A program made the translations under genes and the position numbers. A stretch of 59,501 bases of DNA, counting the filler. It is 4 parts of 4 records of this genome, joined end to end, with 100 filler letters (N's around TTAATTAATTAA, not from the genome) between each part and the next. Parts side by side here need not be neighbours in the genome. Positions count along the whole stretch, not along the records: positions 46,124 to 59,501 come from DRR723986_2333; 3 more parts are not named here. One strand, 5' to 3'. Below the pieces are notes generated by a model that was not told where the DNA came from, did not search any database, and was given only the letters and a program-made list of their open reading frames with translations. Below are positions 1 through 59,501 of the stretch, piece by piece. Numbering within the stretch: the first letter of the stretch is position 1; the number at the start of each line of letters is the position of its first letter.

Positions 1-1
1 G

Positions 2-298
2 GTGCAGCATATCGCCTTCAAGGTGAAGGATCGGGACGAGCTGATTGCGTTCAAGGACCACCTGGAAAAGAACGGTGTCGAGGTTCTGGGCGTGACCGAC
101 CACTCAATCTTCCACTCCATCTATTTCTTCGACCCCAACGGTCACCGTGTCGAGCTGGCTTGCCCGGATCCCGAAGGAGACCAGCTTCTGGCTCGTCTGG
201 ACGAGGTCAAGTGGCAGATGCTGGAAGAATGGTCGAAGACCAAAAGGGCCCCGAAACACGCTGAATGGCTGCACGCCAAAGAGTTGGCCGATGTGTGA
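2..298 (+). CDS. VOC/glyoxalase family protein, 5'-truncated
   Basis: HIAFKV...SIYFFDPNGHRVEL VOC motifs; runs off the window start. Confidence 0.85.
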   Translation: MQHIAFKVKDRDELIAFKDHLEKNGVEVLGVTDHSIFHSIYFFDPNGHRVELACPDPEGDQLLARLDEVKWQMLEEWSKTKRAPKHAEWLHAKELADV

Positions 299-372
299 GC
301 AAGACACATGCCGCCAGTGCGGCAAATGCCGTTCGATCGATGCCGCCTTGGCGGATCTGGGAGGAGAGCCCG

Positions 373-1983
373 ATGTTTCAGACCTATCAATATCCGCAAT
401 ACAGTTATCGTCAGTCGGAGGAGCAGCAGACAGGTACGGTGAAGCGCCACAAGGTGGTGGTGATCGGAGCTGGGCCGATTGGACTGACGGCTGCGCTTGA
501 TTTCGCCCAGCGGGGCATCCCCACCGTCGTTCTGGACGACAACAACACCGTTTCCATCGGCTCGCGCGCGGTCTGTTACGCCAAGCGACCGCTGGAGATC
601 TGGGACAGGCTCGGCTGCGCCACACGCATGATCGACAAGGGTATCGAATGGAAGATCGGCAAGGTCTTCTTCCGCGACGACCTTGCCTACACATTCGACC
701 TTCTGCCGGAAGACGGCCACAAGATCCCGGCCTTCATCAACCTCCAGCAATATTATCTGGAGGAATACATGGTCGACGAGGCTCAGAAATCGAACCTCAT
801 TGACCTGCGTTGGAAGCACAAGCTCCTGAACCTGCAGCAGGGGGACGATCATGTCGTGCTGACCGTTGAAACGCCTGACGGCGTCTTCAAGATGGAAGCA
901 GACTGGGTCGTTGCCTGCGATGGTGCCAACTCCGACACACGCAAGATGGTCGGGGCAGGCTTTTCCGGCCAGTTCTTCCAGGATCGTTTCCTGATCGCCG
1001 ACATCATCATGAAAGCCGATTTTCCAACCGAGCGCTGGTTCTGGTTCGACCCGCCGTTCCACCGGGGGCAGTCTGCTCTTCTGCACAAGCAGTGCGACGA
1101 TGTCTGGCGGCTGGATTTTCAGCTTGGCTGGGAGGCCGATCCGGAAGAAGAGAAAAAGCCGGAAAACATCATTCCACGCGTCAAGGCGATGCTGGGAGAG
1201 GACAAGGAGTTCGAGCTGGAATGGGCCTCCGTCTACCAGTTCGCCTGCCGGCGGATCGATAACTTCCGTTATGGCCGGGTACTGTTCGCGGGCGATGCTG
1301 CCCATCAGGTTTCACCCTTCGGCGCACGCGGCGCCAACACCGGCGTGCAGGACATCGACAATCTGGGCTGGAAGCTGAAACTGGTGCTGGACGGAGACGC
1401 CCCGGAAAGCCTCATTGACAGCTACCACACGGAGCGAGCCTTCGCGGCGGACGACAACCTGCTGAACTCGACCAGGTCCACCGATTTCATCACACCGAAA
1501 AACGAGGCTTCGCGCAGGTTCCGGGACGCGGTTCTGGATCTTTCCGAAGTGACCGACTTTGCAAAGCCGCTGGTCAACTCCGGACGTCTGTCGGCGCCGA
1601 CACCTTATGTTGAAAGCGCGCTCAATACGGCCGACGAATCCAGTTTTGCAGGCAAGATGTCCCCGGGCACCTGTTGCGCCGACGCACCTGTAAACGTGAA
1701 CGGAGAGGCGGCCTGGTTCCTCAACCAGATCGGCGACGGGTTCACCTTGCTTGTCTTTGGCGATGAAGCTGCAACAGATGTGTCAGCCGGCAACGTCAAG
1801 GCCCAGGTCCTGCGTGTGGGCAAGGACCTGCAGGACAAGGACGGAACACTTGCAGCCCGTTACGATGCGGCTCCCGGCACGGTCTACCTGATCCGCCCGG
1901 ACCAGCATATTGCCGCTCGCTGGCGCTATTTCAACGACAACAAGGTGGAAGCCGCCTTGAAAACCGCGATGGGAGGCGCATGA
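373..1983 (+). CDS. FAD-dependent aromatic monooxygenase (MhpA/PheA-like)
   Basis: GAGPIG Rossmann motif, DG(A)NS, GDAAHQVSPFGARGANTG, C-terminal LIRPDQHIA; ATG at 373 follows GGAGGAG. Confidence 0.9.
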   Translation: MFQTYQYPQYSYRQSEEQQTGTVKRHKVVVIGAGPIGLTAALDFAQRGIPTVVLDDNNTVSIGSRAVCYAKRPLEIWDRLGCATRMIDKGIEWKIGKVFFRDDLAYTFDLLPEDGHKIPAFINLQQYYLEEYMVDEAQKSNLIDLRWKHKLLNLQQGDDHVVLTVETPDGVFKMEADWVVACDGANSDTRKMVGAGFSGQFFQDRFLIADIIMKADFPTERWFWFDPPFHRGQSALLHKQCDDVWRLDFQLGWEADPEEEKKPENIIPRVKAMLGEDKEFELEWASVYQFACRRIDNFRYGRVLFAGDAAHQVSPFGARGANTGVQDIDNLGWKLKLVLDGDAPESLIDSYHTERAFAADDNLLNSTRSTDFITPKNEASRRFRDAVLDLSEVTDFAKPLVNSGRLSAPTPYVESALNTADESSFAGKMSPGTCCADAPVNVNGEAAWFLNQIGDGFTLLVFGDEAATDVSAGNVKAQVLRVGKDLQDKDGTLAARYDAAPGTVYLIRPDQHIAARWRYFNDNKVEAALKTAMGGA

Positions 1984-1986
1984 ACC

Positions 1987-2214
1987 ATGGCCCTAAATCT
2001 GAAGCTGAACCTGACACGAAACCTTCCCGATCCGGACGGCTTTTATGAGTATCTGGTCTCCAGTCAGCGCCATATGAGTGACGAGGAAGCAAACTGCATG
2101 AATGCCAGGCTGATCCTTATCCTCGCCAACCAGATCGGCGATCCGGATGTCCTCAAAGCCGCCATCGACTTTGCGGCCAATCCGAAGGCGGCGGAGAAAA
2201 GGGAAGCGGCCTGA
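1987..2214 (+). CDS. DUF2783 family small protein
   Basis: DPDGFYE..L...NARLILILANQIGD motif; 3 nt after the monooxygenase. Confidence 0.85.
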   Translation: MALNLKLNLTRNLPDPDGFYEYLVSSQRHMSDEEANCMNARLILILANQIGDPDVLKAAIDFAANPKAAEKREAA

Positions 2215-2310
2215 GGCAGAAGGGGAGCACGTGTGCTTCGCATTGCCGCGGCTGTTGTCCGGATGGCTTCAAAATCCTTGATTTTCTGCAACGTCGGGCA
2301 TGAGTAACTC

Positions 2311-2424
2311 GTCATCCCAGCGAAGGCCGGGATCCAGTAATCTGCTGAGCCCACCGTGGTTTTCGGCCGGATCTCGCGGATACTGGGTCCCGGTCTCGCC
2401 GCTTGTGCGGCAAACCGGGACGAC
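2311..2424. repeat. REP/RPE-like inverted doublet
   Basis: GTCATCCCAGCGAAGGCCGGGATCCAGTA ... TACTGGGTCCCGG..CCGGGACGAC between convergent genes; minus frame reads the typical WIPAFAGMT signature. Confidence 0.75.
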
Positions 2425-2456
2425 AAGGAAAAAGATCAGAAGCTGGCGCCTTTCAC

Positions 2457-3005
2457 TCACACCCTGAGCCGCGCCATCGCATAGGCGTCGACAAACGACC
2501 CGGAGCGGAAGGCAAAGTCCTTGTGGGTGCCTTCTATTTCGAAACCAAGTGTCTGATAGAGCCTGACGGCGGCTTCATTGTCGGTGAAGACGGTCAGTTC
2601 CAGGCGGCGGATGTTCATCCAGTTGTCCGCTATTTCGATCAGCTCTGTCAGCATCGCCCGACCGATCCCGCGTCCGGTGTAATCGTCGTGTACGCCCATG
2701 CCCAGACTGGCCGCATGTCCGCGCCGTCCGGCGGAACGGGCAAAACCGGCGGCGGCGACCAGAGACCCGCCCAAAATGCCGACAAGGGACACCTTGTCCG
2801 GTGAGGACTGGTTCACACGGGTCTCGATGTCCTTGCGCCGTGGGTAGGGCAGGCGCAAGGTACCCGCCCGGAACTTCGGCAGACCTTGCAAGACGGTCAA
2901 ACCGTTCACGTCGTCCGGTGTTTCGGCGCGTATAATCAGGCCTTCAGGCCAGCTACCTGCCCTGGAGACCGGTGCAAATTCCGCGGGGATGTCTGAAATG
3001 CTCAT
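2457..3005 (-). CDS. GNAT N-acetyltransferase (YhhY/AaaT-like)
   Basis: LGMGVHDDYTGRGIG, RRLELTVFTDNEAAVRLY..GFEIEG; ATG 3005 preferred over TTG 3047. Confidence 0.88.
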   Translation of the reverse strand: MSISDIPAEFAPVSRAGSWPEGLIIRAETPDDVNGLTVLQGLPKFRAGTLRLPYPRRKDIETRVNQSSPDKVSLVGILGGSLVAAAGFARSAGRRGHAASLGMGVHDDYTGRGIGRAMLTELIEIADNWMNIRRLELTVFTDNEAAVRLYQTLGFEIEGTHKDFAFRSGSFVDAYAMARLRV

Positions 3006-3070
3006 TTTGCTCTCATTCGTTGGATCGAGAGAGCAGGCATCTGACAAACCCTGCTCTTCGAAGCAGGGTT
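3006..3070 (-). promoter_or_regulatory. Putative attenuator (alternative hairpins covering the GNAT RBS)
   Basis: Stem AACCCTGCT/AGCAGGGTT; downstream CCTGCTCTC can pair with GAGCAGG of that stem or with GAGAGCA just before the ATG. Confidence 0.5.
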
Positions 3071-3084
3071 GCGATGCGATCCGG

Positions 3085-3177
3085 CTAGATGTCTTCAGCC
3101 AACAGTGATCCCCTCGCGTCCCCTGCGGGAACGACGATATGCACCACGGTTAGATGAAGGGTCGCGCGATTGATCAT
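3085..3177 (-). CDS. Putative 30-aa leader peptide MINRATLHLTVVHIVVPAGDARGSLLAEDI
   Basis: Open frame 5 nt downstream of TTGACA-N17-GATTGT; ends just before the hairpin. Confidence 0.4.
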   Translation of the reverse strand: MINRATLHLTVVHIVVPAGDARGSLLAEDI

Positions 3178-3297
3178 GCCTCACAATCTTATGTTGTGCG
3201 CTGCCTGTCAATTGTCGGCATAAGATCTCGTCTGGGGGAATCTCCGCCAAGCCGTTTTGCAAACGAAATGCCTGACGTCACACTGGGAGCATCGATC

Positions 3298-3816
3298 ATG
3301 ACATTGGAGGCCGGGGTGAAAATCGGGCTGGGCGGCGGATGCCATTGGTGCACGGAGGCCGTCTTTCAGGCAATTGCTGGCATTTCGAAGGTGGAACAGG
3401 GCTTCATCCGCTCCGATCCGCCAGAAAATGCCTGGTCAGAAGCGGTGGTGGTGACCTTCGATCCGGTCACGCTGCCGCTGGAGGTCCTGCTCGAGATCCA
3501 TCTGCGCACTCACTCCAGCACCTCCCACCACAAGATGCGCGGCAAGTATCGCAGTGCCGTTTACGTCTATGACGCCGGTACTGGTGTGAAGGTCGGAAGG
3601 TTGATGCGCGCCTTGCAGCAGCGCTTTGACGAACCGCTTGTGACGCGGGTAATGACGCTTGCCGAGTTCAAGGCCTCGGACGAACAGTTCCGGAACTACT
3701 ATGCCAAGGGACCGGAACGCCCGTTCTGCAAGACCTATATCGACCCGAAGCTCGCCCTCCTGCGCAAACAATTTGCTGCTGCTCTGAAGCCGGAACGACT
3801 GGAAGCCGCGGAATAG
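3298..3816 (+). CDS. msrA: Peptide methionine sulfoxide reductase A (GCHWC variant)
   Basis: GGGCHWCTEAVF, EAVVVTFDP, KYRSAVY, RNYY..RPFC. Confidence 0.88.
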   Translation: MTLEAGVKIGLGGGCHWCTEAVFQAIAGISKVEQGFIRSDPPENAWSEAVVVTFDPVTLPLEVLLEIHLRTHSSTSHHKMRGKYRSAVYVYDAGTGVKVGRLMRALQQRFDEPLVTRVMTLAEFKASDEQFRNYYAKGPERPFCKTYIDPKLALLRKQFAAALKPERLEAAE

Positions 3817-3849
3817 ACGAAGACTGTAAACAGGTCTGATGTTTGTCTG

Positions 3850-4155
3850 TCAGGGATGAGGATGAGGAAAGCCGTGGCGCTCGGTGAGTGCAGTAAGGAT
3901 CTCGTCCTTGTCATTGATGAAACCGCCTTCAGCCAGGATCAGAACCGGCAGGGACTGATTGTCTTCCCCCAGAAGTTCGACCACTTCCCTGCGCGGTTTC
4001 GGCCAGGCAATGCGGCGAACGTCAAGCAGGTCCGCAAGCTCCGGAAACGAGGCGAGCACGCCTTCCATGAGCGCGCAATGCCAACAATAGAAGGTCTTGC
4101 CGGGATAGGCGGGGTCTTCAAATCCAGGGGCGAGTATGTAGAGCGTGTCTTTCAT
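3850..4155 (-). CDS. DUF3088 family thioredoxin-like protein
   Basis: FYCWHCALMEGVL..FP, PR..VVELLGEDNQSLPVLIL, GFPHPHP. Confidence 0.85.
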   Translation of the reverse strand: MKDTLYILAPGFEDPAYPGKTFYCWHCALMEGVLASFPELADLLDVRRIAWPKPRREVVELLGEDNQSLPVLILAEGGFINDKDEILTALTERHGFPHPHP

Positions 4156-4393
4156 GCCTTGGGCCTTTGCGTCGACTCACCGGATTTGGATCTGGCGCAG
4201 CTATGCGGCAGACCAGCCCAAGCTGCAAGCTCCTGATCCATTCTGGTAAGGAAGATCATCTGGCAGGAGTAGATCACCCCTAAAAGGCCACCCAGGGCGA
4301 CCGCAGAGAGTAGACCCCGGATCTGCGCGGTGCTTGGCCGGGGAGACGCACAACTTTTGCTCGTCTGGCGCCTCTCGCCTCAGACAGAGGCTC

Positions 4394-5176
4394 TCACCCG
4401 AACGGCCAGGAACCGTTCTCGCCAAAGAGGCTTTTCACGTCCGGCCATTCAGCGCCCTCATGATGAGCGGCGATCTCCAGAAAGATCTCTAGAAACTCGA
4501 AGCAGCCGTCGTCATGCACCAGATGGTGCGTCAGGAGGCCGACCGGCTCGGCGCCGGTGTTGCGCCGGCGGGTAAGCTGCAGGTCGAAGCGCAGCCGTGC
4601 ACTTTCCCAGCCGATGAAGCGCACCTGCTTTTTCCATTTCAGGATATCGATGTGCGACTGGAGTTGATGCGCCCGCGGAAAGTTGTGCCAGGTGAAGGTT
4701 GAAAGACCCGACAGGCCGATACCGGGCAGGCGGCGGGAGATTTCAGGATCGATCCGGTTCCAGGGAGGCACCATGGCCTTCACGAACTTGTCGCCGAAGA
4801 GCTCCTGAAGGCAGTCATGACCTGCCTTGAGCTCGGCCATCAGGTCGTCCGGATCCCGCCGGGAACCAAGCTCGGCTGCTTTTTCGCCGAGGTCCTTCCG
4901 CTGGAAATTCTTGTGCTGCCAGCCGTGTTGCAGAACCAGCGCATGTGGTTCATCGTCAAACCGCTCTGCAAGGGCTTTCGTCGCCATCTTGGGGATGACC
5001 GCGAAAGCCAGATCGACCTTGTGGGTGTTGGCAAGCGACAACATACGTTCAAGAGCTGGTGTCGGTTCGATAGCGTCGTCATCGCGCCACCAGAAGCGGA
5101 CCTTGCGGCCGCGTTCGGCAAACCAGTCGAGATGATCGGTAAGCTCCTGCCGGAAGCGCTGCGGGTCAGTGGTCAT
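4394..5176 (-). CDS. Polysaccharide deacetylase-like protein
   Basis: WWRDDDA, QHGWQH, VPPWNRI, GLLTHHLVHD; ATGA overlap with the upstream GT. Confidence 0.85.
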   Translation of the reverse strand: MTTDPQRFRQELTDHLDWFAERGRKVRFWWRDDDAIEPTPALERMLSLANTHKVDLAFAVIPKMATKALAERFDDEPHALVLQHGWQHKNFQRKDLGEKAAELGSRRDPDDLMAELKAGHDCLQELFGDKFVKAMVPPWNRIDPEISRRLPGIGLSGLSTFTWHNFPRAHQLQSHIDILKWKKQVRFIGWESARLRFDLQLTRRRNTGAEPVGLLTHHLVHDDGCFEFLEIFLEIAAHHEGAEWPDVKSLFGENGSWPFG

Positions 5177-6327
5177 GACATCCGGTCTTTCAGGTCTTGA
5201 AGCAGGACACGGGCGCTTTCCTCCGCACCACCCAGGCGGACGCTGTGCTTGCTGCGCGGAAGAGCCAGAGCATCGTCTATGGCAGCGGCAAGCCGCTCCG
5301 GTGTGAGGTCTGCTTCCGGCGTAACGATCGCCTGTCCATGGCCGGCAAGAGCTTCCGCGCGCTGCGTCTGCTCGGTCTCGTTGATCTGGGCAAAGGGCAC
5401 GAAGACAGCCGGAACACCAGCCTGAAGAATGTCGAGCACGGTGTTGTAGCCTGCCTGGCTGACGGAAAGGCGCGCCCGTTTCAAAAGGTCCGGAAAGTCG
5501 CGCCGGGCGCGCTCTACAATGACGCCATCCACCGCGCTTTGCCGGTAAATGGCAAAGGCGTCGTCGGAAATGTCGTGACCGATCAGCACCCGCCACGGCG
5601 TGTCTTCAGCGCGGCGCGACAGTGGTCTGGCTTCCAGTGCCGCCGACAGCAGGCTTTCGGCAACGGCGCCGCCACCGCAGGAAATGATCACCTCGTCCTC
5701 GCCGTCCGGTCCTTCCACAGCAGGCCGTGGATCGCCGCCGACATAACCGGTGTAGCGAACCAGATGGTCGACCTCCTCGGCAAAGGGGAAACTGTCTGCA
5801 AGGCGGATGAAGTCCGGATCGGAATGGATCAGGATCCGGTCGTAGAATTTCAGCGCCTGGTCGGCCATCCAGCGTTCTTTCCAGAGCTGCTTCTTTCGCA
5901 CCAGAATGTCGCGAATGGAAGTGGCAGTCAGCGGGAACTTGCTGCTCGCCTTGGCCGTTTCCAGAAGAGGGGCCAGTTCGAAGTCAAGCTGGCGACGACC
6001 GAAGGGGTAGGTCTCGGTCAGGAGCAGGTCGAAGTCGTCGGCCTCAAGAACTTGAATCGATGCTTTAACGCGGGCGATTTTCCAAGCATCGTCAATATCT
6101 TCATTGTCCAAAGTCACAAGACGCTTGAAGGTCGCGTCCGGACTTCTGCAGGCTGGCAGTTCGACGATCTTCAGTGATCCGGTGTCGAGTGTCGGCGGTA
6201 TGGTGTTGCCGCTGGCAAGTGTCACCTCAACGCCTTCGGCGGCCAGTGCCTTGCCGATGGCAGCGGCCCGCACGACATGGCCTGTCCCGAGCAGATGCTG
6301 AACATGTATGAGGGCCTTGAAGCTCAT
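5173..6327 (-). CDS. Glycosyltransferase, GT-B fold (COG4671/GT28-C-like)
   Basis: HVQHLLGTGH, ETYPFGRR, SQAGYNT, EQTQRA. Confidence 0.88.
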   Translation of the reverse strand: MSFKALIHVQHLLGTGHVVRAAAIGKALAAEGVEVTLASGNTIPPTLDTGSLKIVELPACRSPDATFKRLVTLDNEDIDDAWKIARVKASIQVLEADDFDLLLTETYPFGRRQLDFELAPLLETAKASSKFPLTATSIRDILVRKKQLWKERWMADQALKFYDRILIHSDPDFIRLADSFPFAEEVDHLVRYTGYVGGDPRPAVEGPDGEDEVIISCGGGAVAESLLSAALEARPLSRRAEDTPWRVLIGHDISDDAFAIYRQSAVDGVIVERARRDFPDLLKRARLSVSQAGYNTVLDILQAGVPAVFVPFAQINETEQTQRAEALAGHGQAIVTPEADLTPERLAAAIDDALALPRSKHSVRLGGAEESARVLLQDLKDRMS

Positions 6328-7451
6328 GCGTCTTTCGTCTCCCGGCGGCTCAAGTGGTTCCGCATGGCCTTTTCGGCAAGTGCTTCCAGCCGGGCAGCGC
6401 CTGCCGAAAGCGTATGGAAATGAAGGATGTGGTGGCGGGCTGCCAGGCCAAGCCTGTCCACAAGCGCCGGTTCCCGCATGGCACGGCTGAGGTTGGCGGC
6501 AAGTGCGGATACATCGCCCTCGGGGGACAGCAATCCGGTTTCGCCATCACGGACAATGTCGGGAACACCGAAGGTGTCACCGGCAATCACGCCGACGCCT
6601 GCTGCCTGTGCTTCCAGAAACACGAGACCAAATGCTTCCCGGATTGCGGGCCAGACGAAAAGGTCGTGCCGCGCGTATTGGGCTGGAAGGTCGTCACCGG
6701 GAAGGGCGCCGAGCCAGGTAATTCTTTCGGGTGGAAACAGGGCAAGGACCTGCTCGCGCATCGGGCCGTCGCCGATGAGCGTCAGATGCCAGGGCAGGTC
6801 CCGAAGTTCGCCCAGTGCCGCGGCAAGCACTTCGTAAGATCGCTGCTTGTCGCCTTCGCGCATCATGCCCACGGAGAGCAGTTTCAAAGGACTTGCCGCA
6901 AGCGGCTTGGCATTGGTCGATGCGGCGAGAAAGGGATCGGCATCCAGAAACGGCAGGAGGACCGACAGGCAACGATGCGGCACGACCGCCGCAAGGCATT
7001 CGGCATCAGCGTTGTGGATGGCGGCAACGGCATCGGCGTGCTTCAAGGCTTCATCCGCAGCGGCAAACCCGAAGGCCCAGTCGCCCTGATGCCGTTTCGG
7101 CGCACGGCTGGCTTCAACGATCGCATAGGGAAGGTTGAACCGGTCGGCAAGCGCCGGGCCGATCCAGTCCGGCGCCTTGTGATAGAGATGATAGGTCAGG
7201 AAAAGATCCGGCCGATAGCCTGATTGTTGCCAGTCGGCGCTTATCCGGTCTGCCTCTGCCAGCGCCTCATTCCGCACCTCAGACTGAATGTCGTCGCTGC
7301 CTTCCTTGCGCCAGGACCTGAAACGGCTGGCAATCGTCACTTCGTGTCCCAGACTTTCCAGAGCCTTCACGATCAACCGTCCCATGGTCCGGTCGCCGGA
7401 CGGGACCGGATGATCCAGGGGCTTCATCGGGGCAGTGAAGGCAATGTTCAT
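6324..7451 (-). CDS. Glycosyltransferase family 4
   Basis: HPVPSGDR, EAFGLVFLEAQAAG; ATG 7451 follows AGGA. Confidence 0.88.
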   Translation of the reverse strand: MNIAFTAPMKPLDHPVPSGDRTMGRLIVKALESLGHEVTIASRFRSWRKEGSDDIQSEVRNEALAEADRISADWQQSGYRPDLFLTYHLYHKAPDWIGPALADRFNLPYAIVEASRAPKRHQGDWAFGFAAADEALKHADAVAAIHNADAECLAAVVPHRCLSVLLPFLDADPFLAASTNAKPLAASPLKLLSVGMMREGDKQRSYEVLAAALGELRDLPWHLTLIGDGPMREQVLALFPPERITWLGALPGDDLPAQYARHDLFVWPAIREAFGLVFLEAQAAGVGVIAGDTFGVPDIVRDGETGLLSPEGDVSALAANLSRAMREPALVDRLGLAARHHILHFHTLSAGAARLEALAEKAMRNHLSRRETKDA

Positions 7452-7470
7452 GGTTTTCCTGGGGTTCTGC

Positions 7471-8691
7471 CTAAAGGACTTTGCGGAACTTGTCTGCAAG
7501 GCGATCGAGGCCGGGGTCTGTCGAGAACGTTGTTCTGACCCTCGTGGCCGCTGCAAGGCCGAGACCGTGACGGGTCTCGGGGGCGGTAATAAGGCGCTGC
7601 ATGGCCTCGGCCAGTTCCTTTGGTGCGCCAGGGGTAACAAGCACACCGGTTTCACCGTCGAGGATCAGTTCGGGTATCGCCGAAACCTTGGTGGACAGGC
7701 AGCAGATGCCCATGGACTGGGCCTCCATCAGGACATTGGGCAGGCCGTCGCGGTCACCGGATTTCGCGAGCTTCGATGGCAGGACGAAGAGATCCGCTTC
7801 GCGGCAGGTGGCGATCACCTCTTCGCGCGGCTGCGCCCCCCGCCAGGTGATTCTATCCGACAGTGCAAGCGCATCCGCCCGTGCCTTCAGGTGCTCGGAA
7901 AGGTCTCCGCCGCCGATATGGGTGAAGTGCCAGTTGAGAGACGCAGGCAGTTTTGCAAGAGCATCCAGAAGGTCGTCATAGCCTTTCTTTTCCACGGCCC
8001 GGCCAACGGAAACCAGGCGCACGGGCTCACCGCTGCCATCACGCGTCGTGGCTTTGGTCTTGGGCTCCGGAAAGCCGGAAAAGTCGAGGCCGTGATAAAG
8101 CAGCTCGATCTTGTGAGGATCCTCGGCAAGGCCTTTCAGGTGCTCGGCATTGACCGCGGTACAGGTCACGCCCCAGGCCGCATCGTCGATCTTGGTTTTC
8201 AGGTCCCAGTCGGGGCTGGTCCAGATGTCCTTGGCGTGTGCGGAGAAAGACCATTTGCGGCCGGATAGATGCGCAGCATAACGCGAGGCGGAGCAGGGGG
8301 TGTGCAGATAGTGGGTGTAGATCCAGGTCACGTCTTCCGGCAGTTCATGGGCGAAGACGCAACCCTGGGCCCACCGGCGTCGCCGGTCGGCGTTGGGTTG
8401 ATGCGCGAAATCGGCATCGAACAGAGCCTTGGCAGCCTCGAAGGTCGGCTGTTTCTCCGCCCAGCGTTTGGCGCGGGCAACCCGGGCCGGGTCGTCTTTC
8501 ACGTATTCCGGCAGATACATGACTTCGGCTGAAATCTGCCGGTGCAGATCGTGAATGTACGGGTCGTACGGCTTGCGCAGGGCAACGATCAGGATCTCGA
8601 TACCTCGCCGCTCCAGACCAAGCATTTCCTGGGCGATAAAGGTTTCGGACAGGCGAGGATAGCCTTTGACCACAACGGCGATACGGGACAT
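7471..8691 (-). CDS. Glycosyltransferase family 4 (WcaL-like)
   Basis: GYPRLSETFIAQE, GRAVEKKG, GDRDGLPNVLMEA. Confidence 0.9.
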   Translation of the reverse strand: MSRIAVVVKGYPRLSETFIAQEMLGLERRGIEILIVALRKPYDPYIHDLHRQISAEVMYLPEYVKDDPARVARAKRWAEKQPTFEAAKALFDADFAHQPNADRRRRWAQGCVFAHELPEDVTWIYTHYLHTPCSASRYAAHLSGRKWSFSAHAKDIWTSPDWDLKTKIDDAAWGVTCTAVNAEHLKGLAEDPHKIELLYHGLDFSGFPEPKTKATTRDGSGEPVRLVSVGRAVEKKGYDDLLDALAKLPASLNWHFTHIGGGDLSEHLKARADALALSDRITWRGAQPREEVIATCREADLFVLPSKLAKSGDRDGLPNVLMEAQSMGICCLSTKVSAIPELILDGETGVLVTPGAPKELAEAMQRLITAPETRHGLGLAAATRVRTTFSTDPGLDRLADKFRKVL

Positions 8692-8732
8692 CGGTCAGCC
8701 CTTGAAAGAATGCGATTTGCGGGTGGCGATGG

Positions 8733-9947
8733 TCAGAAGTTGACCAGCTTCCGGCTGGCTGCCTGCTGTTCGTCGAAGATTTCTCCAACGCGGTTGGAGA
8801 TGACATCCAGACCGCCAAGCAGATTGTCGACGCCGGCTGCGGAAGGCGAAGCCATGCCCGGAAGTTCGGACAAGGCCGCAGCCATCAGGTCGGGATCCGG
8901 ATACTGGTCGATCGGCAACACCTTCAAGAGGCCGCTTTGTTCGGCCCGCTCGGCCCGGATAGCCTGTTCCCGGCGCGGAATGACGCGCGGTACCATCAGG
9001 GTTGGCTTGTCGAAGGACAGGATCTCGCAGAACGTATTGTACCCCCCCATGCCGACAATGGCTGTGGCATTGGCAAGATAGGGTTCGATCTGCGGTGTGA
9101 AGCGGATGATCTCGACGTCGCGCAGGTGTTCGGCGCGCTCGCTGAACTGGGTTGCGGCGGCCGCCGGCATGAAGGGGCCAAGCACGATCAGGGCCGGGAA
9201 AAGCGGACGCTGCCGGGCTTCGTAGGCGCGCATCACCCAGTCGACCATTTCAACACCATCACCGCCGCCGCCTGGCGTCACCAGGATATAGGGTTCTTCG
9301 TCAAACGGCGCGGGTGCGGGATTTTCGAGCGCCGATTTCGGCAGCTCACGGCGCAGGTAACCGGTATAGCGCAGCTTGTCGCGCACCGATTTCGGCAGGT
9401 CGATGCCTTCCAGCGGATCACAGATATCTTCCGGTCCGTAGATCCAGATTTCATCGTAAAGGTCGCGCAGGGCCGGATAGACGTTCTTGCGGTCCCACTC
9501 TTCCTTCAGCACCTTCGGGTCGTCCATGACATCGCGCAGGCCAAGTACGAGCTGGGTGTCGGTATCCTTCAGGGCTTCCAGCGTCCGCAGCACTTCCCCG
9601 CGCAGGCCAAGCGGTTCCTTGTCGACGATGAAAATGTCCGGATCGAACACCTTTGCGGTGTGTTCGATGATCGATGACCTGATCGCCAGCGTCTGGTCGA
9701 TGTTGATATGCAGCGATAACGGCGTGTACTCGCCGTTGCGCAGCTTGATCACGCCGGGAATGCGAACGAAATCGACACGGGAGCGAAACTCGAAACTGCC
9801 GATGATCGGGGAGCCGGACAGGATCAGGACAGACAGCGTATCGAAGTCCCCGACCAGGGATTGCGCAATGGCCCGGCAGCGTCTGAGATGGCCCAACCCG
9901 AAGGAATCGTGGCTGTAAATGAGGATCTTCGGCGTCTTGGAACTCAT
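8733..9947 (-). CDS. Glycosyltransferase (COG4671-like)
   Basis: YSHDSFGLGHLRR, GGGGDG, MGGYNTFCE, EQAIRA. Confidence 0.88.
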   Translation of the reverse strand: MSSKTPKILIYSHDSFGLGHLRRCRAIAQSLVGDFDTLSVLILSGSPIIGSFEFRSRVDFVRIPGVIKLRNGEYTPLSLHINIDQTLAIRSSIIEHTAKVFDPDIFIVDKEPLGLRGEVLRTLEALKDTDTQLVLGLRDVMDDPKVLKEEWDRKNVYPALRDLYDEIWIYGPEDICDPLEGIDLPKSVRDKLRYTGYLRRELPKSALENPAPAPFDEEPYILVTPGGGGDGVEMVDWVMRAYEARQRPLFPALIVLGPFMPAAAATQFSERAEHLRDVEIIRFTPQIEPYLANATAIVGMGGYNTFCEILSFDKPTLMVPRVIPRREQAIRAERAEQSGLLKVLPIDQYPDPDLMAAALSELPGMASPSAAGVDNLLGGLDVISNRVGEIFDEQQAASRKLVNF

Positions 9948-10178
9948 ACTGCCCCTAAATTTGTAAAACTGCCCCGAAAGGCTTATGTCTCAATTGATTG
10001 GCCCTTGTCACGTGCGGATATTTCTTGACAGGGGACTTTCGACAAGGAACGGTCTGCGGACCCTTTTAAAGCGGTTGTGGCAAATGTTAATCCCGGCTGG
10101 CGCAACTAACTCGGATCGCTAATATACCAAATATGATCTGCTTGCACATATTTGATCCTTGTCTGTTTGGATGAGCTT

Positions 10179-12761
10179 ATGGAAAAGAGCCTTTTCGGTT
10201 TTATTTGGAAATACAGCGCCAGACAGCAAATCTTCATTCTCATGGTCACCGTACTCACATACCCGGTGGTCTATGTCCTTCTCGAACTGCCAAAACTGAT
10301 TGTCAATGATGCCGTCCAGGGAGACAATTTTCCGCGGACGATCCTTGGCGTCGATTTCGATCAAGTTCCATATCTTCTTCTTCTGTGTTTTGCCTTCCTG
10401 TTTCTGGTCGTCGTTTCGAACGGGCTGAAATTCTATCTCAATGTCTACAAGGGACGTCTCGGCGAACGCATGCTCCGGCGCCTGCGGTTCGAGCTGTTCC
10501 AGCGGGTGCTTCGCTTCCGCTTGCCGCATTTCAGAAAGGTCAGTTCAGGCGAAATCATTCCGATGATCACGTCGGAAGTGGAGGATGTCGGCGGTTACAT
10601 TGGTGAAGCCTTCGCGCTGCCGGCCTACCAAGGCGGCATGCTGATCGTGCAGATCGGCTTCATCTTCATGCAGGACCCGCTTCTGGGTCTTGCGGCCATC
10701 AGTTCCTATCCCATCCAGGGCTATGTGATCCCGCTTTTGCAGCGCAAGGTGGTGCTGTTGTCCCGGCAGCGGGTGCGCAACATCCGCGTCATTGCCGACA
10801 AGGTTGGCGAGAGCATCACGGGCGTTGCCGAAATCCATGCCAACGACGCGGCGGCCTGGCATTCGGCGGATATCTCCGACCGCCTCTACGAGAACTTCAA
10901 GATCCGGTATGACATCTTCAACCGGAAATTCCTGATCAAGTTCCTGAACAACTTCATGAACCAGCTGACGCCGTTCTTCTTCTACCTGATCGGCGGGTAT
11001 CTGGTCATTCAGGGCAATCTGAGCATCGGTGCCCTGCTGGCGGTTATCGCGGCCTACAAGGATCTGGCTGGCCCCTGGAAAGAGCTGCTTTCCTTCTACC
11101 AGATGACTGCGGACGTCAGCGTCAAGTATCAGACTGTTGTCGAAAACTTCGACCCGTCGGATATTTATGACAAGGAGCGCCTGACCTCGGACGATACGGT
11201 CGACCTTTCCGGCGACGTCAAGCTCGAGAATGTCAATTTCTCCGGCGGTGCGGCCGGGCAGGAGGTCGTCGACGTTTCGCTGACCGTTCCGTCCGGCAGT
11301 GCTTGCGCGATTGTCGGTCCGGACGGATCCGGAAGGTCGGAGGTCCTGCAGCTTGCCGCCGGGCTTGTTGCGGCCGTCTCCGGCAAGGTTTGCATCGGCA
11401 GCCACGATCTCGACAAGCTGACGGACGCCACTCTCGGCCGGCAAATCGCTTATGTCGGCGGGGCAGTGCATGTCTGGACGGGAACGATCCGGGACAACCT
11501 CTATTACGGTTTGCGCCACCGACCGCTCGTTCCGCCCCAGCGAGAGGGGGAAAGCCTGAAGAACTACAAGCGACGGCTTGCCGAAGCCAAGGAAACACGC
11601 AACCCAACGTATGACCTTGCTGCCGATTGGGACGATTTCGCTGCCGCGGGTGTCAGCGACGAGAGAGAACTCGACACAAGGGCGCTTGAACTGCTCGAGA
11701 CCGTCAAGATCGACAAGGACATCTATCGGCTCGGTCTGCAGTCGCGGTTCGATCCGACCATGGACGATGGCTTTGCCGACAAGATCCTGAACGTGCGCAA
11801 GGCACTCGCCGAGCGCATTGCCCACGAACCCGAACTTGGTGGCCTGGTCGAGCTGTGGCATCGCGATCGCTTCAATGCGAGTGCCAGCCTGGCGGACAAC
11901 CTGTTCTTTGCCGTGCCGGCCGATCCGGAAATCACCATGGACCAGGTGCCGGACCTCGATGAGGTCAAGGCCTTCCTGGCGGAAACGGGTTTCGATCAGA
12001 AGCTTCAGCAAATCGGCCTCAAGATTGCCGAAACCATGCTGGAACTGTTCTCCAATGTTTCCGGCGACAGCGGTCTGCTCGGGGCTTACTCCTTCATCAC
12101 GCTGGATGAGATTCCGGATTTCGAGCGCATTGTCCGCATCGCCAAGTCTGATCAGCCGCGCCCGGGCCTGACAGACGCCGATCGGTCACGTCTGACCGGG
12201 CTGGCCTTCAAGCTGGTCCCCGCCCGGCATCGTCTGGGTGTCATGACCGACGAATTGAAGCGCGATATCATCAGCGCCCGCCAGACGTTCCTGGAAGAGG
12301 TCGTCAAGAACAGCGACAACTTCGTTGCCTTCGATCCGGATGTCTATCTGCCGCCGCTGACCATCGAGGACAATCTCCTGTTCGGGCGTGCACGCGTCGA
12401 CCGACGGGATGCCCGGCGGCGTATCGACGATGTTATCCGCACCATTGTCGAGGAAACCGGTTTGCGGCGCCCGATCATCTATGCGGGCTTCGGATATCAC
12501 GTCGGAGTGTCCGGTTCGCGCTTGTCTGCCGGCCAGCGCCGAAAGATCGCACTGGTCCGCGGTCTTCTGAAAAACGCAAAAATCACCATATTGGACGATA
12601 TCGCCACCGGTATGACGGACGAGGACAAGACGCTTCGCGAAGGCTTGAGGCAAATCCTGTCCGGCAAAACATTCCTGTTCGGCACGTCCAATGCCGAAAT
12701 AGCAGCTGAATTCGATCAGCGCTTCATTCTGGATCAAGGACGGCTTTCAGAAAAAGGGTAA
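10179..12761 (+). CDS. ABC exporter (TMD + atypical NBD with large insertion)
   Basis: N-terminal ABC membrane domain; Walker A GPDGSGRS, signature LSAGQ, Walker B ILDD. Confidence 0.85.
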   Translation: MEKSLFGFIWKYSARQQIFILMVTVLTYPVVYVLLELPKLIVNDAVQGDNFPRTILGVDFDQVPYLLLLCFAFLFLVVVSNGLKFYLNVYKGRLGERMLRRLRFELFQRVLRFRLPHFRKVSSGEIIPMITSEVEDVGGYIGEAFALPAYQGGMLIVQIGFIFMQDPLLGLAAISSYPIQGYVIPLLQRKVVLLSRQRVRNIRVIADKVGESITGVAEIHANDAAAWHSADISDRLYENFKIRYDIFNRKFLIKFLNNFMNQLTPFFFYLIGGYLVIQGNLSIGALLAVIAAYKDLAGPWKELLSFYQMTADVSVKYQTVVENFDPSDIYDKERLTSDDTVDLSGDVKLENVNFSGGAAGQEVVDVSLTVPSGSACAIVGPDGSGRSEVLQLAAGLVAAVSGKVCIGSHDLDKLTDATLGRQIAYVGGAVHVWTGTIRDNLYYGLRHRPLVPPQREGESLKNYKRRLAEAKETRNPTYDLAADWDDFAAAGVSDERELDTRALELLETVKIDKDIYRLGLQSRFDPTMDDGFADKILNVRKALAERIAHEPELGGLVELWHRDRFNASASLADNLFFAVPADPEITMDQVPDLDEVKAFLAETGFDQKLQQIGLKIAETMLELFSNVSGDSGLLGAYSFITLDEIPDFERIVRIAKSDQPRPGLTDADRSRLTGLAFKLVPARHRLGVMTDELKRDIISARQTFLEEVVKNSDNFVAFDPDVYLPPLTIEDNLLFGRARVDRRDARRRIDDVIRTIVEETGLRRPIIYAGFGYHVGVSGSRLSAGQRRKIALVRGLLKNAKITILDDIATGMTDEDKTLREGLRQILSGKTFLFGTSNAEIAAEFDQRFILDQGRLSEKG

Positions 12762-12860
12762 GACGGTGGGTGTGACAATAGGTGGGCTACCGGTCTGCGG
12801 GGACCGGCCGGGCGATTCGGTTCGGTCGGAGCGAAAAAACAACGGGCGCGGGAGAAGAAG

Positions 12861-13319
12861 ATGACACTTGAAACCGAAGTCGAGGCACTCCGTAAGGTGC
12901 CATTGTTCCGCGGGATCGACGAGACCAAGCTGAGGCTTCTGGCCTTCATCAGTGATCGGACCGAGTACCCCTCCGGCGAACGTCTTTGCTCCCAGGGAGA
13001 AGAAGGTGATTGCGCCTTCATCATCCTGTCCGGCGATGCGGATGTTCTGGTCGACACGCCTGAGGGAGAAAAAAAGGTAGCGCAGGTTTCGGAAAATTCA
13101 ATTGTTGGCGAAATCGCTATTCTGTGCGACGTACCAAGAACCGCGACACTGGTCGCAGCGAATGACATGGATGTTCTCACTGTTTCGAAAGACGATTTCT
13201 TGAAACTATTGAAAGAATTTCCGGATATCTCGCTGGAGGTGATGCGGACACTGGCGCTGCGGCTTGAACGGACGACCCGGGATCTTGCCGACGCACGTCG
13301 AGGGGCTGCCAGCGGTTAG
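12861..13319 (+). CDS. Stand-alone cyclic-nucleotide-binding domain protein
   Basis: QGEEGD..FII.SG, GEIAILCDVPRTAT phosphate-binding cassette; no HTH. Confidence 0.9.
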   Translation: MTLETEVEALRKVPLFRGIDETKLRLLAFISDRTEYPSGERLCSQGEEGDCAFIILSGDADVLVDTPEGEKKVAQVSENSIVGEIAILCDVPRTATLVAANDMDVLTVSKDDFLKLLKEFPDISLEVMRTLALRLERTTRDLADARRGAASG

Positions 13320-13329
13320 GGAGTAACAC

Positions 13330-14154
13330 GTGGCTGAGGAATTTTCGCTTCGTTGCTGGGGCGTCAGAGGGTCCACCCCGACGCCGGGGTCGAGCACACT
13401 CCGCTATGGCGGCGAAACGTCGTGTTTCGAGATCCGGGCCGGCGATGCGCTGGTTCTGGTCGATTGCGGTTCCGGCGCCCGAAATCTGGGCATGGAAATC
13501 TGCAGGTGCAAGACACGAACATTCGATTTGCTCTTCACCCATACCCATCTCGACCACATCTGCGGTCTTCCCTTTTTCAAACCTGCCTATGATCCGAGCT
13601 TCTCTGTCACTGCCTGGGCCGGACACTTTCAGGACGAAACCAGCCTCGTTGACATCGTCAGCCGGATCATGTCGCCGCCGATCTTCCCGGTAGCTGCCAA
13701 GACGTTGAAGGCGGTCGAGTTCAAGTCCTTCAATGCCGGAGACCTCATCCCGCGCACCGATGATCTCGTCATCCGCACCACGCGGCTTAACCACCCCGGT
13801 GGAGCGTGTGGTTACCGCTTCGAATTTAAGGGCAAATCGATTTGCATCATCACGGATCACGAACATGGCGATCCGGAAATTGATGCAGCTCTACCTGATT
13901 TCGTGCGCAATTCCGACGTCATGATCTATGACGCCATGTTCACTGACGACGAATACGACACCTACAAGGGTTGGGGACACTCCACCTGGCAGAAGGCTGT
14001 CGAGCTGGCAAAGGCCGGCAACGTAAAGACCCCCGTTCTCTTCCATCATGATCCGCGCAGGTCTGACGACGAGCTTGATGAAATCGGTCTCGCCGCTCAA
14101 AACGCTTATCCCGGAACACTGGTCGCCAGCGAAGGCATGACCCTCAAGCCGTAA
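13330..14154 (+). CDS. Metallo-beta-lactamase-fold hydrolase (phosphodiesterase/ElaC-like)
   Basis: WGVRGS, THTHLDH, HPGG, TDHE, GWGHS, FHHDP. Confidence 0.88.
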   Translation: MAEEFSLRCWGVRGSTPTPGSSTLRYGGETSCFEIRAGDALVLVDCGSGARNLGMEICRCKTRTFDLLFTHTHLDHICGLPFFKPAYDPSFSVTAWAGHFQDETSLVDIVSRIMSPPIFPVAAKTLKAVEFKSFNAGDLIPRTDDLVIRTTRLNHPGGACGYRFEFKGKSICIITDHEHGDPEIDAALPDFVRNSDVMIYDAMFTDDEYDTYKGWGHSTWQKAVELAKAGNVKTPVLFHHDPRRSDDELDEIGLAAQNAYPGTLVASEGMTLKP

Positions 14155-14189
14155 GCGCCGCCCTGCCAGACAAGCCTCGTTTCAATAAT

Positions 14190-14217
14190 AAAAAAAGGGC
14201 GGCTCAAATAGCCGCCC
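14190..14217 (-). terminator. Rho-independent terminator, minus-strand polarity
   Basis: Stem GGGCGGCT/AGCCGCCC; the 7-A run on the + strand gives a U-tract only on the minus strand. Confidence 0.65.
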
Positions 14218-14649
14218 AAAAAATCAATAAGGCTTAAAAATAGATCGATCGCCGGTTGCTGGAATGCGGGAATCCCGAGATTGCCGCCGGAAAACAAACG
14301 CTTGTGACTTGAAATGCCGTCACTCGTGCCTGCCGGATACGATCAATAGTTGTTTACAGGGTGTAGGAAATACTTGCATGGTCCATTTGGACTATAAATA
14401 TGTATTTTCCGCAGCTGGGGAAGGGCGGATGGTTGGCCAGTATTTGGACGTGTGCCGGCCTCTGCAGACTGGCGTGATGACGAAATGGTCGGAACTTGAT
14501 CAATGTTAACGCGCTGCCTCCGTTTTTTGCATATGTATTGAGGTGGAGCGTCGCAAGGCGGAGCAGGCTTAGCGGAAGCTGAAGCGTCAATCTGGTCTGC
14601 CCGATTTCGTTTACTGGCGTGATGCCGCAAGAACTCCCGGGGGGAAGGG

Positions 14650-15801
14650 TTGGCTGTCGCAGCAGAAGAATTGATTAGGCTGTCGAACCTTGCTGTATCG
14701 GCGGCACTGGATCCTGGGCGGTGGCAGGTTTTTCTCGACACGCTGAGCTGCAGCCTTGGTACGCGCGTATGCACGCAGCTGATCGGCTACGACGACCTGA
14801 CCAAAGCCACACCGCTCACCTTTTCGTCGGGATACGACCCGTACATTCTGGAACTCTACGACGAGCACTATGCGGACAAGAACCCGTTTGCTGCCAACTT
14901 TGCCACGTGCAAGGTGGGAGATGTCGTGTCAACCCATCAGCTGTGCCGACCCGAAACGCTGAAAAAGACCCAGTTCTACGCCGACCTTTTGTTGCCTCTT
15001 GAAGATATTACCGGTGGCGGCGGCTCGATGCTGGCGCTGGATGGCGATCGCATGTTCCTGCTCGGTGGTAACATGCGCTCGAAAGATCGCGACAAATATG
15101 AAGACGACTGGCTTCGCCTGTGCGCGCAACTCGCCCCGGTCATCCGTCAGTCACTGGAAATCAATCGGACCATCTCCGGACTGACCTTCGAGAAATGGGC
15201 TGCTGAACAGCATCTCATGGGATCTGGAACGGCGATTTTTGTGATCGATACCGCGATGCGGATCCACTATGCCTGCGCGGAGGCGCAAAAGCTCCTGGCC
15301 TCAGGCTCTCTTGTCGGATGTGGTTTCGACAGGCGTCTGCATTTCCGGTCCGAAGAGGATCAAGGCAGGTTCGCTGGCTTCGTGCAGCTTCAGTCCATGA
15401 GTGGTTACGATGTGTTTCGGAACTGGCAGGCAACGGATGGCAGAGGCAGGAACTGGGCCTGCCGCTCAATAGGTTTGCAACTGGGGGATCTGGACAAGAC
15501 GCCCTTCGGTGTTTTCATGAACAAGGCGGTCTCTGCAGTACTGCTGGCGGTCAGGCCCGAAGCCGGCAGCGATACGTTCCTGGCTCAAATGCAGAAGAAG
15601 CTTGGTCTCAGCCCGGCAGAAGCGGCAACGGTCCTGAAGCTTGCAGATGGCCGGACACCGGCGGAAATAGCCCAGGACCGTGAGATCAGCATTTATACCG
15701 TGCGCAACCAGATCAAGGCTGCGCTCTCCAAGACCGGGTCGCGACGTCAAGCCGAACTTGTGCGCAGTATTGAGCAATTGCGTTTGCAAGGCAGCCGGTA
15801 A
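14650..15801 (+). CDS. LuxR-type HTH transcriptional regulator with N-terminal sensor domain
   Basis: C-terminal LSPAEA..LADG.TPAEIA..R.ISIYTVRNQIK..LSKTG.RRQAELV. Confidence 0.85.
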   Translation: MAVAAEELIRLSNLAVSAALDPGRWQVFLDTLSCSLGTRVCTQLIGYDDLTKATPLTFSSGYDPYILELYDEHYADKNPFAANFATCKVGDVVSTHQLCRPETLKKTQFYADLLLPLEDITGGGGSMLALDGDRMFLLGGNMRSKDRDKYEDDWLRLCAQLAPVIRQSLEINRTISGLTFEKWAAEQHLMGSGTAIFVIDTAMRIHYACAEAQKLLASGSLVGCGFDRRLHFRSEEDQGRFAGFVQLQSMSGYDVFRNWQATDGRGRNWACRSIGLQLGDLDKTPFGVFMNKAVSAVLLAVRPEAGSDTFLAQMQKKLGLSPAEAATVLKLADGRTPAEIAQDREISIYTVRNQIKAALSKTGSRRQAELVRSIEQLRLQGSR

Positions 15802-15900
15802 GGGCCTGCTCACGTCCACTCACTTTACCGCGGGGTCGCTTGCGCAATTCGCGGTGCCGGTGGAAAATCTGCGCACGAGCAACGTCTTATCGGCGGCGAG

Positions 15901-17256
15901 ATGACCACCATATCCCAGACACTGCGTTACATCCTGCAAGGCGGACCTCCGGATACCGGCATTCCGGAACGGGTCAGGGCCGAAATCCGTGCCCGAGAAG
16001 CGTCCTCCGAGCGCCTGATAGGCTGGGTCCAGCTTGGGCTCGTGCTGTTTTTCTCACTGCTTTACGCCATTGCCCCAAGGGCTGAGGGATCGGCCGGTTT
16101 CAACTTTGTGCCTATTGCCCTTGCAGCCTACTTTCTGTTCACCGTCCTTCGGCTTGTGCTGTCGTACAGGTTTGAATTGCCGCGCTGGTATCTATTTGTG
16201 TCGATCGGTGTCGACATGGCCCTCCTGGTCGGGTTGATCTTTTCGTTTCACATTCAATACGGCCAGCATCCGACGTTCTATCTGAAGACGCCAACTTTGA
16301 TGTATGTCTTCCTCTTCATCGGGCTAAGGGCTTTGCGGTTCGATCCGCGCTTCGTATTGACCACAGGCCTTGTGGCGGTCACTGGCTGGCTCGGACTGGT
16401 GTTTTATGCGGTGTTCGCAGACATGGACCACATGCGCGTGACCCGTAATTATGTCGACTACCTGACGGGCAACACAATCCTGATTGGTGCTGAACTGGAC
16501 AAGACCATGGTTATCCTGGCCGTGACGATAATCCTGTCCGTTGCTCTCTACAGGGGACGGTCGATGCTGTTCGAGGCTTCGAAAGATCACGCGGCTGCAA
16601 TGGATCTGAGCCGCTTCTTCTCGCCGGAAGTTGCGGCCTCGATCACCGGAGCGGACACGGCGTTGCAGGCCGGCGAAGGAAGCTTGCGCGATGCCGCCAT
16701 TCTTTATGCCGACATCCGTTCCTTTACTTCCACCTCCGCCACTCTGCCTCCGGAAACTGTGCTGGCGGTCCTGGCCGAGTACCAGAACCTGGCGGTTGAT
16801 GTGATCGTTGAGGAAGGAGGACGGGTAGACAAGTTTCTGGGTGACGGCATCCTGGCAACCTTCGGCGCTGTCTATCCCTCCACGACTTACGCCGCCGATG
16901 CGCTACGAGCGGCCAAACGTCTGGTGGAAACCGTGGAGCGGGAACAGCAGCGTTTTCGGGACGCCGGCTGGCCGGGACAATTGCGCATTGGAACAGCGGC
17001 TGCCGCCGGGCCGGTCACGGTCGGTGTGATCGGTTCCAGGGAGCGCCTGGAATTCACGGTGATTGGTGATGCCGTCAACTGCGCTGCCAAGCTGGAAGAC
17101 GCCAACAAGAGCCAGGGAACCAAGGCGCTGACAGACAAGGCGACGTTTGATCTGGCCGTTGCACAGGGGCACGACCTGCCCTTGATCGAAGCAAGGTCGG
17201 ATGCGTCAGTCCAAGGTATCAAGCGTCCTGTCGACCTGGTGGTTCTGGCCAGATAG
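15901..17256 (+). CDS. Membrane-bound class III adenylate cyclase
   Basis: Multiple TM helices; ILYADIRSFT, KFLGDG, EFTVIGDAVN..AKLE. Confidence 0.9.
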   Translation: MTTISQTLRYILQGGPPDTGIPERVRAEIRAREASSERLIGWVQLGLVLFFSLLYAIAPRAEGSAGFNFVPIALAAYFLFTVLRLVLSYRFELPRWYLFVSIGVDMALLVGLIFSFHIQYGQHPTFYLKTPTLMYVFLFIGLRALRFDPRFVLTTGLVAVTGWLGLVFYAVFADMDHMRVTRNYVDYLTGNTILIGAELDKTMVILAVTIILSVALYRGRSMLFEASKDHAAAMDLSRFFSPEVAASITGADTALQAGEGSLRDAAILYADIRSFTSTSATLPPETVLAVLAEYQNLAVDVIVEEGGRVDKFLGDGILATFGAVYPSTTYAADALRAAKRLVETVEREQQRFRDAGWPGQLRIGTAAAAGPVTVGVIGSRERLEFTVIGDAVNCAAKLEDANKSQGTKALTDKATFDLAVAQGHDLPLIEARSDASVQGIKRPVDLVVLAR

Positions 17257-17303
17257 TCCGTCGGAGGCCCGCCGAACTGCCTTTTTGGTCAATACCGAAA
17301 CAC

Positions 17304-17360
17304 TTGACCGAACCGTCAATCTGGGCCAATTTGCCTTCAAAATTGACCTAATCGTCAATT
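17304..17360. promoter_or_regulatory. Tandem palindromic operators TTGAC-N6-GTCAA
   Basis: TTGACCGAACCGTCAA (17304-17319) and AATTGACCTAATCGTCAATT (17341-17360) upstream of the SDR gene. Confidence 0.6.
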
Positions 17361-17412
17361 GAGTAGATTAAATTCATTGATTTCAATGAATTGCATCCGT
17401 TTGGAGGTTTCT

Positions 17413-18180
17413 GTGAAACTGGACTCAACACTTTCAGCCATCGTGACAGGCGGTGCATCCGGGCTCGGAGCCGCCACCGCGCGCATGCTCGCGGCCGAAG
17501 GCGTCAAGGTAACGCTGTTCGATCGCAATGCCGGTCAGGGGGAACAGGTCGCCGCAGAAATTGGCGGCGTCTTTGCCGATGTCGATGTGACTGACCAGGC
17601 GAGCGTCGAAGCCGGTTTCGAAAAGGCGCGCGCAGCCCACGGTCAGGAGCGGATCCTGGTCAATTGCGCCGGTATTGCACCTGTGGCGAAGACGACGTCT
17701 CGCGGCGAACCTCACCCGATGGACATGTTCGAGAAGGTGATTTCCGTCAACCTGATCGGGTCTTTCCGGTGCCTGTCGATTGCAGCAACGGGCATGGCCG
17801 CGCTGGAGCCCGTCACGGCGGACGGTGGACGTGGTGTGATCGTTTCCACGGCTTCGGTTGCTGCCTTCGATGGCCAGATCGGTCAGGTGGCCTATGCAGC
17901 CTCCAAGGCAGGGGTTGCAGGAATGACGTTGCCTGTCGCCCGTGACCTTTCCAAGTCCGGCATTCGTGTCATGACGATCGCACCGGGCATCTTCGAGACG
18001 CCGATGCTGTTGGGTCTGTCACAGGAGGTTCAGGATTCGCTTGGCCAGCAGGTTCCGTTCCCTTCGCGCCTCGGCAAGGCGACTGAATATGCGAAGCTGG
18101 TCAAATCCATCTGCGAAAACGACATGCTGAACGGCGAAACCATTCGTCTCGACGGCGCAATCCGCATGGCACCCCGCTAA
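17413..18180 (+). CDS. SDR, type II 3-hydroxyacyl-CoA dehydrogenase (HSD10-like)
   Basis: TGGASGLG, NCAGI, DGQIGQVAYAASK, RLDGAIRMAPR; GTG follows GGAGG. Confidence 0.92.
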   Translation: MKLDSTLSAIVTGGASGLGAATARMLAAEGVKVTLFDRNAGQGEQVAAEIGGVFADVDVTDQASVEAGFEKARAAHGQERILVNCAGIAPVAKTTSRGEPHPMDMFEKVISVNLIGSFRCLSIAATGMAALEPVTADGGRGVIVSTASVAAFDGQIGQVAYAASKAGVAGMTLPVARDLSKSGIRVMTIAPGIFETPMLLGLSQEVQDSLGQQVPFPSRLGKATEYAKLVKSICENDMLNGETIRLDGAIRMAPR

Positions 18181-18380
18181 CAACGTCGTTTGCGGCGGGC
18201 TGCTGGAGCGGCAAGAAGAACAGATCTGTCCGGTTGGTGGCTGAAGGGTTGCGGCCGGATAGGTTGTGTCAAAGTCCTCCAAAGTCACACTTTTTCATAC
18301 GCATGACCGGAAATCCCTTTTAAGGTTACGCTACTGCTTCCGCCATATCGGGTGGAACGAGGGCGTAAGGGGGAATTCCG

Positions 18381-18887
18381 ATGGCGGAAAATATGCACGA
18401 GCTTGCTCCGCATCATCTGCCGCCTTTCATACCGGCTGCGGACGGTGGTGATTGGCTTTTTACCGTGATGCTGGTCGTGCTGATTTTGGGCGGAATCCTT
18501 GTCGGGGTGTTCTATCTGCACCTGCATTCGATCCCTGAACGGCTAGCCCACAAACACGGGCGCATGCAGTTCGAGCTTGTTGCAGTCCTCGGTCTTCTAG
18601 CTCTTTTCACACACAACAACATCTTCTGGGTCGCAGCGCTTCTGCTCGCCTTCATTCAGCTTCCCGATTTCTGGACACCGCTGGAATCGATGGCCCATTC
18701 CCTGAGCCGTCTGGCCGGAACGGGTGGTGTTTCGTCTGAAGCCTTGGTCGAGCATGATCTTGAGCAGGAAGAGCAGGAGCTGGAGGCCGGCACGAGTGCG
18801 TTGGAGGGAGCGCCTCACGAACCACCGCCAACCCCAGCCGATCATTCCACTGCATCGACAGCCGAACAGGAGAACAAACATGTTTGA
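18381..18887 (+). CDS. Inner-membrane protein (DUF3302/YibI-like) partner of HlyD protein
   Basis: LHSIPERLAH, LALFTHNNIFWVAALLLA; overlaps the HlyD start. Confidence 0.7.
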   Translation: MAENMHELAPHHLPPFIPAADGGDWLFTVMLVVLILGGILVGVFYLHLHSIPERLAHKHGRMQFELVAVLGLLALFTHNNIFWVAALLLAFIQLPDFWTPLESMAHSLSRLAGTGGVSSEALVEHDLEQEEQELEAGTSALEGAPHEPPPTPADHSTASTAEQENKHV

Positions 18888-20121
18888 GCTCCTGTTCTGT
18901 TCCCTTCTCACCATATTGCCCGACTATCTGATCCGCAGATATGTGCAGGGCAAGCGCATCGGCCGGGAAATAACGCTCTATTCGGTCTGGTTCGAGCTGC
19001 GCTACGGCATCGTGCTGTGCCTGATGCTGACCGTCTCCCTGATCACGCTGATTTTCTATTTTCATCCAACGGCAACCACGGCGGTTTCGACATTCCGGAC
19101 AATTCCGATACTGCCGGAAAGTTCCGGCAGGGTCGTCGAAACCTTCGTCCCGCGCGAGCTTGAAGTGGACATCAAGGCAGGTGACCCGATTTTCAAGCTC
19201 GACAGCACGCGCCAGGAAGCGGATGTCGTGACTGCGCAGCAGCAATTGGTCGAAATCCAGGGAGAGCTTGCACTGGCCCAGAGCGAACTGGCTGTTGCCA
19301 ATGCTCAGACCGAGCAGGCGCAGGCAGCACTGAAGCAGGCGCAGGACGAGCTCGACACGAGGCAGGAGCTTTTCACCCGCAATGCCAATGTCGTGAGTGA
19401 ACGGGACATCGAAAAGCTGCAGAACGCAGTGGATGCGCGAACCGGCGCACTGCGCGCGGCGCAGTCCAATCAGGAGCTCATCCAGACCAAGATCACGGTA
19501 TATCTGCCCGCGCGCCTGAAAAGCGCGGAGGCCAGATTGCACGAGGCGCAAGTGGAGCTGGAGAAGATGACTGTCTACGCCGGTGTGGACGGCACCATGA
19601 GCCAGTTCATCCTGCGTCCAGGTGACATCGTCAACCCGATGATGCGGCCTGCAGGCGTGCTAATTCCCACGGATGCACAGCGAGAGCGAATCGTTGCGGG
19701 TTTCGGCCAGATCGAGGCCCAGGTCCTCAAGGAAGGAATGGTGGCGGAAGCGTTCTGCGGAGCCGTACCTTTCACCATTATTCCGCTGGTCGTGACAGAA
19801 GTGCAGTCGCAGATCGCTTCCGGACAGATATCAACCTCAGGCCAGCTTTTTGATGCCGCTCAAAGTGTGAAACCGGCAACGATCACCACCTTGCTGGAAC
19901 CGCTTTACGAAGACGGCCTGGCTGACTTGCCACCGGGCGCAATTTGCACGGTCAACGCCTACACCAGCAATCATGACCGTCTGTCGTCGGGCGAACCGAT
20001 TGGAACCGGTGAGTTCATCTTCCTGCACGTGGTCGACACGGTCGGTCTCGTCCATGCGATGATCATTCGGCTTCAGGCGCTGCTGTTCCCGATCCAGACG
20101 CTGGTGCTGACGGGCCACTAG
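18880..20121 (+). CDS. HlyD family membrane fusion protein
   Basis: TM anchor, SGRVVE..GDPIFKLD, coiled coil, VYAGVDG...GDIV; AGGAG RBS. Confidence 0.88.
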   Translation: MFELLFCSLLTILPDYLIRRYVQGKRIGREITLYSVWFELRYGIVLCLMLTVSLITLIFYFHPTATTAVSTFRTIPILPESSGRVVETFVPRELEVDIKAGDPIFKLDSTRQEADVVTAQQQLVEIQGELALAQSELAVANAQTEQAQAALKQAQDELDTRQELFTRNANVVSERDIEKLQNAVDARTGALRAAQSNQELIQTKITVYLPARLKSAEARLHEAQVELEKMTVYAGVDGTMSQFILRPGDIVNPMMRPAGVLIPTDAQRERIVAGFGQIEAQVLKEGMVAEAFCGAVPFTIIPLVVTEVQSQIASGQISTSGQLFDAAQSVKPATITTLLEPLYEDGLADLPPGAICTVNAYTSNHDRLSSGEPIGTGEFIFLHVVDTVGLVHAMIIRLQALLFPIQTLVLTGH

Positions 20122-20124
20122 AAC

Positions 20125-20168
20125 AAAAACATCCCGGCGGGACGGTGGGAAACCGTCCTGCCGGGGTG
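20125..20168. terminator. Long hairpin terminator between convergent genes
   Basis: CATCCCGGCGGGACGGT/ACCGTCCTGCCGGGGTG preceded by AAAAA. Confidence 0.65.
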
Positions 20169-20176
20169 CGTATCAT

Positions 20177-20566
20177 TCACTTCGTGTAGCTGACCACTTC
20201 AAACTCGATGCCATCGTCATCGTCGAAATAGAATCTGCGGCCCGGCTCGTAGTCGCCGTGATTGTGCGTGTGATAGCCATCGGCCTTGATCACTGCTTCG
20301 GTTGCGTCGATGTCATCGACGACGACTGCGATGTGGTTGAGCCCACCGTGGTGGCTGTAGCTGTCTCCGGAAACCTTGCTGGTTGTACCAGGCGGTGAAT
20401 AGGCTGCTACATAGCTGGTTTCGTTGCCGATGTGATACGTCGTGCCGCCGCCAAGGCTTGCACCTTTCCAGCGAACCTTCCAGCCGAACCAGCTTTCCAG
20501 ACGTTTGGCGGTCGCTTCCGGGTCACTGACCGTGACGTTCACATGTTCCAGGAATGCACTGCTCAT
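20177..20566 (-). CDS. VOC/glyoxalase family protein (probable SoxR target)
   Basis: LEHVNVTVSD, GGLNHIAVVVDD, YEPGRRFYF.D.DGIEFEVVSY. Confidence 0.9.
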   Translation of the reverse strand: MSSAFLEHVNVTVSDPEATAKRLESWFGWKVRWKGASLGGGTTYHIGNETSYVAAYSPPGTTSKVSGDSYSHHGGLNHIAVVVDDIDATEAVIKADGYHTHNHGDYEPGRRFYFDDDDGIEFEVVSYTK

Positions 20567-20614
20567 CTCGGTGTCCTATCAGGGTTTGACCTTTTGTGGA
20601 CACCAGACATAATT

Positions 20615-20632
20615 CCTCAATCTTAGTTGAGG
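20615..20632. promoter_or_regulatory. SoxR box in a 19-bp-spacer MerR-type promoter
   Basis: CCTCAATCTTAGTTGAGG versus consensus CCTCAAGTTAACTTGAGG; minus-strand TTGACC-N19-TATGTC points at the VOC gene. Confidence 0.85.
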
Positions 20633-20666
20633 TCAAGAGAGGCGGGGCGATATTTTGACGAAGGTT

Positions 20667-21131
20667 ATGAAAGGCACCGATCTTCTAACCATCGGGGATC
20701 TGTCCGAGCGGACGGGGCTGTCCGTTTCGGCGATCCGGTTTTACGAAGAAAAGGGGCTGGTGCACCCAAGCCGGAACGCTGGAGGACAGCGGCGATTTTT
20801 AAGGGCCGACATCAGGCGCCTGTCCTTTGTACTGGTCGCACAGGAATTCGGGTTCTCGATTGCGGAGATCGCGGCGCAGCTCCAAAGGTTGCCGGAGGGG
20901 CGGGCACCGACCAAGGCGGACTGGACAAGGATCAGCAGAGATTTCCGATCTCACCTTGATCGGAAAATCGAACGGATGACGGCCTTGCGCAACAAGCTCG
21001 ATGGCTGCATCGGCTGCGGATGCCTGTCTATGAAAACTTGTCAGCTCTACAACGCAGGAGACGCGGCAGCCAGCAAGGGACGTGGGCCCCGCTTTCTCCT
21101 TGGCGATCGTCCGGATTTCGCCAGGGACTGA
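20667..21131 (+). CDS. soxR: Redox-sensitive transcriptional activator SoxR
   Basis: MerR HTH (SAIRFYEEKGL, RNAGGQRRF); 2Fe-2S motif CIGCGCLSMKTC. Confidence 0.95.
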   Translation: MKGTDLLTIGDLSERTGLSVSAIRFYEEKGLVHPSRNAGGQRRFLRADIRRLSFVLVAQEFGFSIAEIAAQLQRLPEGRAPTKADWTRISRDFRSHLDRKIERMTALRNKLDGCIGCGCLSMKTCQLYNAGDAAASKGRGPRFLLGDRPDFARD

Positions 21132-21190
21132 CTCACAAGCGGCTTTGGAAAAGTTGCCGGGACGCCAATAGGCTGTCCCGGCTCCTGATT

Positions 21191-21448
21191 TCACCTGTTG
21201 TCCAGTTGAGCCCTTACACGTTTCAGACCCAGCGGCGTGATCCGATACGGGCCGCTGTTCCTGGAGGCGATCAGCCGTTTGTATTTCAGCTTATGGAAAA
21301 GCTGTGGTGAGCAGCCGCCCCAGAACCAGCCTTCACGGGTGACGGTTTCATGTTTGATGACACGGCCATGCTCATCCTTTTCCAGAAGGATATAGCCGCC
21401 TTGAGCCAGCAGGTGCAGGACCCGCTGCTCGGCTTTGGAAATGTCCAT
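21191..21448 (-). CDS. yjhX: YjhX/TopAI (UPF0386) family protein
   Basis: MDISKAEQRVLHLLAQGG...TREGW...LF.KLK.KRLI.S....PYRIT..GL..VRAQLDNR. Confidence 0.88.
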   Translation of the reverse strand: MDISKAEQRVLHLLAQGGYILLEKDEHGRVIKHETVTREGWFWGGCSPQLFHKLKYKRLIASRNSGPYRITPLGLKRVRAQLDNR

Positions 21449-21547
21449 TGATTTGAATTTGCCTGAAAGTATGCACAGAGCTCCAGCCACCGCAGCTAAT
21501 CGCCTGCAGTGCTGATGTGACTGGCCCCGACTGACGTCAGCCGGGGT

Positions 21548-21574
21548 CTACCGGGACTGTTGCAATCCGCGCAT
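21548..21574 (-). CDS. Putative 8-codon regulatory uORF MRGLQQSR
   Basis: GAGAGG RBS, ATG CGC GGA TTG CAA CAG TCC CGG TAG, then a GC hairpin; 99 nt upstream of yjhX. Confidence 0.5.
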   Translation of the reverse strand: MRGLQQSR

Positions 21575-21742
21575 AAAACCTCTCAGTTGGTGGGAAGGCC
21601 CTTAGCACACGCTGCCAAACGCGACAACGCGCCGAGGCTCAATGCAGCGGTGAGGCTGGGTGATTTGCAGAGGCTGTTGCAAATCTGCTGCGATCTGGAA
21701 ACGCAGGATTTCGATTTCCTGGTTCGACCGGGTGAAAACGCT

Positions 21743-21997
21743 TCAGCTGTGTTCAGCCGGCCAGTAGCCGTTGTCCGGGTTGCGTGAAACCGCAATGGCC
21801 TCGACATCCCGCGAGCCGCAGGAAGCGCAAGTAAGTGTTTCGCTCAAGGACGAGACTTTCTGGTCTCCGGTGAACCGTGAAAAGTTCATGTAACGGAACC
21901 GGCCACAGTGATTGCACAATATGGCAAGGCGTCGGTCGGTCTTGAAGAGCGTGTCGACTGTTGGGTCGTCTGTTTCAATAGATGAGAGTAAAGTCAT
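21743..21997 (-). CDS. Small zinc-ribbon hypothetical protein
   Basis: CNHC...CASC; AT-rich upstream region. Confidence 0.7.
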   Translation of the reverse strand: MTLLSSIETDDPTVDTLFKTDRRLAILCNHCGRFRYMNFSRFTGDQKVSSLSETLTCASCGSRDVEAIAVSRNPDNGYWPAEHS

Positions 21998-22283
21998 GGC
22001 CTTTAAAACTTAATTTAAGGAATGGGAGCTGCCAGAGGCAATGCATGTCAAATACTTGTATTAACAAAAGTAGCACAGAGTTTTGCTGTACAAAACCGTT
22101 TAAATTTAGGTGAGCTGAGGGTCATGTCCCCGCGTTATGCCAGGGAAATGGGACTGTTTCATTCAATTACATGGCTTTACGGCCAACTGCTGAGACGAGA
22201 CTGCAGCAATTTGCCGCCGGACTAATGTCCTTAAACTTGGAAACCGGCTCGCATTTTGTCCCGCACAAGGCTATGAGGAAGCC

Positions 22284-22586
22284 ATGATGACGCTTTCAGA
22301 AACCTGGTACGACCTCTTCGGCCTTGCTGGCCTGCTCAACCCGTTTGCGCTGCTGATCGGCGGGTATCTGGGGTGGAAGGCCGACCGGCTGCAAAAGCTC
22401 TGGATCGCGGGATTCGCGGCGGCAGCGCTGACGCTCATTCTGGATGTGGCGATTGGCGCGCTGCCCGTGCCGCAGCCTTTTGCGCATGATGCCGGTGCGC
22501 TGGCTGTCTTTCCGTTCCGCTTTGTCGGCGGTTTGATTGCGTCTGCCGTGACCTATTGGCTCAGCCGCCGCGTGAAGCGCGCCTGA
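22284..22586 (+). CDS. Small membrane protein (about 3 TM)
   Basis: Hydrophobic segments; GAGG RBS. Confidence 0.7.
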   Translation: MMTLSETWYDLFGLAGLLNPFALLIGGYLGWKADRLQKLWIAGFAAAALTLILDVAIGALPVPQPFAHDAGALAVFPFRFVGGLIASAVTYWLSRRVKRA

Positions 22587-22605
22587 AGCCGGTGCTGCCG
22601 CGTTT

Positions 22606-22857
22606 TCAGCTGTCGATCCAGCTGTTGAACAGGGGAGCGTTGGGACAGTTCGGCAGGGCTTCATCCGCGCCATCGGGATGGCTTTCAAGCCAGGCACGAC
22701 AGGCTTCGGTTTCGCTGCAGTTGATGCATCGATAGGCGGCAGACCTTAGCGCCGCACCCGTGTGCACACCGGTCGGGACGTGGTTCATCGCGCCGATTGT
22801 GTCCAGCATCCTGCCCATCAGTTCCGCGCGCTCGTTGAGGCGATCCATCCAGTTCAA
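22606..22857 (-). CDS. DUF6455-like Cys-rich small protein
   Basis: LMGRM...RCINC....ACRAWL....P.CPNA..F; TTG start 7 nt after AAGGAG. Confidence 0.75.
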   Translation of the reverse strand: MNWMDRLNERAELMGRMLDTIGAMNHVPTGVHTGAALRSAAYRCINCSETEACRAWLESHPDGADEALPNCPNAPLFNSWIDS

Positions 22858-23103
22858 GCCGTTTCTCCTTCCGACGGGACATGTGCAGACATTGTCTGCC
22901 AAGGCCTTCTGTCTCTTGATGCCGCTCTGGTTTCCGGCACCGGTTATGAAGGACACAATGCAGCAGAAACACCTGCGTTACCTTGATCAGGGTCAACTCT
23001 GGGCAAGCATTGCGAAACCAGCCATACTGCAGGTTCATGATTCTGAACCCCTGCCAGGCCGCCTCCTGCAATTCGGAGCGCCGCAACACCTGGAGACGGT
23101 GGG

Positions 23104-25656
23104 ATGGTTGAAACGGTAAGCGCCTCGCCGCTGCCCCAGGCAACCGGCAATGGCACAGTAGCTCAGGGACTTGTGCCGGGAACGGAACTCAAGGCCAAGG
23201 TTGAGGCAAACCTGCCGGGTGGTGTGGTGCGCCTCGCGACGCCCGACGCAAAGCTGGAGCTGCGCGTTCCCGCACCACTTCCTGAAGGCGGCGAGGTTAC
23301 GGTTACCGTCAGCGGCTCCAAACAGCAGCCTGCGATCCTGATCACTGTGGGCAAGGAGCAGCCGCAGCAGCAACCTTCCGCGCCGACGACAGCTTCTCAA
23401 GGTCAGGCGTCCCAAGCCCAAGCATCCCAAGCTCAAGCATCCCAAGCTCAGGCACCCCAAGTGCAGGCGGCAAAGGGCCAGACCGGCCAGGCTCCTGCGC
23501 AATCCGAATCCGGAGCGCCCCTGCAACCGCAACCTTCAACGGCGACCGCCTATCCGCGGCCGTCGCCGGTTCTGGCGCATCTGGTTCAGGTTCTTTCGGT
23601 CAATACGGCTCCGGGCCAGACTGCCGGCAACGCGCAGGCCTTGCCGCAAACACCTCTTCCGGGGGCGCCTCCGCCAACCAGCGCTCCGCTGACGGCCGGC
23701 GCCGCGCAGCCTCCGGCTTCAGGAAACGTCGCAACCGGTCAGCCTCTTCCGCCGACAGGAGCATCTGGACAAACAATCGCTGGAGTGACACCTCCGGCAG
23801 GGGCTTCTAAGCAGAACTCGGCGTCGACGCAGCCTGCTGCTGCCCCGTCCCAGGTTTCCGCACCTGCGCCAAATGCCCCTTCGGGTGCGCCCGTGCAGCC
23901 GCAAGTCGCTACCGCGCCACCGGCGGGCACGCCATCTTCCGGGATCTCTCAACCGGGACAGCCTGCGCCTCCGGCAGGGTCTGCGGCCGGGCAAGTGCCG
24001 TCGGGGGGAGGCGTACCTGTTACGGCCGCTCCCGGACAAGGTGCGTCGAGCCTGTCGAACCTGACCGGCGGACCACCGGTTTCGCAGCCGGCAGCAGTTG
24101 CTTCAACGGTTACAGTCGCGCCCACGCAACCCGGAACATCGGTGAACCAGTCCCTAGCGAACACTGCCGCAGTTTCACCTGCCGGTGCTTCTGTTCAGGC
24201 ACCACCGTCCACGCTTTCAGCAGGCACGCTGGCAACGCCAGCGCCGCCGCCTATAAAAGGTAACCCGGCAGCTCCAGTGGGGGCTCCTTCAGGAAACGCG
24301 CCTGCACCTGCCACAAACGCCCCTGGTGTACAAAGTGCAGTCCCCGGAACGGCGCCCGGTCAGGTTCCGGCAGGTGCAGGGACCGGAGCGCCGGTATCAA
24401 GCACGGTACAGGCAAATCTCCAGTCGGGAGGATCGTCGGGACCAACGCCTGTCCAGGGCTCGCAATTGGCATCAACCGCCGCGGGGGCTGGTGCCAATTC
24501 CGCTTCTCCTCCAGCTGCAAACCAGCCTGGCACAGGCGTACCCAATCAAGCCACCGGGCAGTCAAACGGCGCATTTCAGACAGTTGGAGGACAGCCCGTA
24601 GTCCTGACGCGAACGGCGATCCCTCAGACTTATCCTGCATCCATTGGTGCATCCGTGCCGACTGAGGGAGCCCCGAACCCAACCGCGCAGGCACCAGTGG
24701 TGGGTCAGCAGCCTGCCAATAAGATTGCCGAATTGCTGAAGCAGCCACTCAGTGAGCAGCAGGCCGGCCTGGGGAGCCTGTTCGCCCAGATCGGAAGCCT
24801 GATGTCCGCGCAGAACAGCGGGAACGTTTCTTTGCCGGATCCCGTGGTCAAGGCAATGCAGCAGATCCTTGGTTTGCGCTTGTCGTCGGCCCAGGCACCG
24901 ACCGCGCAGGATCTGCAACAGGCCGTAAGATTGTCCGGACAGTTTCGCGAAGCACAATTGTCCCTGCCTTCCGGAGTGCAGCCGCAGGGCCAAGTCGCAC
25001 TGCCGGATCTGAAATCCGCCCTTTTGTCGTTCAAGGCACTGCTTCAGCAGTTGGGTGCCCGCTCTGAAATAACCCACCCCGCAGGACAGCCGCCGGCGCC
25101 ATCCCGGCATGGTGCACCACAAGGCCAGGCGCAACAGACCAGCAGCGGGTTCTGGGCAGGAGCTGCTTCGCAAAATCTGCAGGCACTTCTGAAGGAAACG
25201 GATTCGGCCCTGGCGCGCCTGCGGCTGACGCAGCTCAGCAATACGAAACTGTCCAGGGAAGATGGACCGCGCGCAGCGTCCCGTCCGATGGATCTTGTGG
25301 TTGAACTGCCACTCGCGTTTGGCAATGAAACGGCCGTGATGCAAATGCAGGTCGGCCGCGATGGGGCCGAAAACCAGGAAGATGATGATGGGGAACCCGC
25401 CTGGCGGCTGCGGTTTGCACTCGATCTGACCGCGACAGGACCGCTGGAAGCTGCCATCAGTCTGCACGGCGGCGGAACCTATGCCAGCTTGTGGGTGGAT
25501 CGCAAGGAAACCTTCGACAGTCTGAACGCCGTCCGCGAAACCATGGAAGCCGCTTTTGCCGATGCAGGGCTGGATCTTCAGGAACTGCGGCTGATCCGGG
25601 GGCTCCCACCCAGAACAGCGGCCAAATACGGCGCACTGATCGACAGGCAATCGTGA
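23104..25656 (+). CDS. fliK: Flagellar hook-length control protein FliK-like
   Basis: Long P/A/Q/G low-complexity region; C-terminal WRLRFALDL..TGPLEA.I...LW...AF..AGL; adjacent FlhB-C gene. Confidence 0.7.
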   Translation: MVETVSASPLPQATGNGTVAQGLVPGTELKAKVEANLPGGVVRLATPDAKLELRVPAPLPEGGEVTVTVSGSKQQPAILITVGKEQPQQQPSAPTTASQGQASQAQASQAQASQAQAPQVQAAKGQTGQAPAQSESGAPLQPQPSTATAYPRPSPVLAHLVQVLSVNTAPGQTAGNAQALPQTPLPGAPPPTSAPLTAGAAQPPASGNVATGQPLPPTGASGQTIAGVTPPAGASKQNSASTQPAAAPSQVSAPAPNAPSGAPVQPQVATAPPAGTPSSGISQPGQPAPPAGSAAGQVPSGGGVPVTAAPGQGASSLSNLTGGPPVSQPAAVASTVTVAPTQPGTSVNQSLANTAAVSPAGASVQAPPSTLSAGTLATPAPPPIKGNPAAPVGAPSGNAPAPATNAPGVQSAVPGTAPGQVPAGAGTGAPVSSTVQANLQSGGSSGPTPVQGSQLASTAAGAGANSASPPAANQPGTGVPNQATGQSNGAFQTVGGQPVVLTRTAIPQTYPASIGASVPTEGAPNPTAQAPVVGQQPANKIAELLKQPLSEQQAGLGSLFAQIGSLMSAQNSGNVSLPDPVVKAMQQILGLRLSSAQAPTAQDLQQAVRLSGQFREAQLSLPSGVQPQGQVALPDLKSALLSFKALLQQLGARSEITHPAGQPPAPSRHGAPQGQAQQTSSGFWAGAASQNLQALLKETDSALARLRLTQLSNTKLSREDGPRAASRPMDLVVELPLAFGNETAVMQMQVGRDGAENQEDDDGEPAWRLRFALDLTATGPLEAAISLHGGGTYASLWVDRKETFDSLNAVRETMEAAFADAGLDLQELRLIRGLPPRTAAKYGALIDRQS
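23404..23463 (+). repeat. In-frame 15-bp tandem repeat (QASQA-like, about 4 copies)
   Basis: caggcgtcccaagcc caagcatcccaagct caagcatcccaagct caggcaccccaagtg. Confidence 0.8.
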
Positions 25657-25669
25657 GACGGAACCGGCA

Positions 25670-25954
25670 ATGAGTGAAAAGGACAAATCCGGGAAGAAGC
25701 TTGCGGTCGCACTGCAGTATGAGAACGAGGGCGCTCCCGTTGTCACCGCCAAAGGCGCGGGCTCCATGGCTGAACAGATCGAACGTCTTGCGCGGGAAGC
25801 TGGCGTGCCGATTGAACAGAACCCGATGATGGCTGAGGCCCTGTCGCAGATTGAGGTCGACCAGGAAATTCCGATCGAGCTTTATCAGGCGGTCGCCGTG
25901 CTGATCGGCTTCATCATGCGGACTGGCCAGGCCAAGCACCCGCCGCAGGAATGA
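25670..25954 (+). CDS. FlhB C-terminal-like (EscU/YscU/HrcU family) protein
   Basis: AVALQY..GAPVVTAKG, A.EAGVPI, EIPIELYQAVA. Confidence 0.9.
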   Translation: MSEKDKSGKKLAVALQYENEGAPVVTAKGAGSMAEQIERLAREAGVPIEQNPMMAEALSQIEVDQEIPIELYQAVAVLIGFIMRTGQAKHPPQE

Positions 25955-26306
25955 TGGCGCAAGGCTGAGTCTTGTCGCGCTGACAAAGCAATTGCCACTG
26001 TGACCTTCCGTAGCACGCATGTTGGTCGTGTTTCCTGGCTCTGGAAATGATCAGGCCGGGGGGGCATTCCGCTCGTCCGTGGCGACACGGATGCTTGTTG
26101 CAACGCTTCGCAATGCGCGATTGCCAGGCAAGCAGACAGGAAAGGCGCGTCCTGCTGTGCGAAAGCTGACGCTTCAGGCAAGGAAAACCTTGCAGCCAGG
26201 ACAATTCCCGACTAGGTCATCAAACGGCTACAAATTCGCGCCGCAGCATGTCTTTCCAGCTGGTTGACCAGACGCGAAATCAAAACGAACAGGATTTTTG
26301 ACGACT

Positions 26307-27411
26307 ATGACGATTGTCGACGTACGCACACCCGATCCGAAGAAATTCATCAAGGGCGCGACGGGCGATTGGGAAATCGTGATCGGTATGGAAGTCCATG
26401 CCCAGGTCACGTCCGAAGCCAAGCTCTTTTCCGGCGCCTCAACGGAATTCGGCAAGGACCCCAACGATAACGTCAGCCTCGTGGACGCGGCCATGCCGGG
26501 CATGCTGCCGGTGATCAACGAGGAATGCGTGCGTCAGGCGATCCGCACCGGCCTCGGTCTCAAGGCCGAGATCAATCTGAAGTCCGTGTTCGACCGCAAG
26601 AACTATTTCTATCCGGATTTGCCGCAAGGCTACCAGATCTCCCAGTTCAAGCAGCCGATTGTCGGAGAAGGCAAGATCCTTCTCGACATGCCGGACGAAC
26701 AGGTCGAGATCGGTGTGGAGCGCCTGCACCTTGAGCAGGACGCCGGCAAGTCTCTGCACGACCAGCATCCGACCATGTCATTCGTTGACTTGAACCGTTC
26801 CGGCGTGGCGCTGATGGAAATCGTCTCCAAGCCGGATCTCCGGTCTTCCGACGAGGCAAAAGCCTATCTGACCAAGCTGCGCACCATCCTGCGCTATCTC
26901 GGCACCTGCGACGGCAACATGGACCAGGGGTCCATGCGCGCCGATGTCAACGTTTCCGTCCGCCGTCCTGGCGGTGAATTCGGCACGCGCTGCGAGATCA
27001 AGAACGTCAACTCGATCCGCTTTGTCGGCCAGGCCATTGAATATGAAGCACGTCGCCAGGTTGCGCTCTTGGAAGATGGCGGCTCGGTCGATCAGGAAAC
27101 CCGCCTGTTCGACGCCGTGAAGGGCGAAACACGGTCCATGCGGTCCAAAGAAGAAGCGCATGACTACCGCTATTTCCCGGATCCCGACCTGCTGCCGCTG
27201 GAGTTCACGCAGGCGTTCGTCGACGAACTGGCGCAGCACCTGCCGGAACTGCCGGACGACAAGAAGAACCGCTTCATGGGCGATTATGGCCTCACCGCCT
27301 ATGACGCCGAGATCCTGATTGCCGAAAAAGCTTCTGCCGATTTCTTCGAGGAAGTCGCCAAGGGCCGCGACGCCAAACTGGCTGCCAACTGGGTGATCAA
27401 CGAGCTCTTCG
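26307..27411 (+). CDS. gatB: Asp/Glu-tRNA amidotransferase subunit B, 3'-truncated
   Basis: [48 protein letters not shown]. Confidence 0.97.
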
Positions 27412-27511
27412 NNNNNNNNNNNNNNNNNNNNNNNNNNNNNNNNNNNNNNNNNNNNTTAATTAATTAANNNNNNNNNNNNNNNNNNNNNNNNNNNNNNNNN
27501 NNNNNNNNNNN
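27412..27511. other. Artificial contig linker
   Basis: N44-TTAATTAATTAA-N44 (six-frame stop). Confidence 0.98.
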
Positions 27512-27798
27512 TTGGGCGACTTCCACATCTTCTTGAGGCCGAACTCCTCGACCCGCTGTTCGTCGGGCGTGATGGTCGCGCATTTCACCGCGACGCCGAC
27601 CTCCAGCGTCTTTTCGGCAGCGTCGATGGTGACCTGATCCTCGGTCCGGTCGCGTTCCTCGATCCCGAGATCGTAGTACAGCAGGTCGATGTCGAGATAG
27701 GGCAGGATCAGCTTCTGCTTGATGAAGTCCCACATGATGCGGGTCATCTCGTCGCCATCCATTTCGACGATGGGGTTGTCTACCTTGATGCGGGTCAT
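27512..27798 (-). CDS. icd: NADP-isocitrate dehydrogenase, N-terminal fragment
   Basis: [37 protein letters not shown]. Confidence 0.95.
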
Positions 27799-28118
27799 GA
27801 AGACGTCCTTGATCGGGTTTCCCGGGCTTGCCCCTGCCATAGCGCAAAGCGCCGCCCTCCGAAACACGGGATGCGCCCGCATGGGGGGCACGAGGGCGGC
27901 CCGCCCGGACAACGACCGTCCGGGACTTCCATGCGCCTGTTAAACCACCACGTCTGAAACGGCTCTTAACGCGCCCGGGGTCGATCTCGACAATGCGTCG
28001 AACCCGTCCGCGGCGACGGGCTAATCGCAGAGCCCCGGCCTTGGCGGAGCGACCCGAGGCGGCCGGCCCGCGCCGCCCAAGGCGCACGGCCCACGCCCGT
28101 CGGGGTTCCGCGCCTGGG

Positions 28119-29351
28119 TCAGGCGGCTGCCCGTTCGATCCGGCGCAGGCGGATCATCGTCACCTGCGCGCAGACGGCGAAGACCAGCGCTCCCGCCACC
28201 AGCGGCAGCGGAGTGCCGTCGAAGAGCAGCCCGACCGGCACCGCCAGAACCACCGCGAGCACCGTCGAGACCGCCCCGATGATCGACGCCGCCATGCCCG
28301 CGATATGGCCCATGGGCTCCATCGCGATGGCGTTCAGGTTCCCGATGGTCATGCCCATCTGGTAGAAGGCCAACAGCTGCCAGACGAAGAACACCACGAA
28401 AAGCTCCGGACCCGACACGCCGCCGGCAATCAGCAGGGTCGCCACACCGCTGGCCGCGATCTGCACCCAGAGCATGCCCATGACGAGGCTGCGCATCCCC
28501 AGCTTCATCACCAAACGCGCGTTGAGATAGCTGCTCGACGCGCCGATGATCGCGGTCAGACCGAACCACAGGGGAAAGCTGTCTCCCTTGTCGAAGGCGA
28601 CGTCGTAGATCGGCTGGATCGTCGAGATGGTGGCGATCAGCATCGAGAAGATGAAGGCCTGCACGAGGATCGACAGGCGCACCACCGGATGCGTCATCAT
28701 CTCGCGCACGGCGGCGCCCAGGGCCGCAAGGCGGAAGGGACGGCGGTTGGCCACGGGCAGGGTCTCGGGCAGGCGCAGGGTGAACCAGATCAGGCCGATC
28801 GCCGAGAACAGCGCGCAGGCATAGAAGACCGCGTGCCAGCCGCCGAAGCCGATCAGCACCGCGCCCAGCGAGGGGGCGAGCGCGGGCACCAGCGTGAAGA
28901 CCATCATGACGAAGGACATGATCTGCGCCATGGCCCGCCCCGAATAGAGGTCGCGGATGATCGCCAGCGCCACGACGCGCGGCGCGGCGGCGCCAAGCCC
29001 CATGACCAGACGCGAGGCCAGCAAGACCTCGAGCGTCTCTGCCTGCGTGGCGACCAGCGCCCCGACGATGTAGAGCGCCGCACCGCCCACCACCACGGGC
29101 TTGCGCCCGAAGGTGTCCGACAGCGGCCCGGTGAAGAAGGTGCCAAGCCCCATGCCGAGCATGAACATGGTCACGACCAGCTGCACGCGGTTCGGCGCCT
29201 CCGGGCTGAGCGTGGCGGTCAGTTCCGGCAGGGCGGGCAGCATGGCGTCGATGGAAAAGGCGATGGTGGCAAAAAGCATCGCGATGAGCGCGATCAATTC
29301 CACACGGCCCGGAAGGCCGTCGGGCGCGGCGGTATCTTGTACGGTGGACAT
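28119..29351 (-). CDS. Bcr/CflA family MFS efflux transporter
   Basis: SIDAMLPALP, GPLSDTFGRKPV, IIRDLYSG..MA. Confidence 0.92.
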   Translation of the reverse strand: MSTVQDTAAPDGLPGRVELIALIAMLFATIAFSIDAMLPALPELTATLSPEAPNRVQLVVTMFMLGMGLGTFFTGPLSDTFGRKPVVVGGAALYIVGALVATQAETLEVLLASRLVMGLGAAAPRVVALAIIRDLYSGRAMAQIMSFVMMVFTLVPALAPSLGAVLIGFGGWHAVFYACALFSAIGLIWFTLRLPETLPVANRRPFRLAALGAAVREMMTHPVVRLSILVQAFIFSMLIATISTIQPIYDVAFDKGDSFPLWFGLTAIIGASSSYLNARLVMKLGMRSLVMGMLWVQIAASGVATLLIAGGVSGPELFVVFFVWQLLAFYQMGMTIGNLNAIAMEPMGHIAGMAASIIGAVSTVLAVVLAVPVGLLFDGTPLPLVAGALVFAVCAQVTMIRLRRIERAAA

Positions 29352-29516
29352 GGAAACCTCGGGAGGAAGACGTGCCCCGGCACGGCGGGGGCGGTTGTCC
29401 CCGACCTAGCAAGGAGATGATCCCTTGACCAGAGCACAGCCCCCGTAGGCCGCCCAAACTTCTGTGCGCGAGTGCAGGGGGCGCCCGCCGTTTGGGCGCT
29501 CCCCCGGCGCGCTGCC

Positions 29517-30155
29517 CTATTTCGCCGGCGCCGCCTTCAGTTCCGCGATCACCTGAGCCCAAAGCTCCGGCGGTTGCGCGCCCGGCACGGCGTGCGTCTG
29601 GCCCACGACGAAGGTCGGGACGGCGTTCACGCCCATCCCGCGCGCGGCGGCATCGCGCTCCACGATCTCCTGCCGGTCCTGATCGGTCTTCAGCAGCCGC
29701 AGCACGAGGCTTGCGTCCAGTCCCGCGCCATCCGCCACATCCGCCAGCGTCTCGATGTCGCCGATGTCGCGACCGTCGACGAAATAGGCCCGGAACAGGG
29801 CCGAGACGATGGCGGTCTGCACGCCCTCGATCCCGGCCCAATGGATCAGCCGATGCGCGTCGATGGTGTTCGGGGTGGTCTTGACCCGGTCGAGGTTGAT
29901 CTCGAGCCCGGCCTTCTCGGCGTGCTGCTGGACGGGCAGATAGGCCCTCACCGCGCCCTCCTGACCGCCGAACTTGTCCTCGAGGTACTGGCGGCGGTCC
30001 ATGCCGCCCGCGGGCATCGCCGGGTTCAGCATGAACGGCAGCCAGCGGATCCGGAAGGGATGGTCCGGGTGATCCTGCAGCGCCCGGTCGAGATGGGCCT
30101 TGCCGATGTAGCACCATGGGCAGATCGGGTCGGAAAAGATGTCGAGCTGGGTCAT
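29517..30155 (-). CDS. DsbA/FrnE family oxidoreductase
   Basis: SDPICPWCYIG, PNT.DAHRL, GVNAVPTFV. Confidence 0.92.
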   Translation of the reverse strand: MTQLDIFSDPICPWCYIGKAHLDRALQDHPDHPFRIRWLPFMLNPAMPAGGMDRRQYLEDKFGGQEGAVRAYLPVQQHAEKAGLEINLDRVKTTPNTIDAHRLIHWAGIEGVQTAIVSALFRAYFVDGRDIGDIETLADVADGAGLDASLVLRLLKTDQDRQEIVERDAAARGMGVNAVPTFVVGQTHAVPGAQPPELWAQVIAELKAAPAK

Positions 30156-30209
30156 GCGGCACTCCTTTGAGGGGGTCTTACCAAGCGGGCGCGGGAAAGG
30201 CGACCGGCC

Positions 30210-31721
30210 TCATCCGGGCGCATGGTCGCGCAGGGCCTTGCGCACCACCTTGCCGTTGGCATTGCGTGGCAGCGCGTCGACGCGGATGAAGGCGCGCGGG
30301 CATTTGTAGCGCGCCAGCCGCTCGGCGGCGGCGGCAAGCAGCGCCGCGGGGTCGAGGTCTTCGGCGGCGGTGTAGAAGGCCGCGACGATCCGCACATCGG
30401 GTTTGACCGCCACATCGGTCACGGCGATCTCGGCGATGCCGGGCAGGTCGGCAAGCGCCGCCTCGACCTCGGCGGGCGAGACCCGGTAGCCGCCCGCGTT
30501 CATCATGTCGTCGGCGCGGCCAAGGTAGGTCACGCGGTCCTCGTCATCCATGCTACCGTGGTCGCCGGTCAGGAACCAGTCGCCGCGCATCCGCGCCGCT
30601 GTCGCCTCGGGCGCGCCGATGTAGCCCAGCATCAACCCCGGGTCGGTGCGCGCCACCGCGATCTCTCCGGGCGTGCCGCGCGGGACGGGCTGGCCCGCGT
30701 CGTCCAGAATGGCGACACGGCGTCCGCGCTGGGGCCGCCCGAGGTGCTCGGGCCCGGTGCTGCGACCCGGCGCGCCGGAGATGAAGGTCGAGCATTCGGA
30801 CATGCCGAAGGCCTCGTGGATCGCGGTTCCGGTGGCCTCGCGCCAGCGGTCGAGGATGTCGCGCGACAGCTTCTCTCCGGCGGCCAGCCCGTGCCGCAGC
30901 CGGGGCATGGGCGCCAGCGGCTGTTTCAGCATCTGCCGGTACACGCCCGGCGCGGCGGCAAGGATCGTGGCATCGTTGCGCTTCATCAGCAGACCCAGCT
31001 GCGCGGGATCGGTGCCGGCCGCCGGGATGAGCGCCGTGGCGCCGCGCGTCCACGGGTCCATCAAGCCGGTGCCCAACGTGAAGGTCCAGTTGAAGGCCCC
31101 CGCGTGCAGCAGTCGGTCGTCGGGCCGCAGGGCGTACCAATCCTCCATCATCATCTGCCGCGCCCAGATCGCGCGGTGGGCGTGGCCGACGGCGCGGGGG
31201 CTGCCCGAGGTGCCGGAGGTCAGGACGATATAGGCAAGCCTGTCGGCCACGCCGAGGTCGTAGTCCGCGGGCGGCAGATCGTGCCAGCCGCGGTAGGTCG
31301 GGGCGTCGAAGGTGGGCAGGCCGGTTTCCGGGCAGGGGACGGTTTCGGCACGAAGCACCGCCTTCGGCGTCAGATGCGCGACGATCCGGGTCACTTCGGG
31401 CACAGTCAGCTGCGACGAGGTCGGAATCGGCACGATGCCCGCGGCGATGGCGCCAAGGTAGGCGATGGGGAAATCGACGGTGTTTCCCAACCGCATCAGC
31501 AGGCGGTCGCCCGGTGCCAGACCGGCCTGCAGAAGACCCGTCGCGGTCCCGCGCACCGCGGCCTCCAGCCGGGCGTAGGACCAGCGTTGCGCCCCGGTCG
31601 GCTTCAGCACCGCAAGCGCGATCTTGTCGGGGGTGGCCTGACCCGCGGCAAGCACATGCCGCGCAAGGTTGAACGGAGCGGGGCAGGGCGCAAACGGCCC
31701 CGCGTCGAAGATCGAGAGCAT
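30210..31721 (-). CDS. AMP-binding acyl-CoA synthetase
   Basis: TSGTSGSPR, FGMSE, WFLTGD, GRADD, LPRNANGK. Confidence 0.92.
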   Translation of the reverse strand: MLSIFDAGPFAPCPAPFNLARHVLAAGQATPDKIALAVLKPTGAQRWSYARLEAAVRGTATGLLQAGLAPGDRLLMRLGNTVDFPIAYLGAIAAGIVPIPTSSQLTVPEVTRIVAHLTPKAVLRAETVPCPETGLPTFDAPTYRGWHDLPPADYDLGVADRLAYIVLTSGTSGSPRAVGHAHRAIWARQMMMEDWYALRPDDRLLHAGAFNWTFTLGTGLMDPWTRGATALIPAAGTDPAQLGLLMKRNDATILAAAPGVYRQMLKQPLAPMPRLRHGLAAGEKLSRDILDRWREATGTAIHEAFGMSECSTFISGAPGRSTGPEHLGRPQRGRRVAILDDAGQPVPRGTPGEIAVARTDPGLMLGYIGAPEATAARMRGDWFLTGDHGSMDDEDRVTYLGRADDMMNAGGYRVSPAEVEAALADLPGIAEIAVTDVAVKPDVRIVAAFYTAAEDLDPAALLAAAAERLARYKCPRAFIRVDALPRNANGKVVRKALRDHAPG

Positions 31722-31787
31722 GGCAGCCGATTAGGCCCCGGCGCGCGCTCTTGCAAGCCTTCCGGCGCCTCCCTATAGCAAAGCCTC

Positions 31788-32408
31788 ATGACGCAGGACC
31801 CCAAATCGCTGATCCGTATTGCCCGCGAGAACGGCGAGGATGCGGCGGCAGAACCGCTCGACCTCGGCAGCCGCGTGCGCGCCCTCCGCAAGGAGCGGAA
31901 CTGGACGCTGGAACAGGCGGCGAAGCAGGCCGGGCTGGCGCGCTCGACCCTCTCCAAGATCGAGAACGGGCAGATGTCGCCGACCTACGAGGCGCTGAAG
32001 AAGCTGGCGCTGGGGCTGGAGATCTCCGTCCCGCAGCTGTTCACCGCGCCGCGGCAGGACAAGGTGACGGGCCGCATGACGGTCACGCGCATGGGCGAGG
32101 GGCAGCATCAGGTCACCGCGACCTACGAACACGACCTGCTGGCCGAGACGCTGACCCGCAAGAAGATGCTGCCCTACCGGGCGCGTGTCCGGGCGCGCTC
32201 CATGGAGGAATTCGACGGCTGGGTCCGCCATGACGGCGAGGAATTCCTCTACGTGCTGACCGGGGTGATCCGGCTTTTCACCGAGTTCTACGAGCCGGTC
32301 GAGATGAAGCGCGGCGACAGCGCCTATTACGATGCGACCATGGGGCACAACGTGGTCTCGGTCTCTCCCGAGGATGCGACGATCCTCTGGGTGACCTCCT
32401 TGTCCTGA
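31788..32408 (+). CDS. XRE-family HTH + cupin regulator
   Basis: WTLEQAA..AGLARSTLSKIENGQMSPT; HDGEEFLYVL..GDSAYYDA..GH. Confidence 0.92.
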   Translation: MTQDPKSLIRIARENGEDAAAEPLDLGSRVRALRKERNWTLEQAAKQAGLARSTLSKIENGQMSPTYEALKKLALGLEISVPQLFTAPRQDKVTGRMTVTRMGEGQHQVTATYEHDLLAETLTRKKMLPYRARVRARSMEEFDGWVRHDGEEFLYVLTGVIRLFTEFYEPVEMKRGDSAYYDATMGHNVVSVSPEDATILWVTSLS

Positions 32409-32698
32409 AACGCCCGGTTTCATGCCGAAAATGCCCCGGATGGACCGCGAGCGCGGGGCTTCGCAGACGCCGCGCACGCCGAGTGTTCCGAAAACGCCCT
32501 GTATCGTGCGGAAATGACCGCTGCGGCGACGCCGCTCCCGTTCCGGAAAACGCCCGATCCAACGGGGCGACCGAGTGCGGCAGGCGGTGATGCAGGGCGC
32601 ACGGGCGCGACCGGTGCGCCGTGCCCCCGCGACCCACCACAGGGCCTTCGGATCGGAACAGGTTGACCCCGGCGCGCAGTCGCGCCATTTCCCCTGCC

Positions 32699-35600
32699 AT
32701 GTCCGCACAGAAAATCACGATCGGGGGCGCTCCCGAAGGCTTCGACGCGCAGCTTGTCCTGCGCGAGGTCGACCGGGCCAAAGGCCCCGTCCTGCACATC
32801 GCCCGCGATGACAAGCGCCTTGCGGCCCTGCGCGACGCGCTGGCCTTCTTCGCCCCCGAGATGCCGGTCGTCGTCTTCCCGGCATGGGACTGTCTGCCCT
32901 ATGACCGGGTCTCGCCCAATGCGGACATCTCGGCCGCCCGCATGGCCACCCTCGCCGGGCTGGTCCACGGGATGCCGCCGCGTTACGTCCTGCTGACGAC
33001 GCTGTCGGCGGCCATGCAACGCGTGCCCGCCCGCGAGATCCTGCGCGAGGCAGCCTTCGCCGCCCGCGTCGGCGACCGGGTGGATGAAGACGCCTTGCGC
33101 ATGTTCCTGGTCCGCATGGGCTTTTCGCAGGCGCCCACGGTGACGGAACCGGGCGATTACGCCATCCGCGGCGGCATCGTCGACATCTTCCCGCCCGGCG
33201 ATCTGGGCCCCGTGCGGCTCGATCTGTTCGGAGACGTTCTGGACGGGGCGCGGCGCTTCGATCCGGTCTCGCAGCGCACGACCGAGACGCTGGAGGTGAT
33301 CGAACTCGCCCCGGTGTCCGAAGTGATCCTCGACGACGCCGCGATCACGCGGTTCCGGCAGAACTACCGCATCGAATTCGGCGCCGCCGGCACGGACGAC
33401 CCGCTGTACGAGGCGGTCAGCGCCGGGCGCAAACACGCCGGCATCGAACATTGGCTGCCGTTCTTTCACGATCGGCTCGAAACGCTCTTCGACTATCTGC
33501 CCGGCGTACCGGTGCTGATGGACGACCAGACCTCTGCCATCCGCCTGTCGCGGTGGGAGGGGGTCGTCGACCAATACGGCACGCGCAAACACGCGCTGAG
33601 CCAGAAGAAGGCCCTTGGATCAACGGTTTACAAGCCGATCCCGCCAGAGCTTCTGTATCTGGACGACGCCGCATGGGACGCGGCGCTTGGCGACCGCCGG
33701 CAGGTTGCCTTCAACCCGCTGCCGCAGGCTTCCGGCCCCGGGGTCACGGATGCCGGGGGCCGCATCGGGCGCAGTTTCGCGCCCGAGCGTCAGCAGGAAA
33801 ACCTCAGCCTTTTCTCGGCTTTGGCGGGTCATGTTAAAGCGAAGTCTCAAGAAGGACCCGTCGTCATCGCCTCCTATTCCGAGGGCGCGCGGGAACGTCT
33901 GACCGGGTTGATCGAGGACGAGGGGCTGGCCGGGGTGATCCCCATTCCGCACGGTGGGCGGATCGGCCGGCATGGCGTGCATCTTGCGGTCTGGGCGCTG
34001 GAGGCCGGGTTCGAGGCGCCTTGGGACGATGACCGGCGCATCACCGTGATTTCCGAGCAGGACGTGCTGGGCGACCGGCTGATCCGCCAGCCCAAGAAGC
34101 GCCGCCGCGCCGAGAATTTCCTGACCGAAACGCAAAGCCTGACGCCGGGCGATCTGGTGGTCCACGTCGACCACGGGATCGGGCGCTACATGGGGCTGGA
34201 GGTGGTCACGGCCGCCGGTGCGGCGCACGAATGCATCCTGCTGGAATATGCCGAAGCGTCAAAGCTTTACCTGCCGGTCGAGAACATCGAACTGCTGTCG
34301 AAATACGGCCATGAAGAGGGGCTTCTCGACAAGCTCGGCGGGGGGGCGTGGCAGGCCAAGAAGGCGAAGCTCAAAGAGCGCATCCGCGAGATGGCGGACC
34401 GGCTCATCCGCATCGCCGCCGAACGCGCGCTGCGCAAGGCGCCGATCATGGACCCGCCGCCGGGCAGCTACGAAAGCTTTGCCGCCCGCTTCCCCTACAG
34501 CGAGACCGACGACCAGCTTTCGGCCATCGACGACGTCATGACCGACATGCACTCGGGCCAGCCGATGGACCGGCTGATCTGTGGCGACGTGGGGTTCGGC
34601 AAGACAGAGGTCGCCATGCGCGCGGCCTTCGTCGCGGCCATGTCCGGCGTTCAGGTGGCGGTGATCGCCCCGACCACGCTGCTTGCCCGGCAGCACTACA
34701 GGTCGTTTGCGGACCGATTCCGGGGATTTCCGCTACAGGTGGCGCCGCTGTCGCGCTTCGTCGGCACGAAACAGGCCGCGGCGACGCGCGAGGGCATCGC
34801 CAAGGGAACCGTCGATATCGCCGTCGGCACCCATGCTCTGCTGGCGAAGTCGATCCGCTTTCAGAACCTCGGCCTGCTCATCATCGACGAGGAACAGCAC
34901 TTCGGCGTGCAGCACAAGGAACGGTTGAAACAGCTGCGCTCGGACATTCACGTCCTGACCCTGACCGCGACGCCCATCCCGCGCACGCTGCAACTGTCGC
35001 TGACCGGCGTGCGCGACCTGTCGATCATCGGCACGCCGCCCGTCGACCGGCTTGCGATCCGCACCTATGTCAGCGAGTTCGACGCCGTCACCCTGCGCGA
35101 GGCGCTGCTGCGCGAGCACTACCGGGGCGGGCAAAGCTTTTTCGTGGTGCCGCGCCTTTCGGACCTGCCCGAGATCGAGGCCTTCCTGCGCGATCAGGTG
35201 CCAGAGGTTAGCTTTGTCGTGGCCCATGGCCAGATGGCCGCCGGAGAGCTGGACGAGCGGATGAACGCCTTCTACGACGGCAAATATGACGTGCTTCTGG
35301 CCACGACCATCGTGGAATCCGGCCTCGACATTCCGACCGCGAACACGATGATCATCCACCGCGCGGACATGTTCGGGCTCAGCCAGCTCTACCAGATCCG
35401 GGGCCGCGTGGGGCGCTCCAAGACCCGCGCCTATTGCTACCTGACGACCAAGCCGCGCCAGAAACTGACCCCTCAGGCGGAAAAGCGGCTGCGCGTGCTG
35501 GGGGCCATCGACACGCTGGGCGCGGGCTTTGCGCTGGCCTCGCAGGACCTCGACATTCGCGGCGCCGGCAACCTTCTGGGCGAGGAACAGTCCGGCCAGA

Positions 35601-36169
35601 TGCGCGACGTGGGCTACGAGTTGTACCAGTCCATGCTGGAAGAGGCGATCGCCAAGATCCGGTCGGGCCAGATTGATGGCCTGACCGAGGACGACGGCCA
35701 ATGGGCGCCGCAGATCAACCTTGGCGTGCCGGTGCTGATCCCCGAGGACTATGTGCCCGACCTCGACGTGCGGCTGGGCCTCTACCGGCGCCTGTCGAGC
35801 CTGACCACCAAGGTCGAGCTGGAGGGTTTTGCCGCCGAGCTGATCGACCGCTTCGGGAAATTGCCGCGCGAGGTCAATACCCTGCTGCTCGTCGTTCGCA
35901 TCAAGGCGATGTGCAAGAAAGCGGGCATTGCCAAGCTGGACGGCGGGCCGAAGGGGGCGACGATCCAGTTCCACCAGAATCGCTTCGCCTCTCCCGAGGG
36001 GCTGGTGGAATTCATCAAGGCACAGGACGGGCTGGCGAAGATCAAGGACAACAAGATCGTGGTGCGGCGCGACTGGGCGCGCGAGAAGGACAAGATTCAG
36101 GGCGCCTTCGCAATCGCGCGCGATCTGGCGGAACAGGCTGGTGCGGTGAAGCGGAAGGCGAAGGCCTGA
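32699..36169 (+). CDS. mfd: Transcription-repair coupling factor
   Basis: PYDRVSP, GDLVVHVDHGIG, GDVGFGKTE, DEEQHFG, QIRGRVGRS, TRCF domain. Confidence 0.98.
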   Translation: MSAQKITIGGAPEGFDAQLVLREVDRAKGPVLHIARDDKRLAALRDALAFFAPEMPVVVFPAWDCLPYDRVSPNADISAARMATLAGLVHGMPPRYVLLTTLSAAMQRVPAREILREAAFAARVGDRVDEDALRMFLVRMGFSQAPTVTEPGDYAIRGGIVDIFPPGDLGPVRLDLFGDVLDGARRFDPVSQRTTETLEVIELAPVSEVILDDAAITRFRQNYRIEFGAAGTDDPLYEAVSAGRKHAGIEHWLPFFHDRLETLFDYLPGVPVLMDDQTSAIRLSRWEGVVDQYGTRKHALSQKKALGSTVYKPIPPELLYLDDAAWDAALGDRRQVAFNPLPQASGPGVTDAGGRIGRSFAPERQQENLSLFSALAGHVKAKSQEGPVVIASYSEGARERLTGLIEDEGLAGVIPIPHGGRIGRHGVHLAVWALEAGFEAPWDDDRRITVISEQDVLGDRLIRQPKKRRRAENFLTETQSLTPGDLVVHVDHGIGRYMGLEVVTAAGAAHECILLEYAEASKLYLPVENIELLSKYGHEEGLLDKLGGGAWQAKKAKLKERIREMADRLIRIAAERALRKAPIMDPPPGSYESFAARFPYSETDDQLSAIDDVMTDMHSGQPMDRLICGDVGFGKTEVAMRAAFVAAMSGVQVAVIAPTTLLARQHYRSFADRFRGFPLQVAPLSRFVGTKQAAATREGIAKGTVDIAVGTHALLAKSIRFQNLGLLIIDEEQHFGVQHKERLKQLRSDIHVLTLTATPIPRTLQLSLTGVRDLSIIGTPPVDRLAIRTYVSEFDAVTLREALLREHYRGGQSFFVVPRLSDLPEIEAFLRDQVPEVSFVVAHGQMAAGELDERMNAFYDGKYDVLLATTIVESGLDIPTANTMIIHRADMFGLSQLYQIRGRVGRSKTRAYCYLTTKPRQKLTPQAEKRLRVLGAIDTLGAGFALASQDLDIRGAGNLLGEEQSGQMRDVGYELYQSMLEEAIAKIRSGQIDGLTEDDGQWAPQINLGVPVLIPEDYVPDLDVRLGLYRRLSSLTTKVELEGFAAELIDRFGKLPREVNTLLLVVRIKAMCKKAGIAKLDGGPKGATIQFHQNRFASPEGLVEFIKAQDGLAKIKDNKIVVRRDWAREKDKIQGAFAIARDLAEQAGAVKRKAKA

Positions 36170-36190
36170 GCGGTTCGTGTTCGTGGAATT

Positions 36191-37225
36191 CTATTCGCAG
36201 CGTTCGGGGATCTCGAGGCAACGGCAGGCAGCGTGCATTTCACGGGATACCTCTTCACCAAGCGTCTCGACAGCGCGATCGGCTTCGAGTTCACATTGTT
36301 TCAAGGTGAAGGTTTCCGAGGGTATGAACCGCGGAGTAAGGTCACAGACCGATTGTACGACTGAGGCTTCCATGGGGGCCAGACCTGCCAATTCTCTCAG
36401 CTGTCCAAGTTCTCGCCCCGTTTCGCAAGCGTCCTTGATTTCCAGCACAGTAACGCCGAAAATCGTTGCCACTCCTATTCCGGGTACAGACTCAAAAGCC
36501 ATCGAGGCAACGTTGCGTTGTGCGGAAACTAAGGTTCTGTCGAGAATGCGCTTGGACAATCGGTCGATCTCGGAGATGCTCTTCACCTCGAGGACCCGAC
36601 TTGATTCTGCTTTTGAAAGCAATTTTTCCAGACTTGAATTTTGTTGCGATACCTCCTCGATTCTTTTCTTATCGGCGACGGACGTCGTGGTCAGATTTTC
36701 GAGTTTGACCAATGCATCGTTCTTCTCTCGGAGAACAGACCTGTAGCGCAACTCTGATCGTGCATTCTCTTTGGCCAATCGCTTTGCTTCGCGAGAATTG
36801 GATATCGCGTCCTCCCTCGCTTGAGTGAGAAGCTTCTGCACCGCGGACAGACGGGCCGTTGTAGCCGAATTTTCGGCCGCGAGTGCCATGTTCTTGTTGC
36901 GCAAGAGGGACGCGTCCTCCGCCAGTTCCTCCGCCGCTTGTTCTGCCTTGGCGGAGCGGCGTTTCTCACTGTTAAGTGAGTTTTCGATTTCGGCGCGCTT
37001 TCCCTTTTCTGCAGACAATTCGCTTTTGACTTCCGCTAACTCCGAAGCCAGAGAAACTGCCTTGGCAACGCCGATGGTGTCAAGAAATGCCAGTGCAGCG
37101 TTCGCAATCAGTGGAACCGTAAGAACCGCGATCTGCAGAGCAATCAGGCCCACAAAGAGAAGTCTGAGAAACCACTTCGATAAGTGCTCAATTGAAAACG
37201 CTAATGAATTGATCGGTCGTTTCAT
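36191..37225 (-). CDS. Hypothetical TM + coiled-coil protein; homologue of 55625-56431
   Basis: N-terminal hydrophobic helix, heptad region, conserved KRI..RT...A.RN..S...ES.P..G.A....VT.....D.C.T; ATGA-coupled to the ankyrin gene. Confidence 0.85.
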   Translation of the reverse strand: MKRPINSLAFSIEHLSKWFLRLLFVGLIALQIAVLTVPLIANAALAFLDTIGVAKAVSLASELAEVKSELSAEKGKRAEIENSLNSEKRRSAKAEQAAEELAEDASLLRNKNMALAAENSATTARLSAVQKLLTQAREDAISNSREAKRLAKENARSELRYRSVLREKNDALVKLENLTTTSVADKKRIEEVSQQNSSLEKLLSKAESSRVLEVKSISEIDRLSKRILDRTLVSAQRNVASMAFESVPGIGVATIFGVTVLEIKDACETGRELGQLRELAGLAPMEASVVQSVCDLTPRFIPSETFTLKQCELEADRAVETLGEEVSREMHAACRCLEIPERCE

Positions 37226-38160
37226 TCCTCGATCCCGCATTCATCTCTAAGATCCCAAAAGAATTGAGGTTTCTCCTTTCCTTCCAACTTTCCTTTCAAC
37301 GCACGATACAGGGAATGCCCCACATCGGTCGACGCGCAACGTTCGTCCTTGTCGGCATTATCGTAAAGAAACTCGATCAAATCCATGTCGGAAGAGAAAT
37401 AGGCAAGGTACATCAATGCTGACCTGCTCTCGCGACCCTCTTTTTCGGAAAGCGAGGCTCCGTTCTCTACCAGAACCCGGGCAATTGCGCTTGCCTGCTT
37501 TGGATCAGGGTTTGTGCCGGACAAGTGAAGCGGTGTGTAATCTTCGTAATCCTGGGGGTCTATGGAGGCGCCATTTTTCAAAAGAAACTCTACGACGTCG
37601 GCATTCGAACTCTTGGCTGCCAGATGGAGAGGTGTCCGCTCGTTTAGGTTCAAAGGCTCCAATGATGCCCCTGCAGCAGCCAAGGTTATTACGATTGGCA
37701 ATCCATCGATCCGTTCGGCTGCAAGATGCATCGCAGCAGTTCCGCAAGTGTAAAGCAGATCCCTCAGCGTGTGGTGACAGCTCCCGCTCGCAACCCTTGC
37801 GTCATCCAAATCTTGTTCGCGGTCAATGAGCTCTTGAAGGACCGATACATTCGTTCCTTCGCTCGCCGCAACATGCAGGGCGGTATAGCCATCCAACCGC
37901 CGTGCATCCAAAGAAACACCGCGCATAAGAAGAAGAGGGACGACCCCGGGTTCTTTAGCCCAACGTGCCGCGCGATGAAGCAGGGTTTCGCCGTTGACGG
38001 GATCTCTGAACGATGCTTCTTCCGAACTGCCAAGGCATTGGCCCAATTCAGGAAGGGTAGCTGTTCGGAAAAACTCTGCGTCGGGTGGAACTGGACAAGA
38101 AGCGGCCAAAGCCAGCGGTGTGCAAACGAGAATGGATGAAAAGAATAGAATCTTTCGCAT
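37222..38160 (-). CDS. Exported ankyrin-repeat protein
   Basis: Signal-peptide-like MRKILFFSSILVCTPLALA; repeats GETLLHRAA, GYTALHVAA, GTAAMHLAA, RTPLHLAA, YTPLHLS. Confidence 0.88.
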   Translation of the reverse strand: MRKILFFSSILVCTPLALAASCPVPPDAEFFRTATLPELGQCLGSSEEASFRDPVNGETLLHRAARWAKEPGVVPLLLMRGVSLDARRLDGYTALHVAASEGTNVSVLQELIDREQDLDDARVASGSCHHTLRDLLYTCGTAAMHLAAERIDGLPIVITLAAAGASLEPLNLNERTPLHLAAKSSNADVVEFLLKNGASIDPQDYEDYTPLHLSGTNPDPKQASAIARVLVENGASLSEKEGRESRSALMYLAYFSSDMDLIEFLYDNADKDERCASTDVGHSLYRALKGKLEGKEKPQFFWDLRDECGIEE

Positions 38161-38287
38161 AAAGAACGACGCTCCGTATTGAACGGAGCTTCGCTTATCC
38201 CACTGCTTCGGGCAAGAGATTTGTCCGTGTGCCTCCCGCAGCACATGGACCCTCGAACCTCGAATTGCGCTGGGTCCGATATGGTTT

Positions 38288-38644
38288 TCAGCCCCGCCGA
38301 CGGCGTCCGCCGCGGCGACCGCCCGAACCGGACTCTCCGGCGGGCTTGTTGAAGGCGATCCAGTTGCCGCCGCCGGCGTCCTGGTTCATCAGGAAGTTCG
38401 CGGCGCGGATCGCCTCCATCTCCTTGCCCGGGCGCGGCGCGGTAGAGCCCATGCCGAAAAGCGTCACGAAGGTCTCGTCGTCCATGTCCGGCGGCAGCAG
38501 GATGCCCGCCGCCTCGACCGCCGCGCGCTTTTCGGCGATGGCCTTGGGACCGACGGGCAGGGCCACCGGGTTCATGATCGCGCTCGTCATGCCCGCGCCC
38601 ATGGCCATGGGCAGGAAGGCGTTGTTGATGCCGTGGCGGTTGGG
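38288..38644 (-). CDS. Methyltetrahydrofolate:cobalamin methyltransferase (pterin-binding, split MetH), C-terminal fragment
   Basis: PNRHGINNAFLPMAMGAGMTSAIMNPV...AANFLMNQD. Confidence 0.8.
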   Translation of the reverse strand, partial: PNRHGINNAFLPMAMGAGMTSAIMNPVALPVGPKAIAEKRAAVEAAGILLPPDMDDETFVTLFGMGSTAPRPGKEMEAIRAANFLMNQDAGGGNWIAFNKPAGESGSGGRRGGRRRRG

Positions 38645-38744
38645 NNNNNNNNNNNNNNNNNNNNNNNNNNNNNNNNNNNNNNNNNNNNTTAATTAATTAA
38701 NNNNNNNNNNNNNNNNNNNNNNNNNNNNNNNNNNNNNNNNNNNN
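38645..38744. other. Artificial contig linker
   Basis: N44-TTAATTAATTAA-N44. Confidence 0.98.
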
Positions 38745-38963
38745 GACATCGGCCGCGCCTTCCTGCCCGCCTTCGTTCCGCTGGTCGAGCAGCGCCGGAC
38801 TCTGCCCTTCGGCAAGCCGGAGCGCGAGGCCCAGCTGGTCCATCGCGGCCTCTACGCGGAATACAACCTCGTCTACGACCGCGGCACCAAGTTCGGCCTC
38901 GCCACCGGCCATGACGCCAACGCCGTCCTCATGAGTCTCCCGCCGCTGGCCAAGTGGGTTTGA
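38745..38963 (+). CDS. hemF: Oxygen-dependent coproporphyrinogen III oxidase, C-terminal fragment (absent from the ORF track)
   Basis: Manual translation: QLVHRGLYAEYNLVYDRGTKFGLATGHDANAVLMSLPPLAKWV*. Confidence 0.95.
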   Translation, partial: DIGRAFLPAFVPLVEQRRTLPFGKPEREAQLVHRGLYAEYNLVYDRGTKFGLATGHDANAVLMSLPPLAKWV

Positions 38964-39014
38964 CCGCCCTCCCCTGAACGGTGCATGGTTCCGCCATGTC
39001 TCAGGAGGATCCGC

Positions 39015-40769
39015 GTGCCCGTCTTGCCCTTTGTCCGATGCCTTGCCGCGCTGGCCGCGCTCTCTCTCCCGCTCTGTCTGGGCGGCGCCGCCCCGGCGGG
39101 TGATCTCACCACGATCGCAGGAGACGACTGGTTCGACGAAAGCACGGACGGCCCCTGCGCGGCGCGCTTCGACGGCGTGATCCAGAAGGGTGACAGCGTC
39201 GGCATGGGCATGAATGGCTCGCATTTCGCGGCGCTGTGCCTGAACAGCCCCGGAGGCAGTCTTGCCGCGGGGCTGGAACTGGGCACCGACAGGCAGTGGA
39301 GCGCCCGCGTCCTGCCCGGCGAGCGCTGCGAAAGCGCCTGCGCGCTGGCCTTTCTCAGCGCCGGCTACCAGACCGGCAACGGCATTCCCGGCTTCTACCT
39401 CGAACGCCACCTCTGGGCCGGCGGGCTTCTGGGCCTGCATTCGCCGGGCCTTCAACTGCCAGCCGGGGCGCAGGTCGACACCCGCACCGTCGAGGCCGCC
39501 TTCAAGGGCGCGCTGGCGGCGACCGCGCTGGTCTACGAGCGCCAGCAAAGCCCGGATTCCGCCGACCGGCTGCCGCTCAACAGCTATCTCTACCAACGCT
39601 TCCTCGAAACCCCGCCGGATTCGATGTATTACATCGATACGGTGGGTGACACGCTGATGGGCGAAATCCCGGTCCTTGGGGTGGAGCGCAGCGCCGCGCT
39701 GACGGAGCGGCTGGTGGACACCGTCTGCACGAATGCGCTGCTGGTTTCCGGCATCTTCGAGAGCTCTTTGACCAACAAGGGCCGCAAGCCCAACCGCAGC
39801 GCCGCAGAGCTTCTGGCGGCCTATGCCGAGGCCGAGGCCTTCTTGCAACGCGAACGCCCCGGGGTCCGGGTGCATCGGCTGTTCCCCGGCGCCGAGGGCG
39901 ATGTGATCGGCTATGGCGGGCTCTACCCCTCGGGGGATTACCGCTATTTCCGGGAATGCTACGTGCGCTTCTCCGGCAAGGCGATCACGGGCGAGCGGTT
40001 TTCCGATGCCGCCGTCGCGGTGCATTGGGGGCAGGAGTCCGCCCCCAAGACCAGCACCGCCGACATGCGCGCCGAATGGGATAGGGTGTCGCGCACCGAC
40101 CCGGATCTGGTCCTGAGCAGCCTCGCGCTGTTCCCCTTCGACGCCAAGCTTGCGGATCTGCCCAAGAACGCGCTGTTCCGGAAGTATTTCGGCGGCGCCG
40201 AAGCGACACCCGCCGCCGCACCCGCACCCGCCCCTGTCCCGCGCAACCGCGCGTCTCCGGTCCCGGCAGCCGCCGCCGCGGCGCCGGAGGGCGCCCGCGA
40301 CTGGGTGGTGATGGTCGGTCGCGACGTGACCGGCACCGATTACGCGACCGAGCGATCCAAGGATCCTGCGCGCTGCCGCGCCACCTGCGCCAAGGCGGAG
40401 TTTTGCGGCGCGGTGACCTATGACCGCTGGAACCAGATCTGTTTCTTCAAGACGCTGGACGGCAATCCGCGCCAGCGGGTGATCGCCAAGGCCACCAGCT
40501 ACGTCAAGGCGGCGCAGGCGCCGGGCGTGGCCCCGCCACGCGGCGCGGTGGCCTTTCTCAAGCGCAACGACAAGCATTTCCCCGCCGCCCCCGACGCCCG
40601 CCCCCGCGTCGGAAGCTTCGAAGCCTGCGCGCAGGCCTGTGAAGACCGCGACTGGTGCCTTGGGCTGAACTGGCGCAGCAGCGGTCGGCATTGCGATCTC
40701 TTCGCCAGGCCGCCGGAGTATTTCAGCAAGGCTGGCACCGACATCGGCTATTTCCAGCAGGCGGAGTGA
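39015..40769 (+). CDS. Secreted protein: ClpP/crotonase-like (COG3904-type) domain + two PAN/Apple domains
   Basis: Signal peptide; LNSPGGS, CESACALAF, LGLHSP; PA linker; C...C....C...YD....C..K and C...C....C......C; GTG follows AGGAGG. Confidence 0.75.
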   Translation: MPVLPFVRCLAALAALSLPLCLGGAAPAGDLTTIAGDDWFDESTDGPCAARFDGVIQKGDSVGMGMNGSHFAALCLNSPGGSLAAGLELGTDRQWSARVLPGERCESACALAFLSAGYQTGNGIPGFYLERHLWAGGLLGLHSPGLQLPAGAQVDTRTVEAAFKGALAATALVYERQQSPDSADRLPLNSYLYQRFLETPPDSMYYIDTVGDTLMGEIPVLGVERSAALTERLVDTVCTNALLVSGIFESSLTNKGRKPNRSAAELLAAYAEAEAFLQRERPGVRVHRLFPGAEGDVIGYGGLYPSGDYRYFRECYVRFSGKAITGERFSDAAVAVHWGQESAPKTSTADMRAEWDRVSRTDPDLVLSSLALFPFDAKLADLPKNALFRKYFGGAEATPAAAPAPAPVPRNRASPVPAAAAAAPEGARDWVVMVGRDVTGTDYATERSKDPARCRATCAKAEFCGAVTYDRWNQICFFKTLDGNPRQRVIAKATSYVKAAQAPGVAPPRGAVAFLKRNDKHFPAAPDARPRVGSFEACAQACEDRDWCLGLNWRSSGRHCDLFARPPEYFSKAGTDIGYFQQAE

Positions 40770-40944
40770 GAGAGCGGCCCGATTGGTCCGTCCCGCGCGT
40801 CAGTCCGGTGTGGAACGCGCCCCGGGCCTCAAGACGCCGTCCGGGCGCGGGCCTCGCTTCGTTGACATGGGCGGGACGCAAGCCGCCCCGCGCCGTCCCC
40901 TGCGGCTTTGGCCCGCAGCGCCCCGCCCCTGTCCCGGTCGCCGC

Positions 40945-41490
40945 TCAGGCGTCGCGCCACGTGCCGGGATCGAGGCCGTCCAGCGTCCAGTCGCCCACCG
41001 ACCAGCGCACCAGACGCAGGCAGGGCAGCCCGACATGGGCCGTCATCCGGCGCACCTGCCGGTTCTTCCCCTCGCGGATCGTCAGCGACAGCCACGAATC
41101 CGGCACCGACTTGCGGAACCGCACCGGCGGATCACGAGTCCACAGCGTCGGCGGGTCGATCTGCTCGCAGAGCGCCGGCAGGGTGCGGCCGTCCTTCAGC
41201 ATCACCCCCGCGCGCAGCTCGGCCAGCTGCCGGTCATCCGGGATGCCCTCGACCTGCACGAGGTAGGTCTTCGGCTGCTTGTATTTCGGAGACGCGATTC
41301 GCGCCTGCAGGCCGCCATTGTCGGTCAGCACCAGCAGCCCTTCGGAATCGCGGTCGAGCCGTCCGGCCGGGTAGACCCCCGGGACGGCGACATAGGCCGA
41401 AAGCGTCGGCCGCGGGCTGCCCTCGGTGCCCTTGTCGGTGAACTGCGAGAGCACGCCGAAGGGCTTGTTGAACAGGATCACCCGGGTCAT
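40945..41490 (-). CDS. rluE: 23S rRNA pseudouridine synthase E
   Basis: [45 protein letters not shown]. Confidence 0.9.
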
Positions 41491-41936
41491 CGCCGCGCCT
41501 CGAAGAAGTCGCGCAACAGGTCCGCGGCTTCCTTTGCGGCGATGCCGTCATAGACCTCGGGGGTATGATGCGCCTGCGGATGGCCGAAGACGCGCGGCCC
41601 CTGCGCCACCCCGCCCGATTTCGGGTCGGAGGCGCCGTAATACAGCCGCCGGATCCGCGCGAAAGAGATCGCGGCGGCGCACATCGGGCAAGGCTCCAGC
41701 GTCACGTAGAGGTCATGGTCCGGCAGGCGTTCCGCGCCCAAGGCGACGCAGGCGGCGCGAATCGCGAGGATCTCGGCATGGGCGGTCGGGTCGTGCGACT
41801 CGCGCGTGCGGTTGCCGGCCCGCGCGACCACCGCACCGGAGGGGGAGACCAGAACCGCGCCCACCGGCACCTCTCCGCGCGCGGCGGCGGCGCGGGCCTC
41901 GTCGAGGGCGGTCATCATGTGGCTGCGGAAGGTCAT
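41487..41936 (-). CDS. tadA: tRNA adenosine(34) deaminase
   Basis: [32 protein letters not shown]. Confidence 0.93.
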
Positions 41937-42209
41937 GGGCGCTCCGGTCGGGGTCGGGTTCTGATAGCGGATCGCGCGCGGGACCGGAACAGGGCAGGTC
42001 GCAGGCCTTGCGACGGCGTCAGAGTACCCGGACACGCCCGCAGGCGCCGCAGCCCGGCAGGCACGGGGCGGTTTGCCCGCCACGCGCCCGACATGGGCGC
42101 CCGGATCGCGGCGGCCCGCCGTCCGGGTTCGCCCGGTCCTTTCGCAAGCCAGAGGGAACCCTGCGCTGCCCTGTTCCCACGCCCCGCGCAATCGGCTATG
42201 GCCCATGGC

Positions 42210-43088
42210 ATGAGCACCAAATCCACACCCGAGGGCGACCGCATCGCCAAGGTCATCGCCCGCGCCGGAGTCGCCAGCCGCCGCGAGGCGGAACGCATGA
42301 TCGAAGAGGGCCGCGTTTCGGTCAACGGGCAGGTCATCGACCGCGCCGCGCTGAACGTGACCGACCGCGACCGCGTCGAGGTGGACGGCAAGCCCCTGGA
42401 CGCGCCAGAGGCGGCACGGATCTGGATGTATCACAAGCCGGTGGGCCTTGTGACCACCACCAAGGACGAGCAGGGGCGCCCGACGATCTTCGACGACCTG
42501 CCCGACGACCTGCCCCGGGTGATGAGCATCGGACGGCTCGACCTCAACTCCGAGGGGCTGCTGCTGCTGACCAACGACGGCGCGGTGAAGCGCAAGCTGG
42601 AACTGCCCTCGACGGGCTGGCTGCGGCGCTACCGGGTGCGCGTCAACGGCCGCCCCACGGACGCGATGCTGGCACCGCTGCGCGAGGGGCTGACCGTGGA
42701 CGGCCAGACCTTCCAGCCGATGACTGTGGCGATCGACCGCCAGCAGGGCGCCAACGCCTGGCTGACGGTGGGCCTGCGCGAGGGCAAGAACCGCGAGATC
42801 CGCCGCGCCATGACCGACATCGGCCTGACGGTGAACCGCCTGATTCGCCTGTCCTACGGGCCGTTCCAGCTGGGTCAGTTGAAGCCCGGCGAGGTTCAGG
42901 AGGTGCGCGGACGCATCGTTCGCGACCAGCTTGGCCTGCCCTCTCCGGAACAGGAAGGCACCGCGCGCCCCGCCCGAAAGGCCGCCCCCGGCCGGCCGAC
43001 GAAGCCGGGAAAACCTTCCAAGCCCCGGGGAATGCCGGATAAACCCGGCTCCGAGCGTCCGCGCGGCGTCACCCGAAAGCGCCGCTGA
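42210..43088 (+). CDS. rluB: S4-domain pseudouridine synthase (RluB-like)
   Basis: RIAKVIARAGVASRREAE, GRLDLNSEGLLL, EGKNREIRR. Confidence 0.88.
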   Translation: MSTKSTPEGDRIAKVIARAGVASRREAERMIEEGRVSVNGQVIDRAALNVTDRDRVEVDGKPLDAPEAARIWMYHKPVGLVTTTKDEQGRPTIFDDLPDDLPRVMSIGRLDLNSEGLLLLTNDGAVKRKLELPSTGWLRRYRVRVNGRPTDAMLAPLREGLTVDGQTFQPMTVAIDRQQGANAWLTVGLREGKNREIRRAMTDIGLTVNRLIRLSYGPFQLGQLKPGEVQEVRGRIVRDQLGLPSPEQEGTARPARKAAPGRPTKPGKPSKPRGMPDKPGSERPRGVTRKRR

Positions 43089-43103
43089 CCGCGCTGCGGC
43101 GTT

Positions 43104-43118
43104 TTAACCCGTCATTAA
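43104..43118. promoter_or_regulatory. CtrA-box-like site TTAA-N7-TTAA
   Basis: TTAACCCGTCATTAA in a GC-rich intergenic region, 63 nt upstream of the 43182 ORF. Confidence 0.6.
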
Positions 43119-43181
43119 GCTTTCCTCAATTTTCCCGGACTCCGCCCCGTTTCTGCCCGTTTCCGGGGGAATCTTCGGGGC

Positions 43182-43382
43182 ATGATGACAACGCTTCTGG
43201 CCTTTGCAATCCTCGCCGGGTCCACCCTGATGGTGGTGGGCAACCTGCGCATGGTCGCCGCCGACACCCTGTCGGTGGTCCGCGCCAGCGCCATCCGTGC
43301 CCGACGCAGCGGAACGCTTCACCGGCGCCTCGCCCTCGTCGCGCTCTGGATCCTGATCTTCGCGCTTGGGTATTCCGCATGA
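43182..43382 (+). CDS. Small two-TM hypothetical protein
   Basis: Two hydrophobic helices; ATGA overlap with the next gene. Confidence 0.65.
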   Translation: MMTTLLAFAILAGSTLMVVGNLRMVAADTLSVVRASAIRARRSGTLHRRLALVALWILIFALGYSA

Positions 43383-44224
43383 CCCTGCTGACGGACAAAG
43401 GCACCGCAGAGAACGCCGCGCGCACCGAACTCCGGCATCTGGATTCCGGGCTTAACATCCTGTTCCTCGCCGCCCTCCCGGTCCTACTGTGGATGTTCGA
43501 AGGCTCGTTTACCGGCATCGCCACCGGCATCGCCGTGCTCTGGCTGTTAACGGTCGCGCTGCGCCTCATCGCCTCCGGGCAGACGGTTCAGCGCGCCTAT
43601 GACGGCGCCCTGAATGCCCGCCGCCCCCGGCTGCCGCGAAAGATCCTCGGCTCGGCGATGCTGGGCCTCGTCGTCTTCGTGCTGGCCGGGCACCGCTTCG
43701 ACGCGCTGCTCTTGCCGCTGGTCTGCGGCGCGCTGGCCACGACGCTCAGCCTCATCGCCTTCGGCATCGACCCCTTGCGCGACAAGGGCTGTCCGCAGGC
43801 CAAGGCGCCGCGCGACGAGACCGAATCGCTGCAGGCCGCCGCCCTCGACGCCCGGCTGGCCGCCCTTTCGGAAGCCTTGGAACAGTTGAACGACGCCGAC
43901 CTGCTGCGCCGGACAGAGGCCCTGCGGCTGGCCATCGGCGCGCAACTGGCCACCACGATCGGCGACGACACGCGCTTCACCCGGATGCTGGCGCTCTCGG
44001 ACAAGGTCGCCACGCTGCTCGAGGCGGAAACCCCGCGCCTGATGGCCGCCCTTGGACAAAGTGACCACGCCTTCGCGCGCCGCCGCTTCATCGCCAAGCT
44101 GGATGCCCTGACCGACAGCTTCGAGACCCGCGCCCGCAAGCTGGCCGGCCCGCTTCGGACCGATGCCTTCGACGAGGAGGCGCGCCGCCTGATGGACCGG
44201 ATGCCCCGCGAATCCGCCGCCTGA
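43379..44224 (+). CDS. Divergent XpaC-like membrane protein
   Basis: Shares AYD....ARRP..PRK and AFGIDP..DKG with 44403-45299. Confidence 0.75.
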   Translation: MTLLTDKGTAENAARTELRHLDSGLNILFLAALPVLLWMFEGSFTGIATGIAVLWLLTVALRLIASGQTVQRAYDGALNARRPRLPRKILGSAMLGLVVFVLAGHRFDALLLPLVCGALATTLSLIAFGIDPLRDKGCPQAKAPRDETESLQAAALDARLAALSEALEQLNDADLLRRTEALRLAIGAQLATTIGDDTRFTRMLALSDKVATLLEAETPRLMAALGQSDHAFARRRFIAKLDALTDSFETRARKLAGPLRTDAFDEEARRLMDRMPRESAA

Positions 44225-44309
44225 GCGAAAGCCCGCCGGCTTCCCCCTAGCAAGCGCAGCATTTTGCCCCTAAGTTCCTGTCAGATGAGTAAAGGGACGG
44301 GGGGCCGTC

Positions 44310-44399
44310 ATGTCCGCAAACGCCTTGCAGAAGGTGAGCTACGTCCTCTTGATCGTGCTGCTGTTCGGAGTCTCGACCGGCTGGCTCGGGGGACTCTGA
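44310..44399 (+). CDS. 29-aa single-TM microprotein MSANALQKVSYVLLIVLLFGVSTGWLGGL
   Basis: G-rich RBS region; strongly hydrophobic; stop 3 nt before the xpaC ATG. Confidence 0.65.
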   Translation: MSANALQKVSYVLLIVLLFGVSTGWLGGL

Positions 44400-44402
44400 C
44401 CC

Positions 44403-45299
44403 ATGACGCGACGCTTTGGCGGCAAGTACAGCCCCGACGGATCCTCCGCGACACCCAAGCCCGCGTCGAAACCCGCCTACAAGGGCGCGCAGGTTTCCCC
44501 GGTGGGCGCCCGCTCCAACGTCCTGTTCTTTCCCGGGATCGTGCTGGCCGCGCTGTCGCTGAACGACGGTGCCGTGGGTCTGGCCCTAGGCCTCGCCGGT
44601 GCCGGGATGCTGATCCTCGGCGCATGGCTGCTGCGGGACGGGCTGAAGGCGCAGGCGGCCTATGATGCCCGCAAGGTCGCGCGCCGTCCGGCCATCCCGC
44701 GCAAGCTGTTTGCCGCCGTGGCCTGCGGCCTTGGTGCCGCGTTGGCGGCGTGGAAATCCGAACCCGGCCTTCTGGCGCCGCTGATCTTCGGCGGGGCGGC
44801 CACGGTGCTGCACGTCGGCGCCTTCGGCATCGACCCGATGAAGGACAAGGGCATGGAAGGCGTCGACACCTTCCAGCAAGACCGCGTCGCCCGCGTGGTA
44901 GACGAGGCCGAAAAGGTCCTGACCTCGATGAAGGACGCCGTGCGCCGGGCCGACGACCGTCAGGTCGAGGCCCGCGTCGAACGCTTCAGCGTCAAGGTGC
45001 GCGAGATGATCCGCACCGTCGAGGAAGACCCCCGCGACCTGATCGCCGCGCGGAAGTTTCTTGGCGTCTACCTGATGGGCGCCCGCGACGCGGCGGTGAA
45101 ATTCGCCGACATCAACGCGCGCAAGCCGGACCGGGGCGCCAAGAGCGATTTCATGATGCTGCTCACCGATCTCGAAGAGACCTTCGACAAGAAGATCGAC
45201 AGGCTGCTTCTGGACAACAACGCCGACCTTTCCGTGGAAATCGAGGTCTTGCGCGACCGTTTGCAGCGCGAAGGCGTGCATCTCGACACCACGGGCTGA
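44403..45299 (+). CDS. XpaC (5-bromo-4-chloroindolyl phosphate hydrolysis) family protein
   Basis: VEEDPRDL..ARKFLGVYL.GARDA, D..VEIEVL..RL.REG; directly upstream of telA. Confidence 0.85.
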   Translation: MTRRFGGKYSPDGSSATPKPASKPAYKGAQVSPVGARSNVLFFPGIVLAALSLNDGAVGLALGLAGAGMLILGAWLLRDGLKAQAAYDARKVARRPAIPRKLFAAVACGLGAALAAWKSEPGLLAPLIFGGAATVLHVGAFGIDPMKDKGMEGVDTFQQDRVARVVDEAEKVLTSMKDAVRRADDRQVEARVERFSVKVREMIRTVEEDPRDLIAARKFLGVYLMGARDAAVKFADINARKPDRGAKSDFMMLLTDLEETFDKKIDRLLLDNNADLSVEIEVLRDRLQREGVHLDTTG

Positions 45300-45326
45300 G
45301 ACTTTCCAACAAGGGATACCGAAACC

Positions 45327-46023
45327 ATGTCCGAACAAACCCGTCAGGAAGCCGAGAAGACCGTCGCCCTCGTCGATGAGGTCAACGCCGTCGTCCTGCC
45401 CGAACCGCAGGCCGCCAATGCCGTCGTGCCGCTGAAGCAGGCCGACCCGGTCCTGTCGGAAGAGATCCGCACCCGGATGGAAGAGCTCGACATGGCGGAC
45501 ACCAACTCGATCGTGTCCTTCGGCTCTGCCGCGCAGGCGGAATTGCAGACGATCTCTCAGGCAATGCTGACGGATGTGCGCAACAAGGACGTGGGCCCGG
45601 CGGGTGACAGCCTGCGTAACATCGTCACGACGATCCGCGGTTTCTCGGTGTCGGAACTGGATGTGCGGCGCGAACGCTCGTGGTGGGAAAAGCTGCTGGG
45701 CCGCGCCGCCCCCTTCGCCAAGTTCACCGCGCGCTTCGAGGATGTGCAGGGCCAGATCGACAAGATCACCGACGACCTTCTGAAGCACGAGCACACGCTG
45801 CTGAAGGACATCAAGTCGCTCGACCTGCTCTACGAAAAGACGCTGCAGTTCTATGACGAGCTCGCGCTCTACATCGCGGCGGGCGAGGAGAAGATCGAGG
45901 AACTGGATACCGCGACCATCCCCGCCAAGGAAGCAGAGGTCGGCGCCGCCCCCGAGGGCGAGCAGATCATGAAGGCGCAGGAGCTGCGCGACCTGCGCGC
46001 CGCCCGCGACGATCTGGAACGCC
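45327..46023 (+). CDS. telA: Toxic anion resistance protein TelA, 3'-truncated
   Basis: SIVSFGSAAQ, VRNKDVGPAG, LLKDIKSLD.LYEK, LYIAAGE. Confidence 0.9.
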
Positions 46024-46123
46024 NNNNNNNNNNNNNNNNNNNNNNNNNNNNNNNNNNNNNNNNNNNNTTAATTAATTAANNNNNNNNNNNNNNNNNNNNN
46101 NNNNNNNNNNNNNNNNNNNNNNN
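46024..46123. other. Artificial contig linker
   Basis: N44-TTAATTAATTAA-N44. Confidence 0.98.
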
Positions 46124-46898
46124 CTCCGCCTGCAGCGGGATGATCCCGCCGCTACCGTGGCCTAGTTTTGCAGCGCCGTTTCCACCATAAAACGGCTGAA
46201 GTGATTTTGGACTGCCGCCCGAGGCGTTGTGCCGGCACCCAGTACGCACGCAAGCTGAGGTCTGCGAAGATCGAGATGACCAAACGGACGACTTGGAAAG
46301 AGTTTGCACTTTTCTGGAAAGGACTTTCCTGCCGCATCCTGGCAAGATGTAGCCAAGCAGACGCCGCATCCATTTGAGGCTGCATGGATGTTCAACAGAT
46401 GACGGGGAATGAATCACTTGATGAATGATTACACCAGCGGCAGCAAAATTGGCACCGGGGACGAGCAGAGCGTTCCAGCCGAGGCGGATTAATCCGCGCA
46501 GGGTCGGCACAGTGGGGACCCGGACCCATATTAAGCGCGGGGACCGCAGGAGACGCCGGACGGTGGGTCGGATCAATGGCGGTGGTGGGGATGACGGCGA
46601 ACCCGTTCGGAGCCCACTAGGTTGGCTGAGGTTTCGCCGACCGCGTAGCAGTATGGGCTGCTACGTCTTTTGCAGGCGTGTTGAGGTATCGGAGAGCTCA
46701 GCACGCCTGCAACCTATTAGAGAGGTCCACAGGCGCTGGCAATTGTCGCCCGCGTCGAGCGAATACACCAGCTTAAGCGGCTAAAACGCTCTAACACCAA
46801 ATATTTCGGTCCATGCCGATTTATTCAAACGAAGGCGTATCCCAGCATCCAACCCGACAACCGTATTTCATACTCTGTCACACCCCACTTACGCCCCC

Positions 46899-47405
46899 TC
46901 ACCCCACTTCTCGCACAAACAACCGCCCATCGTTTGGCCCACGGATGTCGAGCTCTTTCATCCCTGGCAGTTTCGCAGCCCAGGTTTCTAACGCGGGCGT
47001 GGCAAAACTGTGGGAGAGGGTGTGGGTGATGGCGGGGTTGCTGCGGCGCGCGGCCTCTGTGAGGGCGGATGTATGGCCTGCCCCCCAGTGGCCAGGGTCG
47101 AGATAGACAAAATGCGAGCAGCCCAGGGTGGCCAGAGGGATGCCGGAACGGGCGAGATGCAGCTTGACAGGCAGCCATTCGGTGCCCGCGATGAAGTGGT
47201 GGCATAGGCCAAGGCAAGTGATGCCAACGAGCTGCCCACCATTCCAAGCCAGAGCGGCTGTGTCACCGCGTTTTGCAAAGCTTTTAAGCGCAGCCAGAGC
47301 GTTAATGGCTGTGAGCCCTTGTTTCAGGCGCACAACGCCTACGATTTCGACCAATCGGTCAAAATGCTGAGCCGCATGCGCAAGTGTGATTTGTTCATAA
47401 TCCAT
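46899..47405 (-). CDS. Hypothetical protein, possible GNAT fold
   Basis: FVYLDPGHWGAGHTSAL resembles GNAT motif A; 3 nt after the upstream gene. Confidence 0.6.
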   Translation of the reverse strand: MDYEQITLAHAAQHFDRLVEIVGVVRLKQGLTAINALAALKSFAKRGDTAALAWNGGQLVGITCLGLCHHFIAGTEWLPVKLHLARSGIPLATLGCSHFVYLDPGHWGAGHTSALTEAARRSNPAITHTLSHSFATPALETWAAKLPGMKELDIRGPNDGRLFVREVG

Positions 47406-47408
47406 AGG

Positions 47409-47840
47409 TTAGACCTCAATCGTTTCTGCCAGATCAAAAAGGGCGTCGAGATCGGCCTTGGTGAGGGCGTGCCCATCGGGCCAGACGAGATAGGCGGAAA
47501 GCGAGATCAGCAAGGGGCTGTCACGACGGAAGGTGGTGGCCTCAGCCCAGGCCAGACGTGTCATTTGATCCAGCCCCGCCACGAGCGCGTCTACCTGATC
47601 GAGCAACCCCATCTGCAGCAGCGCCGCTTTGGCCTGAAGCCGGCTCACGGTTTTGACAGGCTCAGGCGTTGGCGTGACATCTAAGACAGGATCAAAAGGC
47701 TGCACGGACCCGAACTCTCCGGCTTGGGCGCGGTTAAAAAGGTCTGTGGGCCCGTCACGATCCACAACACGAAGCGTGCCGTCGGCGCGCTCCAAAGAGA
47801 TAGAGCTTTCATCTGCGGTGATGTATTTGGGGTTTTGCAT
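47409..47840 (-). CDS. Tail-fibre-associated (assembly/chaperone-like) protein
   Basis: G.FG.V.PF..., TVSRLQAKAALLQMGLLDQV...AW..A..F.R.SP; follows the fibre gene. Confidence 0.7.
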   Translation of the reverse strand: MQNPKYITADESSISLERADGTLRVVDRDGPTDLFNRAQAGEFGSVQPFDPVLDVTPTPEPVKTVSRLQAKAALLQMGLLDQVDALVAGLDQMTRLAWAEATTFRRDSPLLISLSAYLVWPDGHALTKADLDALFDLAETIEV

Positions 47841-48613
47841 CAGTCATTCTCCACAGGCGCGTAAATGCCGGGGATGAGATTTTCCCCTCCGGTCTTAAAC
47901 CGGGCATTCTGAATGCGGGCGTAGCCGTAATAGGTGGTGGTGCTGGTGTCTTTGCCGTAGCTGGTCGTCACCGTCCGGATCGAAGCCAGATATTGAATGC
48001 TGACGCGATCGCCTTGCGCCACATCCACATCCAAAGACCGCGCGGCCCAAGAGGTGCCAGCAATGGACCAGGTGCCCAAAGCCGTGAGCACGCTGTTTCT
48101 GAGCCGGGTGATGCGGAAGTATGCCGGCTCTGACGAGCTGGACGACCCCTCAAAGCTCACCCGGATTGTTCCGTTTTGGGCAAAGTCAAAGCTGTGACGC
48201 GTGGCATAGCCGCTGGAGCCTGTGTTTTGGGCATAGCCATCCACCCGACTGCGGATAACCTCGCCCGCGCTGAGCCCAGAGGCGCCCGAGGCAGGGGCCA
48301 GTGCCGCAATCGCCTGCGCTGTGCGCAAGGGCGTCATCAGCTTTGTAGAAGCTGTGCCGGCTTCCGCCTCTGCTTGGCTGGCCAGATCGGCCGCGAGCGT
48401 GCGATCTGCCGCCAACGAGCCACCGCCCGTCAGGCCCGTGCCTGCCAGGATCACGCGGCCCGAGTTGATCAACTCGACGATTGCCTCGCTGCCGTCGTTG
48501 CGCTTGAGAAAGACCCGGCCATCATAGGTGTTGATCGCCAATTCGCCGAGATCAAGCTGCGCAGTGGTAGGCACCTTCCCCGCAGCGCCCGAGCGCTTCA
48601 TCTTGATTGCCAT
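47840..48613 (-). CDS. Tail fibre / receptor-binding protein
   Basis: N-terminal IKMKRS....P....L..GELAINT.DG, AGTGLTGGG.L, ASQAEAEAG...KLMTPLR, beta-rich C-terminus. Confidence 0.8.
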   Translation of the reverse strand: MAIKMKRSGAAGKVPTTAQLDLGELAINTYDGRVFLKRNDGSEAIVELINSGRVILAGTGLTGGGSLAADRTLAADLASQAEAEAGTASTKLMTPLRTAQAIAALAPASGASGLSAGEVIRSRVDGYAQNTGSSGYATRHSFDFAQNGTIRVSFEGSSSSSEPAYFRITRLRNSVLTALGTWSIAGTSWAARSLDVDVAQGDRVSIQYLASIRTVTTSYGKDTSTTTYYGYARIQNARFKTGGENLIPGIYAPVEND

Positions 48614-48674
48614 TGCCGCAACCTCCTTACCGCTGAGAGTTGCTTAGGATCGCAAAGCGTGAGGGCGCACCCCA

Positions 48675-49934
48675 TCAGAAAGTGCCCCCATCCAGAGCAA
48701 CGCCAGAGATCGACCCACCGGTGATGGCAACAGCACCGGCCGATTGCAGCGCCAGACTGCCAAGCCCCAGGTTTGTGCGCGCGGTCGCACTATTGCTCAG
48801 ATCCGATAGGTTCGCACCTGCGCTCAGCTTGCCAGACAGCGCGTTCGTAACGGTCGCTGCAAAATTGGGATCATCCCCCAAGGCTGCGGCCAGTTCATTC
48901 AGCGTATTGAGCGCGCCGGGGGCCGCATCAATAAGACCCGCAATGGCTGAGGCCACAAAGGCCGTCGTGGCAATCTGGGTGGTGTTTGTACCGCTACTGG
49001 CCGTGGGCGCGCTGGGGGTGCCGCTAAAACTCGGAGATGCAAGTGGCGCCTTGGCATCCAGCGCGGTTTGCAGACCGCTCACCTGACTGATCGGGTGGCT
49101 GTGCGTGCTCGGCGTAAAGCTTGAGGGTTTTCCCGTCACCCCGGTCCAGGCCACCGCATCGGCCACTTCGGCCGCATCGACCTTACCGTCATTGTCGCTG
49201 TCATAGGTGGCCTTTGCCATATCGCCCGCACCGAAGCTGGAGATCTCCCCTTGGACAAAGGCGGTGGTGGCAATCTGCGTGGTGTTCGTGCCGCCCGCCG
49301 CCGTGGGCGCTGTTGGCACCCCTGTCAGCGCAGGCGAAGATTTCGGGGCCTTGCCATCAAGGGCTGATTGCAACCCCGTGATATCCGAGACCGCATGGCC
49401 ATGGCTGGCAGCGGCAAAACTCGCGCTACTCGACAAAGCCGCAGAGCCAAGACCGAGGCTTGTGCGCTGCGCAGCTGCATCTGCCGCACTCAGTAACGCC
49501 CGACCCGCGGCGGTGCTATCCGCAATATCAGCCGCCACATGGCCATGACCGCTGGCGGATTTCCCATCGAGCGCCGCTTGCAGACCGGTCACATCCGTGA
49601 TCGCATGGCCATGGCTTGTACTGGCCTTGGCCGCCAAGAGCGCGTCAACTTGGGATTTGCGCACGAGATCAGAGCCAGCGCTTGCGTCTTGAGACGCTGC
49701 AGGCACGCTGGCAAATGTTTTCTTACCCGCGATCGCCTGTGTTCCCGCGAGGCTCACAAACGCCCCTGCCCCCGCTAGGGCGGCAATCGCGGTGGCCGTG
49801 CCCGCCCCATCATCGCCCTTGCCAATATAGAGGGTATTGTCGACCTCGTTATGAGCCAGCTCCCCTGATTTGAGAGAGGATGGGGCGCCTGCCGCACCAG
49901 AGACCCGGCGTTTGAGTTGAATGGTATTTGCCAT
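48675..49934 (-). CDS. Tail fibre protein with internal repeats
   Basis: IQLKR..GELAHN; three H.H.I..V.GLQ.ALD.K repeats; two SP..TG.P.APTA..GTNTTQIATTAFV repeats; LNELAAALGDDPNFA; ends DGGTF. Confidence 0.88.
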   Translation of the reverse strand: MANTIQLKRRVSGAAGAPSSLKSGELAHNEVDNTLYIGKGDDGAGTATAIAALAGAGAFVSLAGTQAIAGKKTFASVPAASQDASAGSDLVRKSQVDALLAAKASTSHGHAITDVTGLQAALDGKSASGHGHVAADIADSTAAGRALLSAADAAAQRTSLGLGSAALSSSASFAAASHGHAVSDITGLQSALDGKAPKSSPALTGVPTAPTAAGGTNTTQIATTAFVQGEISSFGAGDMAKATYDSDNDGKVDAAEVADAVAWTGVTGKPSSFTPSTHSHPISQVSGLQTALDAKAPLASPSFSGTPSAPTASSGTNTTQIATTAFVASAIAGLIDAAPGALNTLNELAAALGDDPNFAATVTNALSGKLSAGANLSDLSNSATARTNLGLGSLALQSAGAVAITGGSISGVALDGGTF

Positions 49935-50161
49935 TAGAAAAAGCCTCCATTGATGGCTGCGTCAGTTGGTAAAATGGTGATGCCGTCAGCCCCGGGCGGG
50001 CCCTGCGGTCCGGGTGGGCCCACAGCCCCCTCAGGGCCTGGGCGGCCCAAAATCCGCACCGAGAGCGGGGCTTGAGCCCCCTGCACCCGCAAGGAACCGG
50101 CCTTTGCGCAGGCAATCCGGATCGGTCCTAAATGCTCGGTAAGCTTCAGCGCGCGCTGCAT
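49934..50161 (-). CDS. Small collagen-like phage protein
   Basis: GRPGPEGAVGPPGPQGPPGADG; ends NGGFF. Confidence 0.75.
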   Translation of the reverse strand: MQRALKLTEHLGPIRIACAKAGSLRVQGAQAPLSVRILGRPGPEGAVGPPGPQGPPGADGITILPTDAAINGGFF

Positions 50162-50162
50162 C

Positions 50163-50510
50163 TCAGAGCCCCCGCGTCACGGGGCGTACCACCGGGATTT
50201 CGAGGGTGAAGCCCAGATAGAGATCGGGCTCTGTATCGCGACGCACAAAATCCATCACCACACTGCCCAAAGGACACAAACTTGTGTCCTGCGCACTGAT
50301 CTCAATATCAAGGCGCGTGTCACTCACGCGCGTAAGACCGCCGCCTGCCTCTGTGGAAAGCTGCGCCAAAAGCTGATCAGCCCCCACAGAGGCACGGATC
50401 TGCGCCACCAACTCAAGGCCTGCGGGAAAGAGCGGCCCCTCCGCCTCCAAGCTGAGGCGATAGGCATAGCCCATGACAATGGCTGGGCCCTCTGAGATCT
50501 GAACGGTCAT
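50163..50510 (-). CDS. Phage structural adaptor-like hypothetical protein
   Basis: Beta-rich 115 aa; ATGA overlap with the o-spanin. Confidence 0.7.
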   Translation of the reverse strand: MTVQISEGPAIVMGYAYRLSLEAEGPLFPAGLELVAQIRASVGADQLLAQLSTEAGGGLTRVSDTRLDIEISAQDTSLCPLGSVVMDFVRRDTEPDLYLGFTLEIPVVRPVTRGL

Positions 50511-50698
50511 GGCGCCCACCCGCAAATCTCTGCACCCAAACTATTATGCGTGAGGATCTGGCGCTGCGTGCCAAGACTGAGCTCATCGCTCACAGAAGGG
50601 CGAATGGGCGTGGCCCAATCACACTCAGTCGCCTGTTTTGTCGCGCATCCAGCGAGACAGCTTATCAGAGACAGTGTCAGGATGATCGGCCTCCACAT
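50507..50698 (-). CDS. Putative o-spanin (Rz1-like lipoprotein)
   Basis: Lipobox LAGC; C.W..PI...D.L...T.RQIL.HN......CG; overlaps the i-spanin 3' end. Confidence 0.75.
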   Translation of the reverse strand: MWRPIILTLSLISCLAGCATKQATECDWATPIRPSVSDELSLGTQRQILTHNSLGAEICGWAP

Positions 50699-50885
50699 CG
50701 CGCCGTACCTCCGCTGCATGTTTGAGAAGTTTGACCCGCGCCTCTGCGGCCTTGACCCTATAAGCTGCCACAGCTGCAGCGCGACCAAAGCGCCAGGCGA
50801 CGAAGAGCCCGAGTATAAGGGCTGTGGCATGCGCCAGCGCGCAGGCAACCCGACGAGGAATGCGGGTGAGGACTGGCACCACCAT
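50625..50885 (-). CDS. Putative i-spanin (Rz-like)
   Basis: N-terminal TM then helical region; directly after the endolysin. Confidence 0.7.
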   Translation of the reverse strand: MVVPVLTRIPRRVACALAHATALILGLFVAWRFGRAAAVAAYRVKAAEARVKLLKHAAEVRRDVEADHPDTVSDKLSRWMRDKTGD

Positions 50886-50888
50886 CGC

Positions 50889-51533
50889 TTAGCCCAGGCC
50901 TGCCAGGATTTTCTTCACCCGTTCGCGCGCAATCCAAAGGGCCGCAAGGCAAATGAGCCCCGCCATCCCAAGCGCTATGACCTGTGCCATGCCATCCAGC
51001 GCGCGCAGCGCCTCAAACCCTGCCGCAAGTGAGGCCAGGATTTGCAGACCAGCCGCCTGCACCGTCGTGCTCTGTGCAGGCGTGCTGCGCCGCTTGGGCA
51101 GGGCCTCGGGCGCAATCGCACGCCGCAGCGCGACAATGCGCGAGACCGGATAGGCGGAGCGCTTCACCTGATTGGATTGATTGCCGCCCAGGAGATAGAC
51201 TTTATCGCCCTCCCGGTGGTCCCAAAATCCTACATGGCCCTGCCATGGCTTACCGCGTGCCAAGACCACAACATCGCCGGGGCGCGCGTCCTCAAGGCGC
51301 ACAGCGCGCCCCCAGCGCTCATAGCTGCGCGCCAGCAACGAGCCGCTGCCTTGCAGACCACAGCGGGCCAGAACCGCCCCCACAAAGGCCGCGCACCACG
51401 GCACCTCGTCATGAGGTTGTGGGATGCCCGCCTCCTGGTAATAGGACAGCACGCGCGGGTTATCCCCCTCGGCCCATTCCACAACGCCCAAATCCGCCTC
51501 TGCGGTTTGATAAATCAGATCTCCCAGATCCAT
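50889..51533 (-). CDS. Endolysin, TIGR02594 (NlpC/P60-like) family, with C-terminal hydrophobic segment
   Basis: DEVPWCAAFVG, ARSY..WG, GDVVV..RG..WQGHVGF, LGGNQ. Confidence 0.88.
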   Translation of the reverse strand: MDLGDLIYQTAEADLGVVEWAEGDNPRVLSYYQEAGIPQPHDEVPWCAAFVGAVLARCGLQGSGSLLARSYERWGRAVRLEDARPGDVVVLARGKPWQGHVGFWDHREGDKVYLLGGNQSNQVKRSAYPVSRIVALRRAIAPEALPKRRSTPAQSTTVQAAGLQILASLAAGFEALRALDGMAQVIALGMAGLICLAALWIARERVKKILAGLG

Positions 51534-51552
51534 GCCTGACCCCCATAAATGC

Positions 51553-51576
51553 AAAAAGCCGCCCCCTCGGGACGGC
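51553..51576 (-). terminator. Terminator-like hairpin just upstream of the endolysin
   Basis: GCCGTCCC-GAG-GGGGCGGC-TTTTT on the minus strand. Confidence 0.6.
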
Positions 51577-51622
51577 CCATCATGTCTTTTCTTCTCTTAC
51601 AAACCTGCGCGGTTTGGCTGTC

Positions 51623-51862
51623 CTAGCCTGCCTGCAAAGCGTGCTTTGCGCACATCGCCTTGGCCTGCTCCACCCAATCATCGACGGCAGCGGCCACCGA
51701 CGGACCCACCCCAACGAGGCCTGCAAGCTGGATCTCAACGATCCCGCGCACCTCTTCAGGATCAAACCAGAGGCCATTTTCTTGCAAGACGCGCGCGCGC
51801 AGTTCAGCCACCGGGTCACTCGCCCCTTCAAGGGCCCGCAATATATCCTCAATCACTGTCAT
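51623..51862 (-). CDS. Small hypothetical protein between holin and endolysin
   Basis: 79-aa co-oriented ORF with globular composition. Confidence 0.6.
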   Translation of the reverse strand: MTVIEDILRALEGASDPVAELRARVLQENGLWFDPEEVRGIVEIQLAGLVGVGPSVAAAVDDWVEQAKAMCAKHALQAG

Positions 51863-51946
51863 AGGGTCTCTCACAGACTGGTTTTGGACAGGCAGCACAT
51901 GGGGCGTTTCTGTCGCTACCGCAAGGTCAATCTCGCCCATCCACAT

Positions 51947-52258
51947 CTACTTTTTACGACAGAGCCAAGAGACCAAGAGCGCCTCTGCGCCGCGCGGGCC
52001 GAGATAGGCCAAGGTCGCCACAAACCCGGTCGAGACAGGCTGCGTGAGCCCCACAAAACTGGCCGCCGCCTCCCCAATGAGAGCCATGCCCACCGCAACC
52101 GGGATTTCCCACAAAAGCTCACGGCCAAAAAACCGCCGCCGGCCGAGCTTCACCTCGCCCGAGTGATACATGAGCCGCCCCGTAAAGGCTCCAAACAATG
52201 TCGCCAGAGCCCCGCCGAAGATGCGGTCGATCATACCGATGATGCTGGGATCATCCAT
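51947..52258 (-). CDS. Phage holin
   Basis: About 3 TM; WEIPVAVGMA, AYLGPRG, basic C-terminus; GGAGGC-like RBS region. Confidence 0.85.
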   Translation of the reverse strand: MDDPSIIGMIDRIFGGALATLFGAFTGRLMYHSGEVKLGRRRFFGRELLWEIPVAVGMALIGEAAASFVGLTQPVSTGFVATLAYLGPRGAEALLVSWLCRKK

Positions 52259-52282
52259 GTGCCTGCCTCTTTTCTGTCTGGA

Positions 52283-52513
52283 TCAATAGCTGCCACCATC
52301 GAGCAGATCCTCCCAAGCCTCGTCGCTGGGGTTTCTGAGGCGCAACACCGCCGGCACGACGCTGGTATCAAACCAAAGCATTCCAGCACGCGTGTCGCTT
52401 GGCGCACTGGGGCCTGCGTTCGTGGAGTGCAGCGCGGCCAAGATCTCATTCATCCTCTGCCGCACAGCAAGCCCGGCGTCATTGGTAATCACATAGCTGT
52501 TTGTTTGCGCCAT
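52283..52513 (-). CDS. Short tail-fibre anchor/adaptor protein
   Basis: MAQ..Y.I.N..G..VR...N..L.AL.S.NAG..AP....AGM.W.DT fibre N-terminal pattern; ends DGGSY. Confidence 0.7.
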   Translation of the reverse strand: MAQTNSYVITNDAGLAVRQRMNEILAALHSTNAGPSAPSDTRAGMLWFDTSVVPAVLRLRNPSDEAWEDLLDGGSY

Positions 52514-52589
52514 GATGCGGGTCTCCATTCTCTCAAGGACAACTCTCGGGCGCCTGCGCGTTCAAAGCGCCGGCCCCTAGACCACTTCA

Positions 52590-55136
52590 CTAGGCCACCT
52601 CATCTGCATAAAGGCGCAGGCGTGAGACAACCGGCGTATAGGCCGCATCCTCGGTGCGCAGCCATGCCCGCGCTTCAATCGCGCGCGCTTCCACCTCATG
52701 ATTGTCAATCCGCCCCCAAGCTGACCACGTGGCCGGCCCTGCGGGATCGTCATCACTTTCCCGCACTTCCATCACAACATCGGTTTGCGCCCCATCCGTG
52801 CCGTCAAAATCAGCCCAGCTGTCGATGGGATCTAAGCGCGCATCAATGCGATCGAGAAGTGCGAGGACCGCAACGCCAATCTCACTGCGCAACCGCACGC
52901 GTCGCACTGCGCCAAAATCAAGCCGTGCCGCGAAGCTATATAGCCCCTCACGCTGTGGCACATGCAGCACCCCATTCTCATCAAGGCTGCTTGCCAATCG
53001 CAGCCCCCCAGGCGCCACCACCAAATGGGTTCGCTCGCCCTCAAACTCCGCATCGGCCTGCAGAGCATCCAGCGCTGTGAATGTCAGCGCCTGCGCGCCT
53101 TTGGTTGAGACACTCGTCACAGGCCCCAAGCGGCCGCCGCTGTCTTCGGCGCGCAGCAAATAGGTGCCGGGTTTGAGCGGCACCACCGCAATCGCTTCCG
53201 CACCGGCCACCCGGTCCATCGAATAGCTATTGGCCCAGGTCGCGGGAATATCAGCACTGTGGCGAATGACGATATTGCCCGCCACCCGGACATCTGCATC
53301 CGCGGCCCGGGTCCATTTGAGGATCGCAAGCCCTCCGGCTGCTTGCAACGTCACCCCCTCAAGCGCCACCGGTGGGGCTGTGAGCCCAAGGACCTCTGCT
53401 GTGCGGGCCCGCCAGTCTGAGGACACACCTAGCGTTGAGATCGCCTTAACCCGCACCTCCCATGCCCCGGGGCTTGCATCGCGGATCTCCAGGACCCGTC
53501 CCTCCTGGCGGCCATAATCCACCCATTCCCCACCATCGCGGCGGGCTTCAATCTGATAAAGCGCCACAAAGGCAGAAGGCGCCGCTTCCCAACTCACGCG
53601 CACCAGAACCTTTGCACCCCCGCCATCGCGTGTGATGTAAAGGCTCTCCGAGATCTCTGGCCGACCAGGTGCGGGAAGATCAAAGGCCGAGGGCAACGCC
53701 GTGCGCGGCGCGGCACGATAGATCTGTTCCTCAGAGGCCGACCAGTCATAGATGAGCGGCGATGTCTCGCGCAGGACCAATTCTGGCAAAAGCAGCGCCC
53801 CATCCCCGGAGGCACTCAGATCGAGGCTCAGCCCATGCACTTCAAAAGGTTTTGCCGCAAAGCCCCAGCGCGCATAGCTGAGCTCAACCACATCCCCTAC
53901 AGTGGCCGCCCAAGCTGAGAGCTTGCCCGACATGCGCACCGTCATTTGGCGCCGCGCACGCTCCAACTCAATCTTAGCCAAGCGCTGCGCCATAGCCGCC
54001 GAGATCGTAAAGGGCAGCGAGATATCACGCCATTTCCGCTCGCCGCCATCTTCGCTGAGATAAACACTTGACGCATAGGCCGGGAAGTCATCGGGTTGCC
54101 AGTCATTCTCGGGGCTGACAAACTGCCCCCGCACACCATTGAAGTTCGACGACATCGTCACACGCGTGGCCAGGGTCAGCCCACCCTCGCGCACGTGATC
54201 CGGTCCGAGCGCGATTTCTGGCAGGCGCCAGGCCCCGGCATAAATACGCCAGAGGCCACCGGTTGGGGCGCAGCGGCCTGCAAAAGCAGACAGCATGGCC
54301 TCAATGATGGTTTTGGGGGTCTCAGACAGCGTGATCACCCCATTGCAGGCATAGCGTGGCTCGCTGCCACCGCTGGCCAGGGCAACAGGCTCATCGCAAA
54401 TATTGGCCGCCTCAATGAGCGACAGTTCATCAATCCCATCCTCCGCCCCAATTGCAGCCCCAATGCCCCAGACAGGGTTAGACATATAATCAGCCAGGCA
54501 CAGCGCAGGGTTTTCTGAGTAGACATGCGCTCCAATCCTTGGGTCCCAAATGTCATCCTTGCCCTCGATATCGGCCGAGATGTTCGGGATGCCGCCTGGA
54601 AAGGCTCCTTGATCATAGGTGAGGCGCAGATAGATGGCCGCGCAGCCCTGCAGGCGGTGATTGGCCGTCCATTTATCTGATGCGGTCTCCATCAGCCCTG
54701 CAAAGGCTGTCTGGTCTGCGGCGCCTAGGCGCTTTTCGACATGCGCCTTACCCGCCCATCGACCTATGCCGACCCCATTGGCATCAATCGCCTTCTCGCC
54801 TTCAAAATAAATCGCCCCAATCGATTTAACTCTGTGCGTTGCGAGCACGATCACCAGATCGAGATATTGGTTCTCAGAACCTGAGGAGTGCAAAAAGACG
54901 ATCACCCCGCCTTTTCTTGTGCGCCCATAGACCAGATCACGCGGGACCACCGGCTCTCGGATTGTCACCGTACGCGGCTGAAGCGTTCTGCGCCGCTTTG
55001 GCATCAAAGCCTGCGTGGCATAAGACAGAAGCAGCGAGCCCCCAATCCGAAGCAAGGCTGCCCCAATGCCACCCGCGGCCAATACGCCACTGATCGCCCC
55101 CGCAATTGCGGTGACGGCTGTCACGATAAACGGCAT
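52590..55136 (-). CDS. Tail tip / host-specificity protein (GpJ-like)
   Basis: PRDLVYGRTRKGG, YSENPALCLADY, RYACNG, AQRLAKIELERARRQ, FnIII-like region. Confidence 0.88.
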   Translation of the reverse strand: MPFIVTAVTAIAGAISGVLAAGGIGAALLRIGGSLLLSYATQALMPKRRRTLQPRTVTIREPVVPRDLVYGRTRKGGVIVFLHSSGSENQYLDLVIVLATHRVKSIGAIYFEGEKAIDANGVGIGRWAGKAHVEKRLGAADQTAFAGLMETASDKWTANHRLQGCAAIYLRLTYDQGAFPGGIPNISADIEGKDDIWDPRIGAHVYSENPALCLADYMSNPVWGIGAAIGAEDGIDELSLIEAANICDEPVALASGGSEPRYACNGVITLSETPKTIIEAMLSAFAGRCAPTGGLWRIYAGAWRLPEIALGPDHVREGGLTLATRVTMSSNFNGVRGQFVSPENDWQPDDFPAYASSVYLSEDGGERKWRDISLPFTISAAMAQRLAKIELERARRQMTVRMSGKLSAWAATVGDVVELSYARWGFAAKPFEVHGLSLDLSASGDGALLLPELVLRETSPLIYDWSASEEQIYRAAPRTALPSAFDLPAPGRPEISESLYITRDGGGAKVLVRVSWEAAPSAFVALYQIEARRDGGEWVDYGRQEGRVLEIRDASPGAWEVRVKAISTLGVSSDWRARTAEVLGLTAPPVALEGVTLQAAGGLAILKWTRAADADVRVAGNIVIRHSADIPATWANSYSMDRVAGAEAIAVVPLKPGTYLLRAEDSGGRLGPVTSVSTKGAQALTFTALDALQADAEFEGERTHLVVAPGGLRLASSLDENGVLHVPQREGLYSFAARLDFGAVRRVRLRSEIGVAVLALLDRIDARLDPIDSWADFDGTDGAQTDVVMEVRESDDDPAGPATWSAWGRIDNHEVEARAIEARAWLRTEDAAYTPVVSRLRLYADEVA

Positions 55137-55152
55137 AAGTGAGATCCTGCTC

Positions 55153-55560
55153 TTAAACTGGCCAGGCAACCCGGCAGGACGTCAGCGGGAGGCTCACAAG
55201 CCCCTCAGGCGCCATGCCCACGGCCTTGGCGCCCATGCAGATGCCAAACCCAAGGCCTGTATCAGCCAGAACGATATCGCCTCTCGTAGCAAGAAGCACA
55301 GCTGGGCGGGGCTCACCCAAAAGCGCATGCCCCATCTTCTCAAGCGAGGACCAGCCCAGGCGGCGCATCACCCGCTCGCCGCCAAGCGCAGATGTGTAGC
55401 GACCCCGCCAGAGGGCTGCCACATCCTCACCGCCCGTCAGCATCATCCGCGTCTCAAAGGCAAATGTCGGACAATCATGCAGCCCCCAGACAAACGGCTT
55501 GGCCCCCGCAGTCGTAACCGCCGCTGCAAGCAAGCGTTCCCAATGGTTAAGGCGGGGCAA
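55153..55560 (-). CDS. Tail-associated NlpC/P60-like protein (DUF6950-like)
   Basis: W..LL....PFVWG.HDC..F, WRGRY, RGDIV; only a TTG start is available next to the moron. Confidence 0.8.
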   Translation of the reverse strand: MPRLNHWERLLAAAVTTAGAKPFVWGLHDCPTFAFETRMMLTGGEDVAALWRGRYTSALGGERVMRRLGWSSLEKMGHALLGEPRPAVLLATRGDIVLADTGLGFGICMGAKAVGMAPEGLVSLPLTSCRVAWPV

Positions 55561-55624
55561 TTGCGCAATATGCCAATTATTGCCTAGAGTTTTACATCGA
55601 TGTTCAGAGGAGCCAAAGGATTCC

Positions 55625-56431
55625 ATGTTTAAATTTGCAACTCGCATTTGGGTCTTGATACTCGCAGTATCATTTGTGCTTTCACTTGGGCTGAATGCGG
55701 CAGTGGTTGGCATTGCCTCTGTGGGAACGGTTGTTGCTGGCATCTATGACGCAGTCACTGGAACTACTTCTGCCTACACAGAACTGGCTTCAAACAGGAG
55801 CCGCCTTCAATCGGAAGTTGGAGACTTGCTAGAAGAACGTGATCGCGCTGTCCGCAGAGCTGGCGAACTTTTCGAGCAAGTTGAAGCGGGTAAGGCAGAC
55901 AACGCCCGATTAACCGACAAGATCATTGAAAATGAGGCGCGTATTTCTAGCCTGGAAGATGATATTCGCGCTAAAGACCGCAAAATCAGTGTTCTTACTG
56001 ATGATGTAAAAAAGCCTAGAAAGGTCGTATATCGCGGCACTCAAAAAACAGTGTCTGAGGCTATTCTCGACACCAATAAGCGGATTGCCCGCAGAACTGT
56101 GTCAGCTGCCACGAGAAATGCATCGTCAGTCGTGGCTGAATCCATCCCTTATTTTGGAATAGCAGTAATGCTTGCAGTTACCGCCGCCGATTTGAACGAT
56201 AGCTGCAATACAATCAAAGACTTACACGCACTAGATGTAGCAATTGATCCAAACAAAGCGTTTTCTCCAGACGATAGCGAAATTTGTGGTTTGAAAGTTC
56301 CGACGCCTGAAGAAACCTGGGAACAGGTAAAAAATGGTTCTGCGGAAGCATGGGATCAAGCGAGAGAATATCTGCCATCGCTACCGGAATACTCACTGCC
56401 AGCATGGAATGATGTATCTCTTTGGCCATAG
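55625..56431 (+). CDS. AT-rich antisense moron: TM + coiled-coil protein; homologue of 36191-37225
   Basis: GAGGAG/AAGGA RBS; opposite strand to the tail operon; its TAG abuts the TAA of the neighbour. Confidence 0.88.
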   Translation: MFKFATRIWVLILAVSFVLSLGLNAAVVGIASVGTVVAGIYDAVTGTTSAYTELASNRSRLQSEVGDLLEERDRAVRRAGELFEQVEAGKADNARLTDKIIENEARISSLEDDIRAKDRKISVLTDDVKKPRKVVYRGTQKTVSEAILDTNKRIARRTVSAATRNASSVVAESIPYFGIAVMLAVTAADLNDSCNTIKDLHALDVAIDPNKAFSPDDSEICGLKVPTPEETWEQVKNGSAEAWDQAREYLPSLPEYSLPAWNDVSLWP

Positions 56432-56992
56432 TTACCCCCGCCCCCAGGTGATTTCGCGGTCTTGGATTGCGGTTACGTATTCAAAGCCGAGATCGCCCGG
56501 GTAAAGCGCTTGTTGGCTTTCATGGGTATAGCGCCAGGTGCGGGCCACGGTGAGGTCAATTAATCGGCTCTCATAGCTGATGGTGATCGTGCAGGTGTCT
56601 GCATCATCCTTGATTTCTGGGACATCAAGCCGGCCTGTGAAGGCTTGAACTGGGTCTGCGATGATGCTGCCATCTTCCGCCAAAAGCCCCAGCCAGATCC
56701 GCCCCGGCAAACCCTGCCGTGCCTCCTCAATGGCCATCTGCACCAAATCAAGCGGCACGCCGGAGAGCGACACCGCCGTGCCACCCGCCACAACCTCACC
56801 GCTTTCATCGATGGAGCCAAGACCCAAAAGCGCACCTGCTCCAGACCAGCTCACCCCGTTCCAGCTGATCTCACCAAGCCCTGACCAAATGCGCACCCAG
56901 CCGGTGGCAAATTCTCCTTCAAAAAAAATCACTGGGCGCAGATGCTGATCTGCCAGCGCTTCAGCAAAGGCGGCTGTGATGTCGCGTGTCAT
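56432..56992 (-). CDS. Phage minor tail protein
   Basis: RIWSGLG.I.W.G..W.GAG.L, F.GRLD, ESRL.DL...WRYT.E.Q...PGD.GF. Confidence 0.85.
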   Translation of the reverse strand: MTRDITAAFAEALADQHLRPVIFFEGEFATGWVRIWSGLGEISWNGVSWSGAGALLGLGSIDESGEVVAGGTAVSLSGVPLDLVQMAIEEARQGLPGRIWLGLLAEDGSIIADPVQAFTGRLDVPEIKDDADTCTITISYESRLIDLTVARTWRYTHESQQALYPGDLGFEYVTAIQDREITWGRG

Positions 56993-57579
56993 TACAGCGC
57001 CTCCCGGGCTGAGAGTGTAAACCTATGCTTATCCACACGGCCAACCACCGTGGGAACCGGCGCCTTGAGGCGTAGCAGAACAGATGGCCTTTCCAGCCCC
57101 AAGGGGGTCCCCTGAGGCAGCGCATTGCGTAAAGGAGGCACGAAGCTGAGCGTGGCTTCGCCCAAAACTGGCACGGCATCCTCGATTACCTGATAAAGCC
57201 GGGTCGAACTCTGCGCGCCAAGCTGGAAAAAATCACCCGCTCGCAAGCCCTGGTCCCAGCCTGCTGTGCGCAAGAGCGACGCTCCAGGGAGTTGCGTCTC
57301 AGCGGCATAGGGCGTGCCAGCTGTCAGCGGGATATCGATTGTAGGATCGGGAAAGAGGAACCGACCCCGCACGCCTCCAAGCGCGGTGAAGAAGGCTGAG
57401 AGCCCACGCGCCTGCACCCCCTGGCTTACAGCCATCTCGATTTCATATTCCCACCACGACGCCCCCCAGTCCTGGATTTGCGACGTGCCAGTAAAAGGCG
57501 AGCGGGCTTCGGCCACAGACGTGACCAACCGCCGTTCAAGTGAAGACACGTGCGTCAATGGCATAACAGGAATAGCCAT
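56992..57579 (-). CDS. Phage distal tail-like protein
   Basis: SPFTG..Q.QDWG..WW, L.G..G.F, LRAGDFFQLG; follows the tape measure. Confidence 0.82.
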   Translation of the reverse strand: MAIPVMPLTHVSSLERRLVTSVAEARSPFTGTSQIQDWGASWWEYEIEMAVSQGVQARGLSAFFTALGGVRGRFLFPDPTIDIPLTAGTPYAAETQLPGASLLRTAGWDQGLRAGDFFQLGAQSSTRLYQVIEDAVPVLGEATLSFVPPLRNALPQGTPLGLERPSVLLRLKAPVPTVVGRVDKHRFTLSAREAL

Positions 57580-57583
57580 GTTT

Positions 57584-59501
57584 TTAGATCACCTGACCCC
57601 GGCGTCGGCCATCGGCCACGCTTTCTTTGGCAATGCGCGCGATCTCGGGGATGGCTGCGCGAAGTCGCGCATCGATCTGTTCCGCCACACCCGTTTGCGC
57701 ACCACGTGCGTCGATATTGACGGTCACGCCTGAGCCAATGCTGCCGCCTTGGCCATAGTCAGCTGCCTCACGGCGGTTCAGCACCCGCTCTCCCCGCTGC
57801 AGGATTGTCGGCACCTCATCAGGGCGCAAGCCGGCCCAACCGCCAGCATGCATCCGCGGCGCGCCCGCGAAGGCCAATGCGGGCACCTGTCGGGTATGGC
57901 CCGAGAGCCCAACGATGCCGCCGGTATGGGACACTGCTGCTGCCACAGAGCCCCCACCAAAGATGCCCGAGAGTGCAGACGCGATGGGCCCCAGCACCGC
58001 GCGTTTGAACGCCAGCACCGCGAGATCAGCGAGGATCGAGCGGACAAGCGCCTTGAAGTCGAACTTGCCGGTTTCGACAAAATTCCGAAACGCGCTTTCG
58101 GCGCTGCTGAAGGCACCACTCAGGGTTTCTCCCAGACCTTTGCCCCAGTTGAGCGCGTCGGTGGCATAGCTGCGCAAAGCCTCTGACACGGCCTGCCAAC
58201 CGGTGACAATTCGGTCGCGGGCGCCACCGGCAGCCCCGCCAGCGCGTCCCATGGCCTCGGTCAAACGATCGGCAGATGCCGTGGCATCATCGAGCGCGGT
58301 CGCCCCGTCATTGCCGGCGCCCGCGACGGCATCGCGCAGGGCTTGCCAGGAGGTGAGCGGAGCCGTTGCGCCATTTGCAAGATCCGTCGCCGCCTGACGA
58401 TAGGTATTGGCCGTGGCCAGTGCCTCGGCTGCAATCCCGGAAAGACCGAGGTCCTCGGCCGAGAGCGGATTGTCGAGAAACGCCTGACGAAATGCCTCCG
58501 CTGCCGCGGTGCCCGCGTCGGCCGAGGCCCCGGCGAAGGGATTAGCAATGTCGCCGAGACTGATCTCGCCAATTTGCCCGAAGGTGGTCTCGATGCCGAC
58601 CGCCGCCAGAGCGTCCCGAATGCGCCCCGTGAAGGCGTCAATCCGGCGGATCGCCCCGTTCAGCATGGCCTCGATCCCGTCGAGCATGCGGTTAGCGGCC
58701 GTGAACACGAGATCGCCAATCACAGCAGGAAGCCGGGACCAGATTTCGCGCACGGCCAAAAGCGCGCCCTCGAAGGTATTGGCGGTGGTGTTGCCGAAGG
58801 CGACCACACTCTCCATCGCGGAAGCCATGCCCGAGGCCGCATCGGCCTTGAGGTCGTAGAACATCGCCGTCGCACGGGCCCCGGCGGCCGAAGCGCCGAG
58901 CTGGATCCGCTCCCACGCCTCGACGGCGACATTTTTCAAAAGCCGCATCGCCTCGCCGAAGCCGCCAGCACCAGCGGCGAGCCGGGTGAACCAGTAGACC
59001 AATTCGCCGGCACCCACGATCAGCGCGCCGATCCCGGTGCGGATGAGCGCACCTTTCAGCACGACGAGGGTCGTGGCCAATCCCCGCACCGATAGCGCGG
59101 CGACGGCCATCGCCGCGACCCAGCGTCCGGCAAGAAACGTGGCGAAGGTGCCTGCGTAGATCGCCAGTCGGTCGAGATTGGCCAGCACCGCATCGAAGGC
59201 TCGGCTGATCGGGCTGGTCGAGACCGCCAAAGACACAAAGGCATTGGCCGCCGCCTCCAGCGTGGGCGCCAGTGCCACCGCGATCCGGTTCCGCACGCCG
59301 GTAAAGACCTGGCCGATACTGACAAGGGCCAGTTCCGACCGACGCATCGCAGCGATGGCGTCGGCGTCGAGCACCGCGCCAAGCGCCTGCGCTTGTGCCC
59401 CGAGCCGGGTCATCTCTGCCCCGCCGTTTTGCAGGAGTGGAATAAGCCGCGTGGCATCGGATGCCATGGCCTCGAGATAGAAGGTCATCTCCTGTTGGCT
59501 G
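57584..59501 (-). CDS. Tail tape measure protein (lambda-like C-terminus), 5'-truncated
   Basis: Long Ala-rich helical ORF; F..TGK.DFK.LV.SILADL, H.GG, DEVPTILQRGERVL. Confidence 0.92.
   Translation of the reverse strand, partial: SQQEMTFYLEAMASDATRLIPLLQNGGAEMTRLGAQAQALGAVLDADAIAAMRRSELALVSIGQVFTGVRNRIAVALAPTLEAAANAFVSLAVSTSPISRAFDAVLANLDRLAIYAGTFATFLAGRWVAAMAVAALSVRGLATTLVVLKGALIRTGIGALIVGAGELVYWFTRLAAGAGGFGEAMRLLKNVAVEAWERIQLGASAAGARATAMFYDLKADAASGMASAMESVVAFGNTTANTFEGALLAVREIWSRLPAVIGDLVFTAANRMLDGIEAMLNGAIRRIDAFTGRIRDALAAVGIETTFGQIGEISLGDIANPFAGASADAGTAAAEAFRQAFLDNPLSAEDLGLSGIAAEALATANTYRQAATDLANGATAPLTSWQALRDAVAGAGNDGATALDDATASADRLTEAMGRAGGAAGGARDRIVTGWQAVSEALRSYATDALNWGKGLGETLSGAFSSAESAFRNFVETGKFDFKALVRSILADLAVLAFKRAVLGPIASALSGIFGGGSVAAAVSHTGGIVGLSGHTRQVPALAFAGAPRMHAGGWAGLRPDEVPTILQRGERVLNRREAADYGQGGSIGSGVTVNIDARGAQTGVAEQIDARLRAAIPEIARIAKESVADGRRRGQVI

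Follow-up and report, generated by a model that had tools for sequence, protein, structure and literature searches.

The gene for the 268-aa protein P0001 is a true moron in a prophage of a marine roseobacter, where it occupies an insertion hotspot flanked by two tail genes of a lambda-like siphophage, and database and genome searches firmly establish that P0001 belongs to a new, unnamed, lineage-restricted protein family. The window, i.e., the whole stretch of DNA that was analysed (59,501 nt), is made up of four contigs separated by N runs at 27412-27511, 38645-38744 and 46024-46123, with GC contents in window order of about 58, 68, 70 and 61%. If the window represents a metagenome bin, its contigs may derive from different organisms. 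Since P0001 and its distant relative P0002 are encoded on separate contigs of differing GC content, the two proteins possibly do not come from one organism. The features discussed below are collected in Table 1.

Table 1. Positions of the cassette, its gene, the encoded protein segments and relevant surrounding genes, counted along the whole window.
Feature	Position	Strand	Remarks
Moron cassette	55561..56431	+	64-nt 5' region plus gene; 46.7% GC
5' region of P0001 gene	55561..55624	+	RBS AAAGGA, GAGGAG; candidate promoter TTGCGC-N17-CTAGAG (inferred only)
P0001 gene, 268 aa, intact	55625..56431	+	ATG at 55625, inside ORF 55499-56431 (+)
N-terminal hydrophobic membrane anchor, residues 8-40	55646..55744	+	conserved Asn24; conserved AVTG motif just behind
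Coiled-coil stalk, one long helix, residues 48-129	55766..56011	+	AlphaFold pLDDT ~85-90
Conserved head domain, residues 130-268	56012..56428	+	AlphaFold2, 131 sequences
Cys194 codon	56204..56206	+	invariant
Cys221 codon	56285..56287	+	invariant; presumed disulfide partner of Cys194
186-aa minor-tail gene	56432..56992	-	lambda L-like by position; upstream flank of slot in late operon
DUF6950 tail gene	55153..55560	-	lambda K-like by position; start TTG 55558-55560
Tape measure	57584-59488		Pfam Tape_meas_lam_C; cut off by end of contig
CHAP endolysin	50889-51554	-	hydrophobic TM-like segment at its end
ORF after CHAP endolysin	50507-50848	-	lipoprotein signal LAGC
P0002, distant family member	36191-37225	-	ATG overlaps stop of ankyrin gene
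Ankyrin-repeat protein	37222..38160	-	Pfam Ank families; signal-like N-terminal segment

The cassette and its slot in the tail operon

ORFs and Pfam matches identify contig 4 as the late region of a lambda-like siphophage, encoded on the minus strand. The gene order is tape measure, a 195-aa gene, the 186-aa gene, the cassette and the DUF6950 gene, followed by an 859-aa Phage-tail_3 protein, a LydA-type holin, a CHAP endolysin and a PTR tail-fibre protein. The 186-aa gene matched no Pfam family, and its relatives in the best 80 IMG/VR contigs show 88-97% identity. For the DUF6950 gene, the TTG codon was taken as the start instead of the longer ORF that extends to 55743, because the Pfam match and the tblastn matches of relatives begin at residue 64 of that ORF; the empty-site junctions of related phages fit the same start. 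The ORF after the endolysin is the sole lipobox ORF of the lysis region, and an adjacent i-spanin is not evident. It has a lipoprotein signal, and its product may act as an o-spanin or else as a lipoprotein of surface exclusion.

The cassette reaches exactly from the start of the DUF6950 gene to the stop of the 186-aa gene, and its gene runs antisense to the surrounding tail genes. A sequence-only reading of this DNA had described an opposite-strand gene of 268 aa within the tail operon, with its own ribosome-binding site and with its stop in contact with that of the neighbour. All of this was found: the reading frame is intact from its ATG, AAAGGA lies 4 nt 5' of this codon with GAGGAG slightly farther upstream, and the TAG stop (56429-56431) is immediately followed by the stop (56432-56434) of the convergent 186-aa gene. 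The gene is also AT-rich as claimed (47.1% GC, GC3 0.39, 60-nt lines of 37-58%), but the 68% GC given for the adjoining DNA was too high, the 2-kb flanks having 60.4% and 62.1%. A value of about 68% suits contig 2 and not contig 4 (~61%).

Approximately 65 nt upstream of the P0001 gene can be aligned with a second slot locus (L006) and with a non-phage copy (L001), and similarity stops beyond this point. The 65-nt 5' region accompanies the family gene into the non-phage locus. A scan of the cassette with the sigma-70 consensus found no promoter. No terminator was found by scanning 3' of the gene, and there is no space for one because the stops of the P0001 and 186-aa genes abut. Among the contigs assembled from three metatranscriptome runs, none extends across the gene body, and such contigs cannot show expression either way.

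The occupancy of the slot was surveyed with the 186-aa gene as seed. A relative of this gene was present in 229 IMG/VR contigs, of which the best 80 were retained (L090-L169; junction homologous to window positions 55560/56432), and 76 of these carried both flanking genes. The slot was empty in 54/76 contigs, with 2 nt from stop to start, and held an antisense P0001-family gene in seven. Non-family cargo occupied it in the other 15: an antisense pair of a PIN toxin and a MazE-type antitoxin in six contigs (L090, L100, L121, L124, L132, L165), an antisense 83-aa Cys-rich ORF in four (L104, L106, L117, L135), a sense 100-aa ORF in two (L102, L137), 334 bp with no clear ORF in two (L127, L131) and an antisense TrkH transporter in one (L149). 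Because this cargo includes a TrkH transporter, the slot is not defence-specific. The empty form was also present in metatranscriptome run X14, where one contig of a related phage joins position 55559 to 56433. Two hallmarks of a moron, insertion between genes that related phages have side by side (54/76 contigs and the X14 junction) and a deviating base composition (47.1% versus 60.4/62.1% GC), are thus seen here, and the proposal that the gene is a moron was borne out.

The family occupies the same slot in 8/8 IMG/VR loci and in Thalassobacter stenotrophicus (CECT 5294, L004), a count that is biased as these loci were retrieved via the family. Its slot alleles fall into a long class (the window, L006, L012) and a short class of 214 aa (L004, L007, L008, L009, L013), with 40-47% identity between the two. 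Whereas the slot genes of the window and L007/L008 are only 42-44% identical, their flanks are 87-96% identical, which indicates that the alleles are swapped independently of the tail genes. Every slot allele has 48-53% GC, compared to 60-64% for the loci around them.

Family distribution and other genomic contexts

A word-index search of the public collection gave 27 proteins, one of them 99% identical to P0001 and 26 further relatives. With a profile built from 20 sequences, the number of representative proteins matched was 1227 at E <= 1e-3, 817 at E <= 1e-10 and 188 at E <= 1e-30. Relatives in Sulfitobacter, Roseovarius, Gemmobacter and Thalassobacter are named only 'hypothetical protein', and the ESM Atlas likewise contains only unnamed 'hypothetical protein' clusters. 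When P0001 and P0002 were compared with Pfam, PADLOC, PHROGs and NCBIfam, the conserved part had no match and only the coiled-coil region gave hits, which in Pfam and NCBIfam were coiled-coil families below the curated cut-off. The same was found for 56 diverse members searched with Pfam, PHROGs and PADLOC, where the conserved part remained unmatched, the hits were coiled-coil noise, and no PADLOC 2.0 or PHROGs v4 family was matched by more than three members. The sequence-only reading, which could not place the protein in a known family, was right in this respect. A tblastn search of the phage GenBank collection gave no match, nor did a word-index search with P0002, and a JGI metagenome scan with P0002 found no relative. 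Literature searches on moron or prophage superinfection exclusion and on DUF6950 found no paper on the family in main texts.

Members were present in 24/301 sampled Rhodobacteraceae genomes, and a profile of the chromosomal branch again gave 24/301. In 400 further genomes sampled across the class, no match reached the head domain. Matches in 25 genomes other than G001 in this class-level search covered only profile positions 10-167, i.e., the TM/coiled-coil part, and were rejected as noise; one of these is the unpublished genome G545, on which no claim is based. By these sequence searches, the family was found only in Rhodobacteraceae among the genomes sampled.

The contig-2 relative P0002 matches P0001 with 25/63 identities in BLASTP (E 1e-10). 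In the ungapped match of 53 residues, the 21/53 identities of the original hand count were recounted exactly. P0002 is encoded in an islet of 2 kb with 52.5% GC that comes after mfd (66.6% GC). The suggestion that it is independent cargo holds for the low-GC islet, but the gene does not stand alone: it is translationally coupled, via an ATGA overlap, to the gene of a secreted ankyrin protein. Ankyrin genes are also found directly 5' of family members, on the same strand, in two genomes (L054, 8744-9928; L060, 7362-8990), so that the pairs, overlapping or nearly so, occur in three unrelated places. The three family members concerned occupy the same basal part of the head-domain tree. Pairing at three places suggests that the P0002 branch forms a two-gene periplasmic module, whereas the phage copy P0001 is solo. 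A CRISPR Cas7 gene lies about 3.5 kb away in L054.

Recurrence of the family as mobile cargo, another element of the sequence-only reading, is apparent from several loci besides the contig-2 islet. In four of them (L002, L003, L005, L046) a recombinase with DUF6538 and Phage_integrase domains is directly followed by the family gene, with the L003 site located beside tRNA-Gln. A Sulfitobacter faviae plasmid carries a copy beside an IS66 element, and in L049 the gene is a low-GC insert in a high-GC chromosomal stretch. The L001 island combines a copy with an AAA ATPase and a DUF4365 protein, and includes apparent transposase fragments identified by eye only; in both L001 and L002, family copies are near genes for Mrr, DUF4365 or AAA ATPase proteins. 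L002 further contains fragments of the family gene and of the 466-aa downstream gene (5071-5346 and 5726-6076), which precede the intact pair (9992-10726, 11094-12494) by about 5 kb, with an Mrr restriction gene between. Judged from the sequence, these repeats look like tandem or decayed island copies. The composition contrast is opposite to the usual one in L055 (G084:C7:49500-66000), where a member of 61% GC is found in a 43% GC locus among large low-GC ORFs.

Enrichment in mobile contexts, for which the earlier reading had proposed a test, is partial: it was seen for the integrase, plasmid and island copies but does not extend to the family as a whole. The genomic contexts were compared in 21 genomes (20 plus G001; 3 genomes with matches were left out), and in 10/21 the copy lies at native GC in the housekeeping operon spoT-DUF2062-pdxJ-[X]-acpS-lepB-rnc, often with 4-nt overlaps with pdxJ or acpS. 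These loci are L058 (5919-12360), in which the operon neighbours were confirmed by Pfam, and L045, L047, L050, L051, L052, L056, L057, L061 and L064. The pdxJ-linked form is present in 10/301 sampled Rhodobacteraceae genomes, and its copies are 25-42% identical to each other. Two more genome copies are near rlmN, with the RlmN neighbour confirmed by Pfam in L062. In a FastTree of the head domain (no support values read), the phage and island copies group together beside one of two pdxJ-linked clades. Because so many copies reside in a housekeeping operon at native GC, the ancestral role of the family was probably in ordinary envelope physiology and not in defence.

Predicted architecture of the protein

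The N-terminal anchor and a coiled coil of variable length, both proposed earlier, are visible in the alignment and in the AlphaFold models. Averaged over 56 members, K+R counts are 1.62 before and 0.44 after the hydrophobic segment. This bias suggests an N-in anchor, with the remainder of the protein in the periplasm. The full-length model of P0001, in which residues 2-37 are predicted to form a helix, is weak overall (pLDDT 67, pTM 0.29). The stalk region gave matches to coiled-coil families only. Its length differs between alleles from near zero to >150 residues in the alignment, apparently by repeated units of 14 residues. The wide variation speaks against a stalk of fixed length that spans the periplasm.

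The head domain was modelled with more confidence (pLDDT 85.7, pTM 0.66). Its predicted order is a beta hairpin, helix 143-171, the turn E-S-I-P-Y-F-G, helix 177-207, a short strand region and helix 228-249. The two helices flanking the turn, of 29 and 31 residues, are predicted to form a helical hairpin, in agreement with the earlier proposal of a hairpin with a hydrophobic tip. According to the sequence, the base of the hairpin is Arg-rich in the first helix and Asp-rich in the second, and the tip is apolar, consisting of the motif E-x-[IV]-P-x-x-G and then some 10 apolar residues. P175, G178, C194 and C221 are invariant across 131 aligned members. The two cysteines probably form a disulfide.

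Neither the full-length model compared with the PDB nor the head model compared with the PDB and BFVD gave an informative fold match. Against 48,161 representative chains, the best Z value of the head model was 8.2, for generic helical hairpins and at noise level. A PDB sequence profile search produced only TM and coiled-coil matches, e.g., ATP synthase b and MotB.

Possible functions of P0001

We tentatively read P0001 as an envelope protein that the prophage expresses and that shields the lysogen from superinfecting phages at the stage of DNA entry, a role that we consider possible rather than probable. The low-GC antisense cassette is an independent acquisition, inserted between two genes for the tail tip at a hotspot in a lambda-like temperate siphophage of Rhodobacteraceae. 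Expressed from the prophage in the lysogen, P0001 would be a bitopic inner-membrane protein with a cytoplasmic N-terminus and one membrane helix containing the conserved Asn, and with a periplasmic part composed of the variable coiled-coil stalk and a head of about 130 aa with the long helical hairpin. Conserved Arg and Asp residues would hold the base of the hairpin, and its tip would be hydrophobic. The protein could then act on the tail tip of the incoming phage by intercepting one of its hydrophobic or periplasmic components, e.g., the tape measure or the tip peptidase.

This role is favoured by the exact insertion in the slot, the X14 empty-site joint, the GC content of 47% and the independent exchange of alleles. 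The integrase, IS66 and Mrr-DUF4365-AAA contexts, the patchy presence (24/301) and the six PIN/MazE pairs in the slot point in the same direction, as do the positive-inside bias, the two invariant cysteines, the confident head model and the precedent of HK97 gp15. It is disfavoured by the outcome of the promoter, terminator and PADLOC searches, and by the copies in the pdxJ operon, the 54/76 related phages with an empty slot and the TrkH gene in the slot. Complex prediction of the tape measure (634 aa) with P0001 scored 0.00, which is no answer and bears neither way, and hhalign of the P0001 family against the tape measure gave a probability of 0.5%.

HK97 gp15 is the best analogy for the function of P0001. 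PMC3594210 describes it as an inner-membrane protein encoded by a tail-operon moron that excludes superinfection, and its homologues, the YebO family, as mostly chromosomal and non-phage. Like gp15, P0001 would be a small envelope protein encoded by a tail-operon moron of a lambda-like siphophage with chromosomal homologues outside prophages. P0001 is nevertheless much the larger of the two and is predicted to have a long periplasmic stalk and a folded head. The gp15 gene lies between the chaperone and tape-measure genes, and the P0001 gene is antisense between the L-like and K-like genes. P0001 has no sequence relation to YebO, as no Pfam family matched.

Other exclusion systems offer partial parallels. 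Genes of the lactococcal Sie2009 type adjoin the integrase, as do four members of the P0001 family, and exclusion proteins of the Sie2009 and P22 SieA types resemble P0001 in being membrane-anchored and prophage-borne. They differ in host group, and comparison with the PHROG and PADLOC models gave no homology. T4 Spackle (Sp) is a periplasmic inhibitor of the tail lysozyme; it has no sequence or fold match with P0001 and is a functional analogy only, in which a tail-tip wall hydrolase would be a conceivable target. The cassette adjoins the DUF6950 tail-tip gene.

A rather unlikely alternative is that P0001 contributes to lysogenic conversion or envelope fitness. The phage would then carry a version of a host envelope protein, and this version would perform in the lysogen the task of the chromosomal pdxJ-linked homologue, e.g., membrane or wall maintenance or stress tolerance, with no direct anti-phage action. 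The operon copies at native GC with overlapping stop and start codons (10/21) agree with such a role, and so do the nesting of phage and island copies beside one pdxJ-linked clade and the TrkH transporter that one phage carries in the slot. However, the pdxJ-linked form is itself rare (10/301), the divergence of its copies is unusual for a housekeeping function, and the mobile copies are found in integrase-proximal, defence-rich variable regions. An abortive-infection or toxic membrane effector, whose hairpin tip inserts upon an infection trigger and depolarises the cell, appears improbable. While the apolar tip, the conserved polar Asn in the membrane helix, the toxin-antitoxin pairs in the same slot of six related phages and structural look-alikes such as the membrane hairpin of ATP synthase subunit c (Z ~8) could suggest this, the tip has only about 10 apolar residues in each helix, not enough to cross a bilayer, and such Z values do not rise above noise when helical models are compared. 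Moreover, the cassette has no partner sensor or antitoxin gene, and the copies in housekeeping operons speak against intrinsic toxicity.

It is highly improbable that P0001 is a lysis or virion accessory, e.g., an i-spanin-like protein working with the lipoprotein of the lysis cassette. Rz-type i-spanins are inner-membrane proteins of type II that have a coiled coil in the periplasm as well as conserved cysteines; P0001 likewise has conserved cysteines and, by prediction, the same layout of N-terminal anchor and coiled coil. The lipobox protein lacks an obvious adjacent i-spanin, and one of the 56 members weakly matches a PHROG annotated as Rz-like spanin. On the other hand, an i-spanin gene belongs to the lysis cassette and is accompanied there by an o-spanin lipoprotein gene that is embedded in it, overlaps it or adjoins it, whereas the P0001 gene is outside this cassette, running antisense at a distance of about 4 kb from the genes for holin and endolysin. 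Most related phages do without the P0001 gene, which is missing from 54/76, its relatives occur beside integrases, on a plasmid and in housekeeping operons devoid of lysis genes, and the stalk length varies widely. A further proposal, which we regard as quite improbable, is that the family is a Rhodobacteraceae-specific envelope module whose host form in the pdxJ-acpS-lepB operon was captured repeatedly by temperate phages and integrative islands, the captured copies acting as dominant-negative or decoy proteins that block the passage of DNA from phages or gene-transfer agents through the periplasm and inner membrane. If this were true, an entry factor not known before would have been found in the host protein.

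Although roseobacters abound in the sea, the contribution of prophages to these hosts is little understood. The analysis presented here delineates a large unnamed family of 1227 representative clusters, whose head is predicted with confidence but matched no known fold. Its members move among a moron hotspot of phages, island sites close to integrases, a plasmid and a housekeeping operon. The analysis also charts a hotspot of the tail operon in which an empty site, the P0001 family, toxin-antitoxin pairs, a K+ transporter and small ORFs alternate. If P0001 is an exclusion factor as we tentatively propose, it would represent a new structural class of such proteins and could help to trace the route by which roseophage DNA enters the cell; if it is not, it would still be a family-specific envelope protein that deserves a name.
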